Part shown: piece by piece, positions 1 to 50,078 of the stretch | How positions within the stretch are numbered: the stretch's first letter is position 1 | Layout: every line of letters begins with the position of its first letter | Source: a phage | Sequence record: NC_107631.1 | Strand: one strand, 5' to 3' | DNA length: 50,078 nt | Notes under the pieces: model-generated | Databases searched by the model: none | Told to the model about the DNA's origin: nothing | Seen by the model: the letters and a program-made list of their open reading frames with translations, nothing else | Made by a program: the position numbers and the translations under genes

Positions 1-409
1 AATCAAATTTAAATGCACTTCCGCAGAAAAAATCACAGGATTCGAAGTTAATAATCTGTACAAAGGTCGTGAGCACGACGACGGCACTCGCGAAGTAAAG
101 TTAAAATGCGGTAAGTATTTAAAACTTGAAAAGCATGATGAATTACATATTCACGGATCTGATGAAATCTTCTTCGCGAAGTTCACTGAGTTGAAAACAA
201 AGACGCTCAAGTGCACCGGACTTGACCATCGCAACCCGATGAAAAAATCATTCAAGGTTGGAAAGCGTTACCAGGTAGAAAGCGGTCGCGCTCTCGGTGC
301 TGTGGCTGGTTACATCTTTGATGAGGACGGTTGCCGCTGGACCTTATACAGATCCGATATTGGATTTGAGGTAGCTGACGGTACGAAGTTTGAAGGACTT
401 TACTCATGA
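1..409 (+). CDS. hypothetical protein, 5'-truncated at window edge
   Basis: Frame is open from position 2 to the stop at 407-409; internal repeats of K-x-K-C-T / F-E-V type; overlaps the next start (ATGA). Confidence 0.5.
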   Translation, partial: IKFKCTSAEKITGFEVNNLYKGREHDDGTREVKLKCGKYLKLEKHDELHIHGSDEIFFAKFTELKTKTLKCTGLDHRNPMKKSFKVGKRYQVESGRALGAVAGYIFDEDGCRWTLYRSDIGFEVADGTKFEGLYS

Positions 410-891
410 TAAATATAAGAGATGATTTTTTATATGTTGATGGAATTATTTATTATAAGAGTAACACTAGATTTAAAAACCTTGCTGGGAGAGAGGCTGG
501 AAAGTTAGATAGGCTGGGTTACTGTAGGTTTTATGATGGGTTTAGGATGGTTTATAGACATAGATATGTATGGACTATTTTTAACGGCCAGATACCTGAA
601 GGTATGGAAATAGACCACATAAACCATATACCAGGTGATGATAGAATTGAAAATTTAAGACTTGTAACTAGAGAAGGGAACACAACAAATAGAAGTCTAA
701 ATAAAAATAACACATCTGGCATGAATTGCATATACCCTATGAAATCAGGCTCTTACAGGGTAAGAGTTAGATTTAGGGGTAAGACTTACGGAAGGTGCGT
801 TGACACTGTTAGTGAGGCTATAGATTTAAGAGATTCAATACTCATTGATCTTGGTTTTCATGAGAATCACGGATCGAATAGCATTTTTTGA
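406..891 (+). CDS. HNH homing endonuclease (HNH plus AP2-like domain)
   Basis: IDHINHIPGDDRIENLRLVTREGN motif; tail resembles AP2 domain (YRVRVRFRGKTYGRCVDTVSEA); visibly AT-rich codon usage versus neighbours. Confidence 0.8.
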   Translation: MINIRDDFLYVDGIIYYKSNTRFKNLAGREAGKLDRLGYCRFYDGFRMVYRHRYVWTIFNGQIPEGMEIDHINHIPGDDRIENLRLVTREGNTTNRSLNKNNTSGMNCIYPMKSGSYRVRVRFRGKTYGRCVDTVSEAIDLRDSILIDLGFHENHGSNSIF

Positions 892-950
892 AAAACGCGT
901 GTACCATTGGCGGTGTATCATTTACACCGTCAACTAAGGAGTTTATTGTG

Positions 951-2519
951 ATGTTTAATATTAAGCCAAAACTGAATTACCAACAGATTATTGAGATCGC
1001 AAATAGCACTGGAGTTAATCCGGTGGCGATCGCAATTCGTGAAAACAGTTATGGGGATTCAGTTTCTTTTTGGCAAGATCCGATCGATATCAACAGCGGA
1101 AACGATAAGTTCCCTCTGATTTCGTTAGGTGGCGATAACCTGGTATTCGAATATGCAAAAGCAAAAGCTGAATCAGTCCAGTTCCCGGTTTCATCCGCGT
1201 ATGCTCATTTTATCGGTTGCATCTCAGCCGCGATGCTCGGGAAGTTTTGGGTGCAATATCATGGAGAAGAACAGCCGACAGCACTTTACATGGTAATCAG
1301 TCAGCCACCATCAACAGGTAAATCAGCGATTAACTCAGCGGCGATTACACCTATGCGTGCGGAGATTCAGCGACTGAATGAAGAGCGCAAAAAGGAACGT
1401 ATCCGTTTAACAAGTCAGCTACGTCAGGTCGAGAAGGAAATTAAAAACGATCCGAAGGGTAACACGACGGCGGCGCTGTACGAAGACAAGGAAAAACTGG
1501 AAGAAAAGATCAAGAAGATGGCTGATATTGTTTTTGCGGTATCAGATCCTACACCTGAAGGTCTTGCGAAGGTGGCGGCTGTTCAAGGTCACTTCTCCGT
1601 AATCTCTGATGAGGCAACAGCAATAAATACATTGCTGGGACTGACCTATGGCGGTTCTGATAAGAAATCAAACAGCGAGCTTATCCTTAAGGCGTGGGAT
1701 AAAAACCATATGGAGGTCGCGCGTTCAAATCAGGACAACAACTTATCTCTTTGCCCGGTCGGTTCGATCTGCGTCATTGCGCAGGATGAAACAATCAAGG
1801 GCATAATGGACGCAGGCCAGCGAGGTATCGGTGTATCTGAGCGTTTCCTATTGGTTCGCGAGGAACCGCTTTTAGGTACTCGTATTCTTTGCGATGAAAA
1901 TGGTGATGCGCTGTATAAGGAAGTCGATCGAGGGTTGGTGAGTAAATATTATCGACTCGTGCACAACATTATGAAAGAGGACAGCGTTGTTCTCTCTGTA
2001 AGCCGTAATGCTATGCGTGAATTGAACCTTGCGCGTCAGGCGATGGAGCCGGATTTCGCCGCAGGGGGTAAATACTCTCACTCAATGCTACGCGGTCATC
2101 TCGGCAAGTTCGATAAGCACGCCTTGCGTATTGCTTCAGTTCTCCACACAATCAAGAATTGGGAGGGTGAATCACCGAACCGTTCCAATCGTGAGATAGA
2201 TCTTGAAACAATGCAGGAAGCAATCATGATTTTTAATGAGCTTTCCAGAACTTATCTGTCGTCTGCCAGCGCCGCCGGGTATGCTGGTGATGAGGCTGAA
2301 TCTCGTAAGCTGATTGATGTTATCACTGAGATCGCAAAGAAGAACAAAGGTCGCGCACCTATTCATAGCATTGTTGCAAAGTGCCGTAACGTTACGCCGT
2401 TCAACGGTCAACAGAAAGTAGCTGAGCGAATCGACAGCCTGCTGATCACGCTCGAAGAGATGAACTACACTTGCCGCATTGATGATATTGTTTTCATCAA
2501 TCCTCGACTGATGGGTTAA
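951..2519 (+). CDS. putative replication-associated P-loop NTPase (DnaB-like Walker A)
   Basis: Start moved to Met22 of the track ORF, preceded by AAGGAG; ISQPPSTGKSAINSA resembles the DnaB RPSMGKTA Walker A; function is inferred only. Confidence 0.5.
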   Translation: MFNIKPKLNYQQIIEIANSTGVNPVAIAIRENSYGDSVSFWQDPIDINSGNDKFPLISLGGDNLVFEYAKAKAESVQFPVSSAYAHFIGCISAAMLGKFWVQYHGEEQPTALYMVISQPPSTGKSAINSAAITPMRAEIQRLNEERKKERIRLTSQLRQVEKEIKNDPKGNTTAALYEDKEKLEEKIKKMADIVFAVSDPTPEGLAKVAAVQGHFSVISDEATAINTLLGLTYGGSDKKSNSELILKAWDKNHMEVARSNQDNNLSLCPVGSICVIAQDETIKGIMDAGQRGIGVSERFLLVREEPLLGTRILCDENGDALYKEVDRGLVSKYYRLVHNIMKEDSVVLSVSRNAMRELNLARQAMEPDFAAGGKYSHSMLRGHLGKFDKHALRIASVLHTIKNWEGESPNRSNREIDLETMQEAIMIFNELSRTYLSSASAAGYAGDEAESRKLIDVITEIAKKNKGRAPIHSIVAKCRNVTPFNGQQKVAERIDSLLITLEEMNYTCRIDDIVFINPRLMG

Positions 2520-2523
2520 TGAT

Positions 2524-2931
2524 ATGCTTCTTCTTTTAGATCTGTTCAGGTTCTGCGAAGGTTACGACAAATACACTCGACAGCACATAGCGAAATTTAT
2601 ATACGCCCACAAGGAAAGTGAGCGATTTGCTAAGGCCGCTGGAATGACTCACCGTGAATTTACAAGTGCGCTATCTAAGGAGTTTTGCGCACGTTGCGTG
2701 ACTGAGGGTTATCTTGATTGCAAGGATGGGTTTTACTGGTGCAAGGGAAAGATTAAGCGCCCTGTAATGATGAAGCTGATGTGTATTGATGGCTACAACA
2801 ATCGGTATACGTGGGAAATGATGCACATTGGAGAGATGAGTGATGAAGATTTGTTTGGCGAACGTAGAAACATTGATAGATCGGAACGTCGAATTGTGCG
2901 CAAGGCTCCAGCTTACGAAAGAAGAATTTGA
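2524..2931 (+). CDS. hypothetical protein (Cys-rich, basic C-terminus)
   Basis: 135-aa ORF directly after the previous gene on the same strand; no recognisable motif. Confidence 0.5.
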   Translation: MLLLLDLFRFCEGYDKYTRQHIAKFIYAHKESERFAKAAGMTHREFTSALSKEFCARCVTEGYLDCKDGFYWCKGKIKRPVMMKLMCIDGYNNRYTWEMMHIGEMSDEDLFGERRNIDRSERRIVRKAPAYERRI

Positions 2932-3043
2932 GCAAGGGTTGTTGAGTCTGTTACTCACTTCAATGAGGGCCAGTAACGAAAGCGAGCATAATCTTTGCGA
3001 CCAGGAGGGGGAGTTACTCATTCACGTAAAAAGGTACAAATAA
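2843..3043 (+). CDS. hypothetical small protein, possible overlapping gene
   Basis: ATG 8 nt after GGAGAG; ends just before the bidirectional terminator; overlaps the 3' end of 2524..2931 in another frame, so one of the two may be spurious. Confidence 0.3.
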   Translation: MKICLANVETLIDRNVELCARLQLTKEEFEQGLLSLLLTSMRASNESEHNLCDQEGELLIHVKRYK

Positions 3044-3070
3044 GAAAGGAGGCTAAGCCTCCTTTTTTTC
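3044..3070. terminator. bidirectional intrinsic terminator between convergent genes
   Basis: AGGAGGC-taa-GCCTCCT hairpin flanked by an A-run on one side and T7 on the other. Confidence 0.7.
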
Positions 3071-3457
3071 GTCCTTGCGAAGTGAAAAATAAACCAGCAA
3101 CAGACCAATGAAAACGAGAGGCCAGCCAGCGATAGCGTCGTACCAGTTCCCAGGTTTTGTCACAGTGATTCTTTCAGCGTTAACCGTGTTGGCCTGAATG
3201 GTTGACACTTCAATTGACTTCTTCACGGAAGAGTCAACCTTTCCTACATTGGACTTTTCAACTTTAACATCTCGCTTATCTTCTGATTTTGCGGTTACTC
3301 CTGCTAATTGCTTTGTGTTCTCCTCTCCAATCTGTGCTGTAACTTCAGGTTTAGATCCGATTAAACCGCTCAGGGCAGATGCCATTGAGCAACCTGATAG
3401 AGAAATGACACCAACAGCCACTACAATCGCAATGCATGTTTTCTTCAGTTTCATCAT
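3053..3457 (-). CDS. unimolecular spanin (u-spanin), T1 gp11-like
   Basis: N-terminal lipoprotein signal with lipobox LSGC plus C-terminal transmembrane helix ([13 protein letters not shown]); sits directly after the endolysin gene. Confidence 0.7.
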
Positions 3458-3942
3458 AATTCCTTAACGCAATACGCGTATTCTTCAGCGCGTCGGTTCT
3501 TGAGTCCTCTAGACACTTCGCGCTTTTTGGTTTTTGGGTTGTAGTAGTATACCCATCGCCATAACTGATTGCACGCTTCCTTGTGCTTACTCTGATTTAT
3601 TAGCTTAAGCATTGTAGAAGATCCGAATGCGCCAGTACCAACGTTGAAAGTAAAACTGTACAGTGACGCGCGCATCGTTACCGGAATGTCAACCTTAACC
3701 TTCTTGTCAACGTATCGCTGAGCGACGCCGATATGTTTTATCAGCAATGCATCGCATTCTCGCTTAGTGTATTTCTTACCAGGTATGACGTCAGGCCCGG
3801 TTATTCCGCTGCATACGGTAGGGACTCCGGCGATATCGTAATAAACCTCGTATTCTATACCTTCGATCCGTTCCAGTAGGGTGGGTGTCAACGTCAAAGC
3901 GGCCCCGATGGATGCGCCTATAACGTTATTTTTTAAACTCAT
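3454..3942 (-). CDS. SAR endolysin (GH24 lysozyme, P21 R21-like)
   Basis: Gly/Ala-rich N-terminal SAR segment; [14 protein letters not shown] matches the E-D-T catalytic region of P21-type lysozymes (LEG..YKDIVGVWTVC); GGGGAG RBS. Confidence 0.85.
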
Positions 3943-4157
3943 TATCTCCCCCTAATCTTAAGCGCCTTATTTAGATCGCCATCGTTTAACGCTTCCTGAA
4001 TAGCCTTACTATCGCGATACTTCCAGTACGCTCCCCATGCACCAAAAAGCAGAAAGCAAATAAATGTAGCGCCAGCAATATAAAGCTGCCCTGTCGCCGC
4101 CCCTACCAACGAAGCACCGCCCGTGCTTGACGTAGCTGCTGTTAAAAATTCTTTCAT
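3942..4157 (-). CDS. holin (small, pinholin-like)
   Basis: Start moved to Met22 (ATG) because the track start is TTG; Gly-rich transmembrane segment; stop overlaps endolysin start (TAATG). Confidence 0.6.
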
Positions 4158-4191
4158 AATCTCACCATATATTTTTTGAACAAGTGAATCG

Positions 4192-4220
4192 ATTTTAACC
4201 TTCAAATTTACTTGATACAA
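4192..4220 (-). promoter_or_regulatory. sigma70-type promoter for the lysis cassette
   Basis: On minus strand TTGTAT-N17-TAAAAT immediately upstream of the holin. Confidence 0.4.
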
Positions 4221-4275
4221 CGCAAAAAGGCCAGCATGTAAATCATGCCAGCCTGTAAGGTGATGAATGATATTG

Positions 4276-4452
4276 TTAATCTATCGCAATAAATTCCAGA
4301 TAGCTACCGTTCAGAGGCGCTTGGATTGCTGAACATCGCCCGTCGTAAATCTCAAATAATCCCCCACCGAAATCATAACCAACACTATAGATCTGATTTA
4401 CGCGGAATGGAAGTGTTTGGGAGTCATTTCGGATGCACTTAACTAGCTTCAT
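4276..4452 (-). CDS. hypothetical small protein (about 58 aa), not in ORF track
   Basis: ATG 7 nt after AGAGG; served by a dyad-motif promoter; coordinates approximate. Confidence 0.4.
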   Translation of the reverse strand: MKLVKCIRNDSQTLPFRVNQIYSVGYDFGGGLFEIYDGRCSAIQAPLNGSYLEFIAID

Positions 4453-4481
4453 GATATAGCCTCTTTGTTTTCGATGTGGTT

Positions 4482-4525
4482 ACTATGCCCGAATCCATTC
4501 GGGCGTTTTTATCAATTAGTGCGAT
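4482..4525 (-). promoter_or_regulatory. dyad-motif middle promoter (degenerate site)
   Basis: TCGCAC-TAA-TTGATAA on minus strand; CATAGT hexamer 28 nt downstream, inside inverted repeat GCCCGAATGGATTCGGGC. Confidence 0.45.
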
Positions 4526-5667
4526 CCTGTCATTTCTGGACGATAGATGAAGCGACCTATTTCCCCAAACTGCTTATCGTAAACAATTACAGCCGCCTGG
4601 CGATATGAGCGCCACCCTCCGCGCGCTGCGTATGCGTCTTTCGCGCCTAACTGACCGTGCACTTCATCAATACCTAACGAGTGTTCAGTGATTGTCTGAT
4701 GATGCCAGTGACCGCTATGAGTATACACATACTTACTCTCTCCGAAGTCTGCACGGAAGTCTGCCGCCATCGCTGCAAGTCGCGTGTCTGCCTTTTTCAT
4801 AGTGTGCCCGTGAGTGTATCCCAATAAGGTGTTTCCCCAGCGAGTCTTATGCAGAATCATAGGACTAACGTCAACGAATACTCGCGGCTCGTCTTCATAA
4901 TATGCAGACATTGCAGCTCGCAGCCAAATCATCCCAGACTGATCGTGGTTCCCTTCGATAACCTGGACCTCGACTTCTTTGTGTTTCATAAGCATTTTGT
5001 CGATGGCGCGACGCACCGAACGAATCGCTACATGCACCAATTTCGCATATCGTGAATCCTGATCTAGAACGTGACCACTTGCCGGGGTAACAGCGTCAAG
5101 GCCGTCAGAGTGAAGGAAGTCGCCGCCGATTAACAGAACAGCCTTCTCTGCGTTCGGCGCAATATCGATCGCGTAATTAAAGAAGTCGCTAAGCACTTTT
5201 TCCGCTACGTCGGTGGAATAGTTCTCACCGCATTCATGCTTATGAGCAAGCGCGCCAATATGAAGATCGAATACCGGATAGAGTGCCAGCTTACCCATCG
5301 CCGTAGTAAGCCCTTGTGAGGTTAGTAGTTCAGTTGGCTTTGCTCGAGGCAGGTCTTCACAGAATGCAATACGCGCCGCTTCCATCATTGCCGCAATCTT
5401 CTCACGGTCCTGATCGGTCTTAACCCAGCGAACTACCTCGGTCCCATCTCCGCGAATCATCGTTGATGTACCTTTTACCATGAATCCTTCCGGCACGTTT
5501 TTAGCAACATGCTCGTTACCGTGGAAGTGGCCTTCTTTTGCAAGTTTTGCGTGACGCGCCTCGACAGTGCGAATGTGCATACCGTACTTTTCCGCGATCT
5601 CGCGAAGTGTAAGTCCGTTCATGCGCTCTTCGACAAGTTGTTCGGTAGTGATTTTAGCTTGTGACAT
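4516..5667 (-). CDS. calcineurin-like metallophosphoesterase with N-terminal HTH domain
   Basis: N-terminal HTH-like segment (LTLREIAEKYGMHIRTV); phosphoesterase motifs DLH, GGDFLHSDG, GNHD, GHT. Confidence 0.7.
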   Translation of the reverse strand: MSQAKITTEQLVEERMNGLTLREIAEKYGMHIRTVEARHAKLAKEGHFHGNEHVAKNVPEGFMVKGTSTMIRGDGTEVVRWVKTDQDREKIAAMMEAARIAFCEDLPRAKPTELLTSQGLTTAMGKLALYPVFDLHIGALAHKHECGENYSTDVAEKVLSDFFNYAIDIAPNAEKAVLLIGGDFLHSDGLDAVTPASGHVLDQDSRYAKLVHVAIRSVRRAIDKMLMKHKEVEVQVIEGNHDQSGMIWLRAAMSAYYEDEPRVFVDVSPMILHKTRWGNTLLGYTHGHTMKKADTRLAAMAADFRADFGESKYVYTHSGHWHHQTITEHSLGIDEVHGQLGAKDAYAARGGWRSYRQAAVIVYDKQFGEIGRFIYRPEMTGSH

Positions 5668-5745
5668 ATTTTAATCCTTACATGATAATGAAATACATTA
5701 CAGAAAATGAAATTAGCGGTGTTAATACTACAGCAAAATAAAGTT

Positions 5746-6147
5746 TCATGCCACAGCCTTTAACCAGAATCCTAGATCCGAAGATTTAAACTCAACAAGT
5801 TTTCCGTCAACCTCAAGCATCATACTGTTTCGGCCTGGTGAGTAGTAACCTATATGCAACTCCTGCTCAATACCGATAGTGCAAAGCACATTAACAAAGT
5901 CAGGTGGCAACCAGTCAGAGAAAGGGATTTGCTTAACCTGTTTTTTCCCAATCCATATAGTCTGGTAGTCATCTGATCTAATGTTTAAGCCTGGAAGGCT
6001 TGTTGTTCTTTGCGTTTTTTCGTTCTCGCTCAATTCTCTTTCCTTCTTCACGATAAAACTCAAGTGATGGGGTGGCTGGCACTCTATGCATTTTTCTAGG
6101 CATATCTTCCATAAATGAAATCTTTCCGTTTGAGATAATGCTAACAT
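5746..6147 (-). CDS. hypothetical ORF, doubtful
   Basis: Overlaps 5978..6250 by about 170 nt in another frame; poor RBS; kept only as a possibility. Confidence 0.2.
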   Translation of the reverse strand: MLALSQTERFHLWKICLEKCIECQPPHHLSFIVKKERELSENEKTQRTTSLPGLNIRSDDYQTIWIGKKQVKQIPFSDWLPPDFVNVLCTIGIEQELHIGYYSPGRNSMMLEVDGKLVEFKSSDLGFWLKAVA

Positions 6148-6250
6148 CCTTTATATCGAAATATTTTGCTATTAGTGCTATATCGTCTGAGATTCCGCAT
6201 TCCTTCGCGTGCTCCCACACTTCGCGCTTACCTTGTTTTTTTATCAGCAT
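5978..6250 (-). CDS. hypothetical protein
   Basis: ATG preceded by GGAGA at about 9 nt; basic C-terminus. Confidence 0.4.
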   Translation of the reverse strand: MLIKKQGKREVWEHAKECGISDDIALIAKYFDIKDVSIISNGKISFMEDMPRKMHRVPATPSLEFYREEGKRIERERKNAKNNKPSRLKH

Positions 6251-6437
6251 TGGTTAGTTTCTCCACGTCAGAGATGAAGCCTTCGACTTCTTCAACTGAG
6301 CAACGGTAATAAGACATTTTAAGGAAGTTCATAGCAATATCCCAATCGAAGTTGCCGCCTTGCTTGTTCGTAATGTGAACAGCCATTTTTGCGGACTGTT
6401 GAGCGATATTGAAAAAGTTTGCGTTAATGCGTGCCAT
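6228..6437 (-). CDS. hypothetical protein
   Basis: Start moved to Met6, preceded by GAGGAATCAG, the conserved RBS context seen at other genes. Confidence 0.5.
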   Translation of the reverse strand: MARINANFFNIAQQSAKMAVHITNKQGGNFDWDIAMNFLKMSYYRCSVEEVEGFISDVEKLTNADKKTR

Positions 6438-6469
6438 CTTCTGATTCCTCATTTCGTTTCGATGAAATA

Positions 6470-6513
6470 ACTATACCCGACTTTCGCCGGGTAGTTTTAG
6501 CAATTAGTGCTGA
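6470..6513 (-). promoter_or_regulatory. dyad-motif middle promoter
   Basis: CAGCAC-TAA-TTGCTAA then TATAGT 28 nt downstream inside inverted repeat ACCCGGCGAAAGTCGGGT. Confidence 0.5.
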
Positions 6514-6755
6514 ACGATCGTATCAGTTTTAAGTTCCTCTACGTCTTTCTGTATGATTGAAGGCCAATTCTCTATGTATTCATTTTTTATCTCATCGAAA
6601 GACATATCAAGAGAACTAGTGAACTCCCATAGATCGCAACCAATAACATCCTGAGTCAATCCGTTTTGCTCCATAATTTCGCAGCACGTAGCGCGATAAA
6701 GAAGCCATAAACCTTGCTCAGTTAATTTAACAGGAACCATTTTTTCGCTCATCAT
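6504..6755 (-). CDS. hypothetical protein
   Basis: 83-aa ORF overlapping the dam stop/start region; acidic. Confidence 0.5.
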   Translation of the reverse strand: MMSEKMVPVKLTEQGLWLLYRATCCEIMEQNGLTQDVIGCDLWEFTSSLDMSFDEIKNEYIENWPSIIQKDVEELKTDTIVQH

Positions 6756-7465
6756 ACTTTCCTCACCTTTGCTCGTTTGTTTTTAACCGAAGGGCAAATG
6801 CTTGTGATTGGGATATAGTGAGTCTGTTGCACCTCACCTTCTTTAAGTTCGCGCATAATAAAAATTACCGAACCTTTGTTATTGCCGTCTACTGCCTTTC
6901 CAGTTTCACCGGATATGAAAGCCAGGCGACCGGATCGAGCATACTCGTTGCCGTCAATATCTTCTGTCAAGTCAGCCTCAATCCAGATGATTTCAGCCGC
7001 GTGCTGTCGCGCCTCAGTAAACCACGCCGTAGAGTTATCTGTAGGTAAAAGCATATCGATCTGGTTGTTGTGCTCCATTTGCTCAATCGCCTTCTTGACG
7101 AATATATCAGGTCGACTGTAAGGAGGATTTAACCAAACGTGCTTATTCTTTCCCCACCAACGTTTTAAGCAGTTTGTTTCCTGAGAGTAAAACTTCTCGC
7201 AAACTTTATTTTCTTCGCTTGCCGCAGCGTCCAGATCATATTTTCCGTAACGCCCCTCAAGGTATGCGATAACCTCGCGTGGGGTTGACCATAAATCACG
7301 AACAGCGTCAGGCGTATTGGTCCCCTTGTATCTACGTCCTGAAATCTCTTTGCAGGTTGGCGTTTTCAATGCTTGATAATAACCGCCTGATGCTATTGCT
7401 TCGCGAGTGAATGAGCAACCAGTTTCTGCAAAGTCGATAGTTTTGATATCATTAAAGTCTTTCAT
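6752..7465 (-). CDS. dam: DNA N6-adenine methyltransferase (phage Dam type)
   Basis: Catalytic NPPY motif (WLNPPYS); size and context typical of phage Dam-like MTases. Confidence 0.8.
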   Translation of the reverse strand: MKDFNDIKTIDFAETGCSFTREAIASGGYYQALKTPTCKEISGRRYKGTNTPDAVRDLWSTPREVIAYLEGRYGKYDLDAAASEENKVCEKFYSQETNCLKRWWGKNKHVWLNPPYSRPDIFVKKAIEQMEHNNQIDMLLPTDNSTAWFTEARQHAAEIIWIEADLTEDIDGNEYARSGRLAFISGETGKAVDGNNKGSVIFIMRELKEGEVQQTHYIPITSICPSVKNKRAKVRKV

Positions 7466-7492
7466 TTTTATTCCTCTAGTTTTGGTGAGATA

Positions 7493-7536
7493 ATAATGCC
7501 AGATTCCATCCCGGCAGTTTTAACAAGAAGTGCTAT
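7493..7536 (-). promoter_or_regulatory. dyad-motif middle promoter upstream of dam
   Basis: ATAGCAC-TTC-TTGTTAA then CATTAT/TATTAT 28 nt downstream. Confidence 0.5.
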
Positions 7537-7949
7537 TTCATCATTTCGTAAATTGCGATCTTGAATTGCCCGAATCCGTATGCGACGGCAGAGAAGCCGC
7601 CACGCTCCCGGACCTTTTGGAGAAATTCCCTTTGCTTGTCGCTGACTGGTGACGCCTTTCCTTTTCCTGACTTATTAACCCGCTTAAGTTCGATTGCTGC
7701 AAACGGGTATCGTGAGTTAACACCAATCAGGATAACAAAGTCTGACACTCCTTTAAGTAATCCGGCCTGCTCATCCCTGAGCGCCGATGTGATTGTTTTT
7801 TCACCTTCATTGACAGTGTGCCAAAATAGAAGGTGCGGGAAGTTGTATTTCAGCCAGGACACGCAATCTACCTGGTGCGCGTCCTCTTTCCGTGTATCGC
7901 TGGGATCTCTCTCGTAAAATTCTAAATAATCACCTTTGTCTGTAATCAT
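7533..7949 (-). CDS. VRR-NUC domain nuclease
   Basis: PD-(D/E)XK-like core (GVSDFVIL..ELK); sits immediately downstream of the helicase, a common pairing; GGAGGA RBS. Confidence 0.65.
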   Translation of the reverse strand: MITDKGDYLEFYERDPSDTRKEDAHQVDCVSWLKYNFPHLLFWHTVNEGEKTITSALRDEQAGLLKGVSDFVILIGVNSRYPFAAIELKRVNKSGKGKASPVSDKQREFLQKVRERGGFSAVAYGFGQFKIAIYEMMK

Positions 7950-9958
7950 TCCGGGATATCCTCCATACCGAAGTCTTTACGTGAAATAATATCTTCTTTC
8001 TTCTGGTTGCGACGATGAGTTACGCGCACCGGGTGAGCAATATGATGTGAGTATTGCAAAATCTTGATGGCGTTCTTCATTCCGATAAAGTAGCGGCGCA
8101 TTTTAGGATCTGACACATGAGGTAATACACCTTTCGTTTTCCATAGCGTACCGCAAATCTTAGAGTCAGACTCGGGGAAGAATTTTTCATACGCCTTGAA
8201 CTCATCACCATCGTCGTTAATCAGAGTGTATTTGTATATTATACCTTTCTGGTTTTTGGTTAGCGTAACCTCAAAATTCTTTACTTCATACCAGTCATTC
8301 TTAGTGTACGCCTTACCGGATAACTTCAGGTTAGGATCGACAAGAGAAACATCACAACAACGACAGACTCGCGCAACAACATCATTCTCTGCACCGCATC
8401 CTTTAACAAGGATTTTCCCGGTTCGCTCGTCAACCTGGTCCTCACAAATCTGAGAAGTCCAGAAATGATCGCAACGCTCACCATCAATGACATTAACGCA
8501 TCGTCGAGCATAGAAGCTATTTACGCAACCGCATTTCGGACACGTTTTCGGGTCTTTTCCGTTTTCAAAACGCTTTTGGAATTGTGCCTGCTCAAGTATC
8601 GGATCGAAATAAAGCTGACCCAACTCATCCATCGTACCTGCGAAATCCCATACCAGATGGTCCTGCTTAACCATTCCCTCAGCAACCTGCCAAGATTTAA
8701 GCAGACGCATACCCCTACCCAAAAGTTGAATTAACAGTGTGAGCGACCCTATCTTGCGGAGTATGACACTGAAATCCCAATTTGGAACGTTAACGCCAGT
8801 AGTGAGCGCCATTACCTGAAAGGTGTATTTAATTTTTCCGGCCCTTACATCGTCAAGAATCTTCTTGCGCGCTTTGTTGTCTGTGTCGCCAGTGATGATT
8901 GCATAGGTACTTCCAGGAGGAAGTGCAGCCGCCGCCTCTTTGCAGTGACGCACCCCGGCGCATGTAATCAGTACCGCGTTACGCTCTTCAGCCTTTTTGG
9001 CAACCATTTGCATGATTCGCTGAGTAAGAGATTTATCATGAAGGATCTCATCTTCCATTGCCTTCATATCTTTCTCTGTAAAGTCCTGTACCCCATCCTC
9101 GCTTGAAGCCTTGAATTTATCAAGATCGTAGTGAACTCCGTCCGTCGAACCGAATATAGTCGGCACAACAGAACCGAACTCAATAAGATAATTTGTGTCA
9201 ATATCAGTCACGCGCTCACGCCAGAATCCAAGAGCTTTCGGATTCTCTACCAGAATAGGAACTACACCCCGAAATTCAGATCCAGTCATACCAAATATTC
9301 TGAGATCGTGACCGTGAACCTTTTTACAGCGCCGCATCATTTCCATGATTACGATCGTGTACTGACTGCGCTTAGTTCCAAGCAAAGGTTTTCCATCATT
9401 ACCAATCATGGGGATATCTCCGTCCATGATAACCTTCCCTTTCTCGCCCCTCATCTGCTCCATCGTTTCCTTGCCTTCGATGGCTTGCGCAAGGTCTTCC
9501 CAATCCACCTGGTGACATTCGTCGATCCCAATTACATGCGGTACGAAATCAGCTAACTCATTGTCGAGGCCATTTGCAACAGTACCCTCTGAGCCAACCA
9601 CGATCGGAAAGTAGCAGGACTTGATTCCAAGTGACGCTGAGAAGATGGAGTTCGTTACCCCGAAGTTGTCGATCTCTTCGCTATCCTGATCGACAATCTC
9701 ACCCTGACGAGCCAGGACAAGCATTTTTAAGCCCATTTTCTGACACTGCTTTGCCACCATAGCGAAGATGATTGTCTTACCTGCGGATACAGACGCTTTA
9801 ACGAAGAATGGATGCTCGTAATTTGATAGGCGTTTCGCGATCTCGGCATAAGCAACAACCTGGTACGGATAAGGAACAACCTCACCAACAGTAAATCGCT
9901 CCTGAGTTCTCTTTATATAGTCATCGCCAAGTAATGCAATCTGTTTTTTAATGTTCAT
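7946..9958 (-). CDS. SF2 DNA helicase (DEAH-type) with C-terminal zinc-ribbon
   Basis: Walker A-like SAGKT, motif II IGIDECHQ, C-terminal CPKCGC..C..C cluster; start moved to ATG at Met3 because track start is GTG. Confidence 0.8.
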   Translation of the reverse strand: MNIKKQIALLGDDYIKRTQERFTVGEVVPYPYQVVAYAEIAKRLSNYEHPFFVKASVSAGKTIIFAMVAKQCQKMGLKMLVLARQGEIVDQDSEEIDNFGVTNSIFSASLGIKSCYFPIVVGSEGTVANGLDNELADFVPHVIGIDECHQVDWEDLAQAIEGKETMEQMRGEKGKVIMDGDIPMIGNDGKPLLGTKRSQYTIVIMEMMRRCKKVHGHDLRIFGMTGSEFRGVVPILVENPKALGFWRERVTDIDTNYLIEFGSVVPTIFGSTDGVHYDLDKFKASSEDGVQDFTEKDMKAMEDEILHDKSLTQRIMQMVAKKAEERNAVLITCAGVRHCKEAAAALPPGSTYAIITGDTDNKARKKILDDVRAGKIKYTFQVMALTTGVNVPNWDFSVILRKIGSLTLLIQLLGRGMRLLKSWQVAEGMVKQDHLVWDFAGTMDELGQLYFDPILEQAQFQKRFENGKDPKTCPKCGCVNSFYARRCVNVIDGERCDHFWTSQICEDQVDERTGKILVKGCGAENDVVARVCRCCDVSLVDPNLKLSGKAYTKNDWYEVKNFEVTLTKNQKGIIYKYTLINDDGDEFKAYEKFFPESDSKICGTLWKTKGVLPHVSDPKMRRYFIGMKNAIKILQYSHHIAHPVRVTHRRNQKKEDIISRKDFGMEDIPE

Positions 9959-9977
9959 TGTCACGGCTATTAATCCT

Positions 9978-10006
9978 TTGAATCGTTGTAACGTTTACGC
10001 TATAAT
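9978..10006 (+). promoter_or_regulatory. strong sigma70 early promoter for the HTH regulator gene
   Basis: TTGAAT-N17-TATAAT. Confidence 0.6.
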
Positions 10007-10045
10007 ACACGGCATACAGTAAACGTTTTTAGCAAAAAGTGCTAT
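10002..10045 (-). promoter_or_regulatory. dyad-motif promoter driving the helicase operon, overlapping the divergent early promoter
   Basis: Dyad TTAGCAA-AAA-GTGCTAT (ATAGCAC-TTT-TTGCTAA on minus) with TATTAT 28 nt downstream on the minus strand; the same dyad lies in the 5'UTR of the plus-strand transcript. Confidence 0.5.
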
Positions 10046-10057
10046 AGGAGAATTAAG

Positions 10058-10510
10058 ATGAGTATTCAACGTATCGCAGAGTCAACTGGTGAAATCGATA
10101 AACGTCACATCAATGGTAACAACGGAACACGACGCGGTAAAGATAAAAAGCCACGACAGCGCTGCGGATTCTATATTCATAAAGAAGAAACACGCGCAGG
10201 ATTGCGAGCACGACTTGATGCGCTTATCGAATATTATGGTGGCCCTGCGGCCTGCGCAAAGGCTCTAAAAGTTAGCAATCAGACGGTGCAAGGCTGGAAA
10301 GAACGCAATATGATTTCATGGCAAGGTGCTGAAGCTGCGCATCGTGCTTACCGCCGACAGGGGTGTAAAGGGTTTAGGGCCGCATGGTTGCGATTCGACC
10401 TGAAGTTTGACGGTAACGGCAAGTGCATTGAGAAGCGATGCAAGAACAAGAAGTTTATGCGAGTGGTGAAGAAGGAAGATATCGGGACGACCAATAGCAT
10501 TTTTAGTTAA
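10058..10510 (+). CDS. HTH DNA-binding protein, candidate transcriptional regulator
   Basis: Cro/C1-type HTH signature (AKALKVSNQTVQGW); basic protein; RBS AGGAG. Confidence 0.6.
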   Translation: MSIQRIAESTGEIDKRHINGNNGTRRGKDKKPRQRCGFYIHKEETRAGLRARLDALIEYYGGPAACAKALKVSNQTVQGWKERNMISWQGAEAAHRAYRRQGCKGFRAAWLRFDLKFDGNGKCIEKRCKNKKFMRVVKKEDIGTTNSIFS

Positions 10511-10517
10511 AACAAAC

Positions 10518-10556
10518 GACGCGTAGCGGGTTAATATCCTTCTACGCGTTTTTTAT
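10518..10556 (+). terminator. intrinsic terminator
   Basis: GACGCGTAG-loop-CTACGCGT followed by TTTTTTATTTT. Confidence 0.7.
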
Positions 10557-10571
10557 TTTGGAGATCTGGAA

Positions 10572-11507
10572 GTGAACGAAGAATTTATGATGTTTCAGAA
10601 AGAGGACGTTTTGCCGTACATGAAGGGGTTATGGCGCGAGGCTTTCCAGTCCGTATGCGGATTACCGAACGAGGTTTTCAACAAGAAGCACCAACCTTGC
10701 CCTAACTGTGGCGGCAAGGACCGTTTTCGCTGGACCGATAACTTAAACACTCCGGGCGACGGCGGCGCGATCTGCAACTCATGCGGGAACGATTCCGGGA
10801 TCGGGTGGCTAATGAAATTAACTGGCATGCCGTACAGTGAATGTATAAACATCCTGGGGAGATTTCTCGGAAAGGTTCCACAGGAATACATTGTTAAGGC
10901 AAACAAGAAAGCACGCAGGACTCCGGTCTCTGGCGTCAACGTCATGATGGCAGACCATGAAGCAGTAATGAAAGTTATGGAGCGTACAGAGAAGCGCGTA
11001 AACACACCCCTAAGCATTTTTGAGTCGCTACCCACTGAATCATTCGACGTTGGCGTAAAACGTCGAGAAGATGGCGGGGAGAGCGTATTTCACACTATCC
11101 CGTGTCAACTTGTGCACGAGGATGGACTTGATGACGAGTTTTGCAATATTTTGATTATTGATGAAGAAGGGAGGGAGTCATTTTACGCTAAGAAATATAC
11201 GAGTTGCTCGGTTGCCGTGACTGGTAAAACTGAAAAGGCGATCTACTTATGCCTGAACTGGATTGATGCTCAGCATATTGCATTTCACACAAAGCAAGAG
11301 GTATGGGCCTGCTTCACTCCTGAAAACCTAGAAATGGTTGCGTACAGGTATAAAGGTGATCGAGAAGTAAGAGTGGCGTGCGAACCTTCGGACAAGGAGA
11401 CTTTATACATGGCAGACGACCGACAATTAAAAATAATCATCCCGAATCCTGGAGGATACCGTTCAGGAATGCAAGTCAAATTATTCTCAGCAAGTGACCT
11501 ACTCTAA
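10572..11507 (+). CDS. putative DNA primase-like protein with zinc-ribbon
   Basis: CPNCGG..(N)..CNSCGN zinc-ribbon typical of primases; possible TOPRIM-like IIDEEG; GTG start per track, ATG alternatives 15-18 nt later. Confidence 0.5.
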   Translation: MNEEFMMFQKEDVLPYMKGLWREAFQSVCGLPNEVFNKKHQPCPNCGGKDRFRWTDNLNTPGDGGAICNSCGNDSGIGWLMKLTGMPYSECINILGRFLGKVPQEYIVKANKKARRTPVSGVNVMMADHEAVMKVMERTEKRVNTPLSIFESLPTESFDVGVKRREDGGESVFHTIPCQLVHEDGLDDEFCNILIIDEEGRESFYAKKYTSCSVAVTGKTEKAIYLCLNWIDAQHIAFHTKQEVWACFTPENLEMVAYRYKGDREVRVACEPSDKETLYMADDRQLKIIIPNPGGYRSGMQVKLFSASDLL

Positions 11508-11530
11508 CCGCCTTTGGGCGGTTTTTTATT
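11506..11530 (+). terminator. intrinsic terminator
   Basis: AACCGCC-tttg-GGCGGTT then T-run. Confidence 0.7.
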
Positions 11531-11535
11531 GCCCA

Positions 11536-11564
11536 TTGCAAGGCAGGTATCACAATGATAAAAT
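11536..11564 (+). promoter_or_regulatory. sigma70 promoter for the tail-fibre gene
   Basis: TTGCAA-N17-TAAAAT; predicted transcript starts at the dyad motif. Confidence 0.5.
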
Positions 11565-11570
11565 CTGTGC

Positions 11571-11587
11571 TTAGCAATTCGTGCTAT
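11571..11587 (+). promoter_or_regulatory. dyad element in 5'UTR next to RBS
   Basis: TTAGCAA-TTC-GTGCTAT, 6 nt before AAGGAG. Confidence 0.6.
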
Positions 11588-11607
11588 TTACTTAAGGAGT
11601 TTATACT

Positions 11608-13473
11608 ATGGCTTTATATAGACGCGGTACTGCATCAATGGATGCAGACGGCACGGTTCACGGAACCGATACAAAATGGAAAGATCAGCTTGCTCTGATT
11701 CGAGTCGGTGCAACTATCGTATTCCTGGAGCAACCGATTAAGCTGGCGGTAATCAGCGATATTGTGAGCGATACGGAAATGAAGGCTATCTCTACGGATG
11801 GTCAGACTGCAGCTGACGGAAAGTATGTGATCTTGCTTAGCGATTCACTAACCGTTAACGGGCTTGCGCAAAACGTTGCTGAGACGCTTCGATACTATCA
11901 AAGCAAAGAGACTGAGATCGCGGCAGCTATAGACCTGATAAATCAGCTTGACATGACTAAACTTGAGCAAATAGTTACTGAAGTGAATCAGGCAAAATCT
12001 GATGCTCAAGATGCGCAAGGTCAGGCTGAACTAGCTCGTGATGCCGCTAACGCTGCGCGCGATGAAACCAACTCAATCAAGGACCAGGCTCAGGGAATTG
12101 TTGACGGCGCTGTCGATGGAATTAATGCCGCAAAAGACCAAGCGATCACAGATGTAGGCGCTAAAGAATCTGCGGCGGTTACGCACATCGACACGGAAGA
12201 GGCGGCAGCTATTCAGGCAATCAATGACGCTAAAGGCGATCTATCCGGGTATGTTAATGACGCTCAAACAGCTGCACAAACAGCCACATCTGCAAAGAAC
12301 GATGCTCAGTTGGCGCGTAATGATGCTGTTAGCTCAAAAGATGCGGCGGCGGTAAGTGCTCAGGAAGCGAAAGACGCAGCAAATAGCATTAATGCTGAAA
12401 ACCTTTTAACTAAGGATGGAAACCTGGCAGGTTTAACAGATCCAGAGGAGGCAAGGTACAACCTAAAACTGACTGAGTGGGGGTTGTTAAGTGACGCATC
12501 ATCTGCTGGTGTTTCTGATATAAACGCAATATCTGTAAACTGCAATTACAGCGTGCCACCAAAAAACACCAATAATTTAACTGGTACATATCCATTTGAG
12601 CACGTTCAAAATCTTGATGATGGTTGGTTAATTCTTGAAACACGTATGCATCCAGATCCTAATTATGGAATTCAGAGGGCTACTCAATTCACAGGCAATT
12701 CCGCTGGCTCCGTTAGCGTGAGATGCAAGATCAATGGAGCTTGGGGGAATTGGGGTCAGGAAAGAGGATCGCATGGATATCTTGCAAACGTAATACTTGA
12801 CAGAGCAACATTTAGATCTGTCGGTACTGCTTCTGGAGGTGCTGGGGCGTTGGTTGGCGGTGGAGTTGAGGGTGGTGCGTATCAACAATGGAGAGATAGA
12901 GCTACTGGATTACTGGTTGAGGCAATTGCGAAAGATGCAGCGGTATCAATATTCAAGAGTGTAATGTGGGGCCAAGATTGGATTGGGGGTCTTGATTGTG
13001 TTCTATGGGGTGCTGGCAGTAAGGAGATGAAACTTTATACTGGTGGCGCTGAGTTCACTTTTAATTACGCAGGAGTAGCTACAGCAGCTCAGTGGACAAG
13101 TACATCTGATATCAGGCTGAAAACAAATCTTAATAAAATTGAGTCGGCAACCGAGAAAGTGGAGAGGCTCGTTGGTTATACTTACTACAAGAGAAACACC
13201 ATTGAAGAAACTGAAAACTCAAGGTATGAGATTGAGGCTGGTATAGTAGCTCAGGATCTTGAAATGGTTCTACCTGAGGCTGTTCTTAGCATAAACAGCA
13301 AAGGTGAACTCGACCCTAAAAGAGAGGGTATTAAGAGTGTCAATTATGCTGGAGTTGCGGCACTTCTTGTTAACGCATTTAACGAGCAGAAGAAAAGGTC
13401 TGATGAAATGGAGTTAAAAATAAATGAAATGATAAAGGAGATTGACGAAATCAAAAAACTATTGAACAAGTAA
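11608..13473 (+). CDS. tail fibre protein with C-terminal intramolecular chaperone (peptidase S74-like) domain
   Basis: N-terminal coiled/repeat region rich in D-A-Q/A-A-N-A; C-terminal SDIRLKTNL..VGYTYYKRN..EAGIVAQDLE resembles the self-cleaving chaperone domain of T5 pb1/endosialidase fibres. Confidence 0.8.
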   Translation: MALYRRGTASMDADGTVHGTDTKWKDQLALIRVGATIVFLEQPIKLAVISDIVSDTEMKAISTDGQTAADGKYVILLSDSLTVNGLAQNVAETLRYYQSKETEIAAAIDLINQLDMTKLEQIVTEVNQAKSDAQDAQGQAELARDAANAARDETNSIKDQAQGIVDGAVDGINAAKDQAITDVGAKESAAVTHIDTEEAAAIQAINDAKGDLSGYVNDAQTAAQTATSAKNDAQLARNDAVSSKDAAAVSAQEAKDAANSINAENLLTKDGNLAGLTDPEEARYNLKLTEWGLLSDASSAGVSDINAISVNCNYSVPPKNTNNLTGTYPFEHVQNLDDGWLILETRMHPDPNYGIQRATQFTGNSAGSVSVRCKINGAWGNWGQERGSHGYLANVILDRATFRSVGTASGGAGALVGGGVEGGAYQQWRDRATGLLVEAIAKDAAVSIFKSVMWGQDWIGGLDCVLWGAGSKEMKLYTGGAEFTFNYAGVATAAQWTSTSDIRLKTNLNKIESATEKVERLVGYTYYKRNTIEETENSRYEIEAGIVAQDLEMVLPEAVLSINSKGELDPKREGIKSVNYAGVAALLVNAFNEQKKRSDEMELKINEMIKEIDEIKKLLNK

Positions 13474-13475
13474 AA

Positions 13476-13503
13476 CAAATCCCCGCATTGCGGGGATTTT
13501 TAT
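13476..13503. terminator. bidirectional intrinsic terminator
   Basis: AATCCCCG-cattg-CGGGGATT followed by TTTT; lies between convergent genes. Confidence 0.75.
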
Positions 13504-13919
13504 TAGAACGGAATATCGTCATCAAATGTTGACTGAGGGTTAGGTTGTGGTTGTTGTTGAGTTCGCTGTTGCTGCTGAGGTGATCTCTGTTGTTGATTGC
13601 TTTGCCCTCGTTGACTGAATACCAGCTTAGGGAAATCAGCAGCCTGCAATGAATTGTAAGTAGTTCCGTTGTGCTCACGGGATGAGATCTTCAACGTTTC
13701 GCAAGATACTGAAATTACCCGACCAACCTGAAACGCTTCACGATACCAATCAGCAAGGCCAGGCTTTCCACCATCGCTAAAAAAGAATGTGTAGTTGGTG
13801 TATTCACGATCGCCATCACGAGGCTTATAGCTTTCTGCCAGTTCGATGATATAAGTATTGCCGCCGTTACGTTCAAGAATCTTAGGTTCTTTGCGGATCT
13901 CGCCAGTTATAATATGCAT
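13503..13919 (-). CDS. ssb: single-stranded DNA-binding protein
   Basis: OB-fold-like N-terminus, Gln/Pro-rich linker, canonical acidic C-terminal tail DDDIPF. Confidence 0.85.
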   Translation of the reverse strand: MHIITGEIRKEPKILERNGGNTYIIELAESYKPRDGDREYTNYTFFFSDGGKPGLADWYREAFQVGRVISVSCETLKISSREHNGTTYNSLQAADFPKLVFSQRGQSNQQQRSPQQQQRTQQQPQPNPQSTFDDDIPF

Positions 13920-13964
13920 TATTTCTCTCCTAAAATTTATGGGCGACCGAAGCCGCCCTGATGA

Positions 13965-14612
13965 TTATTCGAAGTTGGTGATTGATTGAGATTGTACAGG
14001 CTTCGCGCTAGTTGCTTCAACCTGTTTTTTCTGTTCCGGTTGCGCCGGGCGAATACCACGAGCTTTACCGATCTCAAACTTAGCCTTAAGTGCGTTGTAG
14101 TGATCCTGAATGATTGACTTGCTTGCCGTGTCCGTCTGGCGGTAAGCGTTAGCCCATACCTCTTTCAGTGATTCGATATCTTCACACGCATCAAGTTCTT
14201 TTTTCCAGTCCTTGACAGATTTCACTGCAAGCTGAGCATCGTCATCACTCTGGCTAATCCCCAGCGCTGCGGCTAATGAGTAACGTCGAGCATACGTCAT
14301 TGCGGAACCTACGCCTTGCGGATCGCGTTTTGCAATCGGCATCATCATGAAGAATTTGGCCCACTGCCCGGATTTATGAATCAACATCGTCTCAAGATGG
14401 AAGGTCGTTTCCGTGCTTGTATCAAGCATTGATTGCAAGATCATAATATCGTTGTCGGTGAGCGCCGGGCTAACGGCTGACATCATTGCATCAAGGGTTG
14501 CGTATGAATTTTTCAGGTGGTTGTTTTTTGCGTCCTTCTTTGCTTTAGCAAATTTGTTGCGAGCATTGAACAGTGCTGGAAGGATTTCGTTCGTTTCTGG
14601 TGATAATTGCAT
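13965..14612 (-). CDS. erf: ERF-family single-strand annealing recombinase
   Basis: Similar to P22 Erf: N..K.AKAKKD..NSYATLDAMMSAVSPAL and AMTYARRYSLAAALGI; start moved to Met12 with conserved ACCAATCAGGAG RBS. Confidence 0.75.
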   Translation of the reverse strand: MQLSPETNEILPALFNARNKFAKAKKDAKNNHLKNSYATLDAMMSAVSPALTDNDIMILQSMLDTSTETTFHLETMLIHKSGQWAKFFMMMPIAKRDPQGVGSAMTYARRYSLAAALGISQSDDDAQLAVKSVKDWKKELDACEDIESLKEVWANAYRQTDTASKSIIQDHYNALKAKFEIGKARGIRPAQPEQKKQVEATSAKPVQSQSITNFE

Positions 14613-14686
14613 CTTTACTTCTCCTGATTGGTGTATGAGGTGCATTATAACACCTCATTAATTATTTGTTTAGCTATTTGTGCCGT

Positions 14687-15751
14687 TTACTTATTTTGGT
14701 AACGCACCCATGATGGCGTTTCAAGTTCGATCTCGCTTGCGTCGCCAGCGTACCCAGGCCAAACATCCATTTCAGAGCAAGCCTTGTAAGTGTGGACTAC
14801 GCTAATGTACTGGTTACGACCGATCCTGATTTGCTCCATAGTCATACGGTAAGCAAGTGCGATGTAAGGCTCTTTTTTCTCCTGCGTAAGCAATCGAACT
14901 ACGATCGGGATATCTTCCGGAAAGTTTCCTTCAAAAGCGCCAGCCTGGATTGCACGTCGTAGCAGGTCATGCTGCAAGGCCATTTTTAGATAATACCCGT
15001 GATTGTATGCCAGTCTAGGGAACTCTAACGGGTTAGCGCTCATCGTGGTTTTGAAGTCAGTGATAATTAGCGCTTCAGGGAAAATAACGTCTTCAAATAC
15101 CGGATCGCCGTTCTCATCATAACCAGTCAGCACGCGGCCTGGAACATTCTCTTTGTAGTCCAGATGGTCAAGACGAACCTTAACTTTGACGCCGGATATC
15201 TCACCGAAGATTGAGATCTCACGCTGAGCCGTCTCGCTATTGATGCACGCTTCATGATCCTGATTTTGCTCAAGGATTGCCCTCATCTTCATGCAGGCGT
15301 CGTATTTGTCAGCGTCAACCAATTTCTTTCCTTCAGCGCGCGCCTCGGCCTCAGCAATTAGTTCAATCAGATATTGGACGTTAAGGTCTTCACCACAATC
15401 AACCATCATTTTGATGAGGTCCGGGTACTGCTTACCGGATGTACCTTTCAGGCCGAATGATTTTAATTTAGATGCCAGCGCCGCCTGCGAAGTAATCAGA
15501 TCCTTAAACTCTGCCGGAGCCGGGCAACGGGCATACGATGCAGTAAACAGATCTCGGCTCTCAAAGTTGGTATGCGACTGAGTGCCGAACTCCAGCGCTT
15601 TCGTTGTCTCATTCTTCTTGAATCGCCAGTTAGCCGGGCAAGTTTGATAGATTTCTGCAAGGCTCGATCCGCTCACATACTCTGCCGCCCAACCTTCGTT
15701 GCTATGATACTCGTCATTAGAAAGCTGACTTGATGTGAATACCTGGAACAT
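14687..15751 (-). CDS. PD-(D/E)XK exonuclease (recombination partner of ERF)
   Basis: IITDFKTT motif of RecB/Cas4-type nucleases; first gene of an exo-erf-ssb operon; AGGAG RBS. Confidence 0.6.
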   Translation of the reverse strand: MFQVFTSSQLSNDEYHSNEGWAAEYVSGSSLAEIYQTCPANWRFKKNETTKALEFGTQSHTNFESRDLFTASYARCPAPAEFKDLITSQAALASKLKSFGLKGTSGKQYPDLIKMMVDCGEDLNVQYLIELIAEAEARAEGKKLVDADKYDACMKMRAILEQNQDHEACINSETAQREISIFGEISGVKVKVRLDHLDYKENVPGRVLTGYDENGDPVFEDVIFPEALIITDFKTTMSANPLEFPRLAYNHGYYLKMALQHDLLRRAIQAGAFEGNFPEDIPIVVRLLTQEKKEPYIALAYRMTMEQIRIGRNQYISVVHTYKACSEMDVWPGYAGDASEIELETPSWVRYQNK

Positions 15752-15782
15752 TGCGTTTATCTCCTTTGTTTACGATGAGTCA

Positions 15783-15810
15783 ATTATAGCCATTAACAGC
15801 GTTTAGTCAA
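15783..15810 (-). promoter_or_regulatory. strong sigma70 promoter for the recombination operon
   Basis: On minus strand TTGACT-N16-TATAAT. Confidence 0.55.
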
Positions 15811-16029
15811 TAGAATGCATGTAATTGGCGTGTAATTGCGTGTCTATATCGCTCAAGTTACAACCAGTGTCAACGCAATCAATATCTTAGCCATGTTTTT
15901 ATGTGGTGTCTATTGCGTAATACTTGTAACAGCATTTTCTTAGAAATACACGGATATCCATGAATAGAATCAATATTGATTAAATTTTGAACATATATGA
16001 TAGAAATTTGACGAATCAATAAAATCACC

Positions 16030-16200
16030 TGTTACACGATAGACAACTGTTACACAGCAATAATTATATATATAAAGCTAAAATTAAATATTATCTATCT
16101 ATATATATTATATAGAGTTTTTATCATATCCCTCTGCGGTCGGGTGGGGTGGATTTTGTAACACCCGTTCCGGTTACAAAAATAGACACCTGTTACACGA
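16030..16200. repeat. AT-rich block with (TA)n runs and repeated CTGTTACAC / GTGTTACA sites
   Basis: ATAGACA(A/C)CTGTTACAC occurs twice plus inverted TTTGTAACAC; TATATATA runs; divergent intergenic region. Confidence 0.6.
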
Positions 16201-16219
16201 AAAAATTGTAATCGCACTA

Positions 16220-16248
16220 TTGCAATAAAAGTAAATGCGACATACAAT
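16220..16248 (+). promoter_or_regulatory. sigma70 promoter for the lipoprotein gene
   Basis: TTGCAA-N17-TACAAT. Confidence 0.5.
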
Positions 16249-16277
16249 GCAATCACACTAACGACGAGGACATACAA

Positions 16278-16505
16278 ATGAAAAAGTTAATCACCATTAT
16301 CGCTGCGGCATTCATCCTGACTGGTTGCTCATCAATGCCTGAGCGAACTTGTACGGCAATTTATGAATCAGGAGGCTCAGAGTACTCGGTTTACGTTTTT
16401 GGATCTAAGATGCGAGGAGAGGAGATGCTATTGCGTGCTGGATACCCATTCTCCTTCAACTACGTATCAGAGAAAAACTTCAAGTCTCACGATTGCTCGA
16501 TATAA
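16278..16505 (+). CDS. small lipoprotein, candidate Cor/Llp-like superinfection-exclusion protein
   Basis: Signal peptide with lipobox LTGC; two further Cys; 75 aa; divergently placed beside tail-tip genes, as for T5 llp and T1/phi80 cor. Confidence 0.55.
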   Translation: MKKLITIIAAAFILTGCSSMPERTCTAIYESGGSEYSVYVFGSKMRGEEMLLRAGYPFSFNYVSEKNFKSHDCSI

Positions 16506-16530
16506 AAGAAAAGCCCCGCAAGGGGCTTAG
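16505..16530. terminator. bidirectional intrinsic terminator
   Basis: AAGCCCC-gca-AGGGGCTT with A/T runs on either side. Confidence 0.7.
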
Positions 16531-17216
16531 TCATACGCTGCTGTGTTGATTGCTGTTATGATATTTCCATTATTCGTGGTGTTCATTATCTGACCCGCAG
16601 CTGTGGTTGCTGCTGCATTTATCCTAGTTGCGCTCCCGTTGTACCTGCATGAGCTGCCTGCTGTTGAGTTTCCTATTATGGGTTGCCCAGTTGGCAACCT
16701 GCCAATAACAACTTGATAGTTGCCAAGTATAGTTGGGACAACTGCGTAGCTTCCGCTGAGTGTTGTGTCTATGTTTAATCCACCGCCAGCGTATCCAGGA
16801 GTGCCGACTGTAACCAAATCACTAAGGACTTTTGTCTCATTTGTCAGCACTAGTTTTCCTGACGAATCCCATATTGCCATACCCCAGCTCGGTAGTGGCT
16901 GCTCAAATATGGCAAATATGTAGTATGTTAGCGTGTATGATTGGTTTGCTGGATTTGTCCCCCTTATATAAACAGTTCCAACATTGGGTCCGCTTCTGAA
17001 AGTAAAGGCTGAAAGCGCGGTCCCCTGCTGCGTGTTTGTTGTTTTGCAAAAAGCTATAACCGGAACGCCTGTAGGTATCCGAACATATCTCTCCGCAACC
17101 TGTGAACCACTAACATTTACTGATTGAATTTCCCCTCTCGCATATAAGGCGAACGGCGTGGATAACGGGGTTATGAATGGGTTTCCGTTTACATCTATAA
17201 AAGCACCGTATGACAT
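16527..17216 (-). CDS. putative distal tail / receptor-recognition accessory protein
   Basis: Gly/Thr/Asn-rich beta-type composition; downstream of the tail-tip J-like gene; N-terminus paralogous to 17216..17548. Confidence 0.4.
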   Translation of the reverse strand: MSYGAFIDVNGNPFITPLSTPFALYARGEIQSVNVSGSQVAERYVRIPTGVPVIAFCKTTNTQQGTALSAFTFRSGPNVGTVYIRGTNPANQSYTLTYYIFAIFEQPLPSWGMAIWDSSGKLVLTNETKVLSDLVTVGTPGYAGGGLNIDTTLSGSYAVVPTILGNYQVVIGRLPTGQPIIGNSTAGSSCRYNGSATRINAAATTAAGQIMNTTNNGNIITAINTAAYD

Positions 17217-17548
17217 TAATCATTCTCCAGATATGCTATTAAGTAACAGTTTGATGATGGGTACACGTTTGGCCCGGGTGAGTTTGTTGGCGTTACTGTT
17301 ATCGTATTACCGCTAGCAATAATTTTCCTGCCAGGCCCACTAATGGCGCCATCGTCAAGGCTTATAACGTAGTTCACATGCATACCAGGAGGAACTTGAT
17401 AGCTGAACGATGCTGAATTCTGTCCTGCTGACAAAAAGTTCCAACCAACAACCGTAACAGGCTTAATTCCATAGTTATTATAAACGCCATTTGCGTCCCA
17501 AGTTGATATACCGTACGCCATAATAAATCCTCCAAAAGAAAAGGGCAT
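17216..17548 (-). CDS. putative tail accessory protein
   Basis: Small Gly-rich protein downstream of the J-like gene; N-terminal similarity to 16527..17216. Confidence 0.4.
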   Translation of the reverse strand: MPFSFGGFIMAYGISTWDANGVYNNYGIKPVTVVGWNFLSAGQNSASFSYQVPPGMHVNYVISLDDGAISGPGRKIIASGNTITVTPTNSPGPNVYPSSNCYLIAYLEND

Positions 17549-17566
17549 CGAGAGATGCCCTTGATA

Positions 17567-20500
17567 TTACCATGAACCAGTCAACCTGCCAATCTGAACC
17601 CTCAGACGACCACTCGCATCCCTAACAGATATTGTGGTATTAGTTTGCTTCATTGCACCCTCACCGTCACTTCCGTAGTTTTCGAATGTTCCACCCTTGT
17701 CAAGCCTCCAGCCGGACTGGTTAAAGACATAGTTATTCGACTGAATGAAGTTTCCAATCATCGCATTCGTGATGAATCCGTTCTTAATGATTGCGCTATT
17801 AAGAATCACCTGATTACCTTCAACAACGAAAGGATACTGAGTCTGACCGTTCATCCCTGTCATGATTGCAAATCGTGACGCCTCGAATAGAATTTGCGCC
17901 TTAACCGCAGCACCTGAACCAATAAGAGACATAGCCATACCAGCACTGTATTCCTGGCCGTTATACTTCAGACCCAGCTTGACGCCGTACATTGCACCAG
18001 TCGAATCCGCATTACTCCACGAATCAAGTTTTTGAGAAAGTGCCGCCTCATTATCACCAAGCCTCGCGCTTAATGACAAGTCAGCTTGCGTTCTCGCCTC
18101 AGTCTCGTTTGCTATAGCCTCTCTGATATCAGTCAAACTTGCCTGGATATCATCACCAATCTCTGCCCTGAGTTGGTCGATTTCACGCGATAGCGCTCCA
18201 GTCTCAGTTGCGATAACTTCACGCAATTCGCTGTTGCTAGCGCTAATCTGATCTCCAAAACTTGCCTTCAATTGCTCGATCGCCGTCACTCGTGCCTGAG
18301 TCTCATCAACAATAAGTTTCAGTGATTTCGTGTACTCGGCTTTTCGTTTTCCGTTCTCCCTCTTCATATAGATCGCGTCTTTGTCATTGGCGAGCGCGTT
18401 TTCTATTGCCGCCTCTGCGTTAGCTGCGTTCTGCGCAGCGTTGTCGGTTGCGTTATCAACAAGCCACTTGTAACCCGGCGAGTTTTCGATATCAACAGAA
18501 ATCTCTCCGATGATATCGTCAACGTTTGTTGATGCCATGCCCCTGACAAAATCAGTCCACTGAGAAACGTTACCGATCCTGTCAACCGTCCTTACCCGAT
18601 ACCACACAATATTCCCTCCAGGCATCGGTGAGTGATAATACTCATGCTGCGGATACGGAATCAAAGAAAGCAAACTTGCGTTATCCACTGTTCCATCCGG
18701 AGACTGTTGCAACTCCGTATAGGCCGTATCTCCAGAACCATCAGAGAACCCCCATTTTGTACGGATACCAAAAACAACATCATCTGTAGCTGTAAGGTTA
18801 ATCGGCCTCCCTGGCTCTCCTTGCTTGCCTGTCAACGTCGCTGCGACGATATTTGACCATCCGGAAGTTGTACCGGAACCAGCGACGGAGCGAACGCGAA
18901 CCTGATAGTTGCCAGCGTAAATACCCTCAACGTAAACCTCTTTGTTTGCCGTCTGAGGAACGTTTTGCCAGTTGCCATTATCCTTTCTCCACTGCACATC
19001 ATAGAAAACTGCGTACGGAACTTTATCCCAGCTAACAATCATAGTTTCTACGCTCATCCCCTGGACGATTCGTGACTCAGAGGACACTTTCACGTTTTCC
19101 GGTTTAGGAATCTGATCTGGCTCAACGATGCTCGTCGGTCGGTCGTCAATGTTTACTCCGTAATCAATCTCATCGTACTTGTTAGGATCGTACTCCACCG
19201 CAGTAATTTTGTAGGTAAATTCCTCATCATCATCACCCTTGTCGATTTTGGTCACGACGTACTGCTGCAAAGCAAGGTCGGTGCGGTCGATAGCGAATAC
19301 CGTGTTAGGCTTCACAGGAAAGCCAAAGCCGATGTTAACCTCTATAGTCTTGCCATCCGCACTAACACTTGAGATTGTGCGCTTTACGGGCTTGCCATCG
19401 GGCTTATTTACGATGATGAAGTCACCTGCGCGAGCATCGACACGGAACGGCAAGAAAATCTGACTTCCAGACACTTCGAGCAAGCGCCCTGACAGGTTCA
19501 TAGTCAAGTTACTTGACCAGAAGTTATCAGCTATAGCTACAACATCTCCAATTGTCGGAATCATACCCTCAAGCCCGGTAGCAAAGTTTACCGTAGTGCT
19601 GCGAAGGTTTGTTTTCAGAATCCATCGTCCGCGACGGTTAGCTTCACTTCGACGTGTGCACCCGATCGCTGTAATGCTCGTTACGTTATTCCCGAACCGT
19701 AGAGTTGCCTCTCTGTCGAATACTGGCTCAACGTCCTGCTGATACATGTTTTGCTCATCATCAAACATAACGTTGCACGTCGTGTACATACTTTTCTCGC
19801 TTGCGAAAGTATAGGAGAAGTCACCGTTAACAACGTTGTCGTTAGTGAAGATGTACGCAGGCTCACGCGGTCTGTCGATGATTACAGAAATGCTCTCACC
19901 ATTCCAAAAACTCATGCCACGGAAGATTGAGCAAATATCTCGAATCACTTTGTAAGCATCAGTCTGTGACTGAATTATCACGTCGCAAAGGTATCGAGGC
20001 TCCGTACCGCCTTTGCCATCAGGGACCATCTGATCGCAATATTGCGCCGCCTCATATAGCGCCCATTTATCGACAGATATTCCAAGCTCTTTCTGATCAA
20101 GCCCATAACGCTGATTAATCATCAGGTCATAAAGTACCCAGGCAGGATTATTAGTCCACGCCTTCTTAAAAGTTCCATCCCAATTTCCGTTATAAGTTCG
20201 TGATTCTGGATCATAGTTTGACGGAACGTTTACAATCTTCCAGCGCTTACGAATTGAGATCGTAGGTAACTGGTTTGGGAACATCTTCGAATCGAACTCG
20301 ACGAAAAGAAGACCAGTCAGAGGGTAACGGAATTTGGCATCAATCACCTCGGCATAGCTCTTTACCTGAATCGCGTCAACAACGTTCGAGTCGTTAGAGT
20401 CTGGAGTTTTACGAACGACTCTGAATATCACCTGATTGTTGAAGTTAGGTAGGTTTACACGTCTGCTTCGATCATAACCTGACATTGTTTTGCCTTCGAT

Positions 20501-20986
20501 TACATCGGTGAGCACCGTCTCAAACGAGCCGCCATCAACAGCTTGTTGCACCTCATACTCAACTCTTACGCCGTTTTTATCACCGTTGCTTTCAATTCGT
20601 ACGCCGCGAGGCATAAACATTTTGATACGGATTGCCGAAAGTGTTTTGTTGGTTACTGAGATCGTGTATGGGTTATCTGTAGTAACCTCACGGTTTACAG
20701 TTACCTCACTAGAGCTATCTTCCATCCCCTTGATATATTCCTGAGTCTGCGTCCCCGGCCTAAACTCTGCCTTTACTCCCTCGAAGTTAAATGAGCCATC
20801 CTCGTTTTGCACCGGGACTGAGTTAAACATCAACTGCTTTAGGCTGAATGTTTCGTCAATCTCGCCATCAGACACAGCTAACAGGATCTTGATTTTGTTG
20901 ATTGAGATTAGATTATCTTCCATCTCAACTGGCTTATGCGGCTTAGGTGAACCGCCTTTCGATCCGCTTATCACTTTTTGAATCAT
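17567..20986 (-). CDS. tail tip / central fibre protein (lambda gpJ-like)
   Basis: 1139 aa; position after gpI/K/L/M-like genes; fibronectin-like and coiled repeat segments. Confidence 0.85.
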   Translation of the reverse strand: MIQKVISGSKGGSPKPHKPVEMEDNLISINKIKILLAVSDGEIDETFSLKQLMFNSVPVQNEDGSFNFEGVKAEFRPGTQTQEYIKGMEDSSSEVTVNREVTTDNPYTISVTNKTLSAIRIKMFMPRGVRIESNGDKNGVRVEYEVQQAVDGGSFETVLTDVIEGKTMSGYDRSRRVNLPNFNNQVIFRVVRKTPDSNDSNVVDAIQVKSYAEVIDAKFRYPLTGLLFVEFDSKMFPNQLPTISIRKRWKIVNVPSNYDPESRTYNGNWDGTFKKAWTNNPAWVLYDLMINQRYGLDQKELGISVDKWALYEAAQYCDQMVPDGKGGTEPRYLCDVIIQSQTDAYKVIRDICSIFRGMSFWNGESISVIIDRPREPAYIFTNDNVVNGDFSYTFASEKSMYTTCNVMFDDEQNMYQQDVEPVFDREATLRFGNNVTSITAIGCTRRSEANRRGRWILKTNLRSTTVNFATGLEGMIPTIGDVVAIADNFWSSNLTMNLSGRLLEVSGSQIFLPFRVDARAGDFIIVNKPDGKPVKRTISSVSADGKTIEVNIGFGFPVKPNTVFAIDRTDLALQQYVVTKIDKGDDDEEFTYKITAVEYDPNKYDEIDYGVNIDDRPTSIVEPDQIPKPENVKVSSESRIVQGMSVETMIVSWDKVPYAVFYDVQWRKDNGNWQNVPQTANKEVYVEGIYAGNYQVRVRSVAGSGTTSGWSNIVAATLTGKQGEPGRPINLTATDDVVFGIRTKWGFSDGSGDTAYTELQQSPDGTVDNASLLSLIPYPQHEYYHSPMPGGNIVWYRVRTVDRIGNVSQWTDFVRGMASTNVDDIIGEISVDIENSPGYKWLVDNATDNAAQNAANAEAAIENALANDKDAIYMKRENGKRKAEYTKSLKLIVDETQARVTAIEQLKASFGDQISASNSELREVIATETGALSREIDQLRAEIGDDIQASLTDIREAIANETEARTQADLSLSARLGDNEAALSQKLDSWSNADSTGAMYGVKLGLKYNGQEYSAGMAMSLIGSGAAVKAQILFEASRFAIMTGMNGQTQYPFVVEGNQVILNSAIIKNGFITNAMIGNFIQSNNYVFNQSGWRLDKGGTFENYGSDGEGAMKQTNTTISVRDASGRLRVQIGRLTGSW

Positions 20987-21033
20987 GATGTTTACCTTTT
21001 TGTGCTATTTATCGGTGAACCCATTATACAGGC

Positions 21034-21060
21034 GAAAAAAAACCCGCGCAAGGCGGGTAT
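21034..21060 (-). terminator. intrinsic terminator/attenuator between tail assembly I-like and J-like genes
   Basis: ACCCGCGCAAGGCGGGT hairpin; on the minus strand followed by T8. Confidence 0.6.
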
Positions 21061-21063
21061 ATT

Positions 21064-21663
21064 TTAACTCATATCCTCGGCATAGGAACCTGCTGAGAAA
21101 GTTGCGCCACCTCCGGCGCGATATCCATACGGGACCGGGAGAGGGTATCCCGCCGCCGTCGTATTGACAGCGCCGCCGAACGCGTACGAAGGTTTATTCT
21201 TGCTTGATTGAACTTCAAAGTTTGCGCCACCCGGCTGCGGTGAAATCATCTGCATCACGCCGCCCAGCACCATAGCGCCGCCCATCATAAACAGAGACGA
21301 GGACATTGTGCCCATTAAAGCCAGAGACGCGCCGCCAGTATAGAATGCTGCAACCATTATTGCCGCGCCCAATACAACCTGAAATAGACCTCCTGTCTTA
21401 GAGCCAGTAGGGATCGGTACGATTCTTATCTCTTTTGCGCACTTGAATTTTTCCTCTTCATGGTGTCCCACGTTAACGCCATCCACAAATATTGCAAACT
21501 TGCTACGAGATCCTACCTCGCTTTGCATGTATTCTTTAAATCCGTCCACCTGACTGGATAGCGCCCGGATGGCTTCCGGGTAAGAATCAACAGCGTAACG
21601 GTGAAAGACGCCGAAGCGTCTCCCAAGTGAACCTGATAATTTGATTAACTTTACATCATTCAT
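21064..21663 (-). CDS. tail assembly protein (lambda gpI-like)
   Basis: Position and size; C-terminal hydrophobic Gly/Ala-rich region; start moved to Met18 because track start is TTG. Confidence 0.65.
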   Translation of the reverse strand: MNDVKLIKLSGSLGRRFGVFHRYAVDSYPEAIRALSSQVDGFKEYMQSEVGSRSKFAIFVDGVNVGHHEEEKFKCAKEIRIVPIPTGSKTGGLFQVVLGAAIMVAAFYTGGASLALMGTMSSSLFMMGGAMVLGGVMQMISPQPGGANFEVQSSKNKPSYAFGGAVNTTAAGYPLPVPYGYRAGGGATFSAGSYAEDMS

Positions 21664-22394
21664 AATTTTAGATCCTTGTGCCGAACAATTAAAACGGTGT
21701 GATCCTGATACCAACCTGAATAAATATCACGGCGTGATAGCTTTCCGAAGGCGTGATGCAAGATCTGATTATCTCCCAGGTAAATCCCTGCGTGGTTCCA
21801 TACCGGAACGTTTTGCCCTATCTGCATGATTACCATATCACCGAATGACGGGTTATTCTGATCTGTAATCTCAACGAAGCCATCTTGCTTGTAATAATCC
21901 TGATAGAGATTAATTCCGTACTCAGGTTTCCACCATTCAAAATTCAATCGGCGATCGCGCAACTCTACGCCGTGCTCTTTGTGCCACGCCATAACAAGAC
22001 CATAACAGTCGAATGATCCTAATGACCACGGACGACCAATCAGAGGTAATTTCTCTGGCTTCACAAAGCGCATATCTCCTTCCGGCACGCTAACAATAAT
22101 CCAGGTAACTTCCATCTCGTTGCACATACACGTATCGTGAGCGCTCGGTAGAGTTGTAGCACCGTCTCCGGTGTGGCTGTGTACGATTGCGATCGTGGTT
22201 GATTCTGCGTCGTCCTCAATGCAGGCGTATTGCACTGCGTCCATCATGAAGTGATTTTCAGGATCGCGATGCACGTTATCAATGCGATGGTATTTTTGCA
22301 CTCGCCCCTTTTGGGTAACTACCCCGCAGCATTCGCGGGGGTATTCTTCTTGTGCATGAGTCATGATTTCAAGTTTAATTTTTGCACTAATCAT
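21660..22394 (-). CDS. minor tail protein (lambda gpK-like: JAB/MPN plus NlpC/P60)
   Basis: JAB-type metal motif HSHTGDG..S..D; Cys-His region (CYGLVMAWH); position between gpL-like and gpI-like. Confidence 0.75.
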   Translation of the reverse strand: MISAKIKLEIMTHAQEEYPRECCGVVTQKGRVQKYHRIDNVHRDPENHFMMDAVQYACIEDDAESTTIAIVHSHTGDGATTLPSAHDTCMCNEMEVTWIIVSVPEGDMRFVKPEKLPLIGRPWSLGSFDCYGLVMAWHKEHGVELRDRRLNFEWWKPEYGINLYQDYYKQDGFVEITDQNNPSFGDMVIMQIGQNVPVWNHAGIYLGDNQILHHAFGKLSRRDIYSGWYQDHTVLIVRHKDLKL

Positions 22395-22891
22395 TTTCCG
22401 TGCCTCCAGGTAAAGCCATTTTTCATGTTAAATTCTTCCCTAGCCTTTACAGCCTCATCAAGTGAGTCATAGTAGCCTATATGAGTGTTTCCAGATGATA
22501 CCCTCCACTTTCCATTCCTGTATAAATTAACACCATTAAATCCAGAAGAATTTTTTGAGTTTTTCTTCTGGTTTTTTGCGTTAATGATAGTGTCAGCAAG
22601 TCTTAGGTTTTCTATTCTATCATCTCCAGCAATTCCATTTATATGATCTATAACCTTTCCTCCTGGTATAGATCCATTAAACATGGTCCAAATAATCCTG
22701 TGTCTGTAAAATCTTTCTCCATTTATTTTTACAATGACGTAACCATCATTCCTTTTAGTTCCAGCCGATAAGCCGAGTAACCCCGGCTTTCTCTTTGGCG
22801 CTAACTTGTAAAAAATCTCTCCGTCTCTATAAGAAAATAACTCAATGTAGTTAATCATTGATTTTTCCTCTGTAGTGAAGCGACAGCGCAA
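22391..22891 (-). CDS. HNH homing endonuclease inserted in the tail operon
   Basis: IDHINGIAGDDRIENLRL motif plus AP2-like tail; AT-rich; lies between gpL-like and gpK-like genes. Confidence 0.8.
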   Translation of the reverse strand: MRCRFTTEEKSMINYIELFSYRDGEIFYKLAPKRKPGLLGLSAGTKRNDGYVIVKINGERFYRHRIIWTMFNGSIPGGKVIDHINGIAGDDRIENLRLADTIINAKNQKKNSKNSSGFNGVNLYRNGKWRVSSGNTHIGYYDSLDEAVKAREEFNMKNGFTWRHGK

Positions 22892-23637
22892 CCGCCAAAA
22901 TCCAGTTCATTGTTTGCTCCGAATCTCAGGCGGCAGGCCGTTACCGTACCTGGGCAGAAATCCAGAGAAGGATCATCTACCGGATTATTGTCTTTGTCAA
23001 AATAACCGTTTTGCCCGTTGTATCCGCAGCCTTTCCCGGTTTTATACCATCCTCTTTGTGCAAAATAGCATACGCTTTGCGTGAGTCGAGACGGGATCAT
23101 GATGCCGTCCATATCGTAAGGTGATGTGAGATCGAACCGCGCAACACTTTTATCAACATAGTTCGGACGCTCGATATAGTATACCAGCTTACGGTAAGCT
23201 CCATCAGCGATTGAGCCATCAGAGTTAATAAGCTCACGCTGAGTTATCCAGATAGTCACCTTAGCTTGCATCAATCCGTTATATGCGCGAATCATTGCCG
23301 ACACTCTGCTATCAATATTTGCCACTGTCAACTGTGGTTTAGTCGCCTTGCCGGAACTGTCGAACGAGATACCGGATATACCGAACGGTCGCGCCCCGTA
23401 TTTCTCGCCACGGAATGTAATTTCCTTCGGCGGTAGCGTTCCAGTTTGCTGGGCCTGCATGATTTCTTCTGGAGTGTACTGGATGTTCTCTCCGTGGAAT
23501 CGGTACACCTGAGCACCGAACTTACTACCATCAACTTCAATGAGGGTGATTATCTCGCCAGGATACAGTGATTGCAGGCAGTTATGAAACAGGCTCTTTC
23601 CGCTTTCTTCATCATAAAGTTTTTTGTTTTCGCTCAT
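22855..23637 (-). CDS. minor tail protein (lambda gpL-like)
   Basis: Start moved to Met20 with AGAGGA RBS; C-terminal Cys cluster (C..C..C) as in the gpL iron-sulfur domain. Confidence 0.65.
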   Translation of the reverse strand: MSENKKLYDEESGKSLFHNCLQSLYPGEIITLIEVDGSKFGAQVYRFHGENIQYTPEEIMQAQQTGTLPPKEITFRGEKYGARPFGISGISFDSSGKATKPQLTVANIDSRVSAMIRAYNGLMQAKVTIWITQRELINSDGSIADGAYRKLVYYIERPNYVDKSVARFDLTSPYDMDGIMIPSRLTQSVCYFAQRGWYKTGKGCGYNGQNGYFDKDNNPVDDPSLDFCPGTVTACRLRFGANNELDFGGCAVASLQRKNQ

Positions 23638-23678
23638 TGATTTTTCCTCTTGTTTACCTGCAACCATTCTACAGCTAC

Positions 23679-23702
23679 AAAAAAACCCGCGCAAGGCGGG
23701 CT
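23679..23702 (-). terminator. intrinsic terminator/attenuator
   Basis: ACCCGCGCAAGGCGGGC hairpin with A7 on plus strand; near-identical to the hairpin at 21034..21060. Confidence 0.6.
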
Positions 23703-23716
23703 TTTGTTATGTAGCG

Positions 23717-24070
23717 TTAATCCATAGATGTAAATTGCTCCATAAACGTGACGTTAATCTCCATCACGTCGCGTGATACTGGCTTCGCTCCCAAGCTGTT
23801 AGGCTTTACTACCCATATCCCGATCTTACCGTCCGGAGGCGTCCATGCGAACGGCTTAATGCGGTGAGAGTCACAGAAGTCGTAAACAGCCATGAAATCT
23901 TCCCCGGCATAGACAACTGAATACTCGCGTCGAGTGGTGTTAAATCCAGACGATGCAAGCTGCATGTAGCCGTTACCAAACTGGATTGAGCGGTCATTGT
24001 TGGTAGTGGTAAGGGAGCCGCCGCCCCCTTGAACCTGCGTACACCAACCAAAAGTGTCAAGTGTCGCCAT
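23717..24070 (-). CDS. minor tail protein (lambda gpM-like)
   Basis: 117 aa; immediately downstream of the tape measure gene. Confidence 0.6.
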   Translation of the reverse strand: MATLDTFGWCTQVQGGGGSLTTTNNDRSIQFGNGYMQLASSGFNTTRREYSVVYAGEDFMAVYDFCDSHRIKPFAWTPPDGKIGIWVVKPNSLGAKPVSRDVMEINVTFMEQFTSMD

Positions 24071-24072
24071 TA

Positions 24073-26946
24073 TTAACCTCCTGTTTTTTCCTGAATGTAA
24101 TTATAAACCTCGCCTCCCTGCGAGCAAGACTCACGAATCATCTTTTTGAACATCATTTCTACACCCTGAGAAATGCCTCTCGGATCTGAACCGTTGTCAA
24201 CTTTAACCTCCATACCCCTAACGTCAACGACCGTCCCGCCTGCTGATTGGTTTACTGCCTTCGGTGCTGCTTTAGATGCGTTAAATCCAGATGTTGCCAC
24301 ACTACCAGCTGCGGCAGCAAGAGAGGTAACGGCAGCGCCAGATGATAAAGACCTAAAACCGGAGGCGGCAGGCGTAGGAGTTGCCTGTGATGCCGCAGAA
24401 GCACCAGACGACGCCACTCCAGCAAAGCTCCACGTCTTACCGCCCATCATGCCTGAGATCGTATTGAAGATTACCATCTGAGCAATCATCTTTATAATCA
24501 TGCCGATGATATTTTTCGCAAAGTCCTCAAAGTTCGCTTTTCCTGTGGTCAGAAATTGAACCATCATATCTGACATTCCGTTAAGGGCACTTGACGCGAT
24601 CTCGTTAACATTGCCGTACATATCCATTGCTGCATCACCGTAATCAGCAAAAGCACTTTCAGCACCTGCCAACCAGTCAGCTCGCTTGGCATCTTCCGCA
24701 GCGTAGTAATCATTTTGCGCCTTAATCATGTTCTGAAGTTTCTCGTCTCCTTCGCTGCCGCCGGAGTTGATGTAATCAGTGGTGATTTTAGCTAGTTCAG
24801 CTTGTCGTTCCATTTCGCGAGTACTAAGACCTCGTGAAGCGTTAAGCTGTTCCGTCGCCGCCGTCATCTCATTGACAAACTTCAGTGATTTGTCGGTAAG
24901 TGCGTTCAACTGCTGTTGCTTGACAATCTGATCGCCAATCTCAGCCTTCTGTTTAGCAAGTTCTACAACCTTCTCCTGACTTGCCAACAATGCTTTTTCT
25001 TCCGCAGACAACTGACGCTTGGAACTGGCTTCACGAAGAACAGCAATCGTCGCCTCGGTCGTAAACAGCGCTTTTCTCTGTGCGGAAAGTTTTTGCCCGA
25101 TCTCCTTGTGCTCTTGCAATACCTTAAGTTGAGCCTTGAGTGAAATTAACTCCTTGTCGAATTGCTCTGTCGGTGAGCGTACAATTTTCGACTGCTTATT
25201 TCTTTCTCGGTTTCGCTTCTCGATCTCTTCTGCTTCTTTCCTTATTGCCTCCTTAGTTTCCTCACTGTACTGCTTTTCAAGAGTTCGACGCTGCTTCATT
25301 GCTTCAATGTATCCCATCTCGCCTTTCTCTACGCGAGCGTTAATAGCATCAAGCTCTGAAGCCAACTGTTCGTAGTTGTCGCGAGAACTTTTTACGATGT
25401 TCTCCTGCTCCTTCAGCACATCAGCGCCGAAATCACTCATTCCAGGTAGTGACTGAGTTGCCTTTATGGCTGAGGCGATAAAGTTTGAGATGTACTCATC
25501 ACCCTTCGCAAGAATCATTTTAACCTGAATCACTGTACCCTGAACAACGTCGATAATCAGGTTTAGCGCCCCGAGTGTATGATCACCAACCCATCCCCAC
25601 GCGTCCGAAGCCCATTGTTTAATATCGCTCCACATTTTTTCTAGGGGTGTGGCGTTATCCGCGATCGACTTCATTCGCTTTTCCATTACGTCGGAGAATA
25701 ATTTCGTTGCTTCAGATACTGCTTCGGTTTCACCCTTCGTCCGGCTTAACGTGTCGATATAGGTCAGTTGACCTTTTTCAAGGAAGTTATATTGTTCGTT
25801 TAACTTCTCCAGACCTTTGACCGGATCGCTTGCGATTTTGTCGAACTCAGCAATGATTTGGCTTGCTGATTTTCCAGTTGCTGCCGACCACTCTGCCGTC
25901 GCCTTAGTGATGTTCTGGATCTGCTTGCGGGTGTACTTACCAGAACTCGCCAACTCCGTTACAATCTCGCGAATACTCCCAATGGTTGAGTTGCTTGTCT
26001 GCGCGATCTTTTTAGACACTGAATCAAGATCTTCAGCCGTAACACCTGCATAACCGCCAGTCTCAATAAGCGCATTCTGAATATCAGTTATTGACTTGTA
26101 AGAGTCATAACCAGCTTTCGCCAGAAGACCTAACGAACCAACAAGAACGCCAACACCTGCCGTGACCGGATTAATATAACTCAGCAACACTTTAAACGTG
26201 TTACCGATCCCGCCGAACGAATCCTTAATCTGACCGCCCTGCTGGATAGCAACCATCCATACTGGCATACCGGATGCAAGAGATGTTACGACATCTGTGA
26301 TCTGCGCAGGAAGCATTCGAATTGCCTGTCTGTATTCCCCGGAGCTAATACCTGCTGCATTCATAGCCCGGCCTTGATCTTTAAGTTTTGCGATTAGTGG
26401 TGCTGCTTCTTTCGATAAACCAAGCTCAGCCGCTTTCAGTTCCATCAATTCAGCATGAGTCTTGCCGATCGCGTTAACTTGACCATTCAGGGCATCCATG
26501 AACGCCTTGCTTCGTGCTGTCGCCTGCTCTTTTGCTTTCGCTTCCTGCAATGCCGCCTGACCTTCTTCCGTAAGCATAGCCCGGCTGCGAGCAAGTTTTG
26601 CGTTTTGCAGATCCAGCATTTCACCCAAACGGAAAAAAGTCTCATCTGGAACGACTCCCTGCTGCCAGAGTTTATCAAGCTGCTGAGATGCAATCTTCAA
26701 CCTTTCCATTTTTGATACTGTAGGATCGATTGCCTTCTCCACGGCCTCATACTCTTTTCTCTGGCGCCTGAGTTGTTCAGCGTGTTCTTTGGCCTTCTGT
26801 TTTGCAACCTCTGACTCATTGATTAAAGAACCCATAGAATCAGCGGCCTGGTCGTTGGCCTTTGAAAACTCTTTCAGTGACTTGACCGCACGCTGAACTG
26901 TTGACACGTCAACGTCAAGAGATAGACCTGCTACCTTATCAACCAT
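24073..26946 (-). CDS. tail tape measure protein
   Basis: About 958 aa, long coiled-coil regions, Gly/Ala-rich hydrophobic segment near the C-terminus; start moved to ATG at Met11 with AGGGGG RBS. Confidence 0.9.
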
Positions 26947-26984
26947 ATAACCCCCTATATACGAAAAAACCGCCAAACGGCGGC

Positions 26985-27311
26985 TTAGTTGTTTTGCTTA
27001 GCAATCATTTCAAGCGCTTTCGCTTCCATGATCCTAACGTCCTGCAATGCCAGTTCTTCATCTTCTATTTTATAGATTTTGAACAACATAGGCAAAACAT
27101 TATAGTCAAGACCATAAGCTCCAGCGCCTGAACTTCTCCACTGAGTGAGCATTGACGTAAAAACATTCCACGCCTTCACCATTTCAGCATCGCCGATTAT
27201 CGTTTCCGGTTCCTCGTCTTCATAGTCAGAAAGACTGAGGCCAACCGATCTTAATTGCTCTTCTGTTGGCGGTTTCTGATATAACAGATAAACCGCCCTT
27301 TTTAGTTTTTT
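26985..27311 (-). CDS. tail assembly chaperone frameshift extension (GT-type -1 frameshift product)
   Basis: The -1 frame is open from slippery heptamer A-AAA-AAC at the 3' end of 27302..27619 through to 26985, just before the tape measure gene. Confidence 0.5.
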
Positions 27312-27619
27312 GCGCGGTGTCCTGCGAGCGCCTTGATGTAAGTTGCCGTCAGATTGTACGCTGCTGAAGGATAATACTGTACCAGTTTACGCGCATTCTC
27401 TTCGTTAAATTCTTCTTCCAGATTCCATCCTGATGCGATCTTAGTGATGAAATCGCTATCATTCATTTCGCCCTGCTTCGCATACATATCTTGCACTTCT
27501 TTACTGGAAAGGTGGCGTACTGTAAAAATAATAGTCGCATCCTCGCCGTTTGGCATGGTGAACGTCACCGGAAGTTTGAAGTCTGGAAGCTGCCCCAACA
27601 CGAAATTGAATTTAGCCAT
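27302..27619 (-). CDS. tail assembly chaperone (gpG-like)
   Basis: Position between major tail and tape measure genes; ends in slippery site; conserved CAACCAATCAGGAG RBS. Confidence 0.6.
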   Translation of the reverse strand: MAKFNFVLGQLPDFKLPVTFTMPNGEDATIIFTVRHLSSKEVQDMYAKQGEMNDSDFITKIASGWNLEEEFNEENARKLVQYYPSAAYNLTATYIKALAGHRAKN

Positions 27620-27640
27620 GATGTTTCTCCTGATTGGTTG

Positions 27641-27657
27641 ATAGCACTTTTTGTTAA
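27641..27657 (-). promoter_or_regulatory. dyad element immediately upstream of RBS
   Basis: TTAACAA-AAA-GTGCTAT on the coding strand, directly abutting CAACCAATCAGGAG. Confidence 0.5.
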
Positions 27658-27700
27658 AAGTTAAGTGAATAAAGTTGATAGGATGATTTTACAGAAATGA

Positions 27701-27726
27701 ATAAGGGGGCGCAAGCCCCCTATGGA
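27701..27726 (-). terminator. intrinsic terminator/attenuator
   Basis: GGGGGCTTGCGCCCCC hairpin followed by TTATT on minus strand. Confidence 0.5.
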
Positions 27727-27732
27727 TAGGAT

Positions 27733-28401
27733 TTAAGCACTAGGCGAGGCCAGAGTGGAGGAAATGAAAGTAAAGTCACCTTTCAGGGATACGGCGAGTT
27801 CCACCGTTTCCATTTCGTTAACCTGCGTGGATGGAATATCGTTAAACGACAAGATACCAGCCCACATACGCATTTCGCTTGCTTTCGGCACGTACATTCG
27901 AACCGCTGTCACCTGACCAGACGAATCCAGCTTGCGCAGAATCGGGTAGATCGGGTTATCAAATTCGTGCGCGAAAGTGTACGTTAGCGATACCGCAGAT
28001 TTAAACGTTGGGATCTGCTGCTCTTTATCGTCGGACAAACACTGATAAGTGTAATACTGCTGCTCGCCGCCGTCCTGACCAATCTCCTGTACGCAAGGAA
28101 TCTCAGTCCAGCCAGTAATTTTTGCAAAGCTCATTGTACCGCCAGCCGGGAAAACAAGAGTATCAGAGGTGTCAATTCCAGCAAGAGTGACGCTTGTTTC
28201 TTGAGCGTCAGTAACAATTAGCACTCGACTAACCATCTTAGCCCAAGTTGACTGAGTTACAATAACGTAATCGCCTTTTACTAAGTCACCTTTAGATGCA
28301 ACTGTAGCAACAGGATTATCTGCATTAGTGATAGCGGTCGCCTCAATCTCTACTCCGCGAGAGGTTTCCACGAAAATTTGCGCGCCATTTGGTAAGTGCA
28401 T
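27733..28401 (-). CDS. major tail protein
   Basis: Position upstream of chaperone/tape-measure genes; 222 aa. Confidence 0.6.
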   Translation of the reverse strand: MHLPNGAQIFVETSRGVEIEATAITNADNPVATVASKGDLVKGDYVIVTQSTWAKMVSRVLIVTDAQETSVTLAGIDTSDTLVFPAGGTMSFAKITGWTEIPCVQEIGQDGGEQQYYTYQCLSDDKEQQIPTFKSAVSLTYTFAHEFDNPIYPILRKLDSSGQVTAVRMYVPKASEMRMWAGILSFNDIPSTQVNEMETVELAVSLKGDFTFISSTLASPSA

Positions 28402-28402
28402 A

Positions 28403-28801
28403 TTAAGTCTCCTTTGTGTCTACTCGTACTGTAAAGCGAACCGGAATCATCCACCCGCTTTCATGTTTAACAATTTGATGCACGATTGCACCCTCGAAAA
28501 TATAACCAACGTTAAGCATTTTACCATCTTTGAAAAAATCAGCAATCTCTTTTGCTTTCAATCTTGCCTCGTCAACGCCGGAACCTGGAGGGAACACTAC
28601 GCCGATCTGAACGATTGCGATGTAAGATTTACACTTTCTGTCAATGGATAGATAAAGCGTATCCCCTTCAATGTAGTTGAACCTCAGCCACATCCCGCCA
28701 TCCTTCGGCGGTGTGAAATTTCTGTTTTCCATGTAGTGAGGAAAGTCTCTGTACTTTGATAGAAAAGCAGCTCGCGCCGCCGCTGATAACTCATAGTGCA
28801 T
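28403..28801 (-). CDS. putative tail completion / tail terminator protein
   Basis: Position only. Confidence 0.35.
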   Translation of the reverse strand: MHYELSAAARAAFLSKYRDFPHYMENRNFTPPKDGGMWLRFNYIEGDTLYLSIDRKCKSYIAIVQIGVVFPPGSGVDEARLKAKEIADFFKDGKMLNVGYIFEGAIVHQIVKHESGWMIPVRFTVRVDTKET

Positions 28802-29234
28802 TTTGCTGTCTCCTTGCCTGCTTGATTGCGTCAGCCATATATGATCTCAGCCTTAATGCCACAAGACCGACAACGCCGCTCGGTGCTTGCTGTGAATGAC
28901 CGTACTCAAGAGCGTTTGCATAAATCAACATGTTTGAAAAGTGAACTGATGTTATCGCGCCGCCACGGCTGAACATACCATAAGTTTTGGCCTGCTCCTC
29001 ACCTCTGACGACACCGCCAGTTTTATCGTATCGGTTTAATGCGTGGTTAGGGATTTCGTTAAAAGTTATCTGCCAGTTACCCTTGAATCGACCTGTATCA
29101 ACAGGGGAGCGGCTAACAAGAGCGTCGTGAACATCCCTTACGAATATCTCTATAGCGTGCTCTAGCGTGCTTTCAGCGGCCTTAATCCACGCATCAATCT
29201 CACCTTGAAATCTACGAATCTGATAATTAGCCAC
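28791..29234 (-). CDS. putative head-tail joining protein
   Basis: Position only. Confidence 0.35.
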   Translation of the reverse strand: MANYQIRRFQGEIDAWIKAAESTLEHAIEIFVRDVHDALVSRSPVDTGRFKGNWQITFNEIPNHALNRYDKTGGVVRGEEQAKTYGMFSRGGAITSVHFSNMLIYANALEYGHSQQAPSGVVGLVALRLRSYMADAIKQARRQQNAL

Positions 29235-29607
29235 CGACTGATACCCTCCTCAATACCGGACGATAGGCGACAGGCTCTAATGACGCCTGAACCGGACGGG
29301 CGTCAACGACAACATGACGAACGCCATCAATCTCTATATAGTCACCTTCGTTTATTTCATGATCATTATTGAAGATCCCCAAAATATCTGAGGCGCGGAT
29401 AGTTTCCCCGTCAATCTCACGCGCGTTCGGTCTTCGCGTCGCGCCGGATATTGGAATAACCTTTTCCATTGGTGGGATCTCGAATCCGTTTTCATCATAT
29501 CCGTATTCACCTTGTTTTATCAGGTTCATAGGTCTTGACGGATCGGTGAAGAAAGCCACGCCTTTGCGAGCCATCCTTTCAATCTGTGAGTAGTTCATTA
29601 GTGGCAT
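29227..29607 (-). CDS. putative head completion protein
   Basis: Position only. Confidence 0.35.
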   Translation of the reverse strand: MPLMNYSQIERMARKGVAFFTDPSRPMNLIKQGEYGYDENGFEIPPMEKVIPISGATRRPNAREIDGETIRASDILGIFNNDHEINEGDYIEIDGVRHVVVDARPVQASLEPVAYRPVLRRVSVGG

Positions 29608-30008
29608 CCTCCACGGAGTCCTGTCATTAATGCGAATCGACCACGTCGTCGCGCCTTAAGCTGTTCGAACATCTTACCCCACGGCGTCGAAAGCATCATG
29701 TTTCCTGACTGGTTCTTCGTCACCTCTCCGAAAGTCTGGCTAAATTCACCGCTCAGGGAGAATGACGTAACGCGTCGTGAGTACGATTCAAGATCCTCAT
29801 CTTCACCTTTTAGCGCCCCATCAAGGAAAGCAAGGTGCAATGCATAAAGAGAAAGCGCCTTGATGTATGCATCTTTAAAGGTCTTCTGGCATACAAATAG
29901 CTCAGCCATTTCTACCCACGCATAAAGCGTTTCGTCTGGAACCTTACGAAGTGCCGGAACCAGCTTTCGCATTTGCTCAACAACTGCAATTAAAGTTTCT
30001 TGATTCAT
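29598..30008 (-). CDS. putative head-tail connector protein
   Basis: Position only. Confidence 0.35.
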   Translation of the reverse strand: MNQETLIAVVEQMRKLVPALRKVPDETLYAWVEMAELFVCQKTFKDAYIKALSLYALHLAFLDGALKGEDEDLESYSRRVTSFSLSGEFSQTFGEVTKNQSGNMMLSTPWGKMFEQLKARRRGRFALMTGLRGGCH

Positions 30009-30051
30009 AATTTACCCCCATAAAAAAGGCGCTACATGAGCGCCTTGATGA

Positions 30052-30339
30052 TTAATATTCGCCGCCGTCCTCAAGCTCTTTAACGCTTTTGCTATCCCAC
30101 GGATCTGGCTTCTTGATCTTTGCCATTTCATCGCGGATTTTGCGGTTGGTTGCACTGTCGTCTTTAACTTCGATTTCTTCGCGAGCAATTAAGCAACGCA
30201 GGCCAGGTAAATCAAGAACGGAAGCCGGAAGCGTGACCTCTTCATCTGGAAGAACTTTAGCAAAGGAACCATCTTCAAGACGGAACATCTGAAGAGCTAC
30301 ACCAACGTTTACGATAACAACAGTTTTTTCTTTAGCCAT
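30052..30339 (-). CDS. hypothetical structural protein
   Basis: 95-aa ORF after the major capsid gene; preceded by hairpin-T7-GGAG module. Confidence 0.4.
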   Translation of the reverse strand: MAKEKTVVIVNVGVALQMFRLEDGSFAKVLPDEEVTLPASVLDLPGLRCLIAREEIEVKDDSATNRKIRDEMAKIKKPDPWDSKSVKELEDGGEY

Positions 30340-30389
30340 TTTGATTTCTCCAATAAAAAAAGGGACTAACTAAGTTAGCCCCTATAATA

Positions 30390-31349
30390 TTACACGCCAG
30401 TGATTAAGACAATAGTCATCGGGCGATAAATTGTAAGACCAGTACACTTAGAGGTGCAAGGCACTTTAAAGTGCAAGTCTTTCGGTTGTGCTGGCAGCAT
30501 GTTAAATGCTTCCGGGATCTCGATGGACATGTTCATCGGATTCTTTTCGTACACCAGTACGCCTTTAGTGCCTGCGCCGTCAATATCCTCAAGCTCTGCG
30601 ATAGAGTCGATTTCGATACCGGAGTTCTGAGACTTAAAATAGTCCAGGTAAGACATGGTTGTCTCAGGCATACGAATCGCCAAAACCTTACGCATGGAAG
30701 GCGGGATCAGGATGTTGGTAGCTCGGTGCTGGCCTCGAGTAATCGTCTCGATGGTTTCGATCGCCTGAGTCAATTCCGCTTCAGCCGTTTCCGGTTTCTG
30801 AGTTGCGCCATCCATCCACTTACCGGAGGTAATTTTGGTGATGTTTGGATGATTGAACACGGACACAATCTTGTGCGGCGCGGAACCTTTGAACACCAGG
30901 CGGTTAACAAGCTGATCATGCGCCAACTGGCACGCACTTGCCTTACGGGTTGACAGTGGGCGACCAGTTGCCTGACCTGCTTTGATTTCGTCGATTGAGA
31001 TCAGATACGCGTTACCCAGACGGAACACCTTGCCAAACTCAGAAGTACCCAGGGCATCAACAAGCGGCAGGTCATCGGTGTAGTCAGCGATAATCTGAGC
31101 CGTACCAACCTTATCAAAGGTCATGTATTCAAACGCCTTGTCGGTCGGAGATAGATCGGTTGTAACCGGGAATACGCGTAGAGCGGAGCCTACCGGGTAG
31201 TCTTCTTCATAGGACTGGCTTTTGATGCGGTGTAGTTCCTGAGCGGTCCAGATACCCATCGTTGCGGCTGCATCCTGTTTTACGCCAGCCTGGATCAGAT
31301 ACATTTCAACATTGCTTTTATCTGCTTCATCAAATTTTTTAGTAGTCAT
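30390..31349 (-). CDS. major capsid protein
   Basis: 319 aa; sits after a scaffold/protease-like gene and decoration-like genes; strong promoter plus 5' hairpin. Confidence 0.65.
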   Translation of the reverse strand: MTTKKFDEADKSNVEMYLIQAGVKQDAAATMGIWTAQELHRIKSQSYEEDYPVGSALRVFPVTTDLSPTDKAFEYMTFDKVGTAQIIADYTDDLPLVDALGTSEFGKVFRLGNAYLISIDEIKAGQATGRPLSTRKASACQLAHDQLVNRLVFKGSAPHKIVSVFNHPNITKITSGKWMDGATQKPETAEAELTQAIETIETITRGQHRATNILIPPSMRKVLAIRMPETTMSYLDYFKSQNSGIEIDSIAELEDIDGAGTKGVLVYEKNPMNMSIEIPEAFNMLPAQPKDLHFKVPCTSKCTGLTIYRPMTIVLITGV

Positions 31350-31400
31350 GATTACTTCTCCGTAGTTAATAAAAAAGCCGTGATTATGTTCACGGCTTCA

Positions 31401-31429
31401 ATAATAGCACTTTTTGTTAAAGCGTCAAA
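31401..31429 (-). promoter_or_regulatory. sigma70 promoter with embedded dyad element, upstream of the major capsid gene
   Basis: On minus strand TTTGAC-N17-TATTAT with TG extension; the spacer contains TTAACAA-AAA-GTGCTAT; followed by hairpin AAGCCGTG..CACGGCTT and T-run. Confidence 0.5.
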
Positions 31430-31440
31430 GTGTTTTTATG

Positions 31441-32208
31441 TTATACATCAACCCCTGGCGTTGGCACTGCTTCTACGCGATAAGCAATGGTTGCCGTCGT
31501 CTTGCTGGCATCGTTAGCCGTCCAGGTAATATTAAAATCACCGACTGACTCTCCACCAACAGGAGTTACAAGACCTGAGTCCGGATCGACAGTGGCGATA
31601 TTGGTAGCGTCGATTGACCATTTGCCAGTCTTATCAGTTGCATTAGCCGGAAGAGCATTAGCTACACACTGGATCGTAACATTGTTTGGTTGAGGACTTT
31701 CCTTGTCAGTGGTGACTGTAGCGGACTCAACAAGAACGACAGGGGGCGGCGGCGGTGGAACGATGAAAGCATTTTGTTTCACCTGAACCTCAATGACATA
31801 CCCGTCCTCGTGCTTAACAAAGCCGCCAGCAAAGGTCCATCCTGCGGAACCAGATCCACCAGTAACAACTCCACCAGCTCCAAACTGCAACTTTGAGAAC
31901 AAGCTGGGAGCCTCATCAAGAGAAGTAAGCGCCCACACTCGACCGTGAGAAACGACGCTGCACACTTCACCGTCGAGGATTTTACCGCTCAGATGTTCAT
32001 ATTGGGAACGGAAAGCGATACCGTAAGGAGTTCCACCATCAGAAAGCGCCGTAACAACTTTTACACCATCAACGATGCCGACAACCTGAACCGCTGAGCC
32101 GAACTCAATGTCACCTTGAGCCACGCAAGCGCCATCAATATTGTAGGTTGAAGTATCAGAAAGATTTCCCGGACACGCGGGGCGCAAGAACAAATTTTCG
32201 TAAGCCAT
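31441..32208 (-). CDS. putative head decoration protein with C-terminal Ig-like domain
   Basis: N-terminal domain paralogous to 32272..32748; poly-Pro linker then Ig-like beta domain. Confidence 0.5.
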   Translation of the reverse strand: MAYENLFLRPACPGNLSDTSTYNIDGACVAQGDIEFGSAVQVVGIVDGVKVVTALSDGGTPYGIAFRSQYEHLSGKILDGEVCSVVSHGRVWALTSLDEAPSLFSKLQFGAGGVVTGGSGSAGWTFAGGFVKHEDGYVIEVQVKQNAFIVPPPPPPVVLVESATVTTDKESPQPNNVTIQCVANALPANATDKTGKWSIDATNIATVDPDSGLVTPVGGESVGDFNITWTANDASKTTATIAYRVEAVPTPGVDV

Positions 32209-32271
32209 AATGATTTCTCCATAAAAAAAGGACTATCCAAAAAAAAGGATAGTCCCCATATTAAACGCTAA

Positions 32272-32748
32272 TTACAGTTGATGCAACTGAACCTCAACAA
32301 GCTGAATATCTTTGTATTTAGTCCAGCCGCCAGCGTAGGTCCAGGTTGTTTCGATTGTGCCATCAGATTTCTCTTGACCATCAACATCAAGTTTAACGGC
32401 AGAGCCGAAAGTTGGTGCTTCGGTGGATTTGGAAAGCATCCATACTCGGCCTGAAGTCATCACGTTGATAGCGCCGCCATCTTCGTAAATCATCTGATTT
32501 TGAGCGTTAACAGTCTGCCAGTGAGATCGGATTGCCACGCCGTAAGGAGTGGTTCCGGTAGTAAGAGCCTTAACCAACTTATGACCATCAACCGCCTGAG
32601 CTTGAACAACTTGTACGGCAGCGCCAACAAGAACATCACCTTCATTAACGACACAAGCGCCGTCAATATTGTACTTTGAAGTATCCGCAACCATGCCCGG
32701 AAGCGCAATCGCCATATCTCGCTGATAAGATGCATTAATTTGTGCCAT
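32272..32748 (-). CDS. putative head decoration / capsid accessory protein
   Basis: Shares N-terminal sequence with 31441..32208 (..YNIDGACV..VGAAVQVV..). Confidence 0.5.
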   Translation of the reverse strand: MAQINASYQRDMAIALPGMVADTSKYNIDGACVVNEGDVLVGAAVQVVQAQAVDGHKLVKALTTGTTPYGVAIRSHWQTVNAQNQMIYEDGGAINVMTSGRVWMLSKSTEAPTFGSAVKLDVDGQEKSDGTIETTWTYAGGWTKYKDIQLVEVQLHQL

Positions 32749-32759
32749 GATATTTCCCC

Positions 32760-33872
32760 TTACATTACTTTGCTTAAACGTGAATTTGGCGTAACAGGCG
32801 CGGAGTCGTTTTTCTCTTCCGGCTTACCGCCTTCGATAGAGTCGCCTTTTACTGCTTTACGCTGAATAGCCATGATATCAGAATCTTTAGCAACATCAAA
32901 CATAGCGTCGATATATGCGTCTGATTTTTCACTAACATCTTTATCAAGCATGGCTTTAACTACGGCAATCTTGACGTCTTTGATATCAAGACCATCATGT
33001 TTGACACCTGCGGTTTCTGCTACTGCGGTAACTTCTGCGCGTGCGGCGGCATCGGCTTTTTGCTTCTCTACCTCGGCTTTAACCAGTTCCGGCAGGGAGT
33101 CAACCTTAACCTTCAGCGCATCGCGCTCAGCTTCGAAGCCATCAGCTTTACCCTGAATGGTGGCAATCTGCGCGGTTAATTTTTCGATATGGTTTGCAAC
33201 TTCTTCGGTTACTTCCACATCAACTGAGTCGATCTTAATTTTTTTCATTTGCTTGTCCTCGTTAGTTAATTGAACGTTATTATCATACGGGAACTCCTGC
33301 TCGGCATCAAGATTTAATTTAGCAATTCCCGCACGACCTTTGAAAACAAGTGCAATATGGTTAACCTTGATATTAGTCTGTACCGCGTCAAATTTCACCC
33401 AGCCTTCAGGCGGCGCTTCGTCCTGTTTCATATCCTCTTCGAAGATGTATTCTCCAGTCTCATTTGAACCCCAACCAGGCTTATCAATATCAACCGAAGT
33501 ATAACCAACAGATAATTCACCTGCTTCTTTTGCTTTAGCTTTGCTGATCGCGTAGTCGCTGTAAATACTCAAAGGAACTTCAACGCCAACCCCTGAAGCA
33601 ATACCAGCGCCAGCACACGATCCGACAACAACGTCCTTAGCATTCTGCGGAGTTACCGTTACGTGACCGACAGTAATTGGCTTCCCTGCAAAACTTTGCA
33701 AGGACTCTTGCTTGAAAACTTCGGACGCCGGACGGAACTCAACGCGATCGCCGTGCGGAGTCTTGTAAACCTGAGCACCGATTCGCGCCACGATTGGGCG
33801 GTCAACTAAAAAACCGTTATCATCAAAGTGCGCCTTGATTTTTACCGAATCGAATCTTTGCTTTGCCTTCAT
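32760..33872 (-). CDS. putative prohead protease / scaffold protein
   Basis: Start moved to Met15 with AGAGAGG RBS; C-terminal coiled-coil scaffold-like region; position upstream of the capsid gene. Confidence 0.45.
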   Translation of the reverse strand: MKAKQRFDSVKIKAHFDDNGFLVDRPIVARIGAQVYKTPHGDRVEFRPASEVFKQESLQSFAGKPITVGHVTVTPQNAKDVVVGSCAGAGIASGVGVEVPLSIYSDYAISKAKAKEAGELSVGYTSVDIDKPGWGSNETGEYIFEEDMKQDEAPPEGWVKFDAVQTNIKVNHIALVFKGRAGIAKLNLDAEQEFPYDNNVQLTNEDKQMKKIKIDSVDVEVTEEVANHIEKLTAQIATIQGKADGFEAERDALKVKVDSLPELVKAEVEKQKADAAARAEVTAVAETAGVKHDGLDIKDVKIAVVKAMLDKDVSEKSDAYIDAMFDVAKDSDIMAIQRKAVKGDSIEGGKPEEKNDSAPVTPNSRLSKVM

Positions 33873-33886
33873 TTTTAACCTCTCTT

Positions 33887-34639
33887 TTATGTGAATGCCG
33901 GAACAGCCCAACATCGGCAGTTGTATTCCTCGCCCGGGAATACGTGATCGGAGTCTACCGCTATGCGCTTACCTTCCCATCTTACATGTTTTTCACGTTC
34001 GCGTAAATCCATCACCCCGCGCCAGAAATAGTAAGAGACACCAGCGTCTTTTATGCGCTGCCGCATCAGTCTACTGTTCCAGGTTCCGACAATTCCCGAC
34101 GCCCTGTTTTTGGCCCAGCTTCGGTAAATACCAAATCGCTCCTTAGCCAGTTCAACAACAAAATCCTTGCTTTTACCCTGACCGGATGCCGCACGAAGTT
34201 TATCAGTGAAATCAGTAACCATGTTGGCGGCAAATTTCCTGATAGAAGTAGTCACCTGCGATCGCCACAGATTATATTGTCCTGAGTACCAGCTTTCGGC
34301 AGCGGTAGGACCAATCAGGGCAAGTAGCATCACGGCTTGATTCTTCTTACCTCCAGCATTGCGAGCGATACGCAGCCACTGCTTAGAGTTGAATTTATAG
34401 ATCGTTAGCGCAACGGATGATAGAGAACCAATAATCGGAGCGATGAGTGATTCAACGTAATCAAGCAATGACCTTTCCGTCTGATCTATCTCTTCGTCGG
34501 TAGCGTCAAATTTCATCGGCTTTAATTCGTCACGCATTTTTTCAGTTAGTTTGGCTGCTACATCCTGTAGGGAGCGCGACATTGCGCGCTCGCTCATTTC
34601 AGGGTAGCGCCACTGTGTTGCAACGCCATTAATTTTCAT
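33887..34639 (-). CDS. minor head protein (Mu F / SPP1 gp7-like head morphogenesis)
   Basis: Position directly after the portal gene; C-terminal CRCW motif. Confidence 0.55.
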   Translation of the reverse strand: MKINGVATQWRYPEMSERAMSRSLQDVAAKLTEKMRDELKPMKFDATDEEIDQTERSLLDYVESLIAPIIGSLSSVALTIYKFNSKQWLRIARNAGGKKNQAVMLLALIGPTAAESWYSGQYNLWRSQVTTSIRKFAANMVTDFTDKLRAASGQGKSKDFVVELAKERFGIYRSWAKNRASGIVGTWNSRLMRQRIKDAGVSYYFWRGVMDLREREKHVRWEGKRIAVDSDHVFPGEEYNCRCWAVPAFT

Positions 34640-35939
34640 CTTCTAACTTCTCCCCTAATCCCGGTTCCGGCTCGGTTGTTTCTTCCGGTTCGCGAATGTT
34701 GATGTTATTACCATCCTTGAGTTTGAACTCAGGGGCAATGGATCGCAACGTGTCGCGAGCTTCTTCCAGATCGATGATTTGCTCAGTGATAGCCTTCGTT
34801 ACTGACTCAACGTTATTCTTCGTGATCTCTGATTCCTCTTTCTTACTCGGAACAGACAAAGGCTCAAACTCGATCGACCACTCTTCCTCATCAACAATGA
34901 ACGGCAACAAGAACTCAAGAAGCGGCCTGTAATCTTCCTCGCGCTTGCGATCGACTAGCTTATAGAAAGTCTCAAGTGCTGTGTTTTGGCTCGCTGATAC
35001 GCCGCCTACGTTCTTATTCTTGATGATAATCTCATGAATCCCGGATAGGGAGACGATGCGGTCCATCTTGCTTGATAAGAACTCAGGAACTCCGCTGATA
35101 TCAGAGTTGAGAACGTCATATTCCTCAGTCTCAGCATCGATACCGATCGCACGGCCTACGCCGGAGTTATCATCAACCTGAGCAAGTCTCAGTCGCGCGG
35201 CATACTGAGCATCATCATCATCACACATTTCAGCAAGACCTTTGACCTTCCATACAGCCTGTTGCTTACGTCGCAAGATCTGAGTAGCCAGAGATTCACA
35301 GTAATCATAGTCACAGATTGCATCAATCAGTGACTTGTTCAATACCGAAGCTCCCCATCCTTGATTCTGCTTTCTTGCCTGTTGCGTTACTCGTTCACCA
35401 TCAGCAATAAAGACTCTTGAGTGATGAATCAGATACGGCTGCATATTGTCGCCAGGGGATACCTTGTAAATTTCAGGCTCACCATAGCGAGGAGATCTTG
35501 CATTGGTGACTCGCTTTTCAACAGTGATAGCAAATCGATCGTAAACTCGGACGCCTTCAAGTTTAGCTCCAGGCTTTGCCTGACTGGTTAACATCCGGTT
35601 GTCGTTGATGATTGCCACCATCGCCGCGCCACCGTAAAGTCGCGCCCAACAAAGAAGATCCACCAGACTTGAATCAAGTTTGTAGCTATCCCATAAAGAC
35701 TTGAACTCTTTTTCATCCTTAACGCCTGACATTTTAAAACCAGCCGTCACCATCTCTTCCGGGATAACATCCACAATTCGCTTCGCGGTTGCGTTGTCGT
35801 TGTAGAAAGAACCGACGTGATATGATGCATCAGACATAAAGAATGGCTTAGGCGATCCGTCCGCGCCGCCGTTAAAGATATCGTTATATCCATCATGCTT
35901 AACAATTTTCATGTTTCCTCCAATAAAAAGGGCCGTCAA
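34629..35939 (-). CDS. portal protein
   Basis: 436 aa immediately downstream of the large terminase; acidic C-terminus. Confidence 0.7.
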   Translation of the reverse strand: MTALFIGGNMKIVKHDGYNDIFNGGADGSPKPFFMSDASYHVGSFYNDNATAKRIVDVIPEEMVTAGFKMSGVKDEKEFKSLWDSYKLDSSLVDLLCWARLYGGAAMVAIINDNRMLTSQAKPGAKLEGVRVYDRFAITVEKRVTNARSPRYGEPEIYKVSPGDNMQPYLIHHSRVFIADGERVTQQARKQNQGWGASVLNKSLIDAICDYDYCESLATQILRRKQQAVWKVKGLAEMCDDDDAQYAARLRLAQVDDNSGVGRAIGIDAETEEYDVLNSDISGVPEFLSSKMDRIVSLSGIHEIIIKNKNVGGVSASQNTALETFYKLVDRKREEDYRPLLEFLLPFIVDEEEWSIEFEPLSVPSKKEESEITKNNVESVTKAITEQIIDLEEARDTLRSIAPEFKLKDGNNINIREPEETTEPEPGLGEKLEDEN

Positions 35940-35966
35940 TTGACAGCCCTAATTATATCTCATTTA

Positions 35967-37535
35967 TTACCGCTTAACCATCCCGGCGAGTCGCTTCATT
36001 CTCTCGATAGGATCATCAATGGTCAGCAATTCGATGTTCGCCGCATCCATGAAGTTATCGACGATATCATCATGCGGGTGGGTGTCATCGTAAGTAAAGG
36101 CGCTATGTTCTGCGATGATTTCCGCAAGCATAGGGTGCTCTTCTGGAAGAACCACGCGACCAGCCTTAATGACTGGCTGAGCATCCATCGCTCGGGTAAC
36201 TTTATCCTTGTTACGCTGCAATGGAGTGATAGAGATCGGAGTCTTCTTCCTGAGATTCTGGATTAAGCCCGTACCGCTTGCTTTGTCTTCCACGTAGATT
36301 TTACGAAGCACGCCCATTGATTTATTGTGCCTCCATGCCTGATTGACGAAAGCTGTAAATTGCCTCTCCATATCCGGCGCTTCCCACTTTCCGCGAATGC
36401 CGTCGATAAAGTAAACCTTATCATTCTTCTTGCCCCACAAACAAAATACCGTGTAGTCGTTTAGCTCGCCTGTCTTCTGAGCGGTATCGGCAGTGATGAA
36501 TCGGTAATCATATTTACCCGGATCTGGCTCGTCAGCGTCAAGACTGCTGCCGTAATAAGTCCACCACTCTGAGTTAAACACTGAGCCACCCAGCGCGATC
36601 GGTTTCTGCTGATACTGAGAATCAAAGGTATACTGATCTGCTTCTCGTAACGCTAACAGGTCGTGAACGCTTTCCTTGCTGGGCCAAAAAGAGTAATGCT
36701 TAACGCCATCCAATTCTACATACTCAGACGATAAAACATCACGCTCAAAGTAAGGCTGCAACCAATCAGGAAGCGTCTTTCCGTATTCTTCAGTAACCAG
36801 CGCCGGGATTGAGATTTGGTCAAACTCAATACCCATCCCGCCATTCATCATGAACCAGGTTGAATCCTGAGCATGCAGTCGTTGCTGAATTGCAATAATA
36901 GGCGTCTCGTTATGCATACGACGGGATCGAATGGTGTTTTTCAATAGCATGTGCGTACGCTCACGCTTAACCTTTGAGAACATATCATCAGGCTTGTCGA
37001 TATCGTCGAGCATTACCATCCCTGAGAATCCCGGCATCATGTAGCCACCACGCGAACCAGTAATACGACCGCCAGCCGCTGCGGATATCAACTCAAACCA
37101 AACCTTTCCGTCACTATTCAGAACCTGAATCTCTTCGTCTTTAGATGTGCCGAACTTGCAGGGCCATAGCTCCTGGAATTCGTTGCTGCTGATAATCTCA
37201 CGAACGCGCTTACTGTTACGCTTCACCAGGCTGTCGGCAAACGACACGTTAAGGTTACGAATCTTTTTACACTTAAGCATTGCGTACACCGGGAGGTGGA
37301 TTGAGAATATCTCAGTTTTTGATGATCCTGGCGTTACGTTAAAGATGGTGTTACCGCGACGACCCGCAACAATCTCTTCAGCCTCATGACACAAGTAAAT
37401 GTGATGCCAGTTCATTGAGTATTTTTGCGCCTGCATAATCTGGAACCATGCCCTAATCATTCCAGAGAAGCTTGCCTCAGATATTTTCTTTATAGCCAGC
37501 TTCTCAAGATTGTTTAACTCTTCCCATTGCAACAT
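35967..37535 (-). CDS. terminase large subunit
   Basis: 522 aa; ATPase-like N-terminus and nuclease-like C-terminus (..FITADTA..DYTVFCLWG..); followed by portal. Confidence 0.85.
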   Translation of the reverse strand: MLQWEELNNLEKLAIKKISEASFSGMIRAWFQIMQAQKYSMNWHHIYLCHEAEEIVAGRRGNTIFNVTPGSSKTEIFSIHLPVYAMLKCKKIRNLNVSFADSLVKRNSKRVREIISSNEFQELWPCKFGTSKDEEIQVLNSDGKVWFELISAAAGGRITGSRGGYMMPGFSGMVMLDDIDKPDDMFSKVKRERTHMLLKNTIRSRRMHNETPIIAIQQRLHAQDSTWFMMNGGMGIEFDQISIPALVTEEYGKTLPDWLQPYFERDVLSSEYVELDGVKHYSFWPSKESVHDLLALREADQYTFDSQYQQKPIALGGSVFNSEWWTYYGSSLDADEPDPGKYDYRFITADTAQKTGELNDYTVFCLWGKKNDKVYFIDGIRGKWEAPDMERQFTAFVNQAWRHNKSMGVLRKIYVEDKASGTGLIQNLRKKTPISITPLQRNKDKVTRAMDAQPVIKAGRVVLPEEHPMLAEIIAEHSAFTYDDTHPHDDIVDNFMDAANIELLTIDDPIERMKRLAGMVKR

Positions 37536-38079
37536 TTTTCAACTCCCCTTCATTAAATGACCTTTCACACAAGTTTTCATGAATTTCTAATTTCGCTTTC
37601 GCGTATGCTGCTCTACATTCTTCCGGAGTGTCAAAATAACCAATGAATGTTACCTTGCCTTTCCTCTTAATCCTGCAATGCCATCGACCAACCCTTTTCT
37701 CAAAATATCCACCAGCAATATCATTGCAATCTCTATTCTGCTGATTCCTCATCGCGTCAGTTTCTTGCAGGTTTTTTACTGCATTGTTTTGTCTGTCACC
37801 ATCAATGTGATCTATTTTTTCAGGCCATACCCCATAATGAAGGAACCACACCACGCGATGAGCAAAAAACCTCCTACCCCTACTACCGCGCTGACCTCTA
37901 AAATAACCGTCTTTAGTAACCTCCCTGAATGCGACGGAGTTTTCCTTATTCCTATGAAACATGTTCTTAAATCTCAATGATGTAGGTGATGATTCGTCGT
38001 AATATACGTGATCCAACAACCACGCCTCATCATCTGCACTTACTTCTCTTGCTAATCCTGTGTTCATAGTCAAACCCAT
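37504..38079 (-). CDS. HNH endonuclease between terminase subunit genes
   Basis: IDHIDGDRQNNAVKNL motif and AP2-like tail; overlaps the large terminase start. Confidence 0.75.
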   Translation of the reverse strand: MGLTMNTGLAREVSADDEAWLLDHVYYDESSPTSLRFKNMFHRNKENSVAFREVTKDGYFRGQRGSRGRRFFAHRVVWFLHYGVWPEKIDHIDGDRQNNAVKNLQETDAMRNQQNRDCNDIAGGYFEKRVGRWHCRIKRKGKVTFIGYFDTPEECRAAYAKAKLEIHENLCERSFNEGELKNVAMGRVKQS

Positions 38080-38107
38080 AAAATGTTACCCATCCGTGGG
38101 TAAGATA

Positions 38108-38632
38108 CTACAGCAATCCAATAACCTTGTCTACCGCGTCCTTCATTGCATCCTCAGTAGTGGCGACCACTGTCGATGCGGAGGCTGACGAGTTTTCGAT
38201 ATTTATTGAGGCTGGCTTATCGATTCCGAGATCCTTACCGATAAAGGAGGCATTAATAACACCGTTGGCGGCAAGCTGAAATTTTTGCTCGTTGATTACG
38301 GATTCCACGAACTCCATAACCTCACTGTATTCTTCCTCACGCTTCCACTTAATGATTGCGGCCTCGCTTGCACCGATAAATAGTCGGTATCCGGTCCAGG
38401 TGAAGACGCGCGGCTTATGAACAAGCGATTCATAAACGCCACCCTGAAAGCTGGCTGATTCTGACGCCTTTATCGCATTGTCTTCAGCCCATTCGAAATA
38501 CTTAACTGACAGATCGAATAGTTGCTCAGGCGTCATTGCCCGGTTCTTCGCAAGAACAGTGCCGAACTTTTTCTTGTATAGCTCTTTGAAATTACCTCCC
38601 TGAACAACGGGGGCGTTCTTAGGTTCACTCAT
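38108..38632 (-). CDS. putative terminase small subunit
   Basis: Position upstream of the large terminase; start moved to Met9 with AGAGGG RBS. Confidence 0.45.
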   Translation of the reverse strand: MSEPKNAPVVQGGNFKELYKKKFGTVLAKNRAMTPEQLFDLSVKYFEWAEDNAIKASESASFQGGVYESLVHKPRVFTWTGYRLFIGASEAAIIKWKREEEYSEVMEFVESVINEQKFQLAANGVINASFIGKDLGIDKPASINIENSSASASTVVATTEDAMKDAVDKVIGLL

Positions 38633-38649
38633 AAATCCATCCTCTTTGT

Positions 38650-38666
38650 TTAACATTTAGTGCTAT
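38650..38666 (-). promoter_or_regulatory. dyad element just upstream of the putative TerS RBS
   Basis: TTAACAT-TTA-GTGCTAT on plus strand; TGGTAAAAT extended -10-like sequence adjacent on minus strand. Confidence 0.4.
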
Positions 38667-38682
38667 TTTACCATATTGCAGG

Positions 38683-38712
38683 CATAAAAAAACCCGCCGG
38701 AGCGGGTTAGTG
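38683..38712 (-). terminator. intrinsic terminator
   Basis: ACCCGCCGGAGCGGGT hairpin with A7 on plus strand. Confidence 0.55.
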
Positions 38713-38716
38713 TTTA

Positions 38717-38944
38717 TCACGACAATAGTCGTTTAATGCCTTTAGGGTGGGTCTTAGCTTTAGAATAGCAGTGAGCAAGGTCGCCAGTCATTTCCCATTG
38801 GTCCCTCTTAGGTGAGTAGGTCAGCCATACACCAGTTTTATCCTTCGCGTCCATCGCAATTGCTGCCGCAACAAGTGCGAAGCCAGCAAACAAACCAGCA
38901 CCAAAAATAACAACACCAGCGATAATCAATAAAAAAATTGTCAT
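38717..38944 (-). CDS. small membrane protein
   Basis: N-terminal transmembrane helix (IFLLIIAGVVIFGAGLFAGFALVAAAIA). Confidence 0.45.
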   Translation of the reverse strand: MTIFLLIIAGVVIFGAGLFAGFALVAAAIAMDAKDKTGVWLTYSPKRDQWEMTGDLAHCYSKAKTHPKGIKRLLS

Positions 38945-38945
38945 G

Positions 38946-39131
38946 TTAAATCTCCTTGATTAATTCAATATTTATTTTGTGAGTGTCAAAGTTAGCGCCG
39001 GAAAGTTTTTTTGCTTTCGTGATGGCTTCTGCCTGACTGGTTGCTGATAATTCAGTTTCGAAAGATTGCTTGCACGACTGGCAAAACATTCCCATCTTTC
39101 GAATAATTAATTTAACTTTGAATCGCTTCAT
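38946..39131 (-). CDS. hypothetical small protein
   Basis: 61 aa; contains a C-x-x-C pair. Confidence 0.4.
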   Translation of the reverse strand: MKRFKVKLIIRKMGMFCQSCKQSFETELSATSQAEAITKAKKLSGANFDTHKINIELIKEI

Positions 39132-39273
39132 CTTCCTGCGCCTTAATCATAACGCCAGCAATGCGACCAATAACAGCCTCGCCAGGATTTAATCGTTTTT
39201 TATAACGAGTGGTTTCACCGTTGCGAGTTACTTTAATTTCAATTTTGACTGATTCATCTTTAGTGTTTTGCAT
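39111..39273 (-). CDS. hypothetical small protein (about 53 aa), not in ORF track
   Basis: ATG 9 nt after AGAGGA; coordinates approximate. Confidence 0.3.
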
Positions 39274-39449
39274 TATGCAATCCTCTTGAATTTTTGCCGC
39301 TTACGGGTCTGCGGCGTTGCTTAACCACTATGCAACCGAGCTTGTTAGCTGGAAGTGTGAGAATCGTCTCACGCGTTGCGACTAATTGCGCCTCGTCTGT
39401 CTACGTGATTAATACTATCACCGCTCAGGGACGTAGGTCAATCATTAAT

Positions 39450-39641
39450 TTAGAATTGTCCCTTAGTCATATCCTGCGGGTAATCAATCTCATGCAAGTT
39501 TCCATCATCCCCGTACACGAATACAAGTCTCTTTGATTTACTAACCTTTTCTACGTCGTACGCGCACCCCGCCGAGAAAGCATTACCATTGCGTGAAGTG
39601 ACACATCTAACCTGATCGCCTTTCTTCGGTAAATTAGCCAT
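39450..39641 (-). CDS. hypothetical protein
   Basis: 63-aa ORF in compact same-strand array. Confidence 0.45.
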   Translation of the reverse strand: MANLPKKGDQVRCVTSRNGNAFSAGCAYDVEKVSKSKRLVFVYGDDGNLHEIDYPQDMTKGQF

Positions 39642-39871
39642 TATTCGTAATCCCCTTCTTTGTTACCTACGCGCCCTGCAATATACCCGGCAGTCCATAC
39701 AAATTTGTATCGGTCGATGAGTAGCTCGACCTTTTTGTGGTGAGTCGATATTACATCAATCATGATCTTATCGTTTTTGCGATCTTCTTTCTTCATGCCG
39801 CTGACGAATTTATTTAATTCTTTAGCTGCGCGCTTTACTACGTTCCATTCTGCCTCGCTTAAACCGAACAT
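39641..39871 (-). CDS. hypothetical protein
   Basis: 76-aa ORF; start/stop overlap with neighbours. Confidence 0.45.
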   Translation of the reverse strand: MFGLSEAEWNVVKRAAKELNKFVSGMKKEDRKNDKIMIDVISTHHKKVELLIDRYKFVWTAGYIAGRVGNKEGDYE

Positions 39872-40215
39872 TATTTACCTCTCCCAAATGAAAAATTAAC
39901 ACCTAAAACCTGATTGCAAACCGACTCCATGTATCGCAACTGGTATTGAGCAACCTTTGAAGGACTTAATTCATCGGTAAATAAATCCTCAACATTTATT
40001 TCTTTTTTATGCTTGCGCTTCCATGCCTTGATGATATTTGGCAGGATTCGCTCGCTCTTCCAGGCTGCAAACTCAGATTGATTCGTTGATGCCGGGGTAA
40101 ACTGCCTTTCGATCTGGTTAAGAAGTTCGGCGGCAGCGCCTTTTACGTGAAGCTGTTCACCAATCGTGTCCAAGAGTTCGCGAGCTTGTTTCTCTGACAA
40201 GTTAATCGTAATCAT
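39871..40215 (-). CDS. hypothetical protein
   Basis: 114-aa ORF, translationally coupled. Confidence 0.45.
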   Translation of the reverse strand: MITINLSEKQARELLDTIGEQLHVKGAAAELLNQIERQFTPASTNQSEFAAWKSERILPNIIKAWKRKHKKEINVEDLFTDELSPSKVAQYQLRYMESVCNQVLGVNFSFGRGK

Positions 40216-40421
40216 GCCTCTTCTCCTTCTTCTTCGATCGGGGTAAAGAACTGCGTTTTAGTTTCCTGGTTGTAATAAACACCTTCGTCATAATCGCTTT
40301 CTTTTACTGCGATAAAAACATCACAGCCGTCATGCATAAAGTCGCCGCTGTCAGTTTCAATCAGCTCGAATATCTCAGAAGTTTTAGTGCAAGTGAAAAA
40401 CTTATCAGTTGATACCATCAT
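40212..40421 (-). CDS. hypothetical acidic small protein
   Basis: 69 aa; preceded by a dyad-motif promoter cassette. Confidence 0.45.
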   Translation of the reverse strand: MMVSTDKFFTCTKTSEIFELIETDSGDFMHDGCDVFIAVKESDYDEGVYYNQETKTQFFTPIEEEGEEA

Positions 40422-40453
40422 TTTGATTTTCTCTCTTCGTTGTCGATGAGGTA

Positions 40454-40497
40454 ACTATATCAAATCACCCCATCGACGTTTTAGCAATTCGTGCTAT
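40454..40497 (-). promoter_or_regulatory. dyad-motif middle promoter
   Basis: ATAGCAC-GAA-TTGCTAA; TGaTATAGT extended -10 28 nt downstream inside inverted repeat GTCGATG..CATCGAC. Confidence 0.55.
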
Positions 40498-41066
40498 TTA
40501 TTGATGAACGTGGCGGCTATGTGCTGAGCGGTAATTTCTGGATGGCCTTCGACAGAAAAGAAGTCACATTCCTGATAACCGTTGACCCCAATCATATCGT
40601 CCAGGTAGATATAGTCTCGACTGTCATTATCGAAGTTGCAACCGTTGCGATGTATTCGACATAGCTTTACCTGGATATCACCTTCAATCATCTGCAATAT
40701 TTCATCTTTGAATCCACCATCAGTAAATACCGAAAGGGAGTGAGACTCTTTCACCTTGCTTTCCGCTCGCATACCGAAGAAGCGATTTCCGAACTGCGGC
40801 TTGATGACTTCCTCGCTAATCCAGATCATAAACTGGCGAGGGCTTTTACCGTTCAGGATTGATGCTGGCTCTTCTTTATATCGACGGTCCTCATACAAGA
40901 ACATGAAATACTCGTAGTTAGCTTCACCCAGGATTGCCCGGGCAATCTCAAACATTGGCGCTTTGAAGCTGCGCAAGGCTACGTGATCGTAAGTGTCAGC
41001 CAGGATGCATCCGATAGTGTCTTTTCCCGCGCCAGGTGCGCCGTTTAAAATGATAGCTGTTTTCAT
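40494..41066 (-). CDS. P-loop kinase, polynucleotide kinase-like
   Basis: Walker A ILNGAPGAGKDT resembling the T4 Pnk N-terminal kinase domain; AGGGAG RBS. Confidence 0.55.
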   Translation of the reverse strand: MKTAIILNGAPGAGKDTIGCILADTYDHVALRSFKAPMFEIARAILGEANYEYFMFLYEDRRYKEEPASILNGKSPRQFMIWISEEVIKPQFGNRFFGMRAESKVKESHSLSVFTDGGFKDEILQMIEGDIQVKLCRIHRNGCNFDNDSRDYIYLDDMIGVNGYQECDFFSVEGHPEITAQHIAATFINK

Positions 41067-41174
41067 GTTAGCATCTCCCTAAAAATAATTTTGCCACATT
41101 GATGATTGTGTGATTGATGATTAACAGGATGATAACCGTCAATACCGGATGTGCTGCAATAAATTCGTACAGGT

Positions 41175-41708
41175 TCATTCATCTACCCCGTGGGATTTTA
41201 AATGATCGTGAACGTTATCACCATAGTCAACTACAGCGTAAGTGGTTATCCCAAGCGATCTGAATAATGGAATAATTTGCGGCGAGTCATCCCAAGCCGC
41301 CAGAATGTTATCAATGCCGATCGCGCGCACCGCCTCTTCTTTCATTACCGTGTCTTTGCGGTTGTCGGTGTGCGGTCGCATGACTAAGTAATCATATCGA
41401 GCGCCGTGATGCTTAAGCCATAACTCAGATGCGTAACGCACCTCATCACTTCGCCCGGTTAAAATTATTACATGATATCCAGCGGCAAACATAGAGTTCA
41501 TCACATCGATCGTGCTTTGGATAGGGTTGTCAAATATTGCCGCGCGGTTAAACTCGGACCAGCTTTCAGTCAAGTGCAAATCCTTTGTCGGCAGCAGGTG
41601 AAGTCGACCAGAACCATCGCTAAGTGTCCCGTCAAAGTCAAAGATTGCCACGCGGCGCGTGCCGAGAAACAGGTTGATTGTCTGGCCCCAAATTGTGATT
41701 TTATCCAT
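41175..41708 (-). CDS. HAD-family phosphatase, T4 Pnk 3'-phosphatase domain-like
   Basis: VAIFDFDGTLSD and NP..GYHVIILTGRS match the T4 Pnk phosphatase motifs FDVDGTL and GYQIVVVSGRES. Confidence 0.65.
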   Translation of the reverse strand: MDKITIWGQTINLFLGTRRVAIFDFDGTLSDGSGRLHLLPTKDLHLTESWSEFNRAAIFDNPIQSTIDVMNSMFAAGYHVIILTGRSDEVRYASELWLKHHGARYDYLVMRPHTDNRKDTVMKEEAVRAIGIDNILAAWDDSPQIIPLFRSLGITTYAVVDYGDNVHDHLKSHGVDE

Positions 41709-41748
41709 GATTTATTCCTCTGATTGGTTGCTTAACTCAACGAAGGGC

Positions 41749-41792
41749 ATTCTAACAAATACCCTTGAGCAAGTTTTAGCAATTCGTGCTAT
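41749..41792 (-). promoter_or_regulatory. dyad-motif middle promoter
   Basis: ATAGCAC-GAA-TTGCTAA then TGtTAGAAT 28 nt downstream inside inverted repeat AAGGG..CCCTT. Confidence 0.55.
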
Positions 41793-42286
41793 TACCAGTA
41801 ATCAACCTCGTAGTCAGCCCAGGCGTCAAAATCACTTTGGCAGAATGTTCCGCTATAATTTTCCATCATTTCATCGATCAGGAAGTAGCATGACTCACCG
41901 TTACGATAGAAGTATGAATCAGCAACGTTACGCGCCCATCGCCCGGCATCTTTCTTGCTCATCTTCCAGTGTTTCATTGCAATTTTCTTGAATGCGCGAA
42001 CAACGCGTTTGCGGATCTTGACATGCTTGTACACCGCATTGCAGCCGTAGGCCATATATTCGTTATTTCCAAGATTCTGCATGATGTAAGGATTAACCTC
42101 TTTCGATGTGATTTCCAGATCGCCATCATCCAGCTTGTCATCTTGAATCTTAGCTGTAATGTAGTGACCTTTGAACATACCTAAGCCATGCAGAGTGTAC
42201 TCGTCGTTAGGTGCTTCAATACAGATTAGGTGTTTCATTCGTGCTTCCTCTTTTGTTGGTGTAGGGGAATCATAGCGCATTCCCAT
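41792..42286 (-). CDS. hypothetical protein
   Basis: 164-aa ORF with Trp/Tyr-rich C-terminus. Confidence 0.5.
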   Translation of the reverse strand: MGMRYDSPTPTKEEARMKHLICIEAPNDEYTLHGLGMFKGHYITAKIQDDKLDDGDLEITSKEVNPYIMQNLGNNEYMAYGCNAVYKHVKIRKRVVRAFKKIAMKHWKMSKKDAGRWARNVADSYFYRNGESCYFLIDEMMENYSGTFCQSDFDAWADYEVDYW

Positions 42287-42312
42287 TGATAGGTTTTAGC
42301 AATTCGTGCTAT
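42269..42312 (-). promoter_or_regulatory. dyad-motif middle promoter
   Basis: ATAGCAC-GAA-TTGCTAA then TATGAT 28 nt downstream inside inverted repeat GGGAAT..ATTCCC. Confidence 0.55.
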
Positions 42313-42671
42313 TCGTTTTAATAGTGATGCAAAAATAATTTTTTAAGCACGTCACTACGCGCGCTGAATCGACTTGTGGGAGCCTTAAAATTTCGTGGGT
42401 CAATTGCACTGCCGACACATCAGATTTGTAGTAGTGGGCGATTCTGGAGCTATTTGGGCGCATTCCTTCCACTGCGTCGCGTGCTGCATCTTCTGCTGTC
42501 ATGATAGTAGCCATAAAACACCCTTAAGAGATAGAGTCAGAAACAGGAGGCAGAATAACAACTCATGAAATGATGGAGGTTCGTTTTTCCAGTTCTTAAA
42601 GTCAGGCATAAAGCTATTCATATTCACCTCATAAAAATAGGGAACCGCTCAGGAACGATTCCCACTTTAAT

Positions 42672-43328
42672 TTAAACTACGAAAAACAGCACGATAAGAG
42701 AAATAAGAAGCACGGTAGCCATAGCCAGGTTCGCCAGATTATCAATGTCCTTGTTGGTCAGCTTAGGCTTGACTTTACCATCAACTTCGGTTGGCTTAAC
42801 GCTGTGAATCTTACCCTGTTCGATGCGGAAACCGCCCTTGATTCGACTGGTATTAAATTTCTGCTTCTTCTTGCCGAACGTTGCAAACTTAGTGCCGCCA
42901 CTATTCCAGCGAAGACCCTCGCCGTTGTGAGTTACGGTTGCAATGCGGTTGCGACCCGTGTCGTCGGTAATTACAGCTGCGTGCTTTGCGTTCTCGGTCG
43001 GTACATCGTAGATATTGCCAACGGTAAATTTTTTGGTGTTATCGCTGATACATTCGAATTTCATAGTTTTTACCTCTTTATTATGCAGTTGGTTGATTGC
43101 TTCGATTACGTCGTTAAATTTAACACCATCCACGATTCGATGGAAGATATATTTTGAACTACCGCCATATGGCAGGAAAAGCTCCTGGTATTCGTGACGC
43201 CGCACAACGTTCACGTTACTACCGAACTCATCAACTATAACGAAGTTGTCGTCATTGACGCGAGCGCCTTCGTAGATTTTGCCGTACTTAAAACCAGATC
43301 CGATACTTGATACGCATTCAAATTTCAT
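42672..43328 (-). CDS. membrane-anchored protein with tandem duplicated domain
   Basis: Two repeats each beginning MKFEC(V/I)S...G(K/N)IY; C-terminal transmembrane anchor. Confidence 0.5.
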   Translation of the reverse strand: MKFECVSSIGSGFKYGKIYEGARVNDDNFVIVDEFGSNVNVVRRHEYQELFLPYGGSSKYIFHRIVDGVKFNDVIEAINQLHNKEVKTMKFECISDNTKKFTVGNIYDVPTENAKHAAVITDDTGRNRIATVTHNGEGLRWNSGGTKFATFGKKKQKFNTSRIKGGFRIEQGKIHSVKPTEVDGKVKPKLTNKDIDNLANLAMATVLLISLIVLFFVV

Positions 43329-43612
43329 GGTCTAACCTTCCTGTAAGGTTTGATTGATAACATCACGTATTGCGTGAAGTCGCATTCTTGCTCGTCATAC
43401 CCGCGATTGATGTACGGAGTCACGTCGGTAACATCGGATACCCTGGCGTGAACCTCCCAACCGGTAAACTCATCGCGATCGAACTCTCGTAGCTCAAGGA
43501 TATCACCAACCTGGAAGTTTCTGTCATTGACTCGGAACTCTGCCGTTTTGGTTCCGTTCATTACACCAATGAAATGTACCGGGGCGATTTTTAACTTATG
43601 AGTTTTGCTCAT
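43325..43612 (-). CDS. small beta-barrel protein, possibly ASCH/DUF3850-like
   Basis: 95 aa; weak pattern resemblance only; translationally coupled to the downstream gene. Confidence 0.35.
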   Translation of the reverse strand: MSKTHKLKIAPVHFIGVMNGTKTAEFRVNDRNFQVGDILELREFDRDEFTGWEVHARVSDVTDVTPYINRGYDEQECDFTQYVMLSIKPYRKVRP

Positions 43613-43802
43613 CTTTCTTTACCTCGAATGTCACGTTCCAGAATTTATTGCCGCATGAATGATAGATTACGTCATGAGATGTTAGTTCGTGCAATGCGTG
43701 CCCGACAATATCCATTCGGTCATTCGGCGTCAGTCCGCGAAGCGATTCACGAAGGCGTGAGGCCTTGTCGTAAATCTGCCACTGAGTTAGTCGTGTAGCC
43801 AT
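43596..43802 (-). CDS. hypothetical protein
   Basis: Start moved to Met15, directly after the conserved CAACCAATCAGAGGAAT cassette. Confidence 0.45.
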   Translation of the reverse strand: MATRLTQWQIYDKASRLRESLRGLTPNDRMDIVGHALHELTSHDVIYHSCGNKFWNVTFEVKKDEQNS

Positions 43803-43842
43803 AGCTGATTCCTCTGATTGGTTGCCATGCTTCAATAAGGCC

Positions 43843-43886
43843 ACTATATCAAATGGCCTTGCGGAAGGTTTAGCAATTCGTGCTAT
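43843..43886 (-). promoter_or_regulatory. dyad-motif middle promoter (cassette family B)
   Basis: ATAGCAC-GAA-TTGCTAA then TGaTATAGT 28 nt downstream inside inverted repeat GGCCA..TGGCC. Confidence 0.55.
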
Positions 43887-43949
43887 TTAAAACTTTCTTG
43901 ATGCGATTGCGATAAAACTGCATTACGTGCTCATTATGCCAATTGCTCA

Positions 43950-44435
43950 TTATTTCGCCTCGTAGCGTACAAGCGTTCCGCGCTTAATGCTGATTTCACC
44001 TGATACCGTCTTGTGTTTGAAGCTGCCATAATGCAATAGAAGAGTGATGATATCGTCGTGCACTTCAATAGTTTTCGGCGTAGCGGTGATTTCAAGCCAG
44101 GATTTATCATCAAGCTGAACTCCTTTTAGCGTTGCGCTAAGTGGCATGTTCTCGATTTGAGTGCATTGTAGCATCGGCTTGATTTCTGGCTTTGCTGCGT
44201 GAAAGATGGCTCGACCAGTCTTCCAGCCAGGCCCGACACTCTCAACATAATACGGAAGAGATGGGATGTTATCAGGATTGTGATTGTTATGAAGCTCTAT
44301 GAGATTACCAACAATCGACGGATGGCACTCATTGAATGACGAATCAGTTGCACGATCTTTGCTGTGGCAGGTTATTTTACCGCAGCTAATAGTGTTAAAA
44401 ACTACAGGGAATTTAATCTCGTTTAATTTCAACAT
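43950..44435 (-). CDS. hypothetical protein
   Basis: 161-aa ORF served by its own dyad-motif promoter. Confidence 0.5.
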   Translation of the reverse strand: MLKLNEIKFPVVFNTISCGKITCHSKDRATDSSFNECHPSIVGNLIELHNNHNPDNIPSLPYYVESVGPGWKTGRAIFHAAKPEIKPMLQCTQIENMPLSATLKGVQLDDKSWLEITATPKTIEVHDDIITLLLHYGSFKHKTVSGEISIKRGTLVRYEAK

Positions 44436-44465
44436 AATGACTTCCTCTTAGTGGTCGATGCGGGG

Positions 44466-44509
44466 ATTATACCAGTCAGGACAAATCCCCTTTTAACAAT
44501 TCGTGCTAT
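44466..44509 (-). promoter_or_regulatory. dyad-motif middle promoter
   Basis: ATAGCAC-GAA-TTGTTAA then TGgTATAAT 28 nt downstream inside inverted repeat GGGGATT..AATCCCC. Confidence 0.6.
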
Positions 44510-44976
44510 TTGGTAAGATACTTCACGTTACTACCAGCAACCTCATTCCAGCCGTCATCAAAGAACACGCTGTAGCACGTTGCTGAGCGCTGTCGAATCT
44601 TCGATACGGTTCGCCACACTTTACGCCCCGAGTAACCAGTCAGCACACGCATCCCTGGCAATAACTCACCCGACTTTCTCACCTTAATAGCCACATCAGA
44701 ATCAAGCTCGAACGACTCAAGATAGACCGGGTTAATCATATTCCACATACGGCGCTCTTCGTGCTCATCTGCCCACTCGCAGCCATTGTTCGTCTTGATA
44801 GATCCAATGAAGCAACCCAGTTTTTCAGTAAGTGAGTCTGCGCGGTATGAGTTGATATCGATGACCGTGTAGTGGCTGTACATATGCCAGTGCGATCCGG
44901 TTTTGTGCTCAAACGCGAAGAATGACATTTCGCCATCAATCTCATCTTTAGCCAGAAATACGGTAATTGTCGCCAT
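44506..44976 (-). CDS. hypothetical protein
   Basis: 156-aa ORF. Confidence 0.5.
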   Translation of the reverse strand: MATITVFLAKDEIDGEMSFFAFEHKTGSHWHMYSHYTVIDINSYRADSLTEKLGCFIGSIKTNNGCEWADEHEERRMWNMINPVYLESFELDSDVAIKVRKSGELLPGMRVLTGYSGRKVWRTVSKIRQRSATCYSVFFDDGWNEVAGSNVKYLTK

Positions 44977-44978
44977 GA

Positions 44979-45173
44979 TTAAGCCTCAGCAAAGTAAGTG
45001 TTAAAGCCTTTGAGTTTGTAGTCGCTACCTACGCGCACAACGTTCCAGGCAAGGCCCGAGTGATATGCAACCATATCCTCAAGGTCGATCGTGATTTCGG
45101 TTCCTTTCTTGAACAGACCCTTTTCATGAGTTGAGTCGCGCTGAACAACAACCACATCAATTTGAGTTTCCAT
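44979..45173 (-). CDS. hypothetical small protein
   Basis: Start moved to Met23, preceded by GAGGAAACGAAG, identical to the RBS of the gene at 46658..46828. Confidence 0.45.
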   Translation of the reverse strand: METQIDVVVVQRDSTHEKGLFKKGTEITIDLEDMVAYHSGLAWNVVRVGSDYKLKGFNTYFAEA

Positions 45174-45205
45174 CTTCGTTTCCTCTGTATCGTGTCGATG
45201 AGAAG

Positions 45206-45249
45206 ATAATACCCGATCCGCTCGATCGGGCTTTAACAAAAAGTGCTAT
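45206..45249 (-). promoter_or_regulatory. dyad-motif middle promoter (cassette family A)
   Basis: ATAGCAC-TTT-TTGTTAA then TATTAT 28 nt downstream after inverted repeat CCCGATC..GATCGGG. Confidence 0.55.
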
Positions 45250-46060
45250 TCCATTCGCTAATTTTTGGAGGCTTTACAGATTCAACACAGTTCTTCAATA
45301 TCGCACACCTTTCGGCAAGTATGTCTGATTTGCTGCCACCTTTGGAAAGGCATTGATCTACAGCTTGCTTAACGTCATCAGTATCAATCCACTTATCCTT
45401 GTGGATACTCCTCCTGCAAGCCTCAATTGTCACTACCTTATTTATGGCAAGGTACTTAGGAACGTTGCAAGCCAGGTTAGTGCTATCTGCTGAGTTTAGA
45501 GGGTAGTTACCTAAAACTCTTCCATCAAGCATCCTTAGCCCATGCAGTTTTACCTCAACATTAGATTCCTTAATGGCTGAAAAAGCCTCACTTATCCTTT
45601 GCTTCCACCTGGCGGATCTGACTGTTGCAAATTCTCCAGAAGATCCCATGCATACCCATTCCCATTTTTCACATAGACTTATCAGTCTGCTTATTGGCTC
45701 GTGCATATGCCACACCGGAGCTGCCTTACTCTTTAGATCTGAAGGCAACTGAGATATGAGCTTATCATTATCCTCGGCACTGCCAGTTATGTCATCCGGG
45801 ATAACAAAGAATCTCAATTTTGGGTTGTCAAACCAGTCAGGAAGGAAGTTGCAATAAAACTCTCTCCAGTCTTGATTCTTCCCGCTCTTCCACTTTGAGA
45901 ACGCCCCATTATCTATGCATACAGTGTCAGCCGCATCAAAGGCTAATTTTATCTGATCAGGTCGCTCGAATGATACGAATGCACCGCTTCCACGGTGCGC
46001 GATTCGTGCAATCCTTCCCCTATCTCCCCATATTGGAGATCCGTGAAAGTGAATTGTCAT
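45233..46060 (-). CDS. DpdA-like DNA-guanine transglycosylase (TGT family), putative
   Basis: Local matches to TGT catalytic motifs: CIDNGAFS vs LTDSGGFQ, FVIPDD vs MIFDEC, SADSTNLACNVP vs GIDMFDCVMP; overlaps the start of the transporter-like gene. Confidence 0.5.
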   Translation of the reverse strand: MTIHFHGSPIWGDRGRIARIAHRGSGAFVSFERPDQIKLAFDAADTVCIDNGAFSKWKSGKNQDWREFYCNFLPDWFDNPKLRFFVIPDDITGSAEDNDKLISQLPSDLKSKAAPVWHMHEPISRLISLCEKWEWVCMGSSGEFATVRSARWKQRISEAFSAIKESNVEVKLHGLRMLDGRVLGNYPLNSADSTNLACNVPKYLAINKVVTIEACRRSIHKDKWIDTDDVKQAVDQCLSKGGSKSDILAERCAILKNCVESVKPPKISEWNSTFC

Positions 46061-46536
46061 AGTTTAAATTTCCTCATGATAGCTATGATTATAAATGCGC
46101 CAACTGTCTTAGCTGCGAATTGAGCTAATGAAACATCAATCATTATGCTTCCGAATGCTATCATTGGGAACGCCATAGAGTCAATTGCAGCCGACACTGT
46201 ATTTGCCGGGATTGATTTGCTGTAGAAGTCACCACGCTTCAACTTGAACGTTATGGCGCTACCAGTTCCAGCAAGGATTACTGATGATACTGATGCAACA
46301 GCTATCATTCCTGCACTGGGGTCTATAATCACTGTAGCAATCCCAGCTACAAAGCAAGCTAGCATCGAATACCAGAACCCAAAATTGTGCTGTATCTTGT
46401 CCCTGATAACCATGTCTGCTGATATGATTACGAGTGCATTGATTGGGGTTGACCACACCCCAAAGTACGCTACTGACAGGTTTGCTGCAACATACAGCAA
46501 AACAAATAATACAATCATTACTGATAATTTACGCAT
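46057..46536 (-). CDS. YhhQ/QueT-family (DUF165-like) 7-deazaguanine precursor transporter, putative
   Basis: About 6 predicted transmembrane helices; F-KLKRGDFYSKSIPANTVSAAIDSMAFPMIAF aligns with E. coli YhhQ FNRLRQSRRWWLAPTASTLFGNVSDTLAFFFIAF. Confidence 0.55.
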   Translation of the reverse strand: MRKLSVMIVLFVLLYVAANLSVAYFGVWSTPINALVIISADMVIRDKIQHNFGFWYSMLACFVAGIATVIIDPSAGMIAVASVSSVILAGTGSAITFKLKRGDFYSKSIPANTVSAAIDSMAFPMIAFGSIMIDVSLAQFAAKTVGAFIIIAIMRKFKL

Positions 46537-46657
46537 ACGGCCTCCGTGGAAAAGATTGGTAGGATCTGGATGTTTGGTCTAACCTGCCTGATTCTGCTTA
46601 CGATTGATTCATCACTTAGAGGATAAAACACACCATTTACGAGCCATCCTATCCTAA

Positions 46658-46828
46658 TCATTCGTCGATCTCTCCAATATACTTAGCCTCTTTCCACTGT
46701 GAGTATGCATCTTGCTCGCTGAACCCGTAGCCAGTAAAGCCACCTCCCTGGCACATGAACCGCTTAAATTTCATGATTCCTTTGTAGCTGTCGCCGCGGT
46801 CGGTGATTTTGCATTCTTCGTTAATCAT
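46658..46828 (-). CDS. hypothetical small protein (about 56 aa), not in ORF track
   Basis: ATG preceded by GAGGAAACGAAG; coordinates approximate. Confidence 0.4.
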   Translation of the reverse strand: MINEECKITDRGDSYKGIMKFKRFMCQGGGFTGYGFSEQDAYSQWKEAKYIGEIDE

Positions 46829-46859
46829 CTTCGTTTCCTCGTTCGTTGTCGATGGGATA

Positions 46860-46903
46860 ACTATACCAAGCTATCCCGATCCAGCTTTAACAAAAAGTGC
46901 TAT
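46860..46903 (-). promoter_or_regulatory. dyad-motif middle promoter (cassette family A)
   Basis: ATAGCAC-TTT-TTGTTAA then TGgTATAGT 28 nt downstream inside inverted repeat GGGATA..TATCCC. Confidence 0.55.
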
Positions 46904-46917
46904 TTACCGTTCAGTGC

Positions 46918-47493
46918 TCACAGTCCACACTTTTCGATATGCGCTTTCATCTGGCGAACGATCTCGTTTACGTCACGAGTCATCAATTCGCTATCAGCCA
47001 GTTTACCCACATCAACCACAAACGAATCCAGGCAATCAGCCAGGCTAACTTTTTTCCGACTGCGGCGCTTCTTCACTGGAACTTCTTCGTCACTCACTGA
47101 GATGGTAACGACTCGCAACTTCTCATCGTTCATGGTTACGCTCACCTTGACCGACTTGCCGATTTTGGAGAAGTGACGAGAAACGATCGGGGTGATGAAT
47201 GATGATTTAAACTTCTCGTTAATCTCTTCCGTCTTCCCGAGCAACCAAGACTCGGCATATCCGCTAACAGCATCATCATCAGCGTCAGGGACTGACTTTC
47301 TCACTGCTGCCTCAGCCATCTGAGTAGCGTCGAATGAGAACTCGACATTCTCGCCATCACCATAAAGCTGATCGCAAGCGGCACGGATAACATCGGTCAC
47401 TTTTGCCTCCTGGCGCTTCTCAACGGTCACGCCAGATTTCTGGTAAGCCGCCTGAATTGCTGCCTGCACTGCGTCTGATTGGTAAGAACTCAT
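46918..47493 (-). CDS. hypothetical protein, first gene of the leftward accessory operon
   Basis: Start moved to Met31 with GAGGAG RBS; acidic N-terminal half, basic patch KKRRSRKK. Confidence 0.5.
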   Translation of the reverse strand: MSSYQSDAVQAAIQAAYQKSGVTVEKRQEAKVTDVIRAACDQLYGDGENVEFSFDATQMAEAAVRKSVPDADDDAVSGYAESWLLGKTEEINEKFKSSFITPIVSRHFSKIGKSVKVSVTMNDEKLRVVTISVSDEEVPVKKRRSRKKVSLADCLDSFVVDVGKLADSELMTRDVNEIVRQMKAHIEKCGL

Positions 47494-47608
47494 ATCTTTC
47501 TCCTCATTTTCAATATACACCATGATTAACATGTAACACTGTGTCTCTAATCGTAGTGTTACACGGCGACACGCTTGTGTCAAGGCTTGCGAGCCGATTT
47601 TAAGCGTG

Positions 47609-47635
47609 GTTAATCGTGTTAATCGTGTTAATCGC
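47609..47635. repeat. tandem direct repeat (GTTAATCGT)x3
   Basis: Three consecutive 9-bp units in the divergent control region, next to GTGTTACA sites. Confidence 0.7.
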
Positions 47636-47699
47636 TTTTCCCATATAAATATGAGCCGATAAAACTACTGTATATATAAACATGAATATAATAACCAGA

Positions 47700-47830
47700 G
47701 CATCCAACGATTAACATAGTAGACACGCTATACATCCATATTACAAATAATAGTATCTATATATATAAATAAAAAAAACACTTATATATTATATATATAC
47801 ATATATCTATATGTATATTATAAGGCGTAA
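47700..47830. repeat. AT-rich low-complexity block with TATATATA runs
   Basis: Extended TA-rich sequence resembling the block at about 16060-16125. Confidence 0.6.
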
Positions 47831-47911
47831 TTTGGTGTAATTTTGTCTACGATTGCGATTTAGGCAAATCATATACATGGATTAACACACAATCAAGCGT
47901 AATCGTAATTG

Positions 47912-47928
47912 ATAGCACTTTTTGCTAA
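47912..47928 (+). promoter_or_regulatory. dyad element without an obvious -10 partner
   Basis: ATAGCAC-TTT-TTGCTAA; no -10-like hexamer at +28 on either strand. Confidence 0.4.
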
Positions 47929-48116
47929 AAATGGAGATGACTACCAGGCGAACCGGGTAACACCAATTCCTCCCTCTCACAATCATTGCAATCTCAGCAA
48001 CAAATCAACCAACTGTTGCACACCATGCAATAATCACGTTTCATCATTCGCAATCAATAACAATCAAAATTATTCCACCTATTCCAGTATTGATGGAATA
48101 ATGAGCAATTATTGAA

Positions 48117-48161
48117 ATAGCATTTTTCGCTAACGACTTGACCAGGTTGTCAGGGTATAGT
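48117..48161 (+). promoter_or_regulatory. dyad-motif promoter (degenerate) for the rightward early genes
   Basis: ATAGCAT-TTT-TCGCTAA then TATAGT about 29 nt downstream; followed by CAACCAATCAGGAG RBS cassette. Confidence 0.45.
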
Positions 48162-48193
48162 TCGGGCCATCAACCAATCAGGAGAATCACCAT

Positions 48194-48424
48194 ATGGCAA
48201 TCAAACACCCTGGATTAAAGAAAGCAATCCAGCGCGCCAATGACGAGGGATTCATTGTCTACCGCACACATTACGGTCACATGGGTGGATTAAAAGAGCA
48301 TCATACAAAGGTTGAGCTTGTCGACCTTTGGGAAGATTACGATACATTCCAGTATATCGCCACGTCTGACGTAGAGGCGCAAGTGAAATACATCAACGAT
48401 ACAATTGATAGTTTTAGAGGGTGA
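48194..48424 (+). CDS. hypothetical early protein
   Basis: 76 aa; conserved CAACCAATCAGGAG RBS. Confidence 0.5.
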   Translation: MAIKHPGLKKAIQRANDEGFIVYRTHYGHMGGLKEHHTKVELVDLWEDYDTFQYIATSDVEAQVKYINDTIDSFRG

Positions 48425-48428
48425 TTAC

Positions 48429-48800
48429 ATGTTTAAACAATTCGTAGACCTTGACTTCTCAGCAAGCACAGCAATCCAGACTGACGAGAAAGAGAACGTA
48501 GCGATCGAGAACATTGCTCGCAAGATTTACAACAAGCAAGAGAAGGCAGTGAGAGCCGCTCTAAGCGCTTATTACGGTGTAAGTGATGCAATGGAGTGTG
48601 TTAACCGTGTAACGCGCGTGGTGGACCGTTCTGGCGCGTCTCGTTTCGTCGATGACGATACTGGCGAAACAATCATCCAGCTTAACAATCCATCCATGCG
48701 CACCGAGCTTGGCAATATTGCATTATGGGGCGTGGCTAACTACTCAATCACCGTGAACTCCTGCATTGCGGGTCGCGTCAAGGAGGCATTATATGAGTGA
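48429..48800 (+). CDS. hypothetical early protein
   Basis: Start moved to Met9 with AGAGGG RBS; 123 aa. Confidence 0.5.
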   Translation: MFKQFVDLDFSASTAIQTDEKENVAIENIARKIYNKQEKAVRAALSAYYGVSDAMECVNRVTRVVDRSGASRFVDDDTGETIIQLNNPSMRTELGNIALWGVANYSITVNSCIAGRVKEALYE

Positions 48801-48993
48801 TAATATTTACCGCGTAGTGGCGATCTCACGTAAGACACAGAAGAGAGCGATCGCTTACATGGGTAGTAGCGCCATTGAAGCTACGGACGCTTTCGAATTG
48901 CTAAAGAATAATGAAGGATTTATGAACACGTTCCGCGTTCGACTTGAGCGCCTCGAACCTGTTATCATTGATGAAGCGCGAAAGCTATCCTGA
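48793..48993 (+). CDS. hypothetical early protein
   Basis: Start moved to Met10 with AGGAGG RBS; overlaps the previous stop. Confidence 0.5.
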   Translation: MSDNIYRVVAISRKTQKRAIAYMGSSAIEATDAFELLKNNEGFMNTFRVRLERLEPVIIDEARKLS

Positions 48994-49010
48994 ATGGTTA
49001 AGGGGGAGTA

Positions 49011-49331
49011 ATGAACCACACTTACAAAATCACAACGAAGTCACCGAAGATTAACGGAAGCACGGTTGCGGCACTGAATAACGCGGCGGCAATTCACGAA
49101 AAAAATATCATGGAGCGCGTGAAGGCAGCGGTAGGTAGATTCTACGGGATCAATGCCGACATTGCCGACAGCAAGCGACTGTTCAAATACGTTCCAGGTC
49201 ATCCATATGGCAGGATGATTGATATCAAGCATGATAAAGAACTGGTTCGAATCGGATCGCTTAGCGTTGACGAGTTCGACCATAGCATCAACCTGGTTAC
49301 GGCATATCAAACATGGGACGGTAAAAAATGA
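49011..49331 (+). CDS. hypothetical early protein
   Basis: 106 aa; RBS AAGGGGGAG. Confidence 0.5.
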   Translation: MNHTYKITTKSPKINGSTVAALNNAAAIHEKNIMERVKAAVGRFYGINADIADSKRLFKYVPGHPYGRMIDIKHDKELVRIGSLSVDEFDHSINLVTAYQTWDGKK

Positions 49332-49471
49332 TTTATGTTCACACCTTTTATACAGGAAAGTTTAACAGCGTAAAAAATGTTCGCGTTTACGATAGTCACC
49401 AAAAAGCAATGATGCAGAGAGTAGTGCTAGGAGGAACAATCAAAGAGTGCAAAGTAATCTCTGAGTACTGA
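49328..49471 (+). CDS. hypothetical very small protein, not in ORF track
   Basis: ATG overlapping the previous stop (ATGA); coordinates approximate. Confidence 0.25.
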   Translation: MIYVHTFYTGKFNSVKNVRVYDSHQKAMMQRVVLGGTIKECKVISEY

Positions 49472-49515
49472 TAGCACAAATTGCTAAAGACACACACCGG
49501 GGAGTGAGTTATATT
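49471..49515 (+). promoter_or_regulatory. dyad-motif promoter
   Basis: ATAGCAC-AAA-TTGCTAA then TTATAT(T) 28-29 nt downstream inside inverted repeat GGGAGT..ACTCCC. Confidence 0.5.
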
Positions 49516-49548
49516 ACTCCCACACCAAACGAAACAAAGGAATCAAAA

Positions 49549-49773
49549 ATGAGCATTAAAGTTGAGAATATCATCAAGCACTTGAACGCAAAAGGTCGTG
49601 TAGTTATCAAAATGGATAAGTCTTCCGGTTTTATTTCAATGACGGTAACTAAGACCCGTAACGGTAATAACGTTATTGGCAGCACGCCAGGCTCGCACTT
49701 AGTAAATGCAACAGATGCGGATGTGCGCGCTACGCTTGAGGCTAACTCAATTTACATTAATTCATGGAGTTAA
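49549..49773 (+). CDS. hypothetical early protein
   Basis: Start moved to Met16 with AAAGGA RBS; 74 aa. Confidence 0.5.
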   Translation: MSIKVENIIKHLNAKGRVVIKMDKSSGFISMTVTKTRNGNNVIGSTPGSHLVNATDADVRATLEANSIYINSWS

Positions 49774-49777
49774 TTTA

Positions 49778-49990
49778 ATGGAACGGGATAATTTCTGGAC
49801 TCGTTATTTTGGCGCTCTTGATGCTGGTCTTAGTGCTGAATGGTGTATCAAGGTAGCGTATAAAGAAATAACGCTTGAAGAGGCTTTGGGTGATATGAAT
49901 ATGGACGAAGAAAGTGAGTTTGATCCTGATTTTGAATTACCAGAAGAACCAAAAAACGAAGATTTAGACGACGATTATATCCCGTGGTAA
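49778..49990 (+). CDS. small acidic protein with SSB-tail-like C-terminus
   Basis: Start moved to Met25 with GGAG RBS; C-terminal DEESEFDPDFELPEEPKNEDLDDDYIPW. Confidence 0.5.
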   Translation: MERDNFWTRYFGALDAGLSAEWCIKVAYKEITLEEALGDMNMDEESEFDPDFELPEEPKNEDLDDDYIPW

Positions 49991-50034
49991 ATAGCACGAT
50001 TTGTTAATATTGCCGTAAGGTCATTTGATAAAGT
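49991..50034 (+). promoter_or_regulatory. dyad-motif promoter (cassette family B)
   Basis: ATAGCAC-GAT-TTGTTAA then TGaTAAAGT 28 nt downstream inside inverted repeat; the whole cassette is near-identical to the one at 43803..43886. Confidence 0.55.
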
Positions 50035-50070
50035 GGCCTTATTCAAGATAACCAATCAGGAGTTAACACC

Positions 50071-50078
50071 ATGAAAAA
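50071..50078 (+). CDS. start of a gene truncated by the window end
   Basis: ATG AAA AA following the conserved AACCAATCAGGAG cassette. Confidence 0.4.

Follow-up and report, generated by a model that had tools for sequence, protein, structure and literature searches.

The closest described structural relative of the protein treated here is Gp54 of phage Bas11, which binds CapRelSJ46 and activates that toxin-antitoxin defence (Zhang et al., Nature 2024, PMC11578894). Gp54 was found to be a six-stranded barrel with one prominent beta1-beta2 loop, its nearest neighbour being the SH3 domain of RecD. The topology was called very rare, and activation of CapRelSJ46 is not seen even with close homologs of Gp54 (PMC11578894). 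Another described system is a stand-alone SH3 protein encoded beside the lysis cassette of Drexlerviridae, for which a role as lysis accessory has been proposed (KanT1 paper, PMC13164509). Also among the closest known structures are the SH3-like barrels of the SF1B helicases RecD, RecD2 and TraI, along with FeoA and the C-domains of DtxR/ScaR.

In the present study we analysed the gene found in the first 409 positions of a 50,078 nt stretch of phage DNA (NC_107631.1; the whole stretch is called the window below). The finding is largely ordinary, as the gene is already catalogued as a conserved hypothetical in T1-like phages, and the novelty is limited to the fold assignment and the domain logic of an uncharacterised core T1 gene.

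A complete early gene across the genome join

An earlier reading of this DNA, made from the letters alone (the sequence-only reading), reported a truncated first ORF at the window start, of which too little was present to assign a function, and suggested obtaining upstream sequence and running profile searches. The protein-coding ORF was borne out; in positions 1-409 frame 2 is open from base 2 to the TGA at 407-409, and there are orthologs in T1 and Eco_BIFF. The truncation, on the other hand, is an artefact of the point where the circular genome was opened. The in-window part of the gene is short of only 8 nt, and these (ATGAAAAA) are found at the opposite end of the window, at 50071-50078. 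The window end (…AGGAGTTAACACC ATGAAAAA) reads in frame into the window start (AATCAAATTTAAATGC…), and joining 50071-50078 to 1-409 gives an ORF of 417 nt and 138 aa, with the nearest in-frame stop on its 5' side at 50029. By sequence comparison the same join is uninterrupted in phage T1 and in Eco_BIFF, where CPTT1_073 and gp47 are likewise 417 nt and 138 aa long. The joined ORF is identical to T1 at 122 of 139 positions (138 residues and the stop) and to Eco_BIFF at 124 of 139, corresponding to about 88-89% identity, and both orthologs lie at the same position 5' of the DUF3987 gene. The first 3 kb of the window show 90-95% nucleotide identity to about 60 T1-like phages (Tunavirus, Drexlerviridae), and Eco_BIFF is collinear with the window across the whole 3 kb compared. 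With 50,078 bp the window has the length of a genome of this kind.

This makes the window a complete, circularly permuted T1-like genome opened eight bases into orf7, and the gene a complete early gene, the ortholog of T1 orf7 (CPTT1_073, AAP49992.1) in PHROG 2684. It looks cut because the circular genome was linearised inside it; given the 417-nt ORF and the T1 and Eco_BIFF orthologs of the same length, the gene is therefore not meaningfully truncated, and its entire length is available within the window. The profile search returned a full-length match to phrog_2684 (E 2.3e-51), in which residues 4-137 align with positions 1-126 of the 127-position profile. Members of the family are about 117-146 aa long, those of Tunavirus 138 aa, and the joined ORF agrees with this. 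Taken jointly, this gene identity and the two-barrel architecture described below are very probably correct. Residues are numbered on the 138-aa full protein unless stated; the structure model covers the 135-residue in-window part, to which 3 must be added for conversion. The parts of the gene are as follows.

50058-50062, plus strand: Shine-Dalgarno-like AGGAG, 8 nt 5' of the true start, also kept in T1 and Eco_BIFF
50071-50078, plus strand: first 8 nt of the gene (ATG AAA AA), continuing at window base 1 over the circular join
1-190, plus strand: remainder of the N-terminal domain (residues 3-66), a variable, predicted six-stranded beta-barrel
191-406, plus strand: C-terminal domain (residues 67-138), a highly conserved predicted beta-barrel with 21 invariant columns
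407-409, plus strand: stop codon TGA, overlapping the ATG of the HNH gene at 406-408

It should be noted that any feature cut by either window edge needs to be read again across the join 50071-50078/1. A promoter and terminator scan 5' of orf7 gave nothing beyond shuffle expectation, and Rfam over the whole window gave no match. An imperfect 7-bp hairpin, AAGGTCA-N10-TGGCCTT, is located at 50017-50040, about 30 nt 5' of the start of orf7. T1 and Eco_BIFF have almost the same hairpin, with one substitution in the 3' arm of the latter, and the terminator scan made no call for it.

Conserved and variable domains, predicted fold and internal motifs

PHROG 2684 is annotated as "unknown function". 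A search of 5.8 billion sequences returned 102 orf7-family proteins, nearly all of 114-146 aa, the long contigs among their sources being about 50 kb, and no Pfam domain was found among the 102. The exhaustive profile search of 1.84 billion representatives gave only 27 clusters, all of short phage proteins save one protein of 971 aa, and a fusion of the family to an informative domain was seen in none of them. By tblastn the C-terminal 72 residues were found in 823 phage records. The 40 listed of these are all 25-53 kb and come from phages of enterobacteria (and nominally Campylobacter), and not one carries a functional annotation, the gene being "hypothetical", of "unknown function" or unannotated. 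Two of the tblastn records were opened and belong to Drexlerviridae (Braunvirinae and Kyungwonvirus). NCBIfam, and a profile search of the PDB sequences, gave nothing with the orf7 protein.

Two members of the family search deserve a comment. P0103 (117 aa) is an exact head-to-tail duplicate of the last 58 residues of the C-barrel, probably an assembly artefact. P0123 (971 aa) gave five matches over profile positions 102-124, where the orf7 segment GAVAGYIFDEDGCRW looks like a YD repeat by eye, and we treat this match as motif-level similarity.

The two parts of the protein differ strongly in conservation. Mean pairwise identity is 0.39 for residues 1-66 against 0.75 for residues 67-138, and the 21 invariant columns of the family alignments fall in the latter. 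The N-part is unrelated in five aligned relatives and in Bas11 gp48 (121 aa), which is a homolog of window orf7 with an unrelated N-domain, and stand-alone versions of the C-part exist as well, such as the 75-aa P0120. Between the window and gp48 of Bas11, a phage of a different subfamily, the C-part is 59% identical, against 58% for the helicase, 63% for the primase and 62% for the large terminase TerL; the small early ORFs compared at 48411-49992 have no Bas11 counterpart. The C-barrel behaves like a core gene, as its identity between the window and Bas11 equals the level of helicase, primase and large terminase.

The AF2 model built on the family alignment (pLDDT 91.1, pTM 0.82) is all-beta. 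By DSSP its strands fall into two blocks of six, with no strand outside them, and both blocks have a long beta1-beta2 loop. The protein has a basic pI of 9.1 and lacks a catalytic motif. From this model orf7 is predicted with high confidence to consist of two tandem small six-stranded SH3-like barrels with the fold of Bas11 Gp54. Gp54 (PDB 9AXB) is the top structural match both of the full protein, over 57 residues at 14% identity, and of the N-domain alone, over 52 residues at 12%. As the full-length hit is longer and at a different identity, the C-barrel was probably used in it, so both halves are likely Gp54-like.

The sequence-only reading had also pointed to short internal repeats with conserved Cys positions. 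The motifs are present: there are three copies of [FL]-K-C-[TG] (6-9, 37-40 and 72-75) and three of F-[EK]-V (17-19, 87-89 and 125-127). As repeats they are not significant in a formal self-alignment, which is the outcome that the sequence-only reading had itself named as refuting them. The best score of a split local self-alignment was 25, with a shuffle mean of 25.1 (sd 4.4) and 143 of 300 shuffles at least as good, and a fixed 67/68 split was unremarkable (score 23, mean 23.8). The threefold occurrence of F[EK]V has a shuffle probability near 1e-4, which we discarded as evidence because the motif was picked after seeing the sequence. Aligning the N-half and C-half family alignments by hhalign gave 17 columns with P = 0.003 and a probability of 9.8%, which is suggestive but not significant, and the register is exactly the beta1/beta2 motif correspondence seen in the model. 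When DSSP is mapped onto the model, KFKCT and TLKCT form strand beta1 of the N-barrel and the C-barrel, respectively, and F14-E-V…Y20 and F84-K-V…Y90 (135-residue numbering) form the last part of the long loop where it enters beta2. The spacing from F to Y is six residues in each half, and C5 and C71 (same numbering) both belong to beta1. The third copy of each motif (LKCG, 37-40; FEV, 125-127) has no structural counterpart and is not kept by the family; these copies are due to chance or, for FEV, belong to the HNH-linked tail treated in the next section. The faint "repeats" are predicted with high confidence to correspond, in both barrels, to strand beta1 (hydrophobic-K-C-T) and to the segment ahead of beta2 (F-x-V-x-x-x-Y). 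What the earlier reading caught is, by the model, an architectural feature, namely two like barrels, although the motifs that hinted at it are statistically insignificant on their own; the first copies of the two motifs in each half are structurally equivalent in the model.

One may ask whether the resemblance between the halves is accidental in a protein rich in lysine, which would then be a single domain or two unrelated ones that arose without duplication. We consider this quite unlikely. A self-alignment indistinguishable from shuffles, an N-versus-C profile probability of only 9.8% and third motif copies that are unconserved and misplaced are what chance would give; against it, the AF2 blocks share both strand count and long beta1-beta2 loop, one and the same rare fold heads the structural matches of the N-barrel alone and of the full protein, and three independent profile comparisons, N-C, DUF7244-N and DUF7244-C (for DUF7244 see the last section), all choose one register. 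A cysteine-based metal-binding repeat protein of zinc-ribbon type might also be imagined from the earlier remark on conserved Cys, and three of the four Cys stand in a hydrophobic-K-C context. In the family alignment only C74 is invariant; C8 is mostly conserved, with V in several members, C39 and C113 vary, and the alignment has no conserved CxxC-type pair. The modelled Cys moreover lie in or next to beta strands or in barrel loops, not in knuckles. The family alignment excludes such a repeat, and we regard the metal-binding explanation as having next to no likelihood.

The HNH insertion and the neighbouring helicase gene

The genes downstream of orf7 that are referred to here are the following.

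406-891, plus strand: HNH_3 homing-type endonuclease gene, 161 aa (Pfam PF13392, E 2e-19)
951-2519, plus strand: DUF3987 ATPase/helicase gene (Pfam PF13148, E 2.7e-42; PHROG 2373 "DNA helicase")
2524-2931, plus strand: 135-aa conserved gene (PHROG 2794; orf10), closing the block orf7 - helicase - orf10
4276-4452, minus strand: DUF7244 gene, 58 aa (PF23896, SH3 clan; Pfam E 3.7e-26), beside the holin-endolysin-spanin cassette

Translational coupling of orf7 to an HNH endonuclease gene had been noted from the sequence, and both the coupling and the HNH family stand: the HNH ATG (406-408) and the orf7 TGA (407-409) overlap as ATGA, with GAAGGA upstream. It is not an ancestral functional link, as SH6 and most of the close relatives matched by the first 3 kb carry no HNH gene at the junction, where a spacer of 76 nt precedes the helicase gene; therefore the coupling is a property of the insertion and not a functional partnership. 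T1 carries a different HNH gene at the junction (179 aa, 40% identical to that of the window), the further types of metagenomic relatives are 39-42% identical to the window HNH, plus one at 71%, and the window allele is common only to Eco_BIFF (98%). At all HNH junctions seen there is an ATGA overlap on the orf7 stop, save in L007-L009 where the overlap is 37 nt. The occupied loci include the following.

Window: 406-891
L002: 2213-2752
L005: 3913-4131
L007: 5192-5689
L010: 2863-3345
L011: 2914-3354
L012: 451-933

The orf7/helicase junction is a recurrent landing site for divergent HNH_3 genes, a neat case of homing-site reuse, and HNH is an unrelated selfish mobile insertion using the orf7 stop for its translational coupling.

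The 3' tail of orf7 (window 350-409, residues ~118-138) co-varies with the HNH gene. The last ~20 residues of window orf7 (…LYRSDIGFEVADGTKFEGLYS) are unlike the family consensus (…REEVGFSIADGTTFEAKYL), and the …GLYS ending is common to Eco_BIFF. The orf7 alleles of the window, Eco_BIFF and three metagenomic relatives end …FEG(L/I)YS*, the stop reading TCATGA, and an overlapping HNH gene comes next in all five. The …FESKYL* allele of T1 is HNH-linked too, via TTATGA, and the HNH-less SH6 has …FEAKYL* with TAA. This co-variation suggests co-conversion of flanking coding sequence by homing, and the 3' end of orf7 has possibly been co-converted in this way.

In every complete context examined orf7 directly precedes the DUF3987 gene, save for HNH and/or one small ORF between them. 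This was seen in the window, T1, BIFF, SH6, Bas11, L006-L010, L012, L013 and L014, and it spans Tunavirinae, Tempevirinae, Braunvirinae and Kyungwonvirus records as well as metagenomic contigs. In Bas11 the intervening gene is one of 81 aa. A gene of ~130-135 aa lies 3' of the helicase gene in the window, T1, BIFF, SH6, Bas11 and L014; in the window its product (2524-2931) is 46% identical to Bas11 gp45, and in the T1 record it is annotated as HTH-containing. In loci of sufficient length the lysis cassette follows on the opposite strand. Toward the 5' side, orf7 is the last in a series of small early ORFs without assigned function.

Two observations concern annotation. Two starts are possible for the DUF3987 ORF: TTG 888, which overlaps the HNH stop and gives the 543-aa form annotated in Eco_BIFF, and ATG 951, which gives the 522-aa form of T1 and SH6. 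It is the 522-aa form that matches the HNH-less relatives. In the T1 record AY216660, CPTT1_073 (L002 1800-2216) carries an HHpred note, "RipR transcriptional regulator, 88%", which is word for word that of the HTH protein CPTT1_070. We rejected the similarity to RipR, an HTH regulator, as it conflicts with the all-beta model and duplicates the CPTT1_070 note; since the model is all-beta, the note is probably an annotation carry-over from CPTT1_070.

Proposed function and alternatives

We propose that orf7 would be a non-enzymatic binding or adaptor protein, in which the conserved C-barrel docks on a conserved partner, the DUF3987 ATPase/helicase being the best candidate, or on the DNA substrate of that enzyme, and in which the variable, exchangeable N-barrel would give a lineage-specific second contact. 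The helicase link is favoured because the gene order is invariant across subfamilies, the C-barrel is core-like and it has an invariant basic patch (K68, K70, K91, R92 and R120; K73, K84 and R99 are nearly invariant). As a whole, that is identity, two barrels and adaptor acting with the helicase, we put this forward tentatively as the best explanation, and the helicase-partner mechanism within it, which is inferred, is doubtful when taken by itself. Several points speak against the adaptor. Where early genes are packed as closely as in a phage operon, synteny is a weak argument for physical interaction, the annotated homologs (the 40 listed of 823) link the family to no function, and Gp54 as the closest structural relative is a non-essential accessory protein and not a replication factor. 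Further, the 81-aa gene separates the homolog from the helicase gene in Bas11, and the duplication signal is insignificant.

The main alternative, about as likely as the helicase link taken by itself, is a host-directed accessory role, though we would not bet on it. Orf7 would then serve in host takeover or anti-defence, or be an incidental defence trigger, in the manner of Gp54 and other small early phage barrels; one barrel would bind a host protein, and the variable N-barrel would track the diversity of hosts and their defences. It is in line with this that the top structural match of both the full protein and the N-domain is the CapRelSJ46 binder Gp54 of Bas11 (PMC11578894), that orf7 closes the series of small early ORFs mentioned above, and that its BFVD neighbours are small uncharacterised phage proteins. 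The high variability of the N-domain and its replacement in some lineages are what an arms race predicts. Such a role sits less well with a C-barrel that is core-conserved and near-universal in T1-like phages, unlike typical anti-defence genes; Gp54 gave only 19 hits in the 5.8-billion-sequence search, unlike orf7, Bas11 has gp54 along with a separate orf7 homolog, gp48, and neither PF25180 nor hhalign shows homology with the Gp54 family in sequence. If the two basic SH3/Sm/Tudor-like barrels instead bound nucleic acid independently of the helicase, orf7 could be a transcription or origin regulator or an ssDNA/RNA binder. A pI of 9.1, with the invariant and near-invariant K and R all in the C-barrel, agrees with that, as would the RipR note on CPTT1_073; this note is worded exactly as that of CPTT1_070 and incompatible with the all-beta model, and by sequence no DNA- or RNA-binding family was matched in Pfam, NCBIfam or PDB. 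We find this explanation unlikely, and retain the adaptor with the helicase as our preferred reading.

The outcome is a fold assignment, by model, for a function-less family in 823 phage records (tandem SH3-like, Gp54-type barrels), together with a domain logic of a conserved C-barrel and an exchangeable N-barrel in fixed gene order with the DUF3987 ATPase/helicase. It yields a concrete, testable hypothesis for a core T1 gene.

Comparison with DUF7244 and Gp54

The DUF7244 protein of the window carries VKC…FRVNQIY, which is the hydrophobic-K-C…F-x-V-x-x-x-Y signature of both orf7 halves. Orf7 residues 5-41 matched DUF7244 with 14.5 bits (E 0.038), below the gathering threshold of 27 bits; it was the only Pfam match of the protein, and it was lost when the halves were scanned alone. 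By hhalign DUF7244 aligned weakly with the N-half and the C-half (P 0.005-0.02), in the same register for both. DUF7244 is a single domain in the lysis module, whereas orf7 is in the early/replication operon. A lysis-accessory role for orf7, as proposed for DUF7244, was rejected because of the position of orf7 in the early operon. Ksap1, the KpAvs2 trigger, was considered too and rejected, being a 74-aa protein restricted to Dhillonvirus.

With Gp54 the orf7 model has in common the small six-stranded barrel, the prominent beta1-beta2 loop and the RecD SH3 domain as next-nearest neighbour, and both genes are found in the same early operon of Drexlerviridae. At the sequence level PF25180 ("Phage antiviral trigger protein Gp54"; gathering score 27 bits, Gp54 itself scoring 116 bits) gave no match to the full protein at E up to 1 or to the halves at E up to 10, and when a Gp54 family alignment was compared by hhalign with the N, C or full orf7 alignment the probability stayed below 1%. 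Gp54 is a single 66-aa barrel, non-essential and with only the 19 hits given above, whereas orf7 has two barrels of which one half is core-like. In Bas11 a single leftward early operon contains gp54 (66 aa) and, as a separate gene, the orf7 homolog gp48, whose product has 121 aa. Without sequence homology, and with both genes present in Bas11, orf7 therefore shares the Gp54 fold and not membership in the Gp54 family.

Further, we speculate that the Gp54-type barrel might be a recurrent building block of T1-like phages, with the orf7 tandem distantly related to both Gp54 and DUF7244 and acting as adaptor or loader for the DUF3987 ATPase. The C-barrel, because it is so conserved, would then be a natural target of CapRel-type sensors. 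We consider this wider scheme improbable in its entirety. As far as the model goes, the Gp54 fold would not be confined to one accessory protein, as it is predicted also in a core-like gene that lies upstream of the helicase gene in every complete context examined.

Follow-up and report, generated by a model that had tools for sequence, protein, structure and literature searches.

The gene at positions 4516-5667 of the window (the whole stretch of DNA analysed, 50,078 nucleotides of sequence record NC_107631.1) was found to encode a real, uncharacterised fusion of an HTH domain and a two-metal phosphoesterase (HTH-metallophosphoesterase, designated HTH-MPE) which, judged from its sequence, most likely cuts DNA. 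The phage is T1-like (Drexlerviridae). The initial annotation of this DNA had described a protein with an HTH-like N-terminus and a calcineurin-like phosphoesterase core, and this was borne out by domain searches, a 111-sequence family alignment, an AlphaFold2 (AF2) model and Foldseek comparisons. It had also proposed a DNA-targeted nuclease or phosphatase; of these two activities, a nuclease is the one best supported by the motifs, the HTH domain and precedent.

The HTH-MPE gene, its family and its neighbours

The gene was delimited by the following features:

4516-5667, minus strand: HTH-MPE coding sequence, an open reading frame with an ATG start, 383 amino acids
5675-5679, minus strand: ribosome binding site AAGGA, read from the sequence, 8 nt 5' of the HTH-MPE ATG

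The stop codon is a TAA at 4516-4518 on the minus strand. HTH-MPE is the orthologue of T1 gene 16 (ST16) and TLS gene 66 and belongs to PHROG 704, residues 4-380 aligning with positions 2-389 of the 390 in the phrog_704 profile (E=4.8e-157). It is 99.7% identical to its counterpart in Shigella phage ISF002 and 71.5% identical to T1 ST16. At 50% identity the family falls into 4,644 clusters; tblastn located it in 2,018 phage records, and all of the sampled contexts were phage genomes, spread over unrelated phage families. The gene is core to the Drexlerviridae (508/522; PMC13164509) and represented by thousands of clusters across phage groups, yet the family is without a curated domain model; it has neither a Pfam model of its own nor a close solved structure. 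A literature search on phage T1 and metallophosphoesterase, or T1-like phosphoesterase, returned nothing. PHROG 704 carries the label "DNA repair exonuclease", a name based on homology only, and some viral relatives, as well as TLS gp66, bear the name "DNA polymerase II small subunit" or that of a "proof-reading exonuclease"; all three are borrowed labels and probably misleading ones.

Other genes of the window which are relevant to HTH-MPE are:

4276-4452, minus strand: standalone SH3 protein of 58 amino acids, orthologue of T1 ST14, downstream of HTH-MPE
4220-3053, minus strand: holin, endolysin and spanin, following the SH3 gene
41175-41708, minus strand: HAD-type polynucleotide 3'-phosphatase domain protein (T1 ST64, annotated polynucleotide kinase)
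14687-15751: RecE-like nuclease candidate
7533-7949: nuclease candidate (VRR-NUC according to related phage records)

The SH3-lysis module has been described previously (PMC13164509). HTH-MPE was found to adjoin non-homologous lysis cassettes in T1-like phages and in loci L004, L006, L008, L010 and L014. A role in lysis was considered and rejected, as the gene lies elsewhere in phages Bas74 and PP99 and in loci L011 and L016, and the adjacency is read as a common boundary or accessory-gene position. The genomic position of HTH-MPE is variable and often moron-like: in Bas74 the gene stands alone on the opposite strand beside a superinfection-immunity gene, and it is likewise isolated on the opposite strand in L011 and P0348. 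Occurrences in temperate phages include L012, where an integrase gene is adjacent, and the lambdoid and Mu-like contexts of L006 and L016. A phrog_2452-type protein was observed to adjoin HTH-MPE in Bas74 and L015, but not in T1-like phages.

In other genomes the neighbours are DNA-processing genes. The gene order in PP99 is 5'-3' exonuclease, endonuclease VII, HTH-MPE, HAD_PNKP 3'-phosphatase, dNMP kinase and ligase, while in L016 HTH-MPE, lying between TerS and TerL, adjoins an endonuclease VII-like gene. In many Drexlerviridae a "polynucleotide kinase" and a dNMP kinase follow immediately after the HTH-MPE gene (PMC13164509). The 41175-41708 product (Pfam HAD_PNKP, E=1.1e-16) is 91% identical to T1 ST64 and 46% identical to PP99 orf29, the homologue encoded directly downstream of HTH-MPE in PP99, and it is a possible pathway partner of HTH-MPE.

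Domain architecture and active site

Three parts of the protein were distinguished:

5530-5646, minus strand: N-terminal three-helix HTH, residues 8-46 (AF2 model, family-level Pfam matches, PDB profile search)
5314-5493, minus strand: family-specific linker module, residues 59-118 (AF2 secondary structure, conservation in two alignments)
4543-5301, minus strand: binuclear MPE core, residues 123-375 (invariant columns, AF2 pLDDT of 95-98, Foldseek)

The HTH is of the sigma-70 region 4 / LuxR-GerE-like type. Its helices in the AF2 model span residues 8-16, 21-27 and 32-44 (pLDDT 93-96), the last of these being approximately the recognition helix. Pfam HTH matches to the single protein were below threshold (Sigma70_r4_2, E=0.011; HTH_23, E=0.013), while a scan of 110 diverse relatives gave matches to HTH_1 (24), HTH_8 (20), HTH_50 (14) and Sigma70_r4_2 (12), with the best E-values for individual relatives being 1.5e-9 for Sigma70_r4_2 and 2.4e-8 for GerE. 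Fold and family-level profile matches together identify a tri-helical HTH domain, which is predicted to bind DNA. Longer relatives carry two HTH domains, and the domain fusions found in them consisted of extra HTHs only, with no informative partner domain. The linker module is made up of a beta-hairpin (residues 62-86) with a near-invariant G75 and W81, followed by a helix (residues 88-104); the alignment of many relatives begins only at about residue 57.

The family alignment (111 sequences, 31-67% identity) revealed the complete set of MPE motifs in the core, namely D134-x-H136-x-G, G182-D183-x-x-H186, G239-N240-H241-D242, H286 and G319-H320-x-H322. Residues D134, H136, G182-D183, N240-H241, H286, G319 and H322 are invariant, and H320 and H186 are conserved in at least 90% of the sequences. 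Pfam matches to the single protein were again sub-threshold (Metallophos, E=0.02; Metallophos_2, E=0.012), with a Metallophos score of 15.7 bits against a gathering threshold of 21.5; this model matched 28 of the 111 aligned sequences. Foldseek returned a probability of 1.0 to many structures of MPE fold, and the fold and the five motifs together assign the protein to the binuclear calcineurin-like MPE superfamily. The MPE sandwich ends at residue 375 of 383 in the AF2 model and is not followed by a capping domain. The most conserved family-specific loop, which follows motif II, is acidic (H186-x-D188 ... T194-P-x-S-G-H-x-L201-D202-x-D204-x-R206).

A search of PDB chains with the single HTH-MPE sequence gave no relevant match, and those obtained with the family profile were all insignificant (GerE, E=0.025; Thermotoga maritima Mre11, E=0.095; an MPE nuclease, E=0.67). 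A structure search of BFVD returned other unnamed phage MPEs. Among PDB structures, Foldseek ranked Vps29, Mre11, PolD DP1, Rv0805, LpxH and GpdQ alike (E of about 1e-7, TM-scores of 0.3-0.6); because these proteins score alike, the MPE fold does not discriminate between substrates or subfamilies.

A repeated dyad element near the gene

A dyad, ATAGCAC-N4-TGCTAAA (ATAGCACGAATTGCTAAA), is repeated in the window, with 20 copies compared to 0.4 in shuffled sequences. The window, T1 and TLS each carry 20-21 copies, and in T1-group phages the dyad serves as a promoter element. The copies and associated features relevant to HTH-MPE are:

4482-4525, minus strand: promoter-like element ahead of the transcription unit that follows (SH3 gene plus lysis cassette)
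4508-4525, minus strand: degenerate dyad with two mismatches, covering the HTH-MPE TAA
4488-4505, minus strand: G+C hairpin inside the 22-nt spacer
4482-4487, minus strand: -10-like CATAGT
6496-6513, minus strand: nearest intergenic upstream dyad copy
6164-6181: closer dyad-like copy, inside a predicted open reading frame
10058-10510: dedicated regulator, phrog_2856

The copy at 6496-6513, as a putative promoter, probably drives an operon of small open reading frames (6452-5746) which ends with HTH-MPE (5667-4516). The hairpin at 4488-4505 was considered as a terminator for HTH-MPE and rejected: it has no T-run on the minus strand, and the terminator scan called it on the plus strand only. It falls within the spacer of the next promoter-like element, a spacing which is fixed at 22 nt in the dyad promoter-like elements.

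The overlap between stop codon and dyad, to which the initial annotation had drawn attention, is real. It is incidental, however, as neither T1 nor TLS has it; in T1 a dyad begins 1 nt past the HTH-MPE stop codon, while TLS lacks a dyad in the stretch from the HTH-MPE gene to the holin gene. The further suggestion that the protein may be a second binder of the dyad, regulating T1-type promoters with an enzyme domain that is possibly moonlighting or sensing, is not supported and is considered very unlikely. It would agree with the one dyad copy that touches the stop codon, with the strong conservation of the HTH relative to T1 (95% identity over residues 1-58, compared to 70% in the core) and with the well-kept central HTH helices of TLS, which has the same dyad. 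However, no copies of the dyad (allowing up to 2 mismatches) were found in 35.8 kb of Bas74 or 24.5 kb of PP99, nor were any found in eleven further loci (L004-L012, L014-L016), all of which encode HTH-MPE. Bas74 and PP99 nevertheless retain the T1-type residues conserved in the HTH (R33, V35, R38 and K41-LAK-x-G46). The separate regulator phrog_2856, in contrast, was found exactly where the dyad occurs, in a small sample consisting of three genomes with the dyad and two fairly complete genomes lacking it.

Proposed activity, alternatives and related systems

HTH-MPE may well be a stand-alone two-metal (probably Mn2+) phosphodiesterase acting on DNA and breaking it down in T1-like phages, a tentative reading to which we give slightly less than an even chance. 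The form which best fits the evidence is a Mn2+-dependent DNA endonuclease tethered by its HTH, whose probable function is in DNA breakdown and the salvage of nucleotides; the DNA substrate, the metal and this role are what we infer from the architecture, active site and contexts described above. The N-terminal HTH would keep the enzyme on duplex DNA, while the core would cleave exposed strands (single-stranded regions, nicks, loops and ends) using a metal-bridged water as nucleophile, with H241 of the GNH motif as general acid and H186 of GDxxH as a helper. Neither a capping domain nor a Rad50/SbcC-type ATPase would be needed. The DNA broken down would most plausibly be the host chromosome, and the products would pass to the phage RecE-type exonuclease, the HAD 3'-phosphatase (41175-41708) and nucleotide kinases, and from there into phage DNA synthesis.

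The nuclease reading draws on an active site that is complete and invariant across the 111 sequences, with the nuclease-type signature DxHxG, GDxxH and GNHD which is also seen in Mre11 and the Pseudomonas MPE, on a DNA-binding-type HTH fused N-terminally across the family, on the DNA-processing neighbours in PP99, L016 and many Drexlerviridae, and on the lack of a capping domain, as in MPE/PdeM. In the Pseudomonas putida MPE, DNA cleavage requires H81 (of D78-x-x-H81) and H113 (of N112-H113), whereas hydrolysis of bis-pNPP does not (PMC7826289); their counterparts in HTH-MPE are H186 and H241, respectively. The P. putida enzyme leaves mixed 3'-PO4 and 3'-OH ends (PMC7826289), so that a 3'-phosphatase would have a job to do if HTH-MPE acted similarly. 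Degradation of host genomic DNA by an MPE has been reported for Gp48 of mycobacteriophage A10ZJ24 (PMC12287305), while T1 and TLS break down the genome of their host and recycle its nucleotides, with the gene behind the breakdown not yet assigned (PMC11447400); HTH-MPE is a candidate for it.

Several observations weigh against the nuclease reading. No statistically significant match to any characterised nuclease was obtained, the acidic conserved loop would fit a small-molecule substrate or a third metal as well, and the window contains the two other nuclease candidates listed above. The family is also present in temperate phages, which to our knowledge are not known for host DNA destruction, its position is variable and often moron-like, and the model does not account for the sparing of phage DNA. 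A broader claim, that the family constitutes a new class of HTH-guided, partner-free phage MPE DNA nucleases which start host-chromosome degradation in T1-like phages and feed 3'-phosphatase/kinase salvage, is bolder and is considered unlikely. The start of host-chromosome degradation would correspond to the classical T1 "gene 2.5" phenotype, and loss of that gene raises generalized transduction. If the claim were true, it could explain the poor transduction by T1-type phages and would be relevant to the safety of phage therapy.

The core could instead hydrolyse nucleotides as a phosphodiesterase or phosphatase, for example immune second messengers (CBASS, Pycsar, Thoeris, type III CRISPR), with the HTH serving only for autoregulation or anchoring. 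Rv0805, a cyclic-nucleotide phosphodiesterase of MPE fold, is among the top structural matches, the loop after motif II is conserved and acidic, and a moron-like position (as in Bas74, L011 and P0348) combined with spread across unrelated phage families is typical of counter-defence genes. This alternative is nonetheless decidedly unlikely: a DNA-binding-type HTH is retained across the family, the histidine of GDxxH is characteristic of nucleases and the neighbours in PP99, L016 and Drexlerviridae process DNA, while PADLOC defence models gave no match and a literature search on phage MPE anti-defence or escape mutants gave no precedent. End healing, with HTH-MPE acting as a 2',3'-cyclic phosphodiesterase or 3'-phosphatase on broken RNA or DNA ends alongside a phage PNKP-type phosphatase, kinase and ligase, is given a slim chance. 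The healing domain of Clostridium thermocellum Pnkp is itself an MPE. A HAD_PNKP phosphatase, dNMP kinase and ligase adjoin HTH-MPE in PP99, and a "polynucleotide kinase" is adjacent in many Drexlerviridae (PMC13164509), but the phage already encodes a separate 3'-phosphatase domain protein (41175-41708), no RNA ligase was found in the T1 or TLS annotations, and an enzyme of RNA repair would not be expected to carry an HTH.

The database name (PHROG 704, RefSeq) would suggest a true Mre11/SbcD-type exonuclease, forming a dimer with a phage or host Rad50/SbcC-type ATPase and acting on DNA ends and hairpins. Mre11/SbcD proteins (such as phage T4 gp47 and T5 D13), from which that name is derived, have the MPE fold and the DxHxG, GDxxH and GNHD motifs in common with HTH-MPE, motifs I and II being Mre11-like; Mre11 is also among the top fold matches, and T. 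maritima Mre11 was the best MPE-type PDB match of the family profile. That match was not significant, however, and the Foldseek TM-scores were only about 0.4. HTH-MPE lacks the capping domain and carries an N-terminal HTH instead, none of the 111 members matched Pfam SbcD_C or Mre11_DNA_bind, and no Rad50/SbcC-like (gp46) partner gene was found among the scanned open reading frames of the window or in the T1 and TLS annotations. A true Mre11/SbcD-type enzyme is therefore regarded as extremely unlikely.

With the DNA nuclease as the preferred reading, HTH-MPE can be compared with other MPEs. The lambda Ser/Thr protein phosphatase (nin221) is a phage MPE whose gene likewise lies immediately upstream of late or lysis genes; assignment to the PPP type was rejected, as its GDxHG, GDxVDRG and GNHE motifs are absent and HTH-MPE reads FDLHIG, GGDFLHSDG and GNHD. 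DP1 of PolD, the archaeal Mre11-like proofreading exonuclease, matches in MPE fold, but at a TM-score of about 0.35-0.40 and about 10% identity, and its OB domain and PolD partner are absent from HTH-MPE; no DNA polymerase was found in the annotations of the T1-like phages T1 and TLS. A10ZJ24 Gp48, a cluster A phage MPE from an actinobacterial host, has the five motifs and is a functional precedent whose likeness to HTH-MPE lies at the superfamily level. It degrades linear, plasmid and genomic DNA and damages the host chromosome (PMC12287305), and with its motif I beginning at residue 10 it can, unlike HTH-MPE, have no N-terminal HTH.

The P. putida MPE/PdeM (TIGR04123; PDB 6NVO) is a stand-alone Mn2+-dependent single-strand DNA endonuclease. 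Weak matches to its model were obtained for 43 of the 111 aligned sequences, with E=1.6e-5 for the best of them. Membership of TIGR04123 was rejected, however, as the match is limited to some 30 residues around GNHD (positions 87-118 of the 207 in the model) and scores 12 bits for HTH-MPE and 24 bits for the best relative, compared to a curated cut-off of 150. HTH-MPE is about 170 amino acids longer, with its HTH and beta-hairpin module, and in all sampled contexts it is phage-borne and lies outside the Lhr-ligase-exonuclease repair operon. The two proteins have in common a single MPE core with no capping domain or ATPase partner, the metal ligands, and the GDxxH and GNH histidines. If HTH-MPE is indeed an HTH-guided, partner-free nuclease, it would be an addition to the small set of MPE nucleases that act on their own.

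The gene, its family and its fold

The gene for the helix-turn-helix-metallophosphoesterase fusion (HTH-MPE) is carried by a T1-like siphophage of the family Drexlerviridae, and the 5-kb stretch around it is 93-94% identical to Escherichia/Shigella phages CLB_P3, SH2 and Shfl1. Its features, with protein domains taken from an AlphaFold2 model, are as follows.

4516..5667, minus strand: HTH-MPE ORF, ATG start, 383 aa
8 nt upstream, minus strand: ribosome-binding site AAGGA
4516-4518, minus strand: TAA stop codon
aa 8-16, 21-27 and 32-44: three-helix HTH
aa 62-86: beta-hairpin, then a helix (aa 88-104)
aa 123-375: MPE sandwich

The protein shares 99.7% identity with a protein of Shigella phage ISF002 and 71.5% with T1 ST16 (gene 16, annotated "DNA repair exonuclease"), and matches PHROG 704 at full length (E=4.8e-157); the TLS orthologue, gene 66, is a "proof-reading exonuclease" according to the TLS annotators. 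No experimental study of any family member was found in the literature searched. HTH-MPE is an already catalogued, uncharacterised core gene of T1-like phages, its current name is probably wrong, and it stands for a large phage family whose HTH-hairpin-MPE architecture is distinctive. An exhaustive HMMER search over representatives of clusters at 50% identity recovered 4,644 of them at E<=1e-3 and 966 at E<=1e-30.

The initial annotation had described an HTH-like N-terminus joined to a calcineurin-like phosphoesterase core, with which family-level Pfam matches, invariant motifs and the AlphaFold2 model agree. With the single protein, Pfam matches to Metallophos, Metallophos_2 and several HTH families were all sub-threshold, whereas in an alignment of the window protein with 110 diverse representatives (31-67% identity) both domains were recovered at family level (Metallophos in 28 of the 111 sequences, HTH_1 in 24, HTH_8 in 20, HTH_50 in 14 and Sigma70_r4_2 in 12), the best E-values among relatives being 1.5e-9 for Sigma70_r4_2 and 2.4e-8 for GerE. 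Invariant in this alignment are D134-x-H136, G182-D183, N240-H241, H286, G319 and H322, with H320 and H186 conserved at >=90%. The model built from it was confident (mean pLDDT 92.6, pTM 0.79) and contained no domain beyond the HTH, the hairpin with its helix and the MPE sandwich. In many relatives alignment begins only near residue 57 and the N-terminal region differs, the conserved unit therefore being hairpin plus MPE; longer members carry two HTH domains there, and the N-terminus is a variable module, though consistently of HTH type.

Membership of Mre11/SbcD, despite the gene's name, was ruled out by a weak profile match (best E=0.095 for the family profile against solved Mre11 structures), by the absence of a capping domain from the AlphaFold2 model and of SbcD_C and Mre11_DNA_bind domains from all 111 aligned sequences, and by the lack of an ATPase partner, no Rad50/SbcC-type gene being found among the scanned ORFs of the window or the annotated genes of T1 and TLS. 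Of the 111 sequences, 43 matched the NCBIfam model for PdeM, a ligase-associated endonuclease, in each case over only ~30 residues around GNHD and at <=24 bits against a cut-off of 150; membership was rejected, and the likeness lies at motif level. The PPP-phosphatase motifs GDxHG, GDxVDRG and GNHE are absent from the protein. Foldseek against the PDB returned Vps29, Mre11, PolD DP1, Rv0805, purple acid phosphatase, GpdQ, LpxH and YfcE with E-values close together (about 1e-7 to 1e-5) and with low TM-scores throughout; as these matches are undifferentiated, HTH-MPE is placed as an orphan clade of the MPE superfamily without a close solved relative.

Gene neighbourhoods

The genes found around HTH-MPE in phages that are not related to one another suggest DNA processing. 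Pectobacterium phage PP99 (Autographiviridae) has a 5'-3' exonuclease, an endonuclease VII (Pfam E=1.3e-7), HTH-MPE, a HAD_PNKP 3'-phosphatase (E=1.4e-14), a dNMP kinase and a ligase, in that order, and in many Drexlerviridae a "polynucleotide kinase" and a dNMP kinase immediately follow the gene (PMC13164509). On a metagenomic contig (L016, 3492-7799) HTH-MPE overlaps the stop of the small terminase gene and is followed by an endonuclease VII-like gene and then a GpA-type large terminase, thus placing two putative nucleases inside a packaging operon; this locus also matches the Mu Mor activator weakly. Non-homologous lysis cassettes adjoin HTH-MPE, before or after it, in T1-like phages, Vibrio phage K102 and four further loci (L006, L008, L010 and L014), while in Bas74 and the L011/P0348 type it is a lone opposite-strand gene.

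41175-41708, minus strand: T1-type "polynucleotide kinase" (T1 ST64 orthologue), Pfam HAD_PNKP E=1.1e-16, DxDGT motif
4276-4452, minus strand: standalone 58-aa SH3 (DUF7244) protein, downstream of HTH-MPE
T1 (L001) 7207-7689, ST15; TLS (L017) 39965-40636, endY; Vibrio phage K102 (L004) 6064-6573; L014 5349-5876: HNH genes beside HTH-MPE
Bas74 (L002) 6128-6358, downstream with overlapping stop/start; L015 74-511, upstream: phrog_2452-type protein

The protein encoded at 41175-41708 is 46% identical to that encoded beside HTH-MPE in PP99. It carries the HAD 3'-phosphatase domain alone, with no kinase P-loop seen when the sequence was read by eye, and the usual label "polynucleotide kinase" is therefore misleading.

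HNH endonuclease genes directly adjoin HTH-MPE in T1 (downstream), TLS (upstream), Vibrio phage K102 and L014, and none is present at 4453-4515 of the window; this presence and absence across phages suggests mobile homing endonucleases landing at a conserved gene. A small phrog_2452-type protein (motif VYDVLR...HAIKKLL.G.RG) directly adjoins HTH-MPE in Bas74 and L015 and was not found in T1-like phages. The SH3 protein is 90% identical to T1 ST14, and such standalone proteins are a frequent part of the Drexlerviridae lysis module (PMC13164509). The 133-aa ORF at 5746..6147 (minus strand) probably has its start called too far upstream, as T1 ST17 matches only its last 95 aa; it is overlapped by a 90-aa ORF (5978..6250, minus strand) without an annotated T1 counterpart, within which lies a dyad-like site (6164-6181), the equivalent T1 stretch being intergenic.

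The dyad element and its candidate binding protein

With <=2 mismatches allowed, the window holds 20 copies of the dyad ATAGCAC-N4-TGCTAAA, T1 holds 21 and TLS 20, where shuffled sequences give 0.25-0.4; nearly all copies lie upstream of genes and are oriented with transcription. A -10-like hexamer, often as TGnTATAGT, starts exactly 22 nt past the TTGCTA half-site in 13/20, 13/21 and 16/20 copies, respectively (~2% of random positions).

40480-40497 and 43869-43886, minus strand: dyad copies
47912-47929 and 49471-49488, plus strand: dyad copies
10028-10045 (perfect), 6496-6513 and 4508-4525, minus strand: dyad copies
4488-4505, 6474-6493 and 7497-7516; at other copies, e.g. 43840-43865 and 44465-44490: spacer hairpins
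4482-4487, minus strand: CATAGT, forming with hairpin 4488-4505 the SH3/lysis promoter-like element

Judged from sequence, dyad and hexamer would form a promoter architecture in which the dyad is centred near -42, a typical activator-site position rather than an ordinary -35 element, and the class looks activator-dependent. In TLS the dyad was described as a 21-nt repeat of unassigned function, and only three sigma-70-like promoters were found (PMC11447400). The 22-nt spacer, variable in sequence, usually forms a G+C-rich hairpin, whose stem encloses the hexamer in several copies; as several corresponding positions are annotated in T1 as rho-independent terminators, promoter and terminator seem interleaved within a single compact element.

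The stop codon of HTH-MPE had been said to overlap a dyad, and the degenerate copy 4508-4525 does cover it. This copy belongs to the promoter-like element before the SH3 gene and lysis cassette; the T1 copy begins 1 nt past the stop codon, TLS has no dyad between gene 66 and the holin, and the overlap is incidental.

HTH-MPE had also been put forward as a second candidate binder of the dyad, and in its HTH the window and T1 are strikingly alike (aa 1-58 are 95% identical, the core 70%). However, no dyad is present in 35.8 kb of Bas74, in 24.5 kb of PP99 or at eleven other HTH-MPE loci, the conserved HTH residues are common also to dyad-less Bas74 and PP99, and a separate regulator, phrog_2856, has homologues in exactly the three dyad-bearing genomes (a small sample) and in no other genome checked. 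Dyad binding by HTH-MPE is therefore highly improbable, and the phrog_2856 regulator is the more likely binder. This 150-aa protein (10058-10510, plus strand), in which a Cro-like HTH motif was recognised by eye, shares 98.7% identity with T1 ST23 and, by tblastn over 142 aa, 58% with the TLS regulator, and its gene is divergent from the adjoining perfect dyad copy.

Proposed activity and comparison with known nucleases

We infer everything beyond architecture, conservation and gene context. Motifs, HTH, neighbourhoods and precedents together lead us to propose, tentatively but as a real possibility, a partner-free, HTH-tethered, Mn2+-dependent DNA endonuclease; of the functions initially suggested, a DNA-targeted nuclease thus stays plausible and a dyad binder does not. 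The HTH, predicted to be of DNA-binding type throughout the family, would tether the MPE to DNA, and cleavage would serve to break down DNA and salvage nucleotides. Both T1 and TLS destroy the host genome and reuse its nucleotides, the responsible gene being not known according to the TLS annotators (PMC11447400); a role specifically in host-chromosome breakdown is doubtful.

Against a nuclease stand the lack of statistically significant similarity to any characterised nuclease, the acidic character of the loop that follows motif II (HxD...TPxSGHxLDxDxR), the best conserved of those specific to the family, the occurrence of the family in temperate phages (an integrase adjoins in L012, and L006 has a lambdoid setting) and the variable genomic position of the gene. 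A phosphodiesterase acting on nucleotide signals, which is quite unlikely, and an end-healing enzyme, which we consider very unlikely, are retained because the boundary positions of HTH-MPE are typical also of accessory or counter-defence genes.

The motifs, spelled DxHxG ... GDxxH ... GNHD, read as in Mre11 and in a stand-alone Pseudomonas MPE nuclease. The P. putida enzyme is a monomer without a capping domain, in which DNA cleavage, unlike hydrolysis of a generic diester, requires H81 (3 residues past metal ligand D78) and H113 (after N112) (PMC7826289); their counterparts in HTH-MPE, H186 and H241, are both conserved. As the products of P. putida MPE have mixed 3'-phosphate and 3'-OH ends (PMC7826289), a 3'-phosphatase would be a sensible companion. 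A functional precedent is the mycobacteriophage MPE Gp48: linear, plasmid and genomic DNA are all degraded by it, and the host chromosome is damaged (PMC12287305).

Follow-up and report, generated by a model that had tools for sequence, protein, structure and literature searches.

Phages of the family Drexlerviridae carry a 21-nt repeat, aaATAGCACnnnTTGnTAAAA, described from phage TLS and other T1-like phages, the function of which its authors call an open question (PMC11447400). According to the passages of that paper dealing with them, the repeats are intergenic, follow the direction of transcription, precede a start codon by about 76 nt and come in A, T and G spacer subtypes. They are treated there as direct repeats, and these passages mention neither a fixed spacing to a -10 hexamer, nor a match to the marbox, nor a copy common to divergent regulator and helicase promoters (PMC11447400). 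The marbox itself has been published as GCANNWWNTGNNAAA, a non-palindromic sequence that is in forward orientation and overlaps the -35 region in class II promoters (PMC12052159). On micF, RamA is placed at about -41 (PMC8811837). At the divergent PacrA/acrR promoters SoxS was shown experimentally to activate one direction and to lower expression of the divergent repressor gene by RNA-polymerase competition; bound SoxS does not block elongation (PMC12825309).

Here we analysed a window of 50,078 nt, the whole of record NC_107631.1, which is a T1-like phage and 96% identical to T1. The starting point was an earlier note on this DNA, in which one dyad was proposed to serve the divergent promoters of a helix-turn-helix regulator gene and of a helicase operon. 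For T1-like phages, no usable start-site or RNA-seq data were found in the literature, nor was a published link to marboxes or to rob, marA or soxS.

Organization of the regulator/helicase promoter region

The two divergent transcription units and the sequence between them contain the following features.

7946..9964, minus strand: helicase gene, heading the leftward operon, putatively under P_left
9978..9983, plus strand: -35 hexamer TTGAAT of P_right, sigma-70-type; annotated promoter in T1 and SA32RD
9990..9998, unstranded: AACGTTTAC, left half of an inverted repeat that belongs to the variable promoter hairpins
10001..10006, plus strand: -10 hexamer TATAAT of P_right, predicted start ~10013; kept in most of seven genomes
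10007..10002, minus strand: -10 hexamer TATTAT of P_left, facing the helicase operon; predicted start ~9995
10019..10027, unstranded: right arm GTAAACGTT, pairing with the left arm 9990-9998
10030..10044, unstranded: dyad TAGCA-N5-TGCTA without mismatch, core of a longer element; ~+18..+32 of the predicted rightward transcript
10045..10026, minus strand: marbox-type element ATAGCACTTTTTGCTAAAAA, 20 bp, forward for P_left, ~-50..-31
10046-10050, plus strand: Shine-Dalgarno AGGAG of the Cro-like gene, adjoining the element
10058..10510, plus strand: gene of the Cro-like protein, 150 aa, all-alpha Cro-type helix-turn-helix fold
10519..10559, plus strand: intrinsic terminator past the Cro-like gene

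The rightward promoter, TTGAAT-N17-TATAAT, precedes the Cro-like gene exactly as had been described. It is the sole sigma-70-type match between 9000 and 11000 (10/12 positions), which is not significant by itself because 3.1 such matches are expected in shuffled sequences. The same promoter is annotated in the records of T1 and SA32RD, and its form TTGnnn-N16/17-TATAAT is kept in most of the seven genomes compared. The dyad, TAGCAAAAAGTGCTA, was correctly placed within the 5'UTR of the regulator gene and ends 1 nt before the Shine-Dalgarno sequence, an abutment found in 7/7 genomes. The rightward leader RNA (10013-10075) gave no sign of structure, with a minimum free energy of -6.3 kcal/mol and z = -0.12 against shuffles; an RNA hairpin in this leader was therefore dropped.

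Upstream of the leftward TATTAT the same dyad is present as well; the distance of 28 nt given for it is approximate, as we count 22 nt from its edge and 29 from its centre. The -10 hexamers of P_right and P_left overlap by 5 bp within TATAATA (10001-10007), and the predicted starts, 10013 to the right and 9995 to the left, are about 18 bp apart. This overlap, absent from the earlier note, is kept in all seven genomes together with the divergent layout. At the -35 position P_left has AAAACG (family consensus AAAAc), with 2/6 matches to TTGACA. The nearby TTGCTA was tried as the true -35 hexamer and rejected: there is no -10-like hexamer 17 nt downstream, and the consistent hexamer lies at 22 nt, too far for sigma-70.

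A second inverted repeat, AACGTTTAC/GTAAACGTT, also absent from the earlier note, encloses both -10 hexamers; its sequence is not enriched in the genome. It is the local case of variable hairpins that accompany 76% of the family promoters described below. Palindromes centred on AACGTT (GTAAACGTTTAC and TAAACGTTT) were considered as the dyad and rejected, being unenriched (3 against 2.0 and 13 against 16.8 expected); the AACGTT-centred repeat is local to the regulator/helicase promoter and to T1. Within the regulator/helicase spacer of the seven genomes no second conserved palindrome was detected. The palindromes there are small, not conserved and coincide with the variable hairpins, so that the idea of a second palindrome as operator of the Cro-like protein was dropped.

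An asymmetric element that matches the marbox consensus

The dyad is just the core of a longer, asymmetric element of 20-21 bp, which the earlier note did not contain. This element, ATAGCACTTTTTGCTAAAAA, fits the published repeat aaATAGCACnnnTTGnTAAAA as a T-type copy and shares with the TLS repeats, as far as the passages on them go, the intergenic and transcription-oriented location (PMC11447400). The helicase GTG at 9964 is about 82 nt downstream of it; the element is oriented toward the helicase gene, with the GCAC end distal as in micF, and has its centre at ~-41/-42 of P_left, the position of a class II activator. It is a perfect match to the marbox GCANNWWNTGNNAAA and 15/20 identical to the E. 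coli K-12 mar marbox ATGCCACGTTTTGCTAAATC. What is new here is that the 21-nt repeat is conserved asymmetrically, is a perfect published marbox and has the class II orientation and spacing of micF.

Both the dyad and the marbox are strongly enriched. Allowing at most one mismatch, TAGCANNNNNTGCTA occurs 20 times in NC_107631.1 against 1.46 expected, a number reached by 0/100 shuffles, and in a de novo search TAGCA-N5-TGCTA was the top 5-N-5 dyad in 5/6 genomes. Perfect matches to GCANNWWNTGNNAAA number 17, against 0.97 expected. In six genera together there are 96 of them, and in 72 a -10-like hexamer follows at a distance of exactly 20 nt, against 1.8 expected per offset.

The 5-bp arms of the dyad are symmetric; the conservation is not. 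C-44 and T-40 are both near-invariant, yet they are non-complementary. An A stands at both -50 and -34, which breaks the dyad symmetry, and -37 may be C or T whereas its dyad partner G-47 is fixed; -42 and -41 are A or T. The same asymmetry appears in 47 promoters picked by leader and -10 hexamer alone, with the element ignored. At consensus positions 3 and 12, for which the marbox has N, A and T respectively are invariant. The phage sites are thus more dyad-symmetric than host marboxes, leaving room for a dimeric reader.

Further copies in the genome and in other phages

The same arrangement is found at about 17 promoters in NC_107631.1 and at about 100 in other genera. In these family promoters the site covers -50..-31, a usable -35 hexamer is lacking and the -10 hexamer comes exactly 18 nt behind the 20-mer, with G at -14 in about 80% of the copies; the predicted start is about 7 nt past the -10 hexamer, and the leader, CATCGAAACGAA..GGAG, is conserved. 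The G at -14 suggests that some copies may work as extended -10 promoters without an activator. Besides the copy at the regulator/helicase locus, the window contains the following ones.

881..895, plus strand: perfect marbox 15-mer, -10-like TATCAT 20 nt downstream
4508..4522, minus strand: -10-like CATAGT 20 nt downstream
6496..6510, minus strand: TATAGT 20 nt downstream
7521..7535, minus strand: preceding the Dam methylase gene, with CATTAT 22 nt past the 15-bp core
11572..11586, unstranded: perfect dyad copy, ~+2..+16 of promoter TTGCAA (11536)-N17-TAAAAT (11559)
27644..27658, plus strand: antisense to tail genes, just upstream of the tape-measure chaperone gene
31407..31421, plus strand: reversed, within the spacer of the major-capsid promoter TTGACG-N16-TATTAT (31428..31401)
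38649..38663, minus strand: across the start site of the small-terminase promoter TGGTAAAAT, an overlap seen in NC_107631.1 and T1 only
40480..40494, minus strand: TATAGT 20 nt downstream
41775..41789, minus strand: TAGAAT 20 nt downstream
42295..42309, minus strand: TATGAT 20 nt downstream
43869..43883, minus strand: TATAGT 20 nt downstream
44492..44506, minus strand: TATAAT 20 nt downstream
45232..45246, minus strand: TATTAT 20 nt downstream
46886..46900, minus strand: TATAGT 20 nt downstream
47915..47929, plus strand: perfect dyad, without a good -10 hexamer at canonical spacing
49474..49488, plus strand: TATATT 21 nt downstream

The dyad copy at 11572..11586 is located just upstream of the Shine-Dalgarno sequence of a tail-fibre-like gene (11608..13473). 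Sites in reverse orientation lie within sigma-70-type promoters of capsid, tape-measure chaperone and tail-fibre genes. The overlap with the small-terminase promoter was discarded as a conserved feature since it is specific to NC_107631.1 and T1.

Outside the T1-like phages, KP27 and JC03, both T4-like, carry the same promoter module. Next to one module in KP27 lies a gene with a homologue in Webervirus, so the copies in T4-like phages may have been transferred recently, in which case they are not independent evidence.

Comparison with described promoters

The closest host promoter is micF of E. coli K-12, which reads GCACTGAATGTCAAA-N20-TAGAAT-N7-start and has the orientation and spacing of the phage copies, a host-side spacing comparison that rests on this one promoter. 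Both have a forward marbox over the -35 region, a GCAC..TG..AAA 15-mer followed after 20 nt by TAnnnT and after a further 7 nt by the start (predicted for the phage), an activator, putative for the phage, centred at about -41 and a poor -35 hexamer. fumC was set aside as a second host comparison, its -10 hexamer not being placeable with confidence. micF is one promoter in the chromosome, and its box is less close to the consensus (ACAGCACTGAATGTCAAAAC); the phage, by contrast, repeats nearly the same box about 17 times, conserves the leader and in most cases places a hairpin in the spacer, and binding by a Mar-family protein is putative for its sites.

The divergent layout resembles that of PacrA/acrR, where the two promoters also have a common symmetric -10 region and one of them drives a regulator gene (PMC12825309). 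The acrA marbox is of class I, with RamA at about -71.5 on K. pneumoniae acrA (PMC8811837), whereas the phage element is of class II, and acrR encodes a TetR repressor of both promoters whereas the divergent phage gene encodes a Cro-like protein. As bound SoxS does not block elongation at PacrA/acrR, a roadblock in the leader is unnecessary to explain repression of P_right. P_right is near-consensus (10/12), so that competition may already be strong at basal level.

Another likeness is to lambda cI at OR2/PRM, where the site centres on -42 of the promoter that is activated, a second promoter diverges from it and the gene of a helix-turn-helix regulator lies next to it. The lambda operators, however, are symmetric, multiple and co-varying with the repressor among lambdoid phages, whereas the phage locus has one asymmetric site that is invariant across genera; moreover, lambda PR and PRM have no common -10 hexamer, unlike P_right and P_left. 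T4 middle promoters also combine a sigma-70 -10 hexamer with an upstream, TGCT-containing box that replaces the -35 hexamer, and one module copy in KP27 is annotated as 'putative middle promoter'. For the T4 MotA box the centre is at -30 and the distance to the -10 hexamer about 12 bp; here, TTGCTA is 22 bp away from that hexamer.

Candidate proteins that may read the element

On balance we consider it somewhat probable that the element is the class II marbox site of P_left, with a host activator of the MarA/SoxS/Rob type as the leading candidate for its reader, and that P_right is lowered by polymerase competition. The sequence, orientation and spacing are those of a class II marbox promoter, which makes a host protein of this family the most likely activator. 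Rob is the constitutively abundant member of the family, and RamA exists in Klebsiella and Enterobacter. The 20-bp asymmetric site would then serve the leftward promoter of the helicase operon and not the rightward gene, the activator binding as a monomer and helping sigma-70 RNA polymerase to bind. An activator-dependent P_left and an activator-independent P_right would have the 7-bp TATAATA in common on opposite strands, so that RNA polymerase could occupy the region in only one orientation at a time. Because the -10 hexamers overlap, activation of P_left is expected to lower P_right: polymerase loaded leftward would reduce transcription of the Cro-like gene by competition, without a roadblock in the leader. 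The claim that one protein activates the left and represses the right promoter is thus plausible in view of the class II position and the overlapping -10 hexamers; the part not supported is the Cro-like protein as this binder. The early-to-middle switch of the earlier note is at most putative: with a host activator available from time zero, no temporal switch would be required here.

In a preprint reporting 1,050 genome-wide screens, with 64 T1-like phages among those screened, the main text never names rob, marA or soxS. This silence argues against a strict dependence on a single gene, though three paralogues could mask a dependence. Two phages that keep the sites were published as a Pseudomonas aeruginosa phage (Motto) and a Vibrio phage (Vc1), and we know of no MarA/SoxS/Rob orthologue in P. 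aeruginosa. If these hosts are genuine, the factor would be phage-encoded or not needed.

The reader proposed in the earlier note was the Cro-like protein. Spelled out, a dimer of it would bind TAGCA-N5-TGCTA, activate P_left from a position centred at -42 in the way of lambda cI at PRM, repress its own gene from +18..+32 of the leader and drive the other copies as well. This protein has a sub-threshold Pfam match to P22_Cro, and its AlphaFold2 model superimposes on the Cro proteins of Xfaso 1 and N15 with TM scores of 0.71-0.73; its N-terminal 35 residues are invariant, disordered and basic. Dimeric binding to palindromes is usual for Cro proteins, the two half-sites of the dyad are spaced by 10 bp, and no other dyad is enriched in the genome; the invariant positions 3 and 12 of the element complete this dyad. 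Yet the conservation is asymmetric and tracks the marbox consensus position by position, degenerate positions included. The gene belongs to the core genes and has homologues in 824 phage records (those sampled are all in records of at most about 54 kb); this, together with a near-consensus promoter of its own and a terminator, would suit a regulator, and the sites do persist in the phages reported on Pseudomonas and Vibrio. The recognition helix, however, does not co-vary with them: it is SNQTVQGWK in NC_107631.1 but CCVRLTNAY in Vc1, and differs in Motto too, whereas the element is unchanged in both, with 12 perfect sites in Vc1 and 17 in Motto. That a copy adjoins the Shine-Dalgarno sequence of the Cro-like gene in 7/7 genomes also points to this protein, but is accounted for by a promoter of about 80 nt being packed into a 93-nt intergenic region. 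The T4-like phages keep the module, and no homologue of the Cro-like protein was seen there among the sampled homologues. Finally, with reverse copies within late-gene promoters an accumulating protein would shut off the late genes. With a diverging helix, an invariant site and an asymmetric marbox, the results support the Cro-like protein neither as dyad binder nor as a regulator of its own gene; we regard this explanation as unlikely.

Quite unlikely, in our judgement, is also another phage factor, such as a conserved 135-aa putative helix-turn-helix protein (2524..2931) or a small conserved early protein, or a two-step scheme in which a host activator acts early and a Cro-like dimer later competes with it and shuts the promoters off. 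All seven genomes conserve several small proteins, the T1 annotation has two further putative helix-turn-helix proteins, and an element that is a marbox plus extra dyad symmetry would fit two readers. On the other hand, none of the candidates has a Pfam match, and the module also occurs in T4-like phages. As for a MarA-like protein of the phage's own, tblastn with MarA and SoxS queries found no homologue in NC_107631.1 (best E 2.1), and among six conserved small ORFs no Pfam match to an AraC-type domain was obtained; this candidate was dropped. A phage-encoded reader is less likely than a host activator.

That no specific protein reads the element, which would be UP-like, a 'stoperator' or a terminator-promoter junction as the TLS authors propose in the passages on the repeats (PMC11447400), is very improbable: most copies come with hairpins, some true terminators among them, and many copies have an extended -10, but the invariant GCAC and TTG are unlike an UP element, a stoperator needs no fixed 20-nt distance to a -10 hexamer such as 72/96 copies show, and the element lies upstream of the predicted start and would not be transcribed from its own promoter. 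The MotA box, UP element and stoperator readings were rejected on position and composition.

Possible consequences for T1-like phages

Returning to the host activator of the MarA/SoxS/Rob type, we suggest tentatively, and with rather more doubt than for the single locus, that throughout the Drexlerviridae most promoters of non-structural genes (about 12-20 per genome) are of the class II marbox type, with expression tied to host MarA/SoxS/Rob/RamA, that the reverse sites act as a timer of late genes, and that the level of the Cro-like protein is set at the regulator/helicase node. These host regulators respond to antibiotics, bile and oxidative stress. A fixed pool of activator could turn on the early promoters and hold the late ones down until replicating phage DNA titrates the pool, and the bidirectional regulator/helicase promoter would be the node at which host input sets the level of the Cro-like protein.

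The class II marbox reading provides a concrete and cheap test for the question that the describers of the repeat, in the passages concerned, left unanswered (PMC11447400). If true, a classic T phage and a very common family of phages of Klebsiella and E. coli, which is represented in therapy collections, would depend on regulators known to clinicians as drivers of multidrug resistance, and bile, salicylate, oxidative stress and mar or ramA mutations would bear on phage productivity. It would also be a natural case of a phage promoter class built around a host activator instead of the phage's own one, and at the regulator/helicase locus nature would offer a compact case of a bidirectional promoter controlled by polymerase competition. 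If it is the Cro-like protein that reads the site, it would be a class II activator with about 17 targets, which would also be new for the T1-like phage family.

A degenerate form of the element (10495-10509) and a TAATAT (10532-10537) are located in and around the terminator at 10519..10559, facing the primase gene.

The divergent promoters between the helicase and regulator genes

Over region 9400-10700, the window shares 96% identity with coliphage T1 and 92-95% with many Tunavirus genomes. Besides the helicase, the leftward genes encode a VRR-NUC nuclease and a Dam methylase. The main features are:

7946..9964, leftward: helicase gene
10007..10002, minus strand: leftward hexamer TATTAT
9978-9983 and 10001-10006, rightward: promoter hexamers TTGAAT and TATAAT
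10030-10044: dyad TAGCAAAAAGTGCTA, core of a 20-bp asymmetric element (10045..10026, minus strand)
10058..10510, rightward: gene of a putative regulator of 150 aa, followed by a terminator and the primase gene

Reading the window confirmed the dyad and the divergent promoters which an earlier note had reported here. The rightward promoter, with its 17-nt spacer, is exactly as claimed, and the records of T1 and SA32RD carry an annotation of the same promoter. In the rightward leader the dyad occupies approximately +18 to +32, stopping one base short of the Shine-Dalgarno sequence of the regulator gene. Its distance to the leftward hexamer had been given as 28 nt, which is near the 29 nt measured from the centre, but from the dyad edge it amounts to 22 nt. 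Both -10 hexamers share TATAATA, and the predicted starts, 10013 rightward and 9995 leftward, are separated by about 18 bp. Seven out of seven genomes compared keep this layout, in which the rightward promoter is of the sigma-70 type and the element directly adjoins the Shine-Dalgarno sequence of the regulator. A switch geometry at the divergent promoters is supported by these sequences.

A promoter module common to the repeat family

With at most one mismatch, TAGCA-N5-TGCTA occurs 20 times in the window (1.46 expected), and a de novo search ranked it first for over-representation among 5-N-5 dyads in five out of six genomes examined. The element itself has already been described as a 21-nt repeat. 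The report on phage TLS gives 18 intergenic direct repeats with the consensus aaATAGCACnnnTTGnTAAAA, running along the direction of transcription about 76 nt upstream of start codons, and similar, unpublished repeats in T1, Rtp and Rogue1 (PMC11447400). Its authors detected only three sigma-70-like promoters in TLS, proposed stoperators, enhancer sites or UP elements as roles, and listed the function of the repeat as an open question for T1-like phages (PMC11447400). By its sequence, the copy at the regulator/helicase locus is a T-subtype member of this TLS-type family, facing the helicase gene.

Each copy was read together with its surroundings in the window, T1, a Braunvirinae phage, a Webervirus, BHUENT2 and a Hanrivervirus, and afterwards also in Vibrio phage Vc1 and Pseudomonas phage Motto. 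Every one of these genomes has one common promoter module:

Part 1: the element
Part 2: a -10-like hexamer (TATAAT, TATAGT, TATTAT or CATAAT), 22 nt past the 15-bp core
Part 3: G at -14, in about 80% of copies
Part 4: a CA start, about 7 nt past the hexamer
Part 5: a conserved leader, CATCGAAACGAA, followed by GGAG and ATG

The element is located at -50 to -31, centred at about -41, and the family consensus has AAAAc where a -35 hexamer would be expected. As a non-circular check, the upstream consensus was re-derived from 47 promoters chosen by leader and -10 alone, which yielded the same sequence at the same position. Conservation is asymmetric: C-44 and T-40 are near-invariant yet non-complementary, A is found at both -50 and -34, and -37 varies between C and T whereas G-47, its counterpart in the dyad, does not vary. 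At -42 and -41, either A or T is found.

Similarity to class II marbox promoters

The marbox has been defined as 5'-GCANNWWNTGNNAAA-3' (PMC12052159). The window contains 17 perfect matches to this pattern, the copy at the regulator/helicase locus among them, with 0.97 expected and 17 reached in no shuffle. Six non-redundant genomes hold 96 perfect matches, and in 72 of these a -10-like hexamer begins exactly 20 nt downstream (1.8 expected per offset). The micF promoter of E. coli K-12, read directly, consists of GCACTGAATGTCAAA, 20 nt, TAGAAT, 7 nt and the micF start, and has the orientation and spacing of the phage promoters. On micF, RamA is a class II activator at about -41 (PMC8811837). 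Between the K-12 mar marbox ATGCCACGTTTTGCTAAATC and the locus copy ATAGCACTTTTTGCTAAAAA, 15 of 20 positions are identical. The phage promoters are built like class II marbox promoters: they agree with them in sequence, in orientation and position, in spacing, and in having no -35 hexamer. Our literature search returned no reading of the element as a class II marbox, nor of the locus as a marbox-controlled bidirectional promoter. This reading renders a stated open question directly testable.

Candidate binding proteins

As the binder of the element we favour, with moderate confidence, a host activator of the MarA/SoxS/Rob type; in the window, no gene for a MarA/SoxS-like protein was found. Against a host factor stand the greater dyad symmetry of the phage sites compared with host marboxes, the reported isolation of Motto and Vc1 on Pseudomonas and Vibrio, and a large screening preprint including 64 T1-like phages, whose main text does not mention rob, marA or soxS. 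Phages deposited with Pseudomonas, Vibrio or Campylobacter as hosts have 12-17 perfect marbox promoters of the enterobacterial type; the G+C content of Motto is 45%. Either these host records are questionable, or the promoters function independently of MarA/SoxS/Rob.

The earlier note had assigned the dyad to the product of 10058..10510, including autoregulation. This 150-aa protein does belong to the helix-turn-helix class: Pfam gives a sub-threshold match to P22_Cro, its PHROG is annotated as transcriptional regulator, and its AlphaFold2 model, confident for residues 35-140 (mean pLDDT 81), finds its closest structural matches in the all-alpha Cro proteins of Xfaso 1 and N15. The gene belongs to the core set, with tblastn homologues in 824 phage records. 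However, that it reads the element seems unlikely, and the assignment found no support. The site is conserved asymmetrically, in the manner of a marbox, and perfect, correctly spaced sites are kept in Vc1 (12) and Motto (17) although the predicted recognition helix, SNQTVQGWK in the window and similar in most genera, is CCVRLTNAY in their clade. Furthermore, the complete module is present in T4-like Straboviridae, whereas the sampled homologues all come from records of about 54 kb or less. Cronobacter phage JC03 (878-960) has the complete Drexlerviridae module with element, correctly spaced -10 and leader CATCGAAACGAAGGAGG; Klebsiella phage KP27 (601-680) has the 15-mer, 20 nt, TATATT and the same leader, at a site annotated 'putative middle promoter'. 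Modules occur at 3-5 places per record of about 175 kb. This argument is weakened by horizontal transfer, since a Webervirus contains a homologue, at 66% identity, of the KP27_182 gene adjoining a module, suggesting that gene cassettes are exchanged between unrelated Klebsiella phages. Another phage factor, or dual occupancy, we regard as quite improbable, and that no specific protein reads the element as very improbable indeed.

Disorder is predicted for residues 1-35 of the 150-aa protein (window 10058-10162; pLDDT about 50), yet they form its best-conserved stretch, with STGEIDKR..NGNNGTRRGKD..R invariant in 24 homologues. They could be a basic arm or a partner-binding peptide.

Possible competition of polymerases at the shared -10

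The regulator/helicase layout corresponds to the 'bidirectional promoter' of the Grainger laboratory. At PacrA/acrR, SoxS activates acrA and transcription of acrR is then repressed; the repression results from competition between polymerases, since only one orientation can be occupied at a time, and bound SoxS does not block elongation (PMC12825309). By analogy, an activator would direct polymerase to the helicase promoter, in the leftward orientation, and this would lower transcription of the Cro-like gene with no roadblock required in the leader. Given this experimental precedent, the proposal that one bound protein raises one promoter and lowers the other is plausible; its attribution to the adjacent regulator is the part that is unsupported.

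Hairpins and terminators at the promoters

Both -10 hexamers lie between the arms of a second inverted repeat, AACGTTTAC (9990-9998) and GTAAACGTT (10019-10027), whose sequence shows no enrichment elsewhere and is confined to T1 relatives. Most family promoters have hairpins of differing sequence, often GC-rich, between the element and about +8, the loop frequently enclosing the -10 hexamer (e.g. 40440-40480, 43830-43868, 46846-46885). Over this interval, the mean MFE of 72 promoters is -12.2 kcal/mol versus -5.2 in shuffles, and values of -8 or below are reached by 76% versus 15%. Some are genuine terminators whose loop contains the -10, for example the one ahead of the primase gene (10495-10559). 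The hairpins may end upstream transcripts at each promoter, as terminators or insulators.

At 10495-10559, a degenerate element copy overlaps the end of the Cro-like gene, and the -10-like TAATAT (10532-10537), directed toward the primase gene, lies in the loop of the terminator. Here terminator and promoter are built into one hairpin. Webervirus cp3 has a similar arrangement.

Late genes and other promoters

Copies in reverse orientation are found inside or just past sigma-70-type promoters of late genes:

11536-11586: tail-fibre-like gene promoter, reverse copy at about +2
about 27642-27656: reverse copy upstream of the tape-measure chaperone gene
31401-31428: major capsid promoter, TTGACG-N16-TATTAT, reverse copy in the spacer, kept in five genera

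Copies at such positions would be expected to repress, and we infer that a single factor may activate early promoters and at the same time keep late ones down.

In every genus, the small-terminase gene, which is the first late gene (window 38600-38680), has upstream of it a terminator followed by an extended -10 promoter; the promoters read TGGTAAAAT, TGTTATAAT, TGCTATAAT and similar in the window and the homologous regions of six other genomes. An element copy overlaps the start site in the window and T1 only. Real -35 hexamers are present in the promoters of the exonuclease VIII gene, TTGACT-N16-TATAAT (11/12; 15783-15810, minus strand), and the Erf recombinase gene, TAAACA-N17-TATAAT (14644-14672, minus strand); thus, promoters that need no activator coexist in this genome with promoters that depend on the element. 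The leader of the exonuclease VIII gene is similar to the leaders of the latter group. A second leader motif, CAACCAATCAGGAG, is conserved ahead of many start codons in the window (e.g. 43800-43830, 41710-41740, 27600-27640), and the commonest 9-mer of Vc1 is ACCAATCAG, with 18 copies.

Follow-up and report, generated by a model that had tools for sequence, protein, structure and literature searches.

A marbox-like promoter box of T1-like phages and its copies at late-gene promoters

Short intergenic repeats of T1-like phages have already been described. In phage TLS they were published in 2024 as the 21-nt 'direct repeats' DR1–DR18, with the consensus aaATAGCACnnnTTGnTAAAA, and similar repeats were reported for T1, Rtp and Rogue1 (PMC11447400). 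The TLS authors proposed a comparison with the stoperators of mycobacteriophage L5 and left the function of the repeats undecided among a stoperator, an enhancer site and an UP element (PMC11447400). The closest host element is the site of the regulators MarA, SoxS and Rob, which the Grainger laboratory gives as the non-palindromic sequence 5'-gcannwwntgnnaaa-3'; class II marboxes are those in forward orientation that overlap the −35 position, with a centre between −36 and −55 (PMC12052159). Structural papers write the marbox as CAC(T/G)-7N-AAA, or as an A site GCAC plus a B site CAAA, and describe micF as a class II promoter with its site centred at −41 to −41.5. MarA, SoxS and Rob have been described as direct repressors of pbpG, whose promoter carries a marbox in its spacer (PMC12052159), and purA, hdeA and rob are cited as other cases of direct repression.

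The window analysed here is the complete, permuted genome of a T1-like phage (Tunavirus, Drexlerviridae), 50,078 bp in length, which is 91–93% identical to JMPW1, Eco_BIFF and T1 along long stretches. A preliminary description of this DNA had pointed to a 17-nt dyad at four of its genes, in or next to the transcribed leader, and its identification of these genes as tail fibre, tail chaperone, major capsid and small terminase agrees with the Pfam assignments and annotation given here. The 17-mers are where it placed them, with the letters TTAGCAATTCGTGCTAT at 11571–11587, ATAGCACTTTTTGTTAA at both 27641–27657 and 31404–31420, and TTAACATTTAGTGCTAT at 38650–38666. The genes concerned are as follows.

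11608–13473, plus strand: tail fibre gene, with Pfam Peptidase_S74 in the 621-residue product
27302–27619, minus strand: tail assembly chaperone (TAC) gene, Pfam Phage_TAC_4 (E = 2.6e-37)
30390–31349, minus strand: major capsid protein (MCP) gene
38108–38632, minus strand: small terminase (terS) gene of the gp3 type, Pfam GP3_package
10058–10510, plus strand: gp23-like regulator gene, ATG at 10058
start at 9964, minus strand: helicase gene, divergent from the gp23-like regulator gene

The box and its match to the marbox

The pattern TAGCA-N5-TGYTA occurs at 16 distinct positions in the window (24 strand matches) against 0.20 expected, which establishes the box family as real; the 17-mer family lies about 30–100 fold above chance. 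The element is an oriented 20-bp box, AATAGCAC-N3-TTGYTAAAA, and serves as a general promoter box of the Drexlerviridae. A logo was built from 78 copies in five genomes, aligned in the direction of the downstream −10. The resulting consensus reads AATAGCAC[T/G]WWTTGYTAAAAc, followed by approximately 14 uninformative bases, tGnTATAAT and a CA at the expected start site. What had been labelled a dyad is better described as an asymmetric box. In about 60% of sites the TAGCA/TGCTA halves mirror each other at four of the five core positions, yet the symmetry consistently breaks down at the sixth base and in the flanks. Position 1 is an invariant G, whereas position 11, which mirrors it, is a C 47 times and a T 26 times; the C at position 4 stands opposite a T at position 8, and one flank reads AAT and the other AAAA. 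In the logo of 78 sites complementarity is lacking between the mirror positions 1/11, 4/8 and −2/14.

The distance from the box to the −10 element is fixed. A −10 hexamer lies exactly 20 nt after the 15-nt box core at 89 promoters in six Drexlerviridae genomes, and other offsets account for at most five cases each, except for the overlapping TAT register at 23. The usual box promoter consists of a forward box, 20 nt and a −10 that is often extended, with no −35 partner, and this places the box centre near −41; all positions relative to transcription starts in this account derive from predicted −10 elements. On these predicted starts the bulk of the family has the class II layout, in forward orientation at about −41.5 and at a fixed distance from the −10.

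The consensus of the phage box fits gcannwwntgnnaaa, CAC(T/G)-7N-AAA and the soxbox GCAC/YAAA without mismatch, and likewise the longer form AYnGCACnnWnnRYYAAAY, with GCAC and YAAA seven bases apart. Exact matches to the marbox pattern number 17 in the window, 20 in T1, 19 in TLS, 14 each in Rtp and KP36 and eight in ESP2949-1, where shuffled sequences give about 0.5 per genome (0.64 for the window). The copies at the TAC, MCP and terS genes have no mismatch to the consensus, and those at the fibre gene and at a J-like tail gene have one each. Positions T−1, A0, T8, T9 and T12 of the phage box are more conserved than the marbox consensus demands.

Host sites were compared in the same way. The micF site of Escherichia coli MG1655 reads GCACTGAATGTCAAA-N20-TAGAAT, with the RNA start 8 nt after the −10, so that its spacing equals the N20 of the phage; it carries one mismatch to the consensus. 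The fumC site has two mismatches and a spacing of N19. As a second host class II example, nfo showed no forward box with two or fewer mismatches in 105 nt. The mar marbox, GATTTAGCAAAACGTGGCAT, when read on its other strand, has TTTTGCTAAA in common with the phage box. Judged by these matches, the phage boxes are better marboxes than the host micF and fumC sites. A sigma-54 promoter (TGGCAC-N5-TTGC) was rejected on inspection because the two GC dinucleotides of the box stand two bases too close together.

A literature search found no transcription start maps, binding data or expression data for T1-like phages and no paper tying these repeats to MarA, SoxS or Rob. The element itself has already been published, and it is its marbox identity and its systematic dual placement, described below, that appear to be new.

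Copies at late-gene promoters and at the regulator gene

Besides the four copies at the fibre, TAC, MCP and terS genes, two like copies had been overlooked, one at the J-like tail gene (20989–21008) and one at the gp23-like regulator gene (10026–10045). The copies and the promoter elements around them are listed below.

11536–11564, plus strand: fibre promoter, TTGCAA-17-TAAAAT with a TG extension, just after a terminator at 11506–11523
11568–11587, minus strand: fibre copy of the box, ATAGCACGAATTGCTAAGCA, reverse relative to the gene, at about −4 to +16 of the predicted fibre promoter
27641–27660, plus strand: TAC copy of the box, ATAGCACTTTTTGTTAAAAG, reverse relative to the gene, at about +20 to +39 of the sense leader
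27679–27684, plus strand: antisense −10, TAGGAT, exactly 20 nt after the core of the TAC box
27686–27693, minus strand: extended −10 of the TAC sense promoter, TGTAAAAT, 1 nt from the antisense −10 (terminator at 27721–27704, ATG at 27619)
31401–31428, minus strand: MCP promoter, TTGACG-16-TATTAT, with 10 of 12 consensus matches and TG before the −10
31404–31423, plus strand: MCP copy of the box, ATAGCACTTTTTGTTAAAGC, reverse relative to the gene, at about −29 to −10 of the capsid promoter
31374–31399, minus strand: terminator-like hairpin of 10 pairs, GAAGCCGTGAACATAATCACGGCTTT plus a T-run, beginning 2 nt after the capsid −10
38647–38666, minus strand: terS copy of the box, ATAGCACTAAATGTTAAACA, forward relative to the gene, at about −8 to +12 (predicted)
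20989–21008, minus strand: J copy of the box, ATAGCACAAAAAGGTAAACA, forward, at about +9 to +28 after TGTATAAT (21030–21023), ATG at 20986
10026–10045, minus strand: box between the divergent gp23-like regulator and helicase genes

The capsid copy occupies the 16-nt spacer of the promoter together with half of the −10, its first three bases. It is 55 nt away from the ATG (31349), and the hairpin sits between it and the ribosome-binding site (context fold −19.8 kcal/mol, z = −4.0). Across capsid proteins of 57–100% identity the spacer box is present, exactly or with one mismatch, in all 55 distinct upstream regions. The layout of −35, reverse box and TGc-TATnAT is likewise found in 55 of 55, while the variant of the −35, the variant of the −10 and the sequence of the hairpin all vary; the hairpin stem differs in sequence among lineages and retains its pairing. 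A promoter is annotated at the equivalent position in the KP36 record. An antisense promoter at this copy was considered and rejected, as TAnnnT stands at N20 in only two of the 55 regions.

At the fibre gene the box starts 4 nt past the −10 and stops 7 nt short of the Shine–Dalgarno sequence (SD) AAGGAG (11594–11599), with the ATG at 11608. The same copy is found in Rtp, also 4 nt after the −10, and it is kept in 12 distinct Tunavirus sequences in which the adjacent 5 nt are variable. An antisense promoter is not suggested here either, with TAnnnT at N20 in none of the 12. At terS the order is terminator (38708–38691), a TAAAAT (38670–38665) fused to the box, and the SD approximately 2–5 nt further on; the first two bases of the box are the last two of the −10. 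Tunavirus has this copy, as do two more distant loci (L118 and L119), and TLS, Rtp, KP36 and ESP2949-1 lack it; in other genera a plain TATAAT promoter is found here. The J copy, which contains the SD, is common to T1, TLS and the locus L137.

The arrangement at the chaperone gene is of another kind. Here the order is terminator, TGTAAAAT, 25 nt, box, 8 nt and SD, and on the other strand the box takes up −50 to −31 of a predicted antisense promoter. The antisense hexamer TAnnnT is present in all 19 distinct upstream regions, from two lineages and with identical spacing, its middle bases being variable (TACGAT, TAGGAT, TAGAGT, TAAGAT). The box, the N20 and the retained hexamer together place the TAC copy at −41 of an antisense promoter after all, so the view that none of the four copies lies near −42 does not hold for this one. 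The class II layout, which is lacking at the sense promoters of the four sites, is found in antisense at 27641–27684. Since a monomer bound at +20 to +39 would be a poor roadblock, any role of the TAC copy rests on this antisense promoter.

A comparable arrangement is seen between the gp23-like regulator and helicase genes. For the leftward helicase promoter (−10 TATTAT, 10007–10002) the box at 10026–10045 lies at −41, and for the rightward gp23 promoter, TTGAAT-17-TATAAT (9978–10006), it covers about +14 to +33. The leftward and rightward −10 hexamers have five of six positions in common. The arrangement is present in all seven genomes examined; some lineages have a gp23 leader without the box.

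The location in leaders close to ribosome-binding sites that was first described is therefore accurate for the fibre and terS copies and, within the leader though not at its 5' end, for the TAC copy, whereas the MCP copy falls within the spacer of its promoter. The copies at the capsid, terS, fibre and J genes all overlap the region of the would-be open complex (about −29 to +28). This overlap with the polymerase footprint, as expected of a repressing marbox of the pbpG type, is found for MCP, terS, fibre and J and not for TAC. GTGCTAT as a stand-alone extended −10 fits the capsid site only, since it would put the start site of the chaperone and fibre messages within the SD.

In our view, which we hold with moderate confidence, the four sites are DNA operators, box copies that would be bound by host MarA, SoxS or Rob and would repress or compete with the late promoters, the direction of effect being read solely from position. 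At approximately 15 promoters the forward box at −41 would recruit RNA polymerase in the manner of a class II activator. The late copies sit where an occupied site could not be expected to activate. At the capsid gene the bound protein would occupy a strong sigma-70 promoter in its spacer and −10, at terS and the fibre gene it would lie across the −10 and the start site, and at J it would lie within the downstream footprint of RNA polymerase. At the chaperone and gp23-like genes the −41 box would instead drive an opposing promoter, and because the −10 hexamers abut or overlap the two polymerases would exclude each other. The net result would be that these promoters are held down for as long as the box-binding protein is available. 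More speculatively, replicating phage DNA, with about 20 boxes per copy, could titrate a host protein of fixed abundance and so bring relief.

Possible readers of the box and alternative explanations

A mismatch-free marbox combined with the spacing of micF suggests that a host AraC-type monomer (MarA, SoxS or Rob) binds the box. Such a host protein is favoured over the Cro-like protein of the phage, and the reader is probably not phage-encoded. A tblastn search of the six phages for a MarA/SoxS-like open reading frame gave a best E value of 0.4, which is a weak negative. Among the host proteins the constitutive Rob is most plausibly the binder (RamA in Klebsiella). MarA and SoxS are scarce in unstressed cells, and T1 grows well in plain broth. 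The model therefore requires either that basal Rob be sufficient for perfect boxes or that the extended −10 elements give useful basal activity, since Rob is reported to activate its targets only once inducers such as bile salts or fatty acids are bound (review, PMC7355843). Phage Vc1, which is recorded as a Vibrio cholerae phage, carries the same boxes; these weaken the idea of a host factor if the Vibrio host is real and has no MarA-type protein of such specificity.

The same DNA logic could be run by a phage protein, in which case the likeness to a marbox would be coincidence or mimicry. We consider this unlikely but worth weighing in full. The main candidate is the gp23-like protein (140–200 residues), which is encoded by all six phages and is the only candidate DNA-binding protein found. 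It occurs in 824 phage records, and all of those listed are T1-like genomes of about 44–53 kb. Its Cro-like helix–turn–helix is indicated by weak P22_Cro and YdaS hits under the Pfam cut-off and by Foldseek, in which the AlphaFold model (pLDDT 81.5) best matches the all-α Cro proteins of Xfaso1 and N15 with a target TM-score of about 0.7. The gene has a canonical promoter of its own that is independent of the box, one of just three sigma-70 promoters that the TLS authors could find (PMC11447400), and in seven genomes it has the box in its own leader, as in an autoregulated divergent switch such as λ OR. Other observations point away from this protein. Its predicted recognition helix is different in seven genera (among the variants are NQTVQGWKER, LKTVWGWKER, PQAVEEWFKR, IQVVQQWRKR, MGTVQQWRIR and VRLTNAYRLR) and takes 21 forms in the 77 IMG/VR loci; nearly every exposed position varies between genera while the box consensus stays constant. 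A variable helix facing an invariant 20-bp box argues against the helix–turn–helix as the reader. In its favour, the N-terminal arm, DKRxxNGNNGT..R, is as invariant as the box and could be the part that reads DNA. The asymmetry of the box is, however, unsuited to a symmetric dimer, and certain lineages lack the box in the gp23 leader. In addition, for a box read by a phage protein, a mismatch-free 10-position consensus in the right orientation and at the spacing of micF would arise by chance in about one case in 10,000 or more rarely.

It is also conceivable, although we judge it unlikely, that the late copies are relics of reshuffled promoter cassettes and do not themselves regulate. The capsid copy would then be kept only because its GTGCTAT provides the TG-extended −10 and because it gives an A-rich spacer of suitable length. 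Across genera the copies at the terS, chaperone, fibre and J genes are indeed patchy, and the chaperone copy resembles a box-N20-(−10) cassette inserted in reverse, past a sense −10 that other lineages have alone. Conservation inside the genus does not speak against relics, since within Tunavirus the variable columns number 2 of 20 in the boxes and 15–19 of 83 in the flanks, a difference that is not significant; for the same reason we do not use within-genus conservation as proof that the box functions. Other observations speak against relics. Spacers are not normally conserved, yet TTTAACAAAAARTGC is kept in the capsid promoters over the whole range of capsid identity, and it stays while the −35, the −10 variant and the downstream hairpin change around it. 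Tunavirus and Rtpvirus agree in the distance between the fibre copy and the −10. Finally, the asymmetric AAA flank is retained in the late copies, where it plays no part in the promoter.

Two further explanations are much weaker. In the first, the late messages would carry at their 5' ends a stem of 5 bp, closed by a loop of 5 nt, that would stabilize them, mark a processing site or tune translation, as the preliminary description had offered beside repression by an operator. Of these roles the operator fits the anatomy of the sites, and the three that depend on RNA we regard as very improbable. Folded in the sense of the mRNA, the 15-mers give −3.0 kcal/mol for fibre, 0 for TAC, 0 for MCP and −0.4 kcal/mol for terS (with a G.U pair), and the predicted stem is therefore stable at one site of four, absent at two and marginal at the third. 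In its favour, the fold of the fibre copy beats 197 of 200 shuffles of the 15-mer, and this copy is predicted to begin at about +1; three of the four copies are also within 2–8 nt of an SD. With contexts of 29–79 nt the z-scores range from −0.1 to +0.4, apart from contexts that take in the separate capsid hairpin. The stem had been judged on the plus strand, and because the TAC and MCP mRNAs are minus-strand an A.C mismatch falls in the middle of it. With its two variants at position 11, one strand offers G-C or G.U and the opposite strand C-G or C.A, the C.A form being that of the TAC and MCP mRNAs. The C/T alternation opposite the invariant G thus pairs on one strand only, which is not stem covariation. 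The J copy is unable to pair, the capsid copy lies upstream of its predicted start, as most of the family lie upstream of their own start sites, and the copies point both ways relative to their genes. Rfam and tRNA searches of the window returned no RNA family and no tRNA.

In the second, which is hardly likely, RNA polymerase would read the box directly as an UP element or a −35-like TTGYTA and the late copies would be neutral or weak enhancers; about −50 to −31 does overlap the proximal UP subsite, the flanks are A-rich and UP elements are among the options of the TLS paper (PMC11447400), but the invariant core is GCAC...TTG and not an A/T tract, TTGYTA as a −35 hexamer would require a 22-nt spacer, and reverse copies in a spacer or past the start site cannot serve as UP elements.

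Significance and comparison with known systems

As a tentative proposal, possible rather than probable, T1-like phages, among them the Klebsiella Webervirus phages used in therapy, may run nearly their whole early programme through host MarA, SoxS, Rob or RamA, activators of stress responses and antibiotic resistance, from about 15–20 perfect class II marboxes per genome, while the same box, reversed or shifted, would restrain the capsid, tail and terminase promoters and its titration would provide the early-to-late switch. A single box that activates, occludes or drives antisense transcription according to its placement would be a compact means of timing late genes in a virulent phage without its own RNA polymerase or sigma factor. 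If this is true, the speed of infection would be tied to bile, salicylate, oxidative or antibiotic stress of the host. If host MarA, SoxS, Rob or RamA do drive the promoters, a very common group of phages of E. coli and Klebsiella would need for its growth the regulators by which the host, under antibiotic, bile and oxidative stress, increases efflux and reduces porins. This would bear on phage–antibiotic combinations, on the behaviour of phages in the gut and on routes to resistance. The marbox match in any case gives a concrete candidate identity to repeats that have been recognized since 2004 in the genomes of T1-like phages and that still counted as unexplained in 2024.

The nearest counterparts are the TLS repeats themselves. 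DR7 of TLS (minus strand, beside terminator T35 and before the capsid gene) corresponds to the capsid copy described here, and DR8 (before tspJ) to the J copy. The TLS paper omits the match to the marbox, the fixed N20 to the −10 and the core-promoter or antisense placement of the late copies (PMC11447400).

Compared with host marboxes and soxboxes, the phage box fits the same consensus and is likewise non-palindromic, oriented and placed over the −35 position. Its promoters resemble the class II promoter of micF (RamA–micF in Klebsiella) in the N20, in a centre near −41 and in a weak or absent −35. The phage boxes differ from host marboxes in belonging to a virulent phage, in their number (14–20 copies per 50 kb) and in being more uniform. 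The capsid copy is like that of pbpG in having the box in the spacer of a sigma-70 promoter; the likeness is one of placement, and repression at the capsid gene would follow from this position.

Two phage systems also offer parallels. In the λ OR/PRM–PR region one set of operators activates from about −42 while opposing a divergent or overlapping promoter, and the gene of the regulator is adjacent. The gp23/helicase (9978–10045) and chaperone (27641–27693) regions resemble this switch, although here there is a single asymmetric site, the −10 hexamers overlap or abut and the phage is virulent. In mycobacteriophage L5 the stoperators all face the same way with respect to transcription, and in lysogens the phage repressor binds them. 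The boxes are like them in being short asymmetric sites scattered over a phage genome, some of them downstream of promoters. They differ in that most boxes precede a start site by a fixed distance suited to activation, and an L5-type stoperator was rejected for the late copies because these occur in both orientations, forward at terS and J and reverse at the fibre, TAC and MCP genes.

Inverted repeats in box promoters and at the capsid promoter

A GC-rich inverted repeat is nearly always present in the 36 nt between the end of the box, the oriented 20-bp promoter element, and the approximate +1 of box promoters (forward box-N20-(-10)). Most of the box promoters carry it, including those at the following window positions.

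40440-40480, box promoter with inverted repeat
43830-43870, box promoter with inverted repeat
45190-45232, box promoter with inverted repeat
46845-46886, box promoter with inverted repeat

The repeat is also found in TLS, Rtp, KP36 and ESP2949-1. Folding of these 36-nt segments from 78 promoters yields an average MFE of -10.6 kcal/mol and an average z-score of -2.8; in 73% of the segments the z-score is below -1.5. Two arrangements are seen: in the first the hairpin takes up the N20 spacer as far as the T-rich -10, as in TLS, where one such hairpin is the annotated terminator T62; in the second the -10 lies between the two arms, as in AAGGCCAtttgaTATAGTGGCCTT. The repeat could be a terminator nested in the following promoter, could serve as a signal for RNA processing or could form a cruciform in the DNA.

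A terminator-like hairpin also lies 5' of the capsid gene.

31374-31399 (-), terminator-like hairpin

The hairpin begins 2 nt downstream of the capsid -10, which places the predicted start site (~31394) inside its 5' arm. Read-through RNA from upstream would encounter the complete terminator, and RNA from the capsid promoter might have no more than a shortened stem, or else a hairpin at its 5' end. Lineages differ in the sequence of the stem, with pairing retained.

Shared leader and initial transcribed sequences

The leader and ribosome-binding motif AACCAATCAG(G/A)(A/G)G has five exact and four one-mismatch copies in the window, compared with 0.27 expected, and is also found 5' of genes in KP36 and IMG/VR relatives. 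It may represent a translation-initiation context borne by duplicated promoter-leader cassettes. An initial transcribed sequence, CATCGA(C/A)AAC, is common to several early box promoters and begins about 5 nt downstream of the -10; allowing at most one mismatch, there are 22 matches versus 8.4 expected.

27627-27639 (-), leader motif
41717-41729 (-), leader motif
43811-43823 (-), leader motif
48172-48184 (+), leader motif
50050-50062 (+), leader motif
4467-4476 (-), CATCGA(C/A)AAC
40439-40448 (-), CATCGA(C/A)AAC
46845-46854 (-), CATCGA(C/A)AAC

The gp23-like regulator and its divergent promoters

Two opposed promoters in 9978-10045 have one near-palindromic -10 in common, and both are enclosed by an 8-bp inverted repeat, ACGTTTAC...GTAAACGT.

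10001-10007, common -10, TATAATA
within 9978-10045, rightward, TTGAAT-17-TATAAT, gp23-like regulator gene
within 9978-10045, leftward, box-N20-TATTAT, helicase gene

Residues 5-34 of the gp23-like protein, the candidate regulator encoded at 10058-10510 (+), comprise the near-invariant RIAxSTGEIDKRxxNGNNGTRRGKDKKPR. Across seven genera this segment, which is probably disordered (pLDDT ~55 for the segment), is far more conserved than the HTH of the same protein. Its target may be DNA or a protein, either RNA polymerase or a host regulator.

Box copies outside the usual setting

A perfect box, ATAGCACTTTTTGCTAAAAA, at 47912-47931 (+) lacks a -10 at N20 and lies at the point where the two early arms diverge; the same copy is found at position 103 of T1. 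The late region of Rtp contains complete forward box-N20-(-10) promoters at 6319, 8428, 16306 and 21396 (+), placed 3' of terS, terL and the major tail gene. Thus, the box is not confined to early genes in every genus.

Follow-up and report, generated by a model that had tools for sequence, protein, structure and literature searches.

A conserved region between recE and cor of a T1-like phage: a candidate for one of two origin-like modules

In phage T4, the origins ori(uvsY) and ori(34) consist of a promoter and a downstream unwinding element. In the satellite phage P4, ori and crr are separated cis elements which share the short repeat TGTTCACC, and this repeat is bound by the C-terminal winged helix of the primase-helicase. 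For the staphylococcal islands (SaPI), the origin has been shown to contain penta- or hexanucleotide repeats that flank an A+T-rich region, with two or more per side and the two sides facing opposite ways; these repeats are bound by the winged helix of the self-loading Rep protein, and the initiator is an AAA+ helicase, of the SF3 type or, in SaPIbov1, of the SF6/MCM-like type (PMC9371898). For phage SPP1, two similar elements, oriL and oriR, were identified, each with direct repeats and an A+T-rich unwinding element; they are served by one phage initiator, and one of them is located in a long intergenic region (PMC6316719, PMC3485210). One of the SPP1 elements fires, and the second was proposed to stall replication forks and to trigger recombination-dependent concatemer synthesis via an exonuclease, an annealase and an SSB (PMC6316719, PMC3485210).

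For T1 and T1-like phages, no published replication origin was found in the literature. T1 belongs to the seven classic T phages, and T1-like phages are notorious contaminants of laboratories and fermentations as well as candidates for therapy. Knowledge of their cis-acting replication or control sites would aid both their engineering and their containment. The authors of recent papers on the family could detect neither an origin nor repeats of the origin type (PMC11447400, PMC7718038), and the work presented here supplies two precise experimental targets. New are two precise candidate sites and a candidate initiator class for T1-like replication.

With its 50,078 bp, the window represents the genome of a T1-like coliphage (Tunavirus, Drexlerviridae) in full, and its identity to Tunavirus genomes is about 91-96%. 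Studied here is the recE/cor intergenic region at 15752-16277, corresponding to 29851-30377 in T1; together with its flanks it matched 64 phage records, including T1, with identities of 90-96%. In the recE operon, erf and then ssb are next to recE. The initial annotation had described a non-coding stretch of 0.5 kb between the recombination operon and a lipoprotein gene, and this was borne out, since the open reading frames within the spacer were not upheld as genes. One of these, coding for 60 amino acids on the minus strand, was rejected because of frameshifts in relatives. The other, of 49 amino acids (15879-16028, minus strand; CPTT1_049 in T1), is open throughout 18 Tunavirus sequences with numerous amino-acid changes; it has no conserved counterpart in other genera and is probably not a gene. 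In scans of the window, no Rfam family reached its gathering threshold, and ARAGORN detected neither a tRNA nor a tmRNA.

To the right of the spacer, the cor cassette and the downstream genes (16287-17700) are mosaic among Tunavirus, with a pi of 0.3-0.4 compared to 0.02-0.1 leftward, and the mosaic boundary is sharp and placed just within the 5' end of cor (about 16290-16330). On the other side, T1 'orf26' (11608-13473, plus strand), located between ssb and the primase gene, is hypervariable among Tunavirus (pi 0.3-0.5). Its product contains an endosialidase-chaperone (Peptidase_S74) domain and is for this reason considered a tail-fibre-type protein.

The recE/cor region is a conserved cis-acting element which is very likely bound by a protein, as judged from its letters and those of its relatives. 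More tentatively, it is read here as one of two origin-like, helicase-loading modules, lying between a strong promoter, PrecE, and a second one, Pcor. The other module is found in a large divergent early region at 47495-48193, referred to as the second control region. The features of both are listed in Table 1.

Table 1. Features of the recE/cor region, of the second control region and of the candidate partner protein, in coordinates of the window
Feature	Position	Strand	Remarks
recE (exonuclease VIII)	14687-15751	-	ATG at 15751
recE RBS	15761-15766	-	AAGGAG
PrecE	15783-15810	-	TTGACT 15805-15810, 16-nt spacer, TATAAT 15783-15788; 11/12 consensus match
Array D	15820-15847	+	TGTAAT 15820, TGTAAT 15831, TGTCTA(T) 15841; spacing 11 and 10 bp
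Single TGTAAC unit	15857-15862	-	
IHF consensus match	15877-15889	+	AATCAATATCTTA (WATCAANNNNTTR); one of 4 genome matches
Array C	15907-15931	+	TGTCTA 15907, CGTAAT 15916, TGTAACA 15925; 9-bp spacing
A+T-rich spacer	15936-16028		palindrome AATCAATATTGATT at 15968-15981
Array B	16029-16055	-	TGTAAC 16031-36, TGTCTA 16040-45, TGTAAC 16049-54; 9-bp spacing
TA tract, candidate DNA-unwinding element	16057-16130		74 bp, 86% A+T
G+C-rich patch	16131-16155		variable in Tunavirus; weak hairpin-like, terminator-like sequence, then TTTTGT
Inverted repeat	16154-16181		TTTTGTAAC-N10-GTTACAAAA; 9/9 complementary; arms conserved, spacer variable
Array A	16173-16198	-	TGTAAC 16173-78, TGTCTA 16183-88, TGTAAC 16192-97; upstream of Pcor
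TGTAAT unit	16207-16212	+	
Pcor	16220-16248	+	TTGCAA 16220-25, 17-nt spacer, TACAAT 16243-48; 9/12 consensus match
cor RBS	16266-16270	+	GAGGA
cor (lipoprotein gene)	16278-16505	+	ATG at 16278
Second-region module	47720-47849		TA tract 47747-47822, 91% A+T
Second-region left units	47720-47745	-	TGTCTA 47720, TGTATA 47729, TGTAAT 47740
Second-region right units	47826-47849	+	CGTAAT 47826, TGTAAT 47836, TGTCTA 47844
DUF3987 helicase	951-2519	+	522 aa, MCM-like AAA+, C-terminal winged helix; candidate trans-acting partner

The arrays are composed of 6-base TGT units and are arranged around the TA tract. Array B, which comprises two copies of CTGTTACAC and the ATAGACA described initially, belongs to the invariant core, and its three units (16031-16054) are directed away from the tract on the recE side. 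On the cor side, the left arm of the inverted repeat (TGTAAC, plus strand, 16157-62) is the sole unit directed away from the tract, and it is followed by three inverted units. Array A includes the second copy of ATAGACACCTGTTACAC. Array D, nearly invariant in the 18 Tunavirus sequences, is located directly upstream of the -35 box of PrecE, and Array C corresponds to an ACA-rich zone found family-wide at +90..+140 in recE orientation. Only three 40-bp segments of the genome are less stable than that of the A+T-rich spacer, which is nearly invariant from 15972 on.

The repeats are confined to two loci. CTGTTACAC occurs three times (16029, 16047 and 16190), always on the plus strand and nowhere else in the 50 kb, with 0.30 copies expected and none of 100 shuffles reaching three. 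The 17-mer ATAGACA(A/C)CTGTTACAC is found at 16039-16055 and 16182-16198. As inverted copies, the recE/cor region contains one GTGTTACA (16157-16164), which is additionally present at 47532 and 47556, and one TGTTACA (15925-15931). The two direct copies of the 17-mer and the related sites near 47.5 kb were already reported in the initial annotation and were found again here; the copies of CTGTTACAC number three instead of two, and the inverted GTGTTACA is single. The repeats that had been called iterons are real; however, the repeated unit is not the 17-mer, but the 6-base TGT unit with a phasing of about 9 bp, organized in at least four arrays. The genome total of TGTTACA is seven, which is not above chance, but none of the seven copies lies outside the two control regions, and these account for 2.4% of the genome (binomial 5e-12). 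The ATATATA/TATATAT heptamers are confined to the same two regions (18 of 18). The composite TGTAWH-N2-4-TGTCT occurs six times, three times in each control region, with 0.56 expected; since it was derived from these very sites, only its confinement to two loci is informative. If the arrays were regulatory, these would be the only two loci of the genome bound by the respective factor, and they would thereby define the early control circuit.

It was considered whether the TGT units represent the TLS-type 21-nt repeat ATAGCACnnnTTGnTAAAA, for which 22 copies with up to three mismatches were identified in the genome (2.2 expected), mostly oriented along transcription, for example, at 7518-7536(-), 10027-10045(-), 27641-27659(+), 40479-40497(-) and 47912-47930(+). 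This was rejected, since no match with up to three mismatches is present within 15752-16277 and since the TGT units occupy two loci in contrast to the genome-wide repeat. ATAGCACnnnTTGnTAAAA holds a -35-like TTGnTA, and the copy at 47912 has no -10 box at 17 bp. This copy (47912-47930) abuts the arrays of the second region, and a loose variant is found in the cor promoter region. The function of the TLS 21-nt intergenic repeat is not known (PMC11447400).

A host DnaA-dependent origin of the oriC type was also rejected, because both DnaA boxes (TTWTNCACA) and GATC sites are absent from the two control regions. GATC is present 231 times genome-wide, and about 5.6 sites would be expected in the two regions from their length; the phage encodes its own Dam methylase. 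The GC skew, suggested initially as a check, gave no independent origin signal in its cumulative form, which follows the transcription blocks; it cannot decide on an origin, since it tracks the direction of transcription everywhere.

Duplex stability was calculated as nearest-neighbour energy for the whole genome. The least stable segment is the TA tract of the second control region (47747-47822), followed by that of the recE/cor region. The TA-repeat runs and the easily melted tract of the initial annotation held up. Both tracts reach z values of 4.7-5.8 (4.7-5.4 for 16057-16130), compared to 3.5-4.0 for the next segment. The two regions share a module of about 90 bp in the same orientation, with the 16057-16130 tract being paralogous to 47722-47812. 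The second-region module is symmetric, with three units on each side which are all directed away from the tract (3+3, compared to 3+1 in the recE/cor copy). The symmetry of the recE/cor copy is lower, and this copy may act as a secondary site. The second-region module heads the operon encoding the MCM-like helicase and is located 2.7 kb upstream of the helicase gene; the distance of the recE/cor module to this gene is 13 kb. Among Tunavirus, the second-region TA module is nearly invariant, and the sequence and the gene leftward of it are mosaic between sub-lineages.

Several other elements were identified in the second control region. One of them is TGTTAATCG, a sequence of 9 bp repeated three times in tandem at 47609-47635; single copies in inverted orientation lie at 47524, 47708 and 47880. 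This repeat is found only in one Tunavirus sub-lineage (the window and the loci L052 and L057). CTGTATATATAAACAT (47668-47683) differs by one mismatch from the LexA box (CTGT-N8-ACAG) and is mostly conserved in the second-region sequences of Tunavirus. Further to the right, a non-coding block of 240 bp (47905-48140) shows strong conservation among Tunavirus, and nothing corresponding to it exists in the recE/cor region. The GenBank records of T1 and TLS both start inside this block, and thus within the second control region, and the pac site of the TLS authors (AGATTT) was placed there. Because of these record starts and this pac assignment, the block is probably the packaging-initiation region.

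The position of the record starts and of the proposed pac also bears on the possibility that the recE/cor copy is a site at which an initiator binds without firing, acting as a fork barrier or recombination trigger like SPP1 oriR, or else a packaging or terminase site, with the real origin or pac near 47.5 kb. The lower symmetry of the recE/cor copy compared to the one at 47.7 kb and its location directly upstream of recE-erf-ssb are consistent with this explanation. However, the module shared by both regions is distinct from the second-region-specific block which holds the record starts, and across the family the recE-side copies do not differ from the other copies in their bilateral orientation pattern. 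In classical work on T1, a single pac series was described, which counts against a secondary packaging site. Even with the SPP1 precedent of a second element that stalls forks (PMC3485210, PMC6316719), a non-firing site is improbable.

Among the 18 Tunavirus sequences, the core at 15972-16130 is almost invariant (pi 0.027), and the segments beside it vary (15867-15971 and 16131-16180, pi 0.13-0.14; 0.144 for 16131-16180). In an alignment of 7 kb, the core is tied for the minimum with a pi of 0.023-0.032, compared to 0.04-0.10 for the recE coding sequence. In BLAST searches, no DNA homologues were identified outside Tunavirus, and none in plasmids and E. coli genomes; more distant relatives were therefore reached via the RecE and helicase proteins, which led to 46 loci for RecE, down to 42% identity, and to 80 loci for the helicase. 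Eleven representative loci across the range of RecE identity contain a long non-coding stretch upstream of recE, with a length of about 470-550 bp where measured, and in nearly all of them TA runs are centred about 300-360 bp upstream of recE. In TLS, the spacer of about 470 bp is retained, but cor is absent and the upstream gene is a co-directional tail gene, so that divergent transcription does not explain the long spacer. The two least stable segments of the TLS genome are again located in the same two regions, and in 14 further Drexlerviridae genomes the TA tracts are the least stable segments within the two loci examined per genome. For five other genus-level lineages, the two regions were likewise compared with each other; in four of them they proved paralogous without a change of orientation, with the similarity extending over as much as about 310 bp.

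The orientation of the units was counted in zones for 72 non-redundant Drexlerviridae modules, as TGT versus ACA in recE orientation and with a background of about 0.5 TGT per 40 bp. To the left of the tract, the TGT/ACA counts are 205/51 at -90..-40 and 17/122 at -40..0; within the TA tract they are 55/53; to the right, 247/15 at 0..+40, 177/21 at +40..+90 and 54/137 at +90..+140. This zone-wise switch of strands holds separately for the recE-side and the second-region loci, and the spacing of the units peaks at 9 bp across the modules. The units themselves are lineage-specific, like TGTCCC, TGTTAT, TGTTTC, TGTATA or TGTTTA, and within one genome the two regions are more alike in their unit profiles than regions taken from different genomes (permutation p = 0.0004), but the correspondence is not one-to-one. 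The comparison with related phages proposed in the initial annotation has thus shown that the two-module design recurs in the sampled Drexlerviridae. In several non-Tunavirus lineages, a recurrent motif of the type CCGGCGTAAAT / TCCGCGCAAAATTT was identified to the left and to the right of the tract, in each case separating the outer from the inner arrays (L021, L043, L047, L020 and L065, the last being TLS); it may represent a second protein-binding site.

These data were also considered in view of host factors and of repeats without function. The region contains one conserved IHF consensus, in which the N positions vary among relatives and the consensus positions are retained, and one Fis-like palindrome. 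The units resemble half-sites of ArcA (TGTTAA), PhoP (TGTTTA) and OmpR (GTTACA), as would be expected for a landing pad of IHF, Fis, H-NS or regulators of the OmpR/ArcA/PhoP type. Functionless slippage repeats would be consistent with the uniform units within single arrays, which could come from local duplication; this uniformity may in part be due to local duplication and expansion or to gene conversion. However, both explanations are very unlikely, with the diversity of the core being very low and the zone-specific orientation being kept in 72 modules despite units that differ between lineages. The 9-bp phasing, compared to the 10-11 bp of response-regulator sites, and the absence of DnaA boxes further argue against a host factor.

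Upstream of both recE and cor, -35 and -10 elements of the sigma70 type with a spacing of 16-18 bp were identified by sequence match. The boxes of PrecE are conserved upstream of recE in distant genera of the Drexlerviridae (8 of 8 aligned representative loci), and Pcor is conserved in Tunavirus and annotated as a promoter in OL960578. The sigma70-like promoters recognized initially are thus present, but they are divergent and not back-to-back, as had been stated, since they are about 410 bp apart. All units of the recE/cor region are located outside the -35 to -10 span of both promoters. Repressor operator arrays like lambda OR/OL or the L5 stoperators were rejected, because the units of the recE/cor region lie outside the core promoters and because units are found at only two loci; a possible overlap with a core promoter exists once in the second region.

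A role in transcriptional control only, with the TGT arrays as operator or activator sites through which a phage regulator times the early promoters, and with the TA tract as a promoter cluster, a bent or UP-like element or a looping spacer, is a serious rival to the origin reading and a real possibility. It is suggested by the position of the arrays, since Arrays D and A lie right next to the -35 boxes of PrecE and Pcor on the upstream side, the usual position of an activator, which at the same time counts against an origin. A TGTAACAC site of the second region overlaps what may be the -10 box of TTGACA-17-AACACT, a putative promoter of the leftward operon recognized by eye. In addition, the units read on the opposite strand (TAGACA, GTTACA) look like -35 hexamers, and in many lineages a TATAAT is present at one edge of the TA tract, reading into it. 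Both modules are located 250-310 bp upstream of co-directional early operons, and a Cro/C2-like regulator and small HTH proteins are encoded by the phage. Direct repeats of TGT-type units are a known type of site for winged-helix response regulators.

However, the TA tract is 90-250 bp away from the two good promoters, which is too far for an UP element, and the TATAAT at its edge has no -35 box at 16-18 bp in the lineages inspected. The second region is also not enriched in promoter-like matches (2 found, compared to 4.4 expected). Moreover, the left array is kept in TLS in the absence of a leftward gene, and the divergent promoter region of the Cro-like gene itself contains no units. An operator role alone also leaves unexplained why the tract of lowest stability is located between oppositely oriented arrays.

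The initial annotation had left the choice between a replication origin and a multi-site operator, and both are still the leading explanations. The comparative evidence makes a functional protein-binding element with a tract of the unwinding type more probable and favours an origin-like design, based on the two-sided oriented arrays, the two paralogous copies, the conservation in the sampled members of the family and the presence of an MCM-like helicase with a winged helix; from this design we infer the function. Some features speak against an origin: the cor side has a single outward unit, which is parted from the tract by the variable G+C patch, and the TA tract is conserved base by base, beyond the needs of an unwinding element.

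The replication genes of the phage are those for a T7-type primase, an SF2 helicase, the Cro/C2-like regulator (10058-10510) and the DUF3987 protein, and no DNA polymerase is encoded. The DUF3987 proteins have been placed among the SF6 replicative helicases and carry a winged helix at the C-terminus (PMC4889955), and DNA unwinding was shown for one of them (PMC11724360). In the phage protein, the C-terminus has a winged-helix topology which matched the winged helices of MCM, ORC and Cdc6 in a fold comparison; a profile search of the protein against PDB sequences gave nothing informative. As the best candidate, this helicase is predicted to bind the units via its winged helix. Against it stand the distance of 13 kb to the recE/cor module and the observation that the winged helix is identical in phages whose arrays differ in the dominant unit. 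Because of this identity, and because the match of units between the two regions is only statistical, co-variation assigns no binder.

On the origin reading, the following course of events would be conceivable. PrecE, strong and conserved, would drive recE-erf-ssb, and the weaker Pcor would drive cor. Under negative supercoiling, the 74-bp TA tract would melt first, and a phage protein, presumably the DUF3987 helicase, would bind the oriented units to the left and right of it. The helicase might then be loaded as two oppositely facing rings and melt the tract, so that the phage primase and the host Pol III could start replication, as at SaPI origins.

Among the described systems, the SaPI origin is the closest known design. 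Like the SaPI origin, the phage modules combine 6-base units in opposite orientation with an A+T tract (3+3 at 47.7 kb, 3+1 at recE/cor); the copy at 47720-47849 and the family-wide orientation pattern have at least two units per side, as in SaPI. The phage also encodes an MCM-like helicase with a winged helix, for which binding to the units is a candidate role. However, the SaPI origin is located immediately downstream of rep, and of the phage modules one precedes the helicase gene by 2.7 kb and the other is 13 kb distant from it. Two copies per genome, additional convergent outer arrays and the 9-bp phasing are further differences to SaPI, and the phage winged helix does not co-vary with the sequence of the units. 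The likeness suggests that a large family of virulent enterobacterial phages may employ MCM-like self-loading winged-helix helicases in the manner of the staphylococcal islands.

With SPP1, the T1-like genomes share the presence of two similar elements, and the recE/cor copy is located directly upstream of recE-erf-ssb. SPP1, however, relies on the separate origin-binding protein gp38, together with a loader and a helicase of the DnaB type; no recognisable counterpart of gp38 or gp39 is encoded by T1-like phages, and the SPP1 elements show no sequence similarity to the T1-like modules. A more far-reaching model would be that the T1 family uses paired SaPI-like origins served by opposed DUF3987 rings that load themselves at the 9-bp-phased TGT units, and that of these origins the symmetric 47.7-kb copy fires and the recE-side copy acts as a barrier or second origin leading to concatemers made by recombination, as proposed for SPP1 oriR; in this full form the model is speculative and rather unlikely.

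To P4, the units of the TLS type (TGTTCAC) show a resemblance in the repeat; however, the P4 alpha protein is an SF3 primase-helicase fusion, and the P4 repeats are arranged differently from the phage modules. Like the T4 origins, the modules of many lineages have a -10-like TATAAT at the edge of an unwinding-prone tract, and since it reads into the tract as in T4, an R-loop primer is conceivable. Unlike in T4, no -35 or activator box was found at the right distance, and the T4 origins have no flanking repeat arrays.

Follow-up and report, generated by a model that had tools for sequence, protein, structure and literature searches.

In the 50,078-nt phage sequence NC_107631.1 (hereafter the window, the whole stretch of DNA that was analysed), the plus-strand gene at 16278..16505 is almost certainly cor. 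Its product shows every testable defining feature of the Cor family, and the gene is the ortholog of an annotated gene of T1, the type phage. As a whole, we consider the observations best explained, with good confidence, by a virulent T1-like phage whose cor gene would encode a FhuA-directed, Llp-like exclusion lipoprotein. The gene is already known: the annotations of T1 and of dozens of relatives include it, and published work covers its family, its context and a likely Llp-like mechanism.

The window belongs to a virulent, T1-like member of the genus Tunavirus (Drexlerviridae). Over the first 25 kb, DNA identity was 92-93% across 92% of the length to Eco_BIFF, IME167, phi2013, LeonhardEuler and JMPW1, and the 901 bp around cor were 92% identical to T1 DNA. 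At the protein level, 72 of the 75 residues (96%) were identical to T1 Cor (ST30; YP_003915.1 / AAP49969.1), which the T1 records label 'Cor superinfection exclusion protein' or 'lysogenic conversion protein, similar to N15 Cor'. The protein scored 56.1 bits against the NCBIfam equivalog NF047972 (lamb_exclu_cor, 'phage exclusion lipoprotein Cor'; cut-off 31), with residues 1-73 aligned on profile positions 1-76 of 78, and it matched PHROG 1119 over residues 1-74 (E 7.1e-30). Identity to N15, ES18, phi80 and mEp phages was 33-36% by tblastn, and identity to phi80 Cor was 37% by BLASTP (E 6e-19). When the protein was aligned with T1, N15, phi80 and ES18 Cor, residues G16, C17, C25, C73 and R53-A54-G55-Y56-P57-F58 were invariant, and the protein carries the signature of the mature Cor domain, namely two further Cys near both termini plus RAGYPF. 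The Pfam models gave a match above the cut-off only for the generic lipobox model; the score for PF24052 ('Phage lipoprotein family') was 17.4 bits with a cut-off of 27, and T5 Llp and phi80 Cor were likewise without a Pfam family. An earlier note on this DNA had likened the gene, by position and size, to the T5 llp and T1/phi80 cor class. The identities to T1 and phi80 Cor and the NF047972 match bear out the cor reading, and the Cor class is recognisable from raw sequence alone.

The features of the gene and its product are as follows.
16278..16505, plus strand: cor coding sequence, Cor superinfection-exclusion lipoprotein precursor (ORF, identity to T1 Cor, NF047972, PHROG 1119)
16278..16328, plus strand: signal peptide (aa 1-16) and lipobox L-T-G-C, with the Cys17 codon at 16326-16328 (sequence, LPAM_1)
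16350..16352, plus strand: Cys25 codon, with the Cys73 codon at 16494-16496 (both invariant in T1, N15, phi80 and ES18 Cor)
16266..16270, plus strand: Shine-Dalgarno sequence GAGGA (sequence, T1 RBS annotation)

The frame runs from ATG to TAA and encodes 75 aa plus the stop; its product is MKKLITIIAAAFILTGCSSMPERTCTAIYESGGSEYSVYVFGSKMRGEEMLLRAGYPFSFNYVSEKNFKSHDCSI. At the N-terminus, the lipobox L14-T15-G16-C17 comes after an n-region with KK and a hydrophobic core. The match to the Pfam model LPAM_1 was at the threshold (20.1 bits, cut-off 20). The lipoprotein signal reads MKKLITIIAAAFILTG directly before C17, and G16 and C17 are both invariant in the Cor alignment. Beyond C17 the protein has exactly two Cys, C25 and C73. 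The ORF, the LPAM_1 match and this Cys pair thus agree with the earlier description of a 75-aa lipoprotein with an LTGC lipobox and two more Cys. The GAGGA sequence lies 7 nt from the ATG of cor, and the equivalent site is likewise annotated as an RBS in the T1 record AY216660.

The protein was compared with T5 Llp in fold and in sequence. An AlphaFold2 model built on 21 homologues had a pLDDT of 86-93 in the mature domain and folded as a five-stranded small beta-barrel. The predicted model has the Llp fold, a small barrel whose termini are tied by a disulphide, which is presumed for Cor. FhuA-bound Llp was the best PDB structural match of the model; in a Foldseek search of the PDB, Llp was at rank 36 with an E-value of 0.4, which is not significant. 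T5 Llp itself matches PHROG 1119 over its full length (E 1e-19, compared with 7e-30 for Cor). Its disulphide joins Cys11 and Cys58 in mature numbering (PMC9586334), and C25 and C73 of the protein correspond to these in position. A 2026 preprint also assigns Cor to the same structural family as Llp (10.64898/2026.03.26.714494).

Pairwise sequence comparison detected no such relation. BLASTP of Cor against Llp gave no alignment, and phmmer of the PDB sequences with the protein gave nothing meaningful and did not retrieve 8a60_B or 7qjf_A. A Cor profile aligned to full-length Llp by hhalign at 94% probability, but we rejected this value because the aligned part was mostly signal peptide; when only the mature domains were compared, the probability fell to 1.7% (E 0.03), which is not significant. 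In the comparison with Cor and Llp sequences that had been proposed earlier, Cor sequences matched; for Llp, BLASTP and the mature-domain profiles gave nothing significant, but both proteins match PHROG 1119 over their full length. Since pairwise sequence homology is undetectable, the product should not be named Llp.

The residue after the lipobox Cys governs Lol sorting of E. coli lipoproteins (the +2 rule). Cor has Ser at +2, so sorting to the outer membrane is expected. In the mechanism that we propose, cor would be transcribed by host RNA polymerase early post infection, starting at a promoter of its own within the 526 bp that separate it from recE. The precursor would be exported by Sec, receive its lipid at Cys17 and be processed by signal peptidase II, and the mature protein of 59 residues would form a small beta-barrel clamped by the C25-C73 disulphide, presumed to be intramolecular. 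Mature Cor would then bind the periplasmic face (the plug) of the TonB-dependent transporter FhuA. FhuA would thereby be locked in a state in which its extracellular loops refuse the tail tip that binds the receptor, in the way that was solved for T5 Llp. As an outcome, the infected cell would exclude further T1, phi80, T5 and other FhuA-dependent phages, progeny would not be lost to receptors on cell debris, and the transport functions of FhuA would be lost. The predicted exclusion of other FhuA-dependent phages by infected cells is relevant to combining phages in cocktails.

Several published results bear on this mechanism. In the solved FhuA-Llp complex, the periplasmic lipoprotein binds a non-native conformation of the plug, and the RBP site is blocked by loops EL7 and EL8, which are folded inward (PMC9586334). 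For KanT1, which is a T1-like Tunavirus, an AlphaFold3 model docked Cor to FhuA from the periplasmic side (ipTM 0.84; PMC13164509). Passages of the 2026 preprint (10.64898/2026.03.26.714494) state that Cor of E. coli prophages blocks superinfection by FhuA-dependent phages, citing Hernandez-Sanchez 2008, and that it functionally inactivates FhuA, citing Uc-Mass 2004. Our literature search found no direct experiment on T1 Cor; the functional data concern Cor proteins with 33-37% identity. The Cor of this phage is very likely a FhuA-directed exclusion factor. The AlphaFold2 barrel, the common PHROG 1119, the Cys positions and the solved FhuA-Llp mechanism point to an Llp-like mode of action, and by this analogy we regard it as fairly probable that the molecular mechanism is that of Llp.

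Cor might instead exclude phages through other outer-membrane proteins, or with a need for them, or it might act after adsorption, for example on DNA entry, and not by Llp-like jamming of the plug. The title of a paper by Arguijo-Hernandez et al. was counted in favour of such a route, and the 2026 preprint describes the Cor mechanism as not elucidated (10.64898/2026.03.26.714494). The lack of significant similarity between the mature domains of Cor and Llp, and RAGYPF, which is invariant in Cor and has no counterpart in Llp, would also fit it. A non-Llp route is nonetheless improbable, given that the top PDB structural match is Llp in its FhuA-bound form, that the disulphide position and PHROG 1119 are common to both proteins, and that KanT1 Cor was docked to the FhuA face where Llp-like plug jamming would take place. 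We keep the Llp-like mode of action as the preferred reading.

The neighbours of cor also relate it to FhuA. The gene is alone on the plus strand, with minus-strand blocks on both flanks. To its left are a recE-like exonuclease gene (14687-15751, minus strand), erf and ssb, and to its right are three minus-strand genes and the hairpin between them and cor.
16511..16528, no strand assigned: GC-rich hairpin AAGCCCC-GCAA-GGGGCTT between the convergent cor and tail-tip genes (folding, T1 annotation)
16527..17216, minus strand: homologue of T1 ST31 / N15 gp23, 229 aa (PHROG 425, E 1.9e-68)
17216..17548, minus strand: homologue of T1 ST32 / N15 gp22 (PHROG 557, E 1.5e-31)
17567..20986, minus strand: J-like central tail fibre / tail tip protein, 1139 aa (ORF, T1 annotation as tail fibre or J homologue)

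The first of these proteins was 97% identical to T1 ST31, 53% to N15 gp23 and 52% to phi80 gp23, and the second was 99% identical to T1 ST32 and 58% to N15 gp22. Over both proteins, identities to the N15 and phi80 counterparts spanned 52-58%, and T1 itself is a FhuA-dependent phage. The mechanical ORF of the ST32 homologue has 110 aa while T1 annotates 101 aa; as the PHROG 557 match also begins at aa 10, its start is probably Met10, with the ATG at 17521. The gene had been described as divergently encoded beside the tail-tip genes. The adjacency and the opposite strand hold, but cor and the tail-tip genes are convergent, with their 3′ ends facing each other and 21 nt between them. It is from the recE-erf-ssb block that cor diverges, across the AT-rich spacer of 526 bp.

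Through the PHROG 557 and PHROG 425 neighbours, cor is linked to a cassette of J, gp22-like and gp23-like genes. The block J - gp22-like - gp23-like - cor was also found in Hanrivervirus (aaroes), Sertoctavirus (SRT8, IME-JL8), Dhillonvirus (SSL-2009a), ES18, N15 and phi80. The orientation of cor varies among these phages: it is co-directional with J-gp22-gp23 in N15 and phi80, and inverted (convergent) in T1-like phages, Hanrivervirus, Sertoctavirus, Dhillonvirus and ES18. The cassette next to J follows the use of FhuA as the terminal receptor (PMC13164509; PMC8594841). From the T1-like and N15/phi80-like neighbours and this published link, we infer that FhuA is the terminal receptor of the phage. 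A Cor-type lipoprotein beside ST31/ST32-type genes may serve as a predictor of this receptor.

The same linkage could be read differently, with the protein not as an exclusion factor but as a tail-tip accessory that might, for instance, help the ST31/ST32 proteins to assemble or mature. Such a role would explain why cor always travels with gp22-/gp23-like genes, a linkage that is strict across unrelated phages. It would also suit N15 and phi80, where cor is on the strand of the tail genes directly after gp23, and the authors of the KanT1 study speculate on a functional relation of the three genes (PMC13164509). Against this reading, T1-like phages, Dhillonvirus and ES18 carry cor on the strand opposite the late tail operon, where it has an RBS and promoter-like sites to itself, and the Sec/Lsp signal peptide directs the protein to the envelope while tail assembly is cytoplasmic. 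Moreover, prophage Cor proteins, according to the passages cited above (10.64898/2026.03.26.714494), exclude FhuA-dependent phages and inactivate FhuA. We therefore consider a tail-accessory role very improbable and retain the exclusion factor.

The gene is conserved as a coding sequence. A tblastn search found the protein in 194 phage records, with a lowest identity of 29%. Against T1 cor, pN was 0.011 and pS was 0.139 (pN/pS ~0.08), indicating purifying selection. This conservation and the low pN argue that cor is not a chance ORF; although it is short (75 aa, and ORFs of similar length arise often by chance in the window) and the promoter matches before it are no commoner than chance, a chance or degenerate frame without a product has next to no probability in view of its retention in these records, the pN well under pS, the curated family HMMs passed (NF047972, PHROG 1119), the intact lipobox, the good Shine-Dalgarno sequence and the confident AlphaFold2 model of the mature domain. 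Two other ORFs at the locus were dismissed as chance frames, and neither is annotated in any relative: 16095-16277 on the minus strand (60 aa, TTG start) and 16363-16530 on the plus strand (55 aa), which overlaps cor.

As the lone plus-strand gene, cor needs its own promoter. Two candidates were found in the spacer upstream.
16220..16248, plus strand: candidate sigma70 promoter TTGCAA-17-TACAAT, 9/12, 29 nt 5′ of the ATG (consensus scan)
16183..16212, plus strand: alternative candidate promoter TAGACA-18-TGTAAT (homologous site annotated as a promoter in vB_EcoS_SA32RD)

Both hexamers of the first candidate were invariant in the alignment with T1 and Shfl1. Promoter-like matches in the recE-cor spacer were no commoner than chance, with 8 observed and 4.1 +/- 2.3 in shuffled sequences. 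An attempt to identify a single cor promoter by aligning the upstream regions of Tunavirus, Hanrivervirus, Sertoctavirus and Dhillonvirus was rejected: a -10-like T-A-x-x-x-T aligned but the spacing of the -35 was inconsistent. The best promoter match of the region was a near-consensus sigma70 sequence on the minus strand, TTGACT-16-TATAAT (15783-15810, 11/12), which faces recE-erf-ssb and has annotated equivalents in T1 and SA32RD.

The hairpin at 16511-16528 has a 7-bp stem, a GCAA loop and a folding energy of about -14 kcal/mol. A T-run follows it only on the minus strand, TTCTTTTATA; the plus-strand side reads AGTCATACGC. Because of this, it is only towards the tail operon that the hairpin has the canonical form of an intrinsic terminator; in both T1 records its homologue bears a minus-strand terminator annotation. 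For cor, it would be at best a hairpin without a U-tract. The sigma70-like promoter and the terminator that the earlier note had attributed to cor thus stand in part. The hexamers and the hairpin are present, but the promoter matches are not in excess over the shuffled sequences, and the U-tract serves only the tail operon.

The spacer contains other elements. The 17-mer ATAGACACCTGTTACAC occurs in three direct plus-strand copies, at 16021-16037, 16039-16055 and 16182-16198, where 0.07 would be expected by chance; it has a partial inverted copy at 15905-15914 and no further copy in the 50-kb window. Every copy includes the -35-like TAGACA. The third overlaps the site homologous to the promoter annotated in SA32RD, so that the -35 hexamer of the 16183..16212 candidate lies within it. 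The 17-mers may be regulator-binding sites or reiterated promoter (-35) elements that time the expression of cor. At 16132-16149 on the plus strand, upstream of the cor promoter candidates, a further hairpin resembles a terminator and has a T-run, CTCTGCGGTCGGGTGGGG TGGATTTTGT; weak promoter-like sites are found on the same strand at 15941-16067. A short non-coding transcript from the spacer is conceivable from these signals. Rfam matched no RNA family over 15700-16600, and a tRNA scan of the window found none. The spacer also has a 49-aa minus-strand ORF (15879-16028) at the position of CPTT1_049, a small hypothetical CDS that is present in the updated T1 record AY216660 and absent from the RefSeq annotation.

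When the window was compared with Shfl1 by blastn, the similarity was interrupted within cor. Identity was 92.7% for 13477-16328 and 92.0% from 17733 on, and 16329-17732 was unmatched.
16329..17732, no strand assigned: exchangeable cassette with mature Cor, the ST31 and ST32 homologues and the last ~55 J codons (blastn against Shfl1)

Among the matches listed, about 30 Tunavirus records had 91-96% identity through the cor promoter region and the signal peptide and then diverged into another lipoprotein and RBP allele. The match in these listed records ended at query positions 522-535, mostly 527-529, that is, at 16321-16334 of the window and mostly at 16326-16328, the Cys17 codon. The records with this swap include Shfl1, Sfin-1/2/4/5/6, pSf-2, SH6, ISF001/002 and DELF2. 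In Shfl1 the common promoter region and signal peptide are followed by a different lipoprotein of 76 aa (PHROG 4281) and, on the same strand, a 318-aa protein (PHROG 1265); these lie in the counterpart of 16329-17732, at 3530-4890 in the coordinates of the compared Shfl1 sequence. Alignments of Cor with the Shfl1 lipoprotein part immediately past Cys17 in both DNA and protein, and similarity returns at 17733, ~55 codons short of the J stop. Cor matched PHROG 4281 only at aa 1-46 (E 0.0013), the N-terminal region with the common signal peptide, and mature Cor does not belong to that family.

The constant upstream part, the diverged block and the return of similarity in J suggest that a 1.4-kb cassette, which includes the C-terminal adaptor of J, has been exchanged behind a fixed promoter and signal peptide. 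This agrees with the allelic RBP/SIE loci already described in the BASEL collection (PMC8594841). We propose tentatively, as a reading that is itself doubtful, that the cor promoter region and signal-peptide sequence form a fixed 'socket' for matched lipoprotein/RBP sets, with the 17-mers perhaps timing cor. If this is true, only the exact junction at the acylated Cys and the dedicated control element would be new; we found no description of a junction at the lipobox Cys in the literature.

Among known systems, T5 Llp (PDB 8A60 chain B, 7QJF) has PHROG 1119, the fold and the positions of the Cys pair in common with Cor. It is unlike Cor in showing no pairwise similarity by BLASTP, with 22% identity in a structural alignment, and in having no RAGYPF motif; pb5, the RBP that it partners, bears no relation to the ST31/ST32 proteins. 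The lipoproteins of the Rtp45 and Shfl1p52 types in other Drexlerviridae occupy a genomic slot equal to that of cor. Rtp45 is a periplasmic lipoprotein that alters receptor loops, on LptD (PMC12685063). Shfl1-type Tunavirus have the promoter region and signal peptide in common with cor up to the lipobox Cys, but Shfl1p52 has an unrelated mature domain (PHROG 4281) with its Cys elsewhere and a different partner RBP, which would imply a different receptor.

The Cor proteins of the temperate phages phi80, N15, mEp167 and HK022 are closer. They belong to the same curated-HMM family with 35-40% identity (37% for phi80 by BLASTP), and they have the invariant lipobox Cys, the second and third Cys, RAGYPF and the linkage to J-gp22-gp23. 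They differ in a 3-residue insertion ahead of the second Cys, which is absent here. The cor genes of phi80 and N15 come after gp23 and share its strand; the present phage is virulent and has cor inverted. Cor of temperate phages would act from the prophage, going by the T1 record label 'lysogenic conversion protein'. The closest system is T1 Cor itself, from which the protein differs by three conservative substitutions relative to T1 (S34A, E48K and L51V) in a locus whose DNA is ~8% divergent. The length of 75 aa, the slot and orientation between recE and ST31/ST32/J, the RBS and the downstream hairpin are all as in T1.
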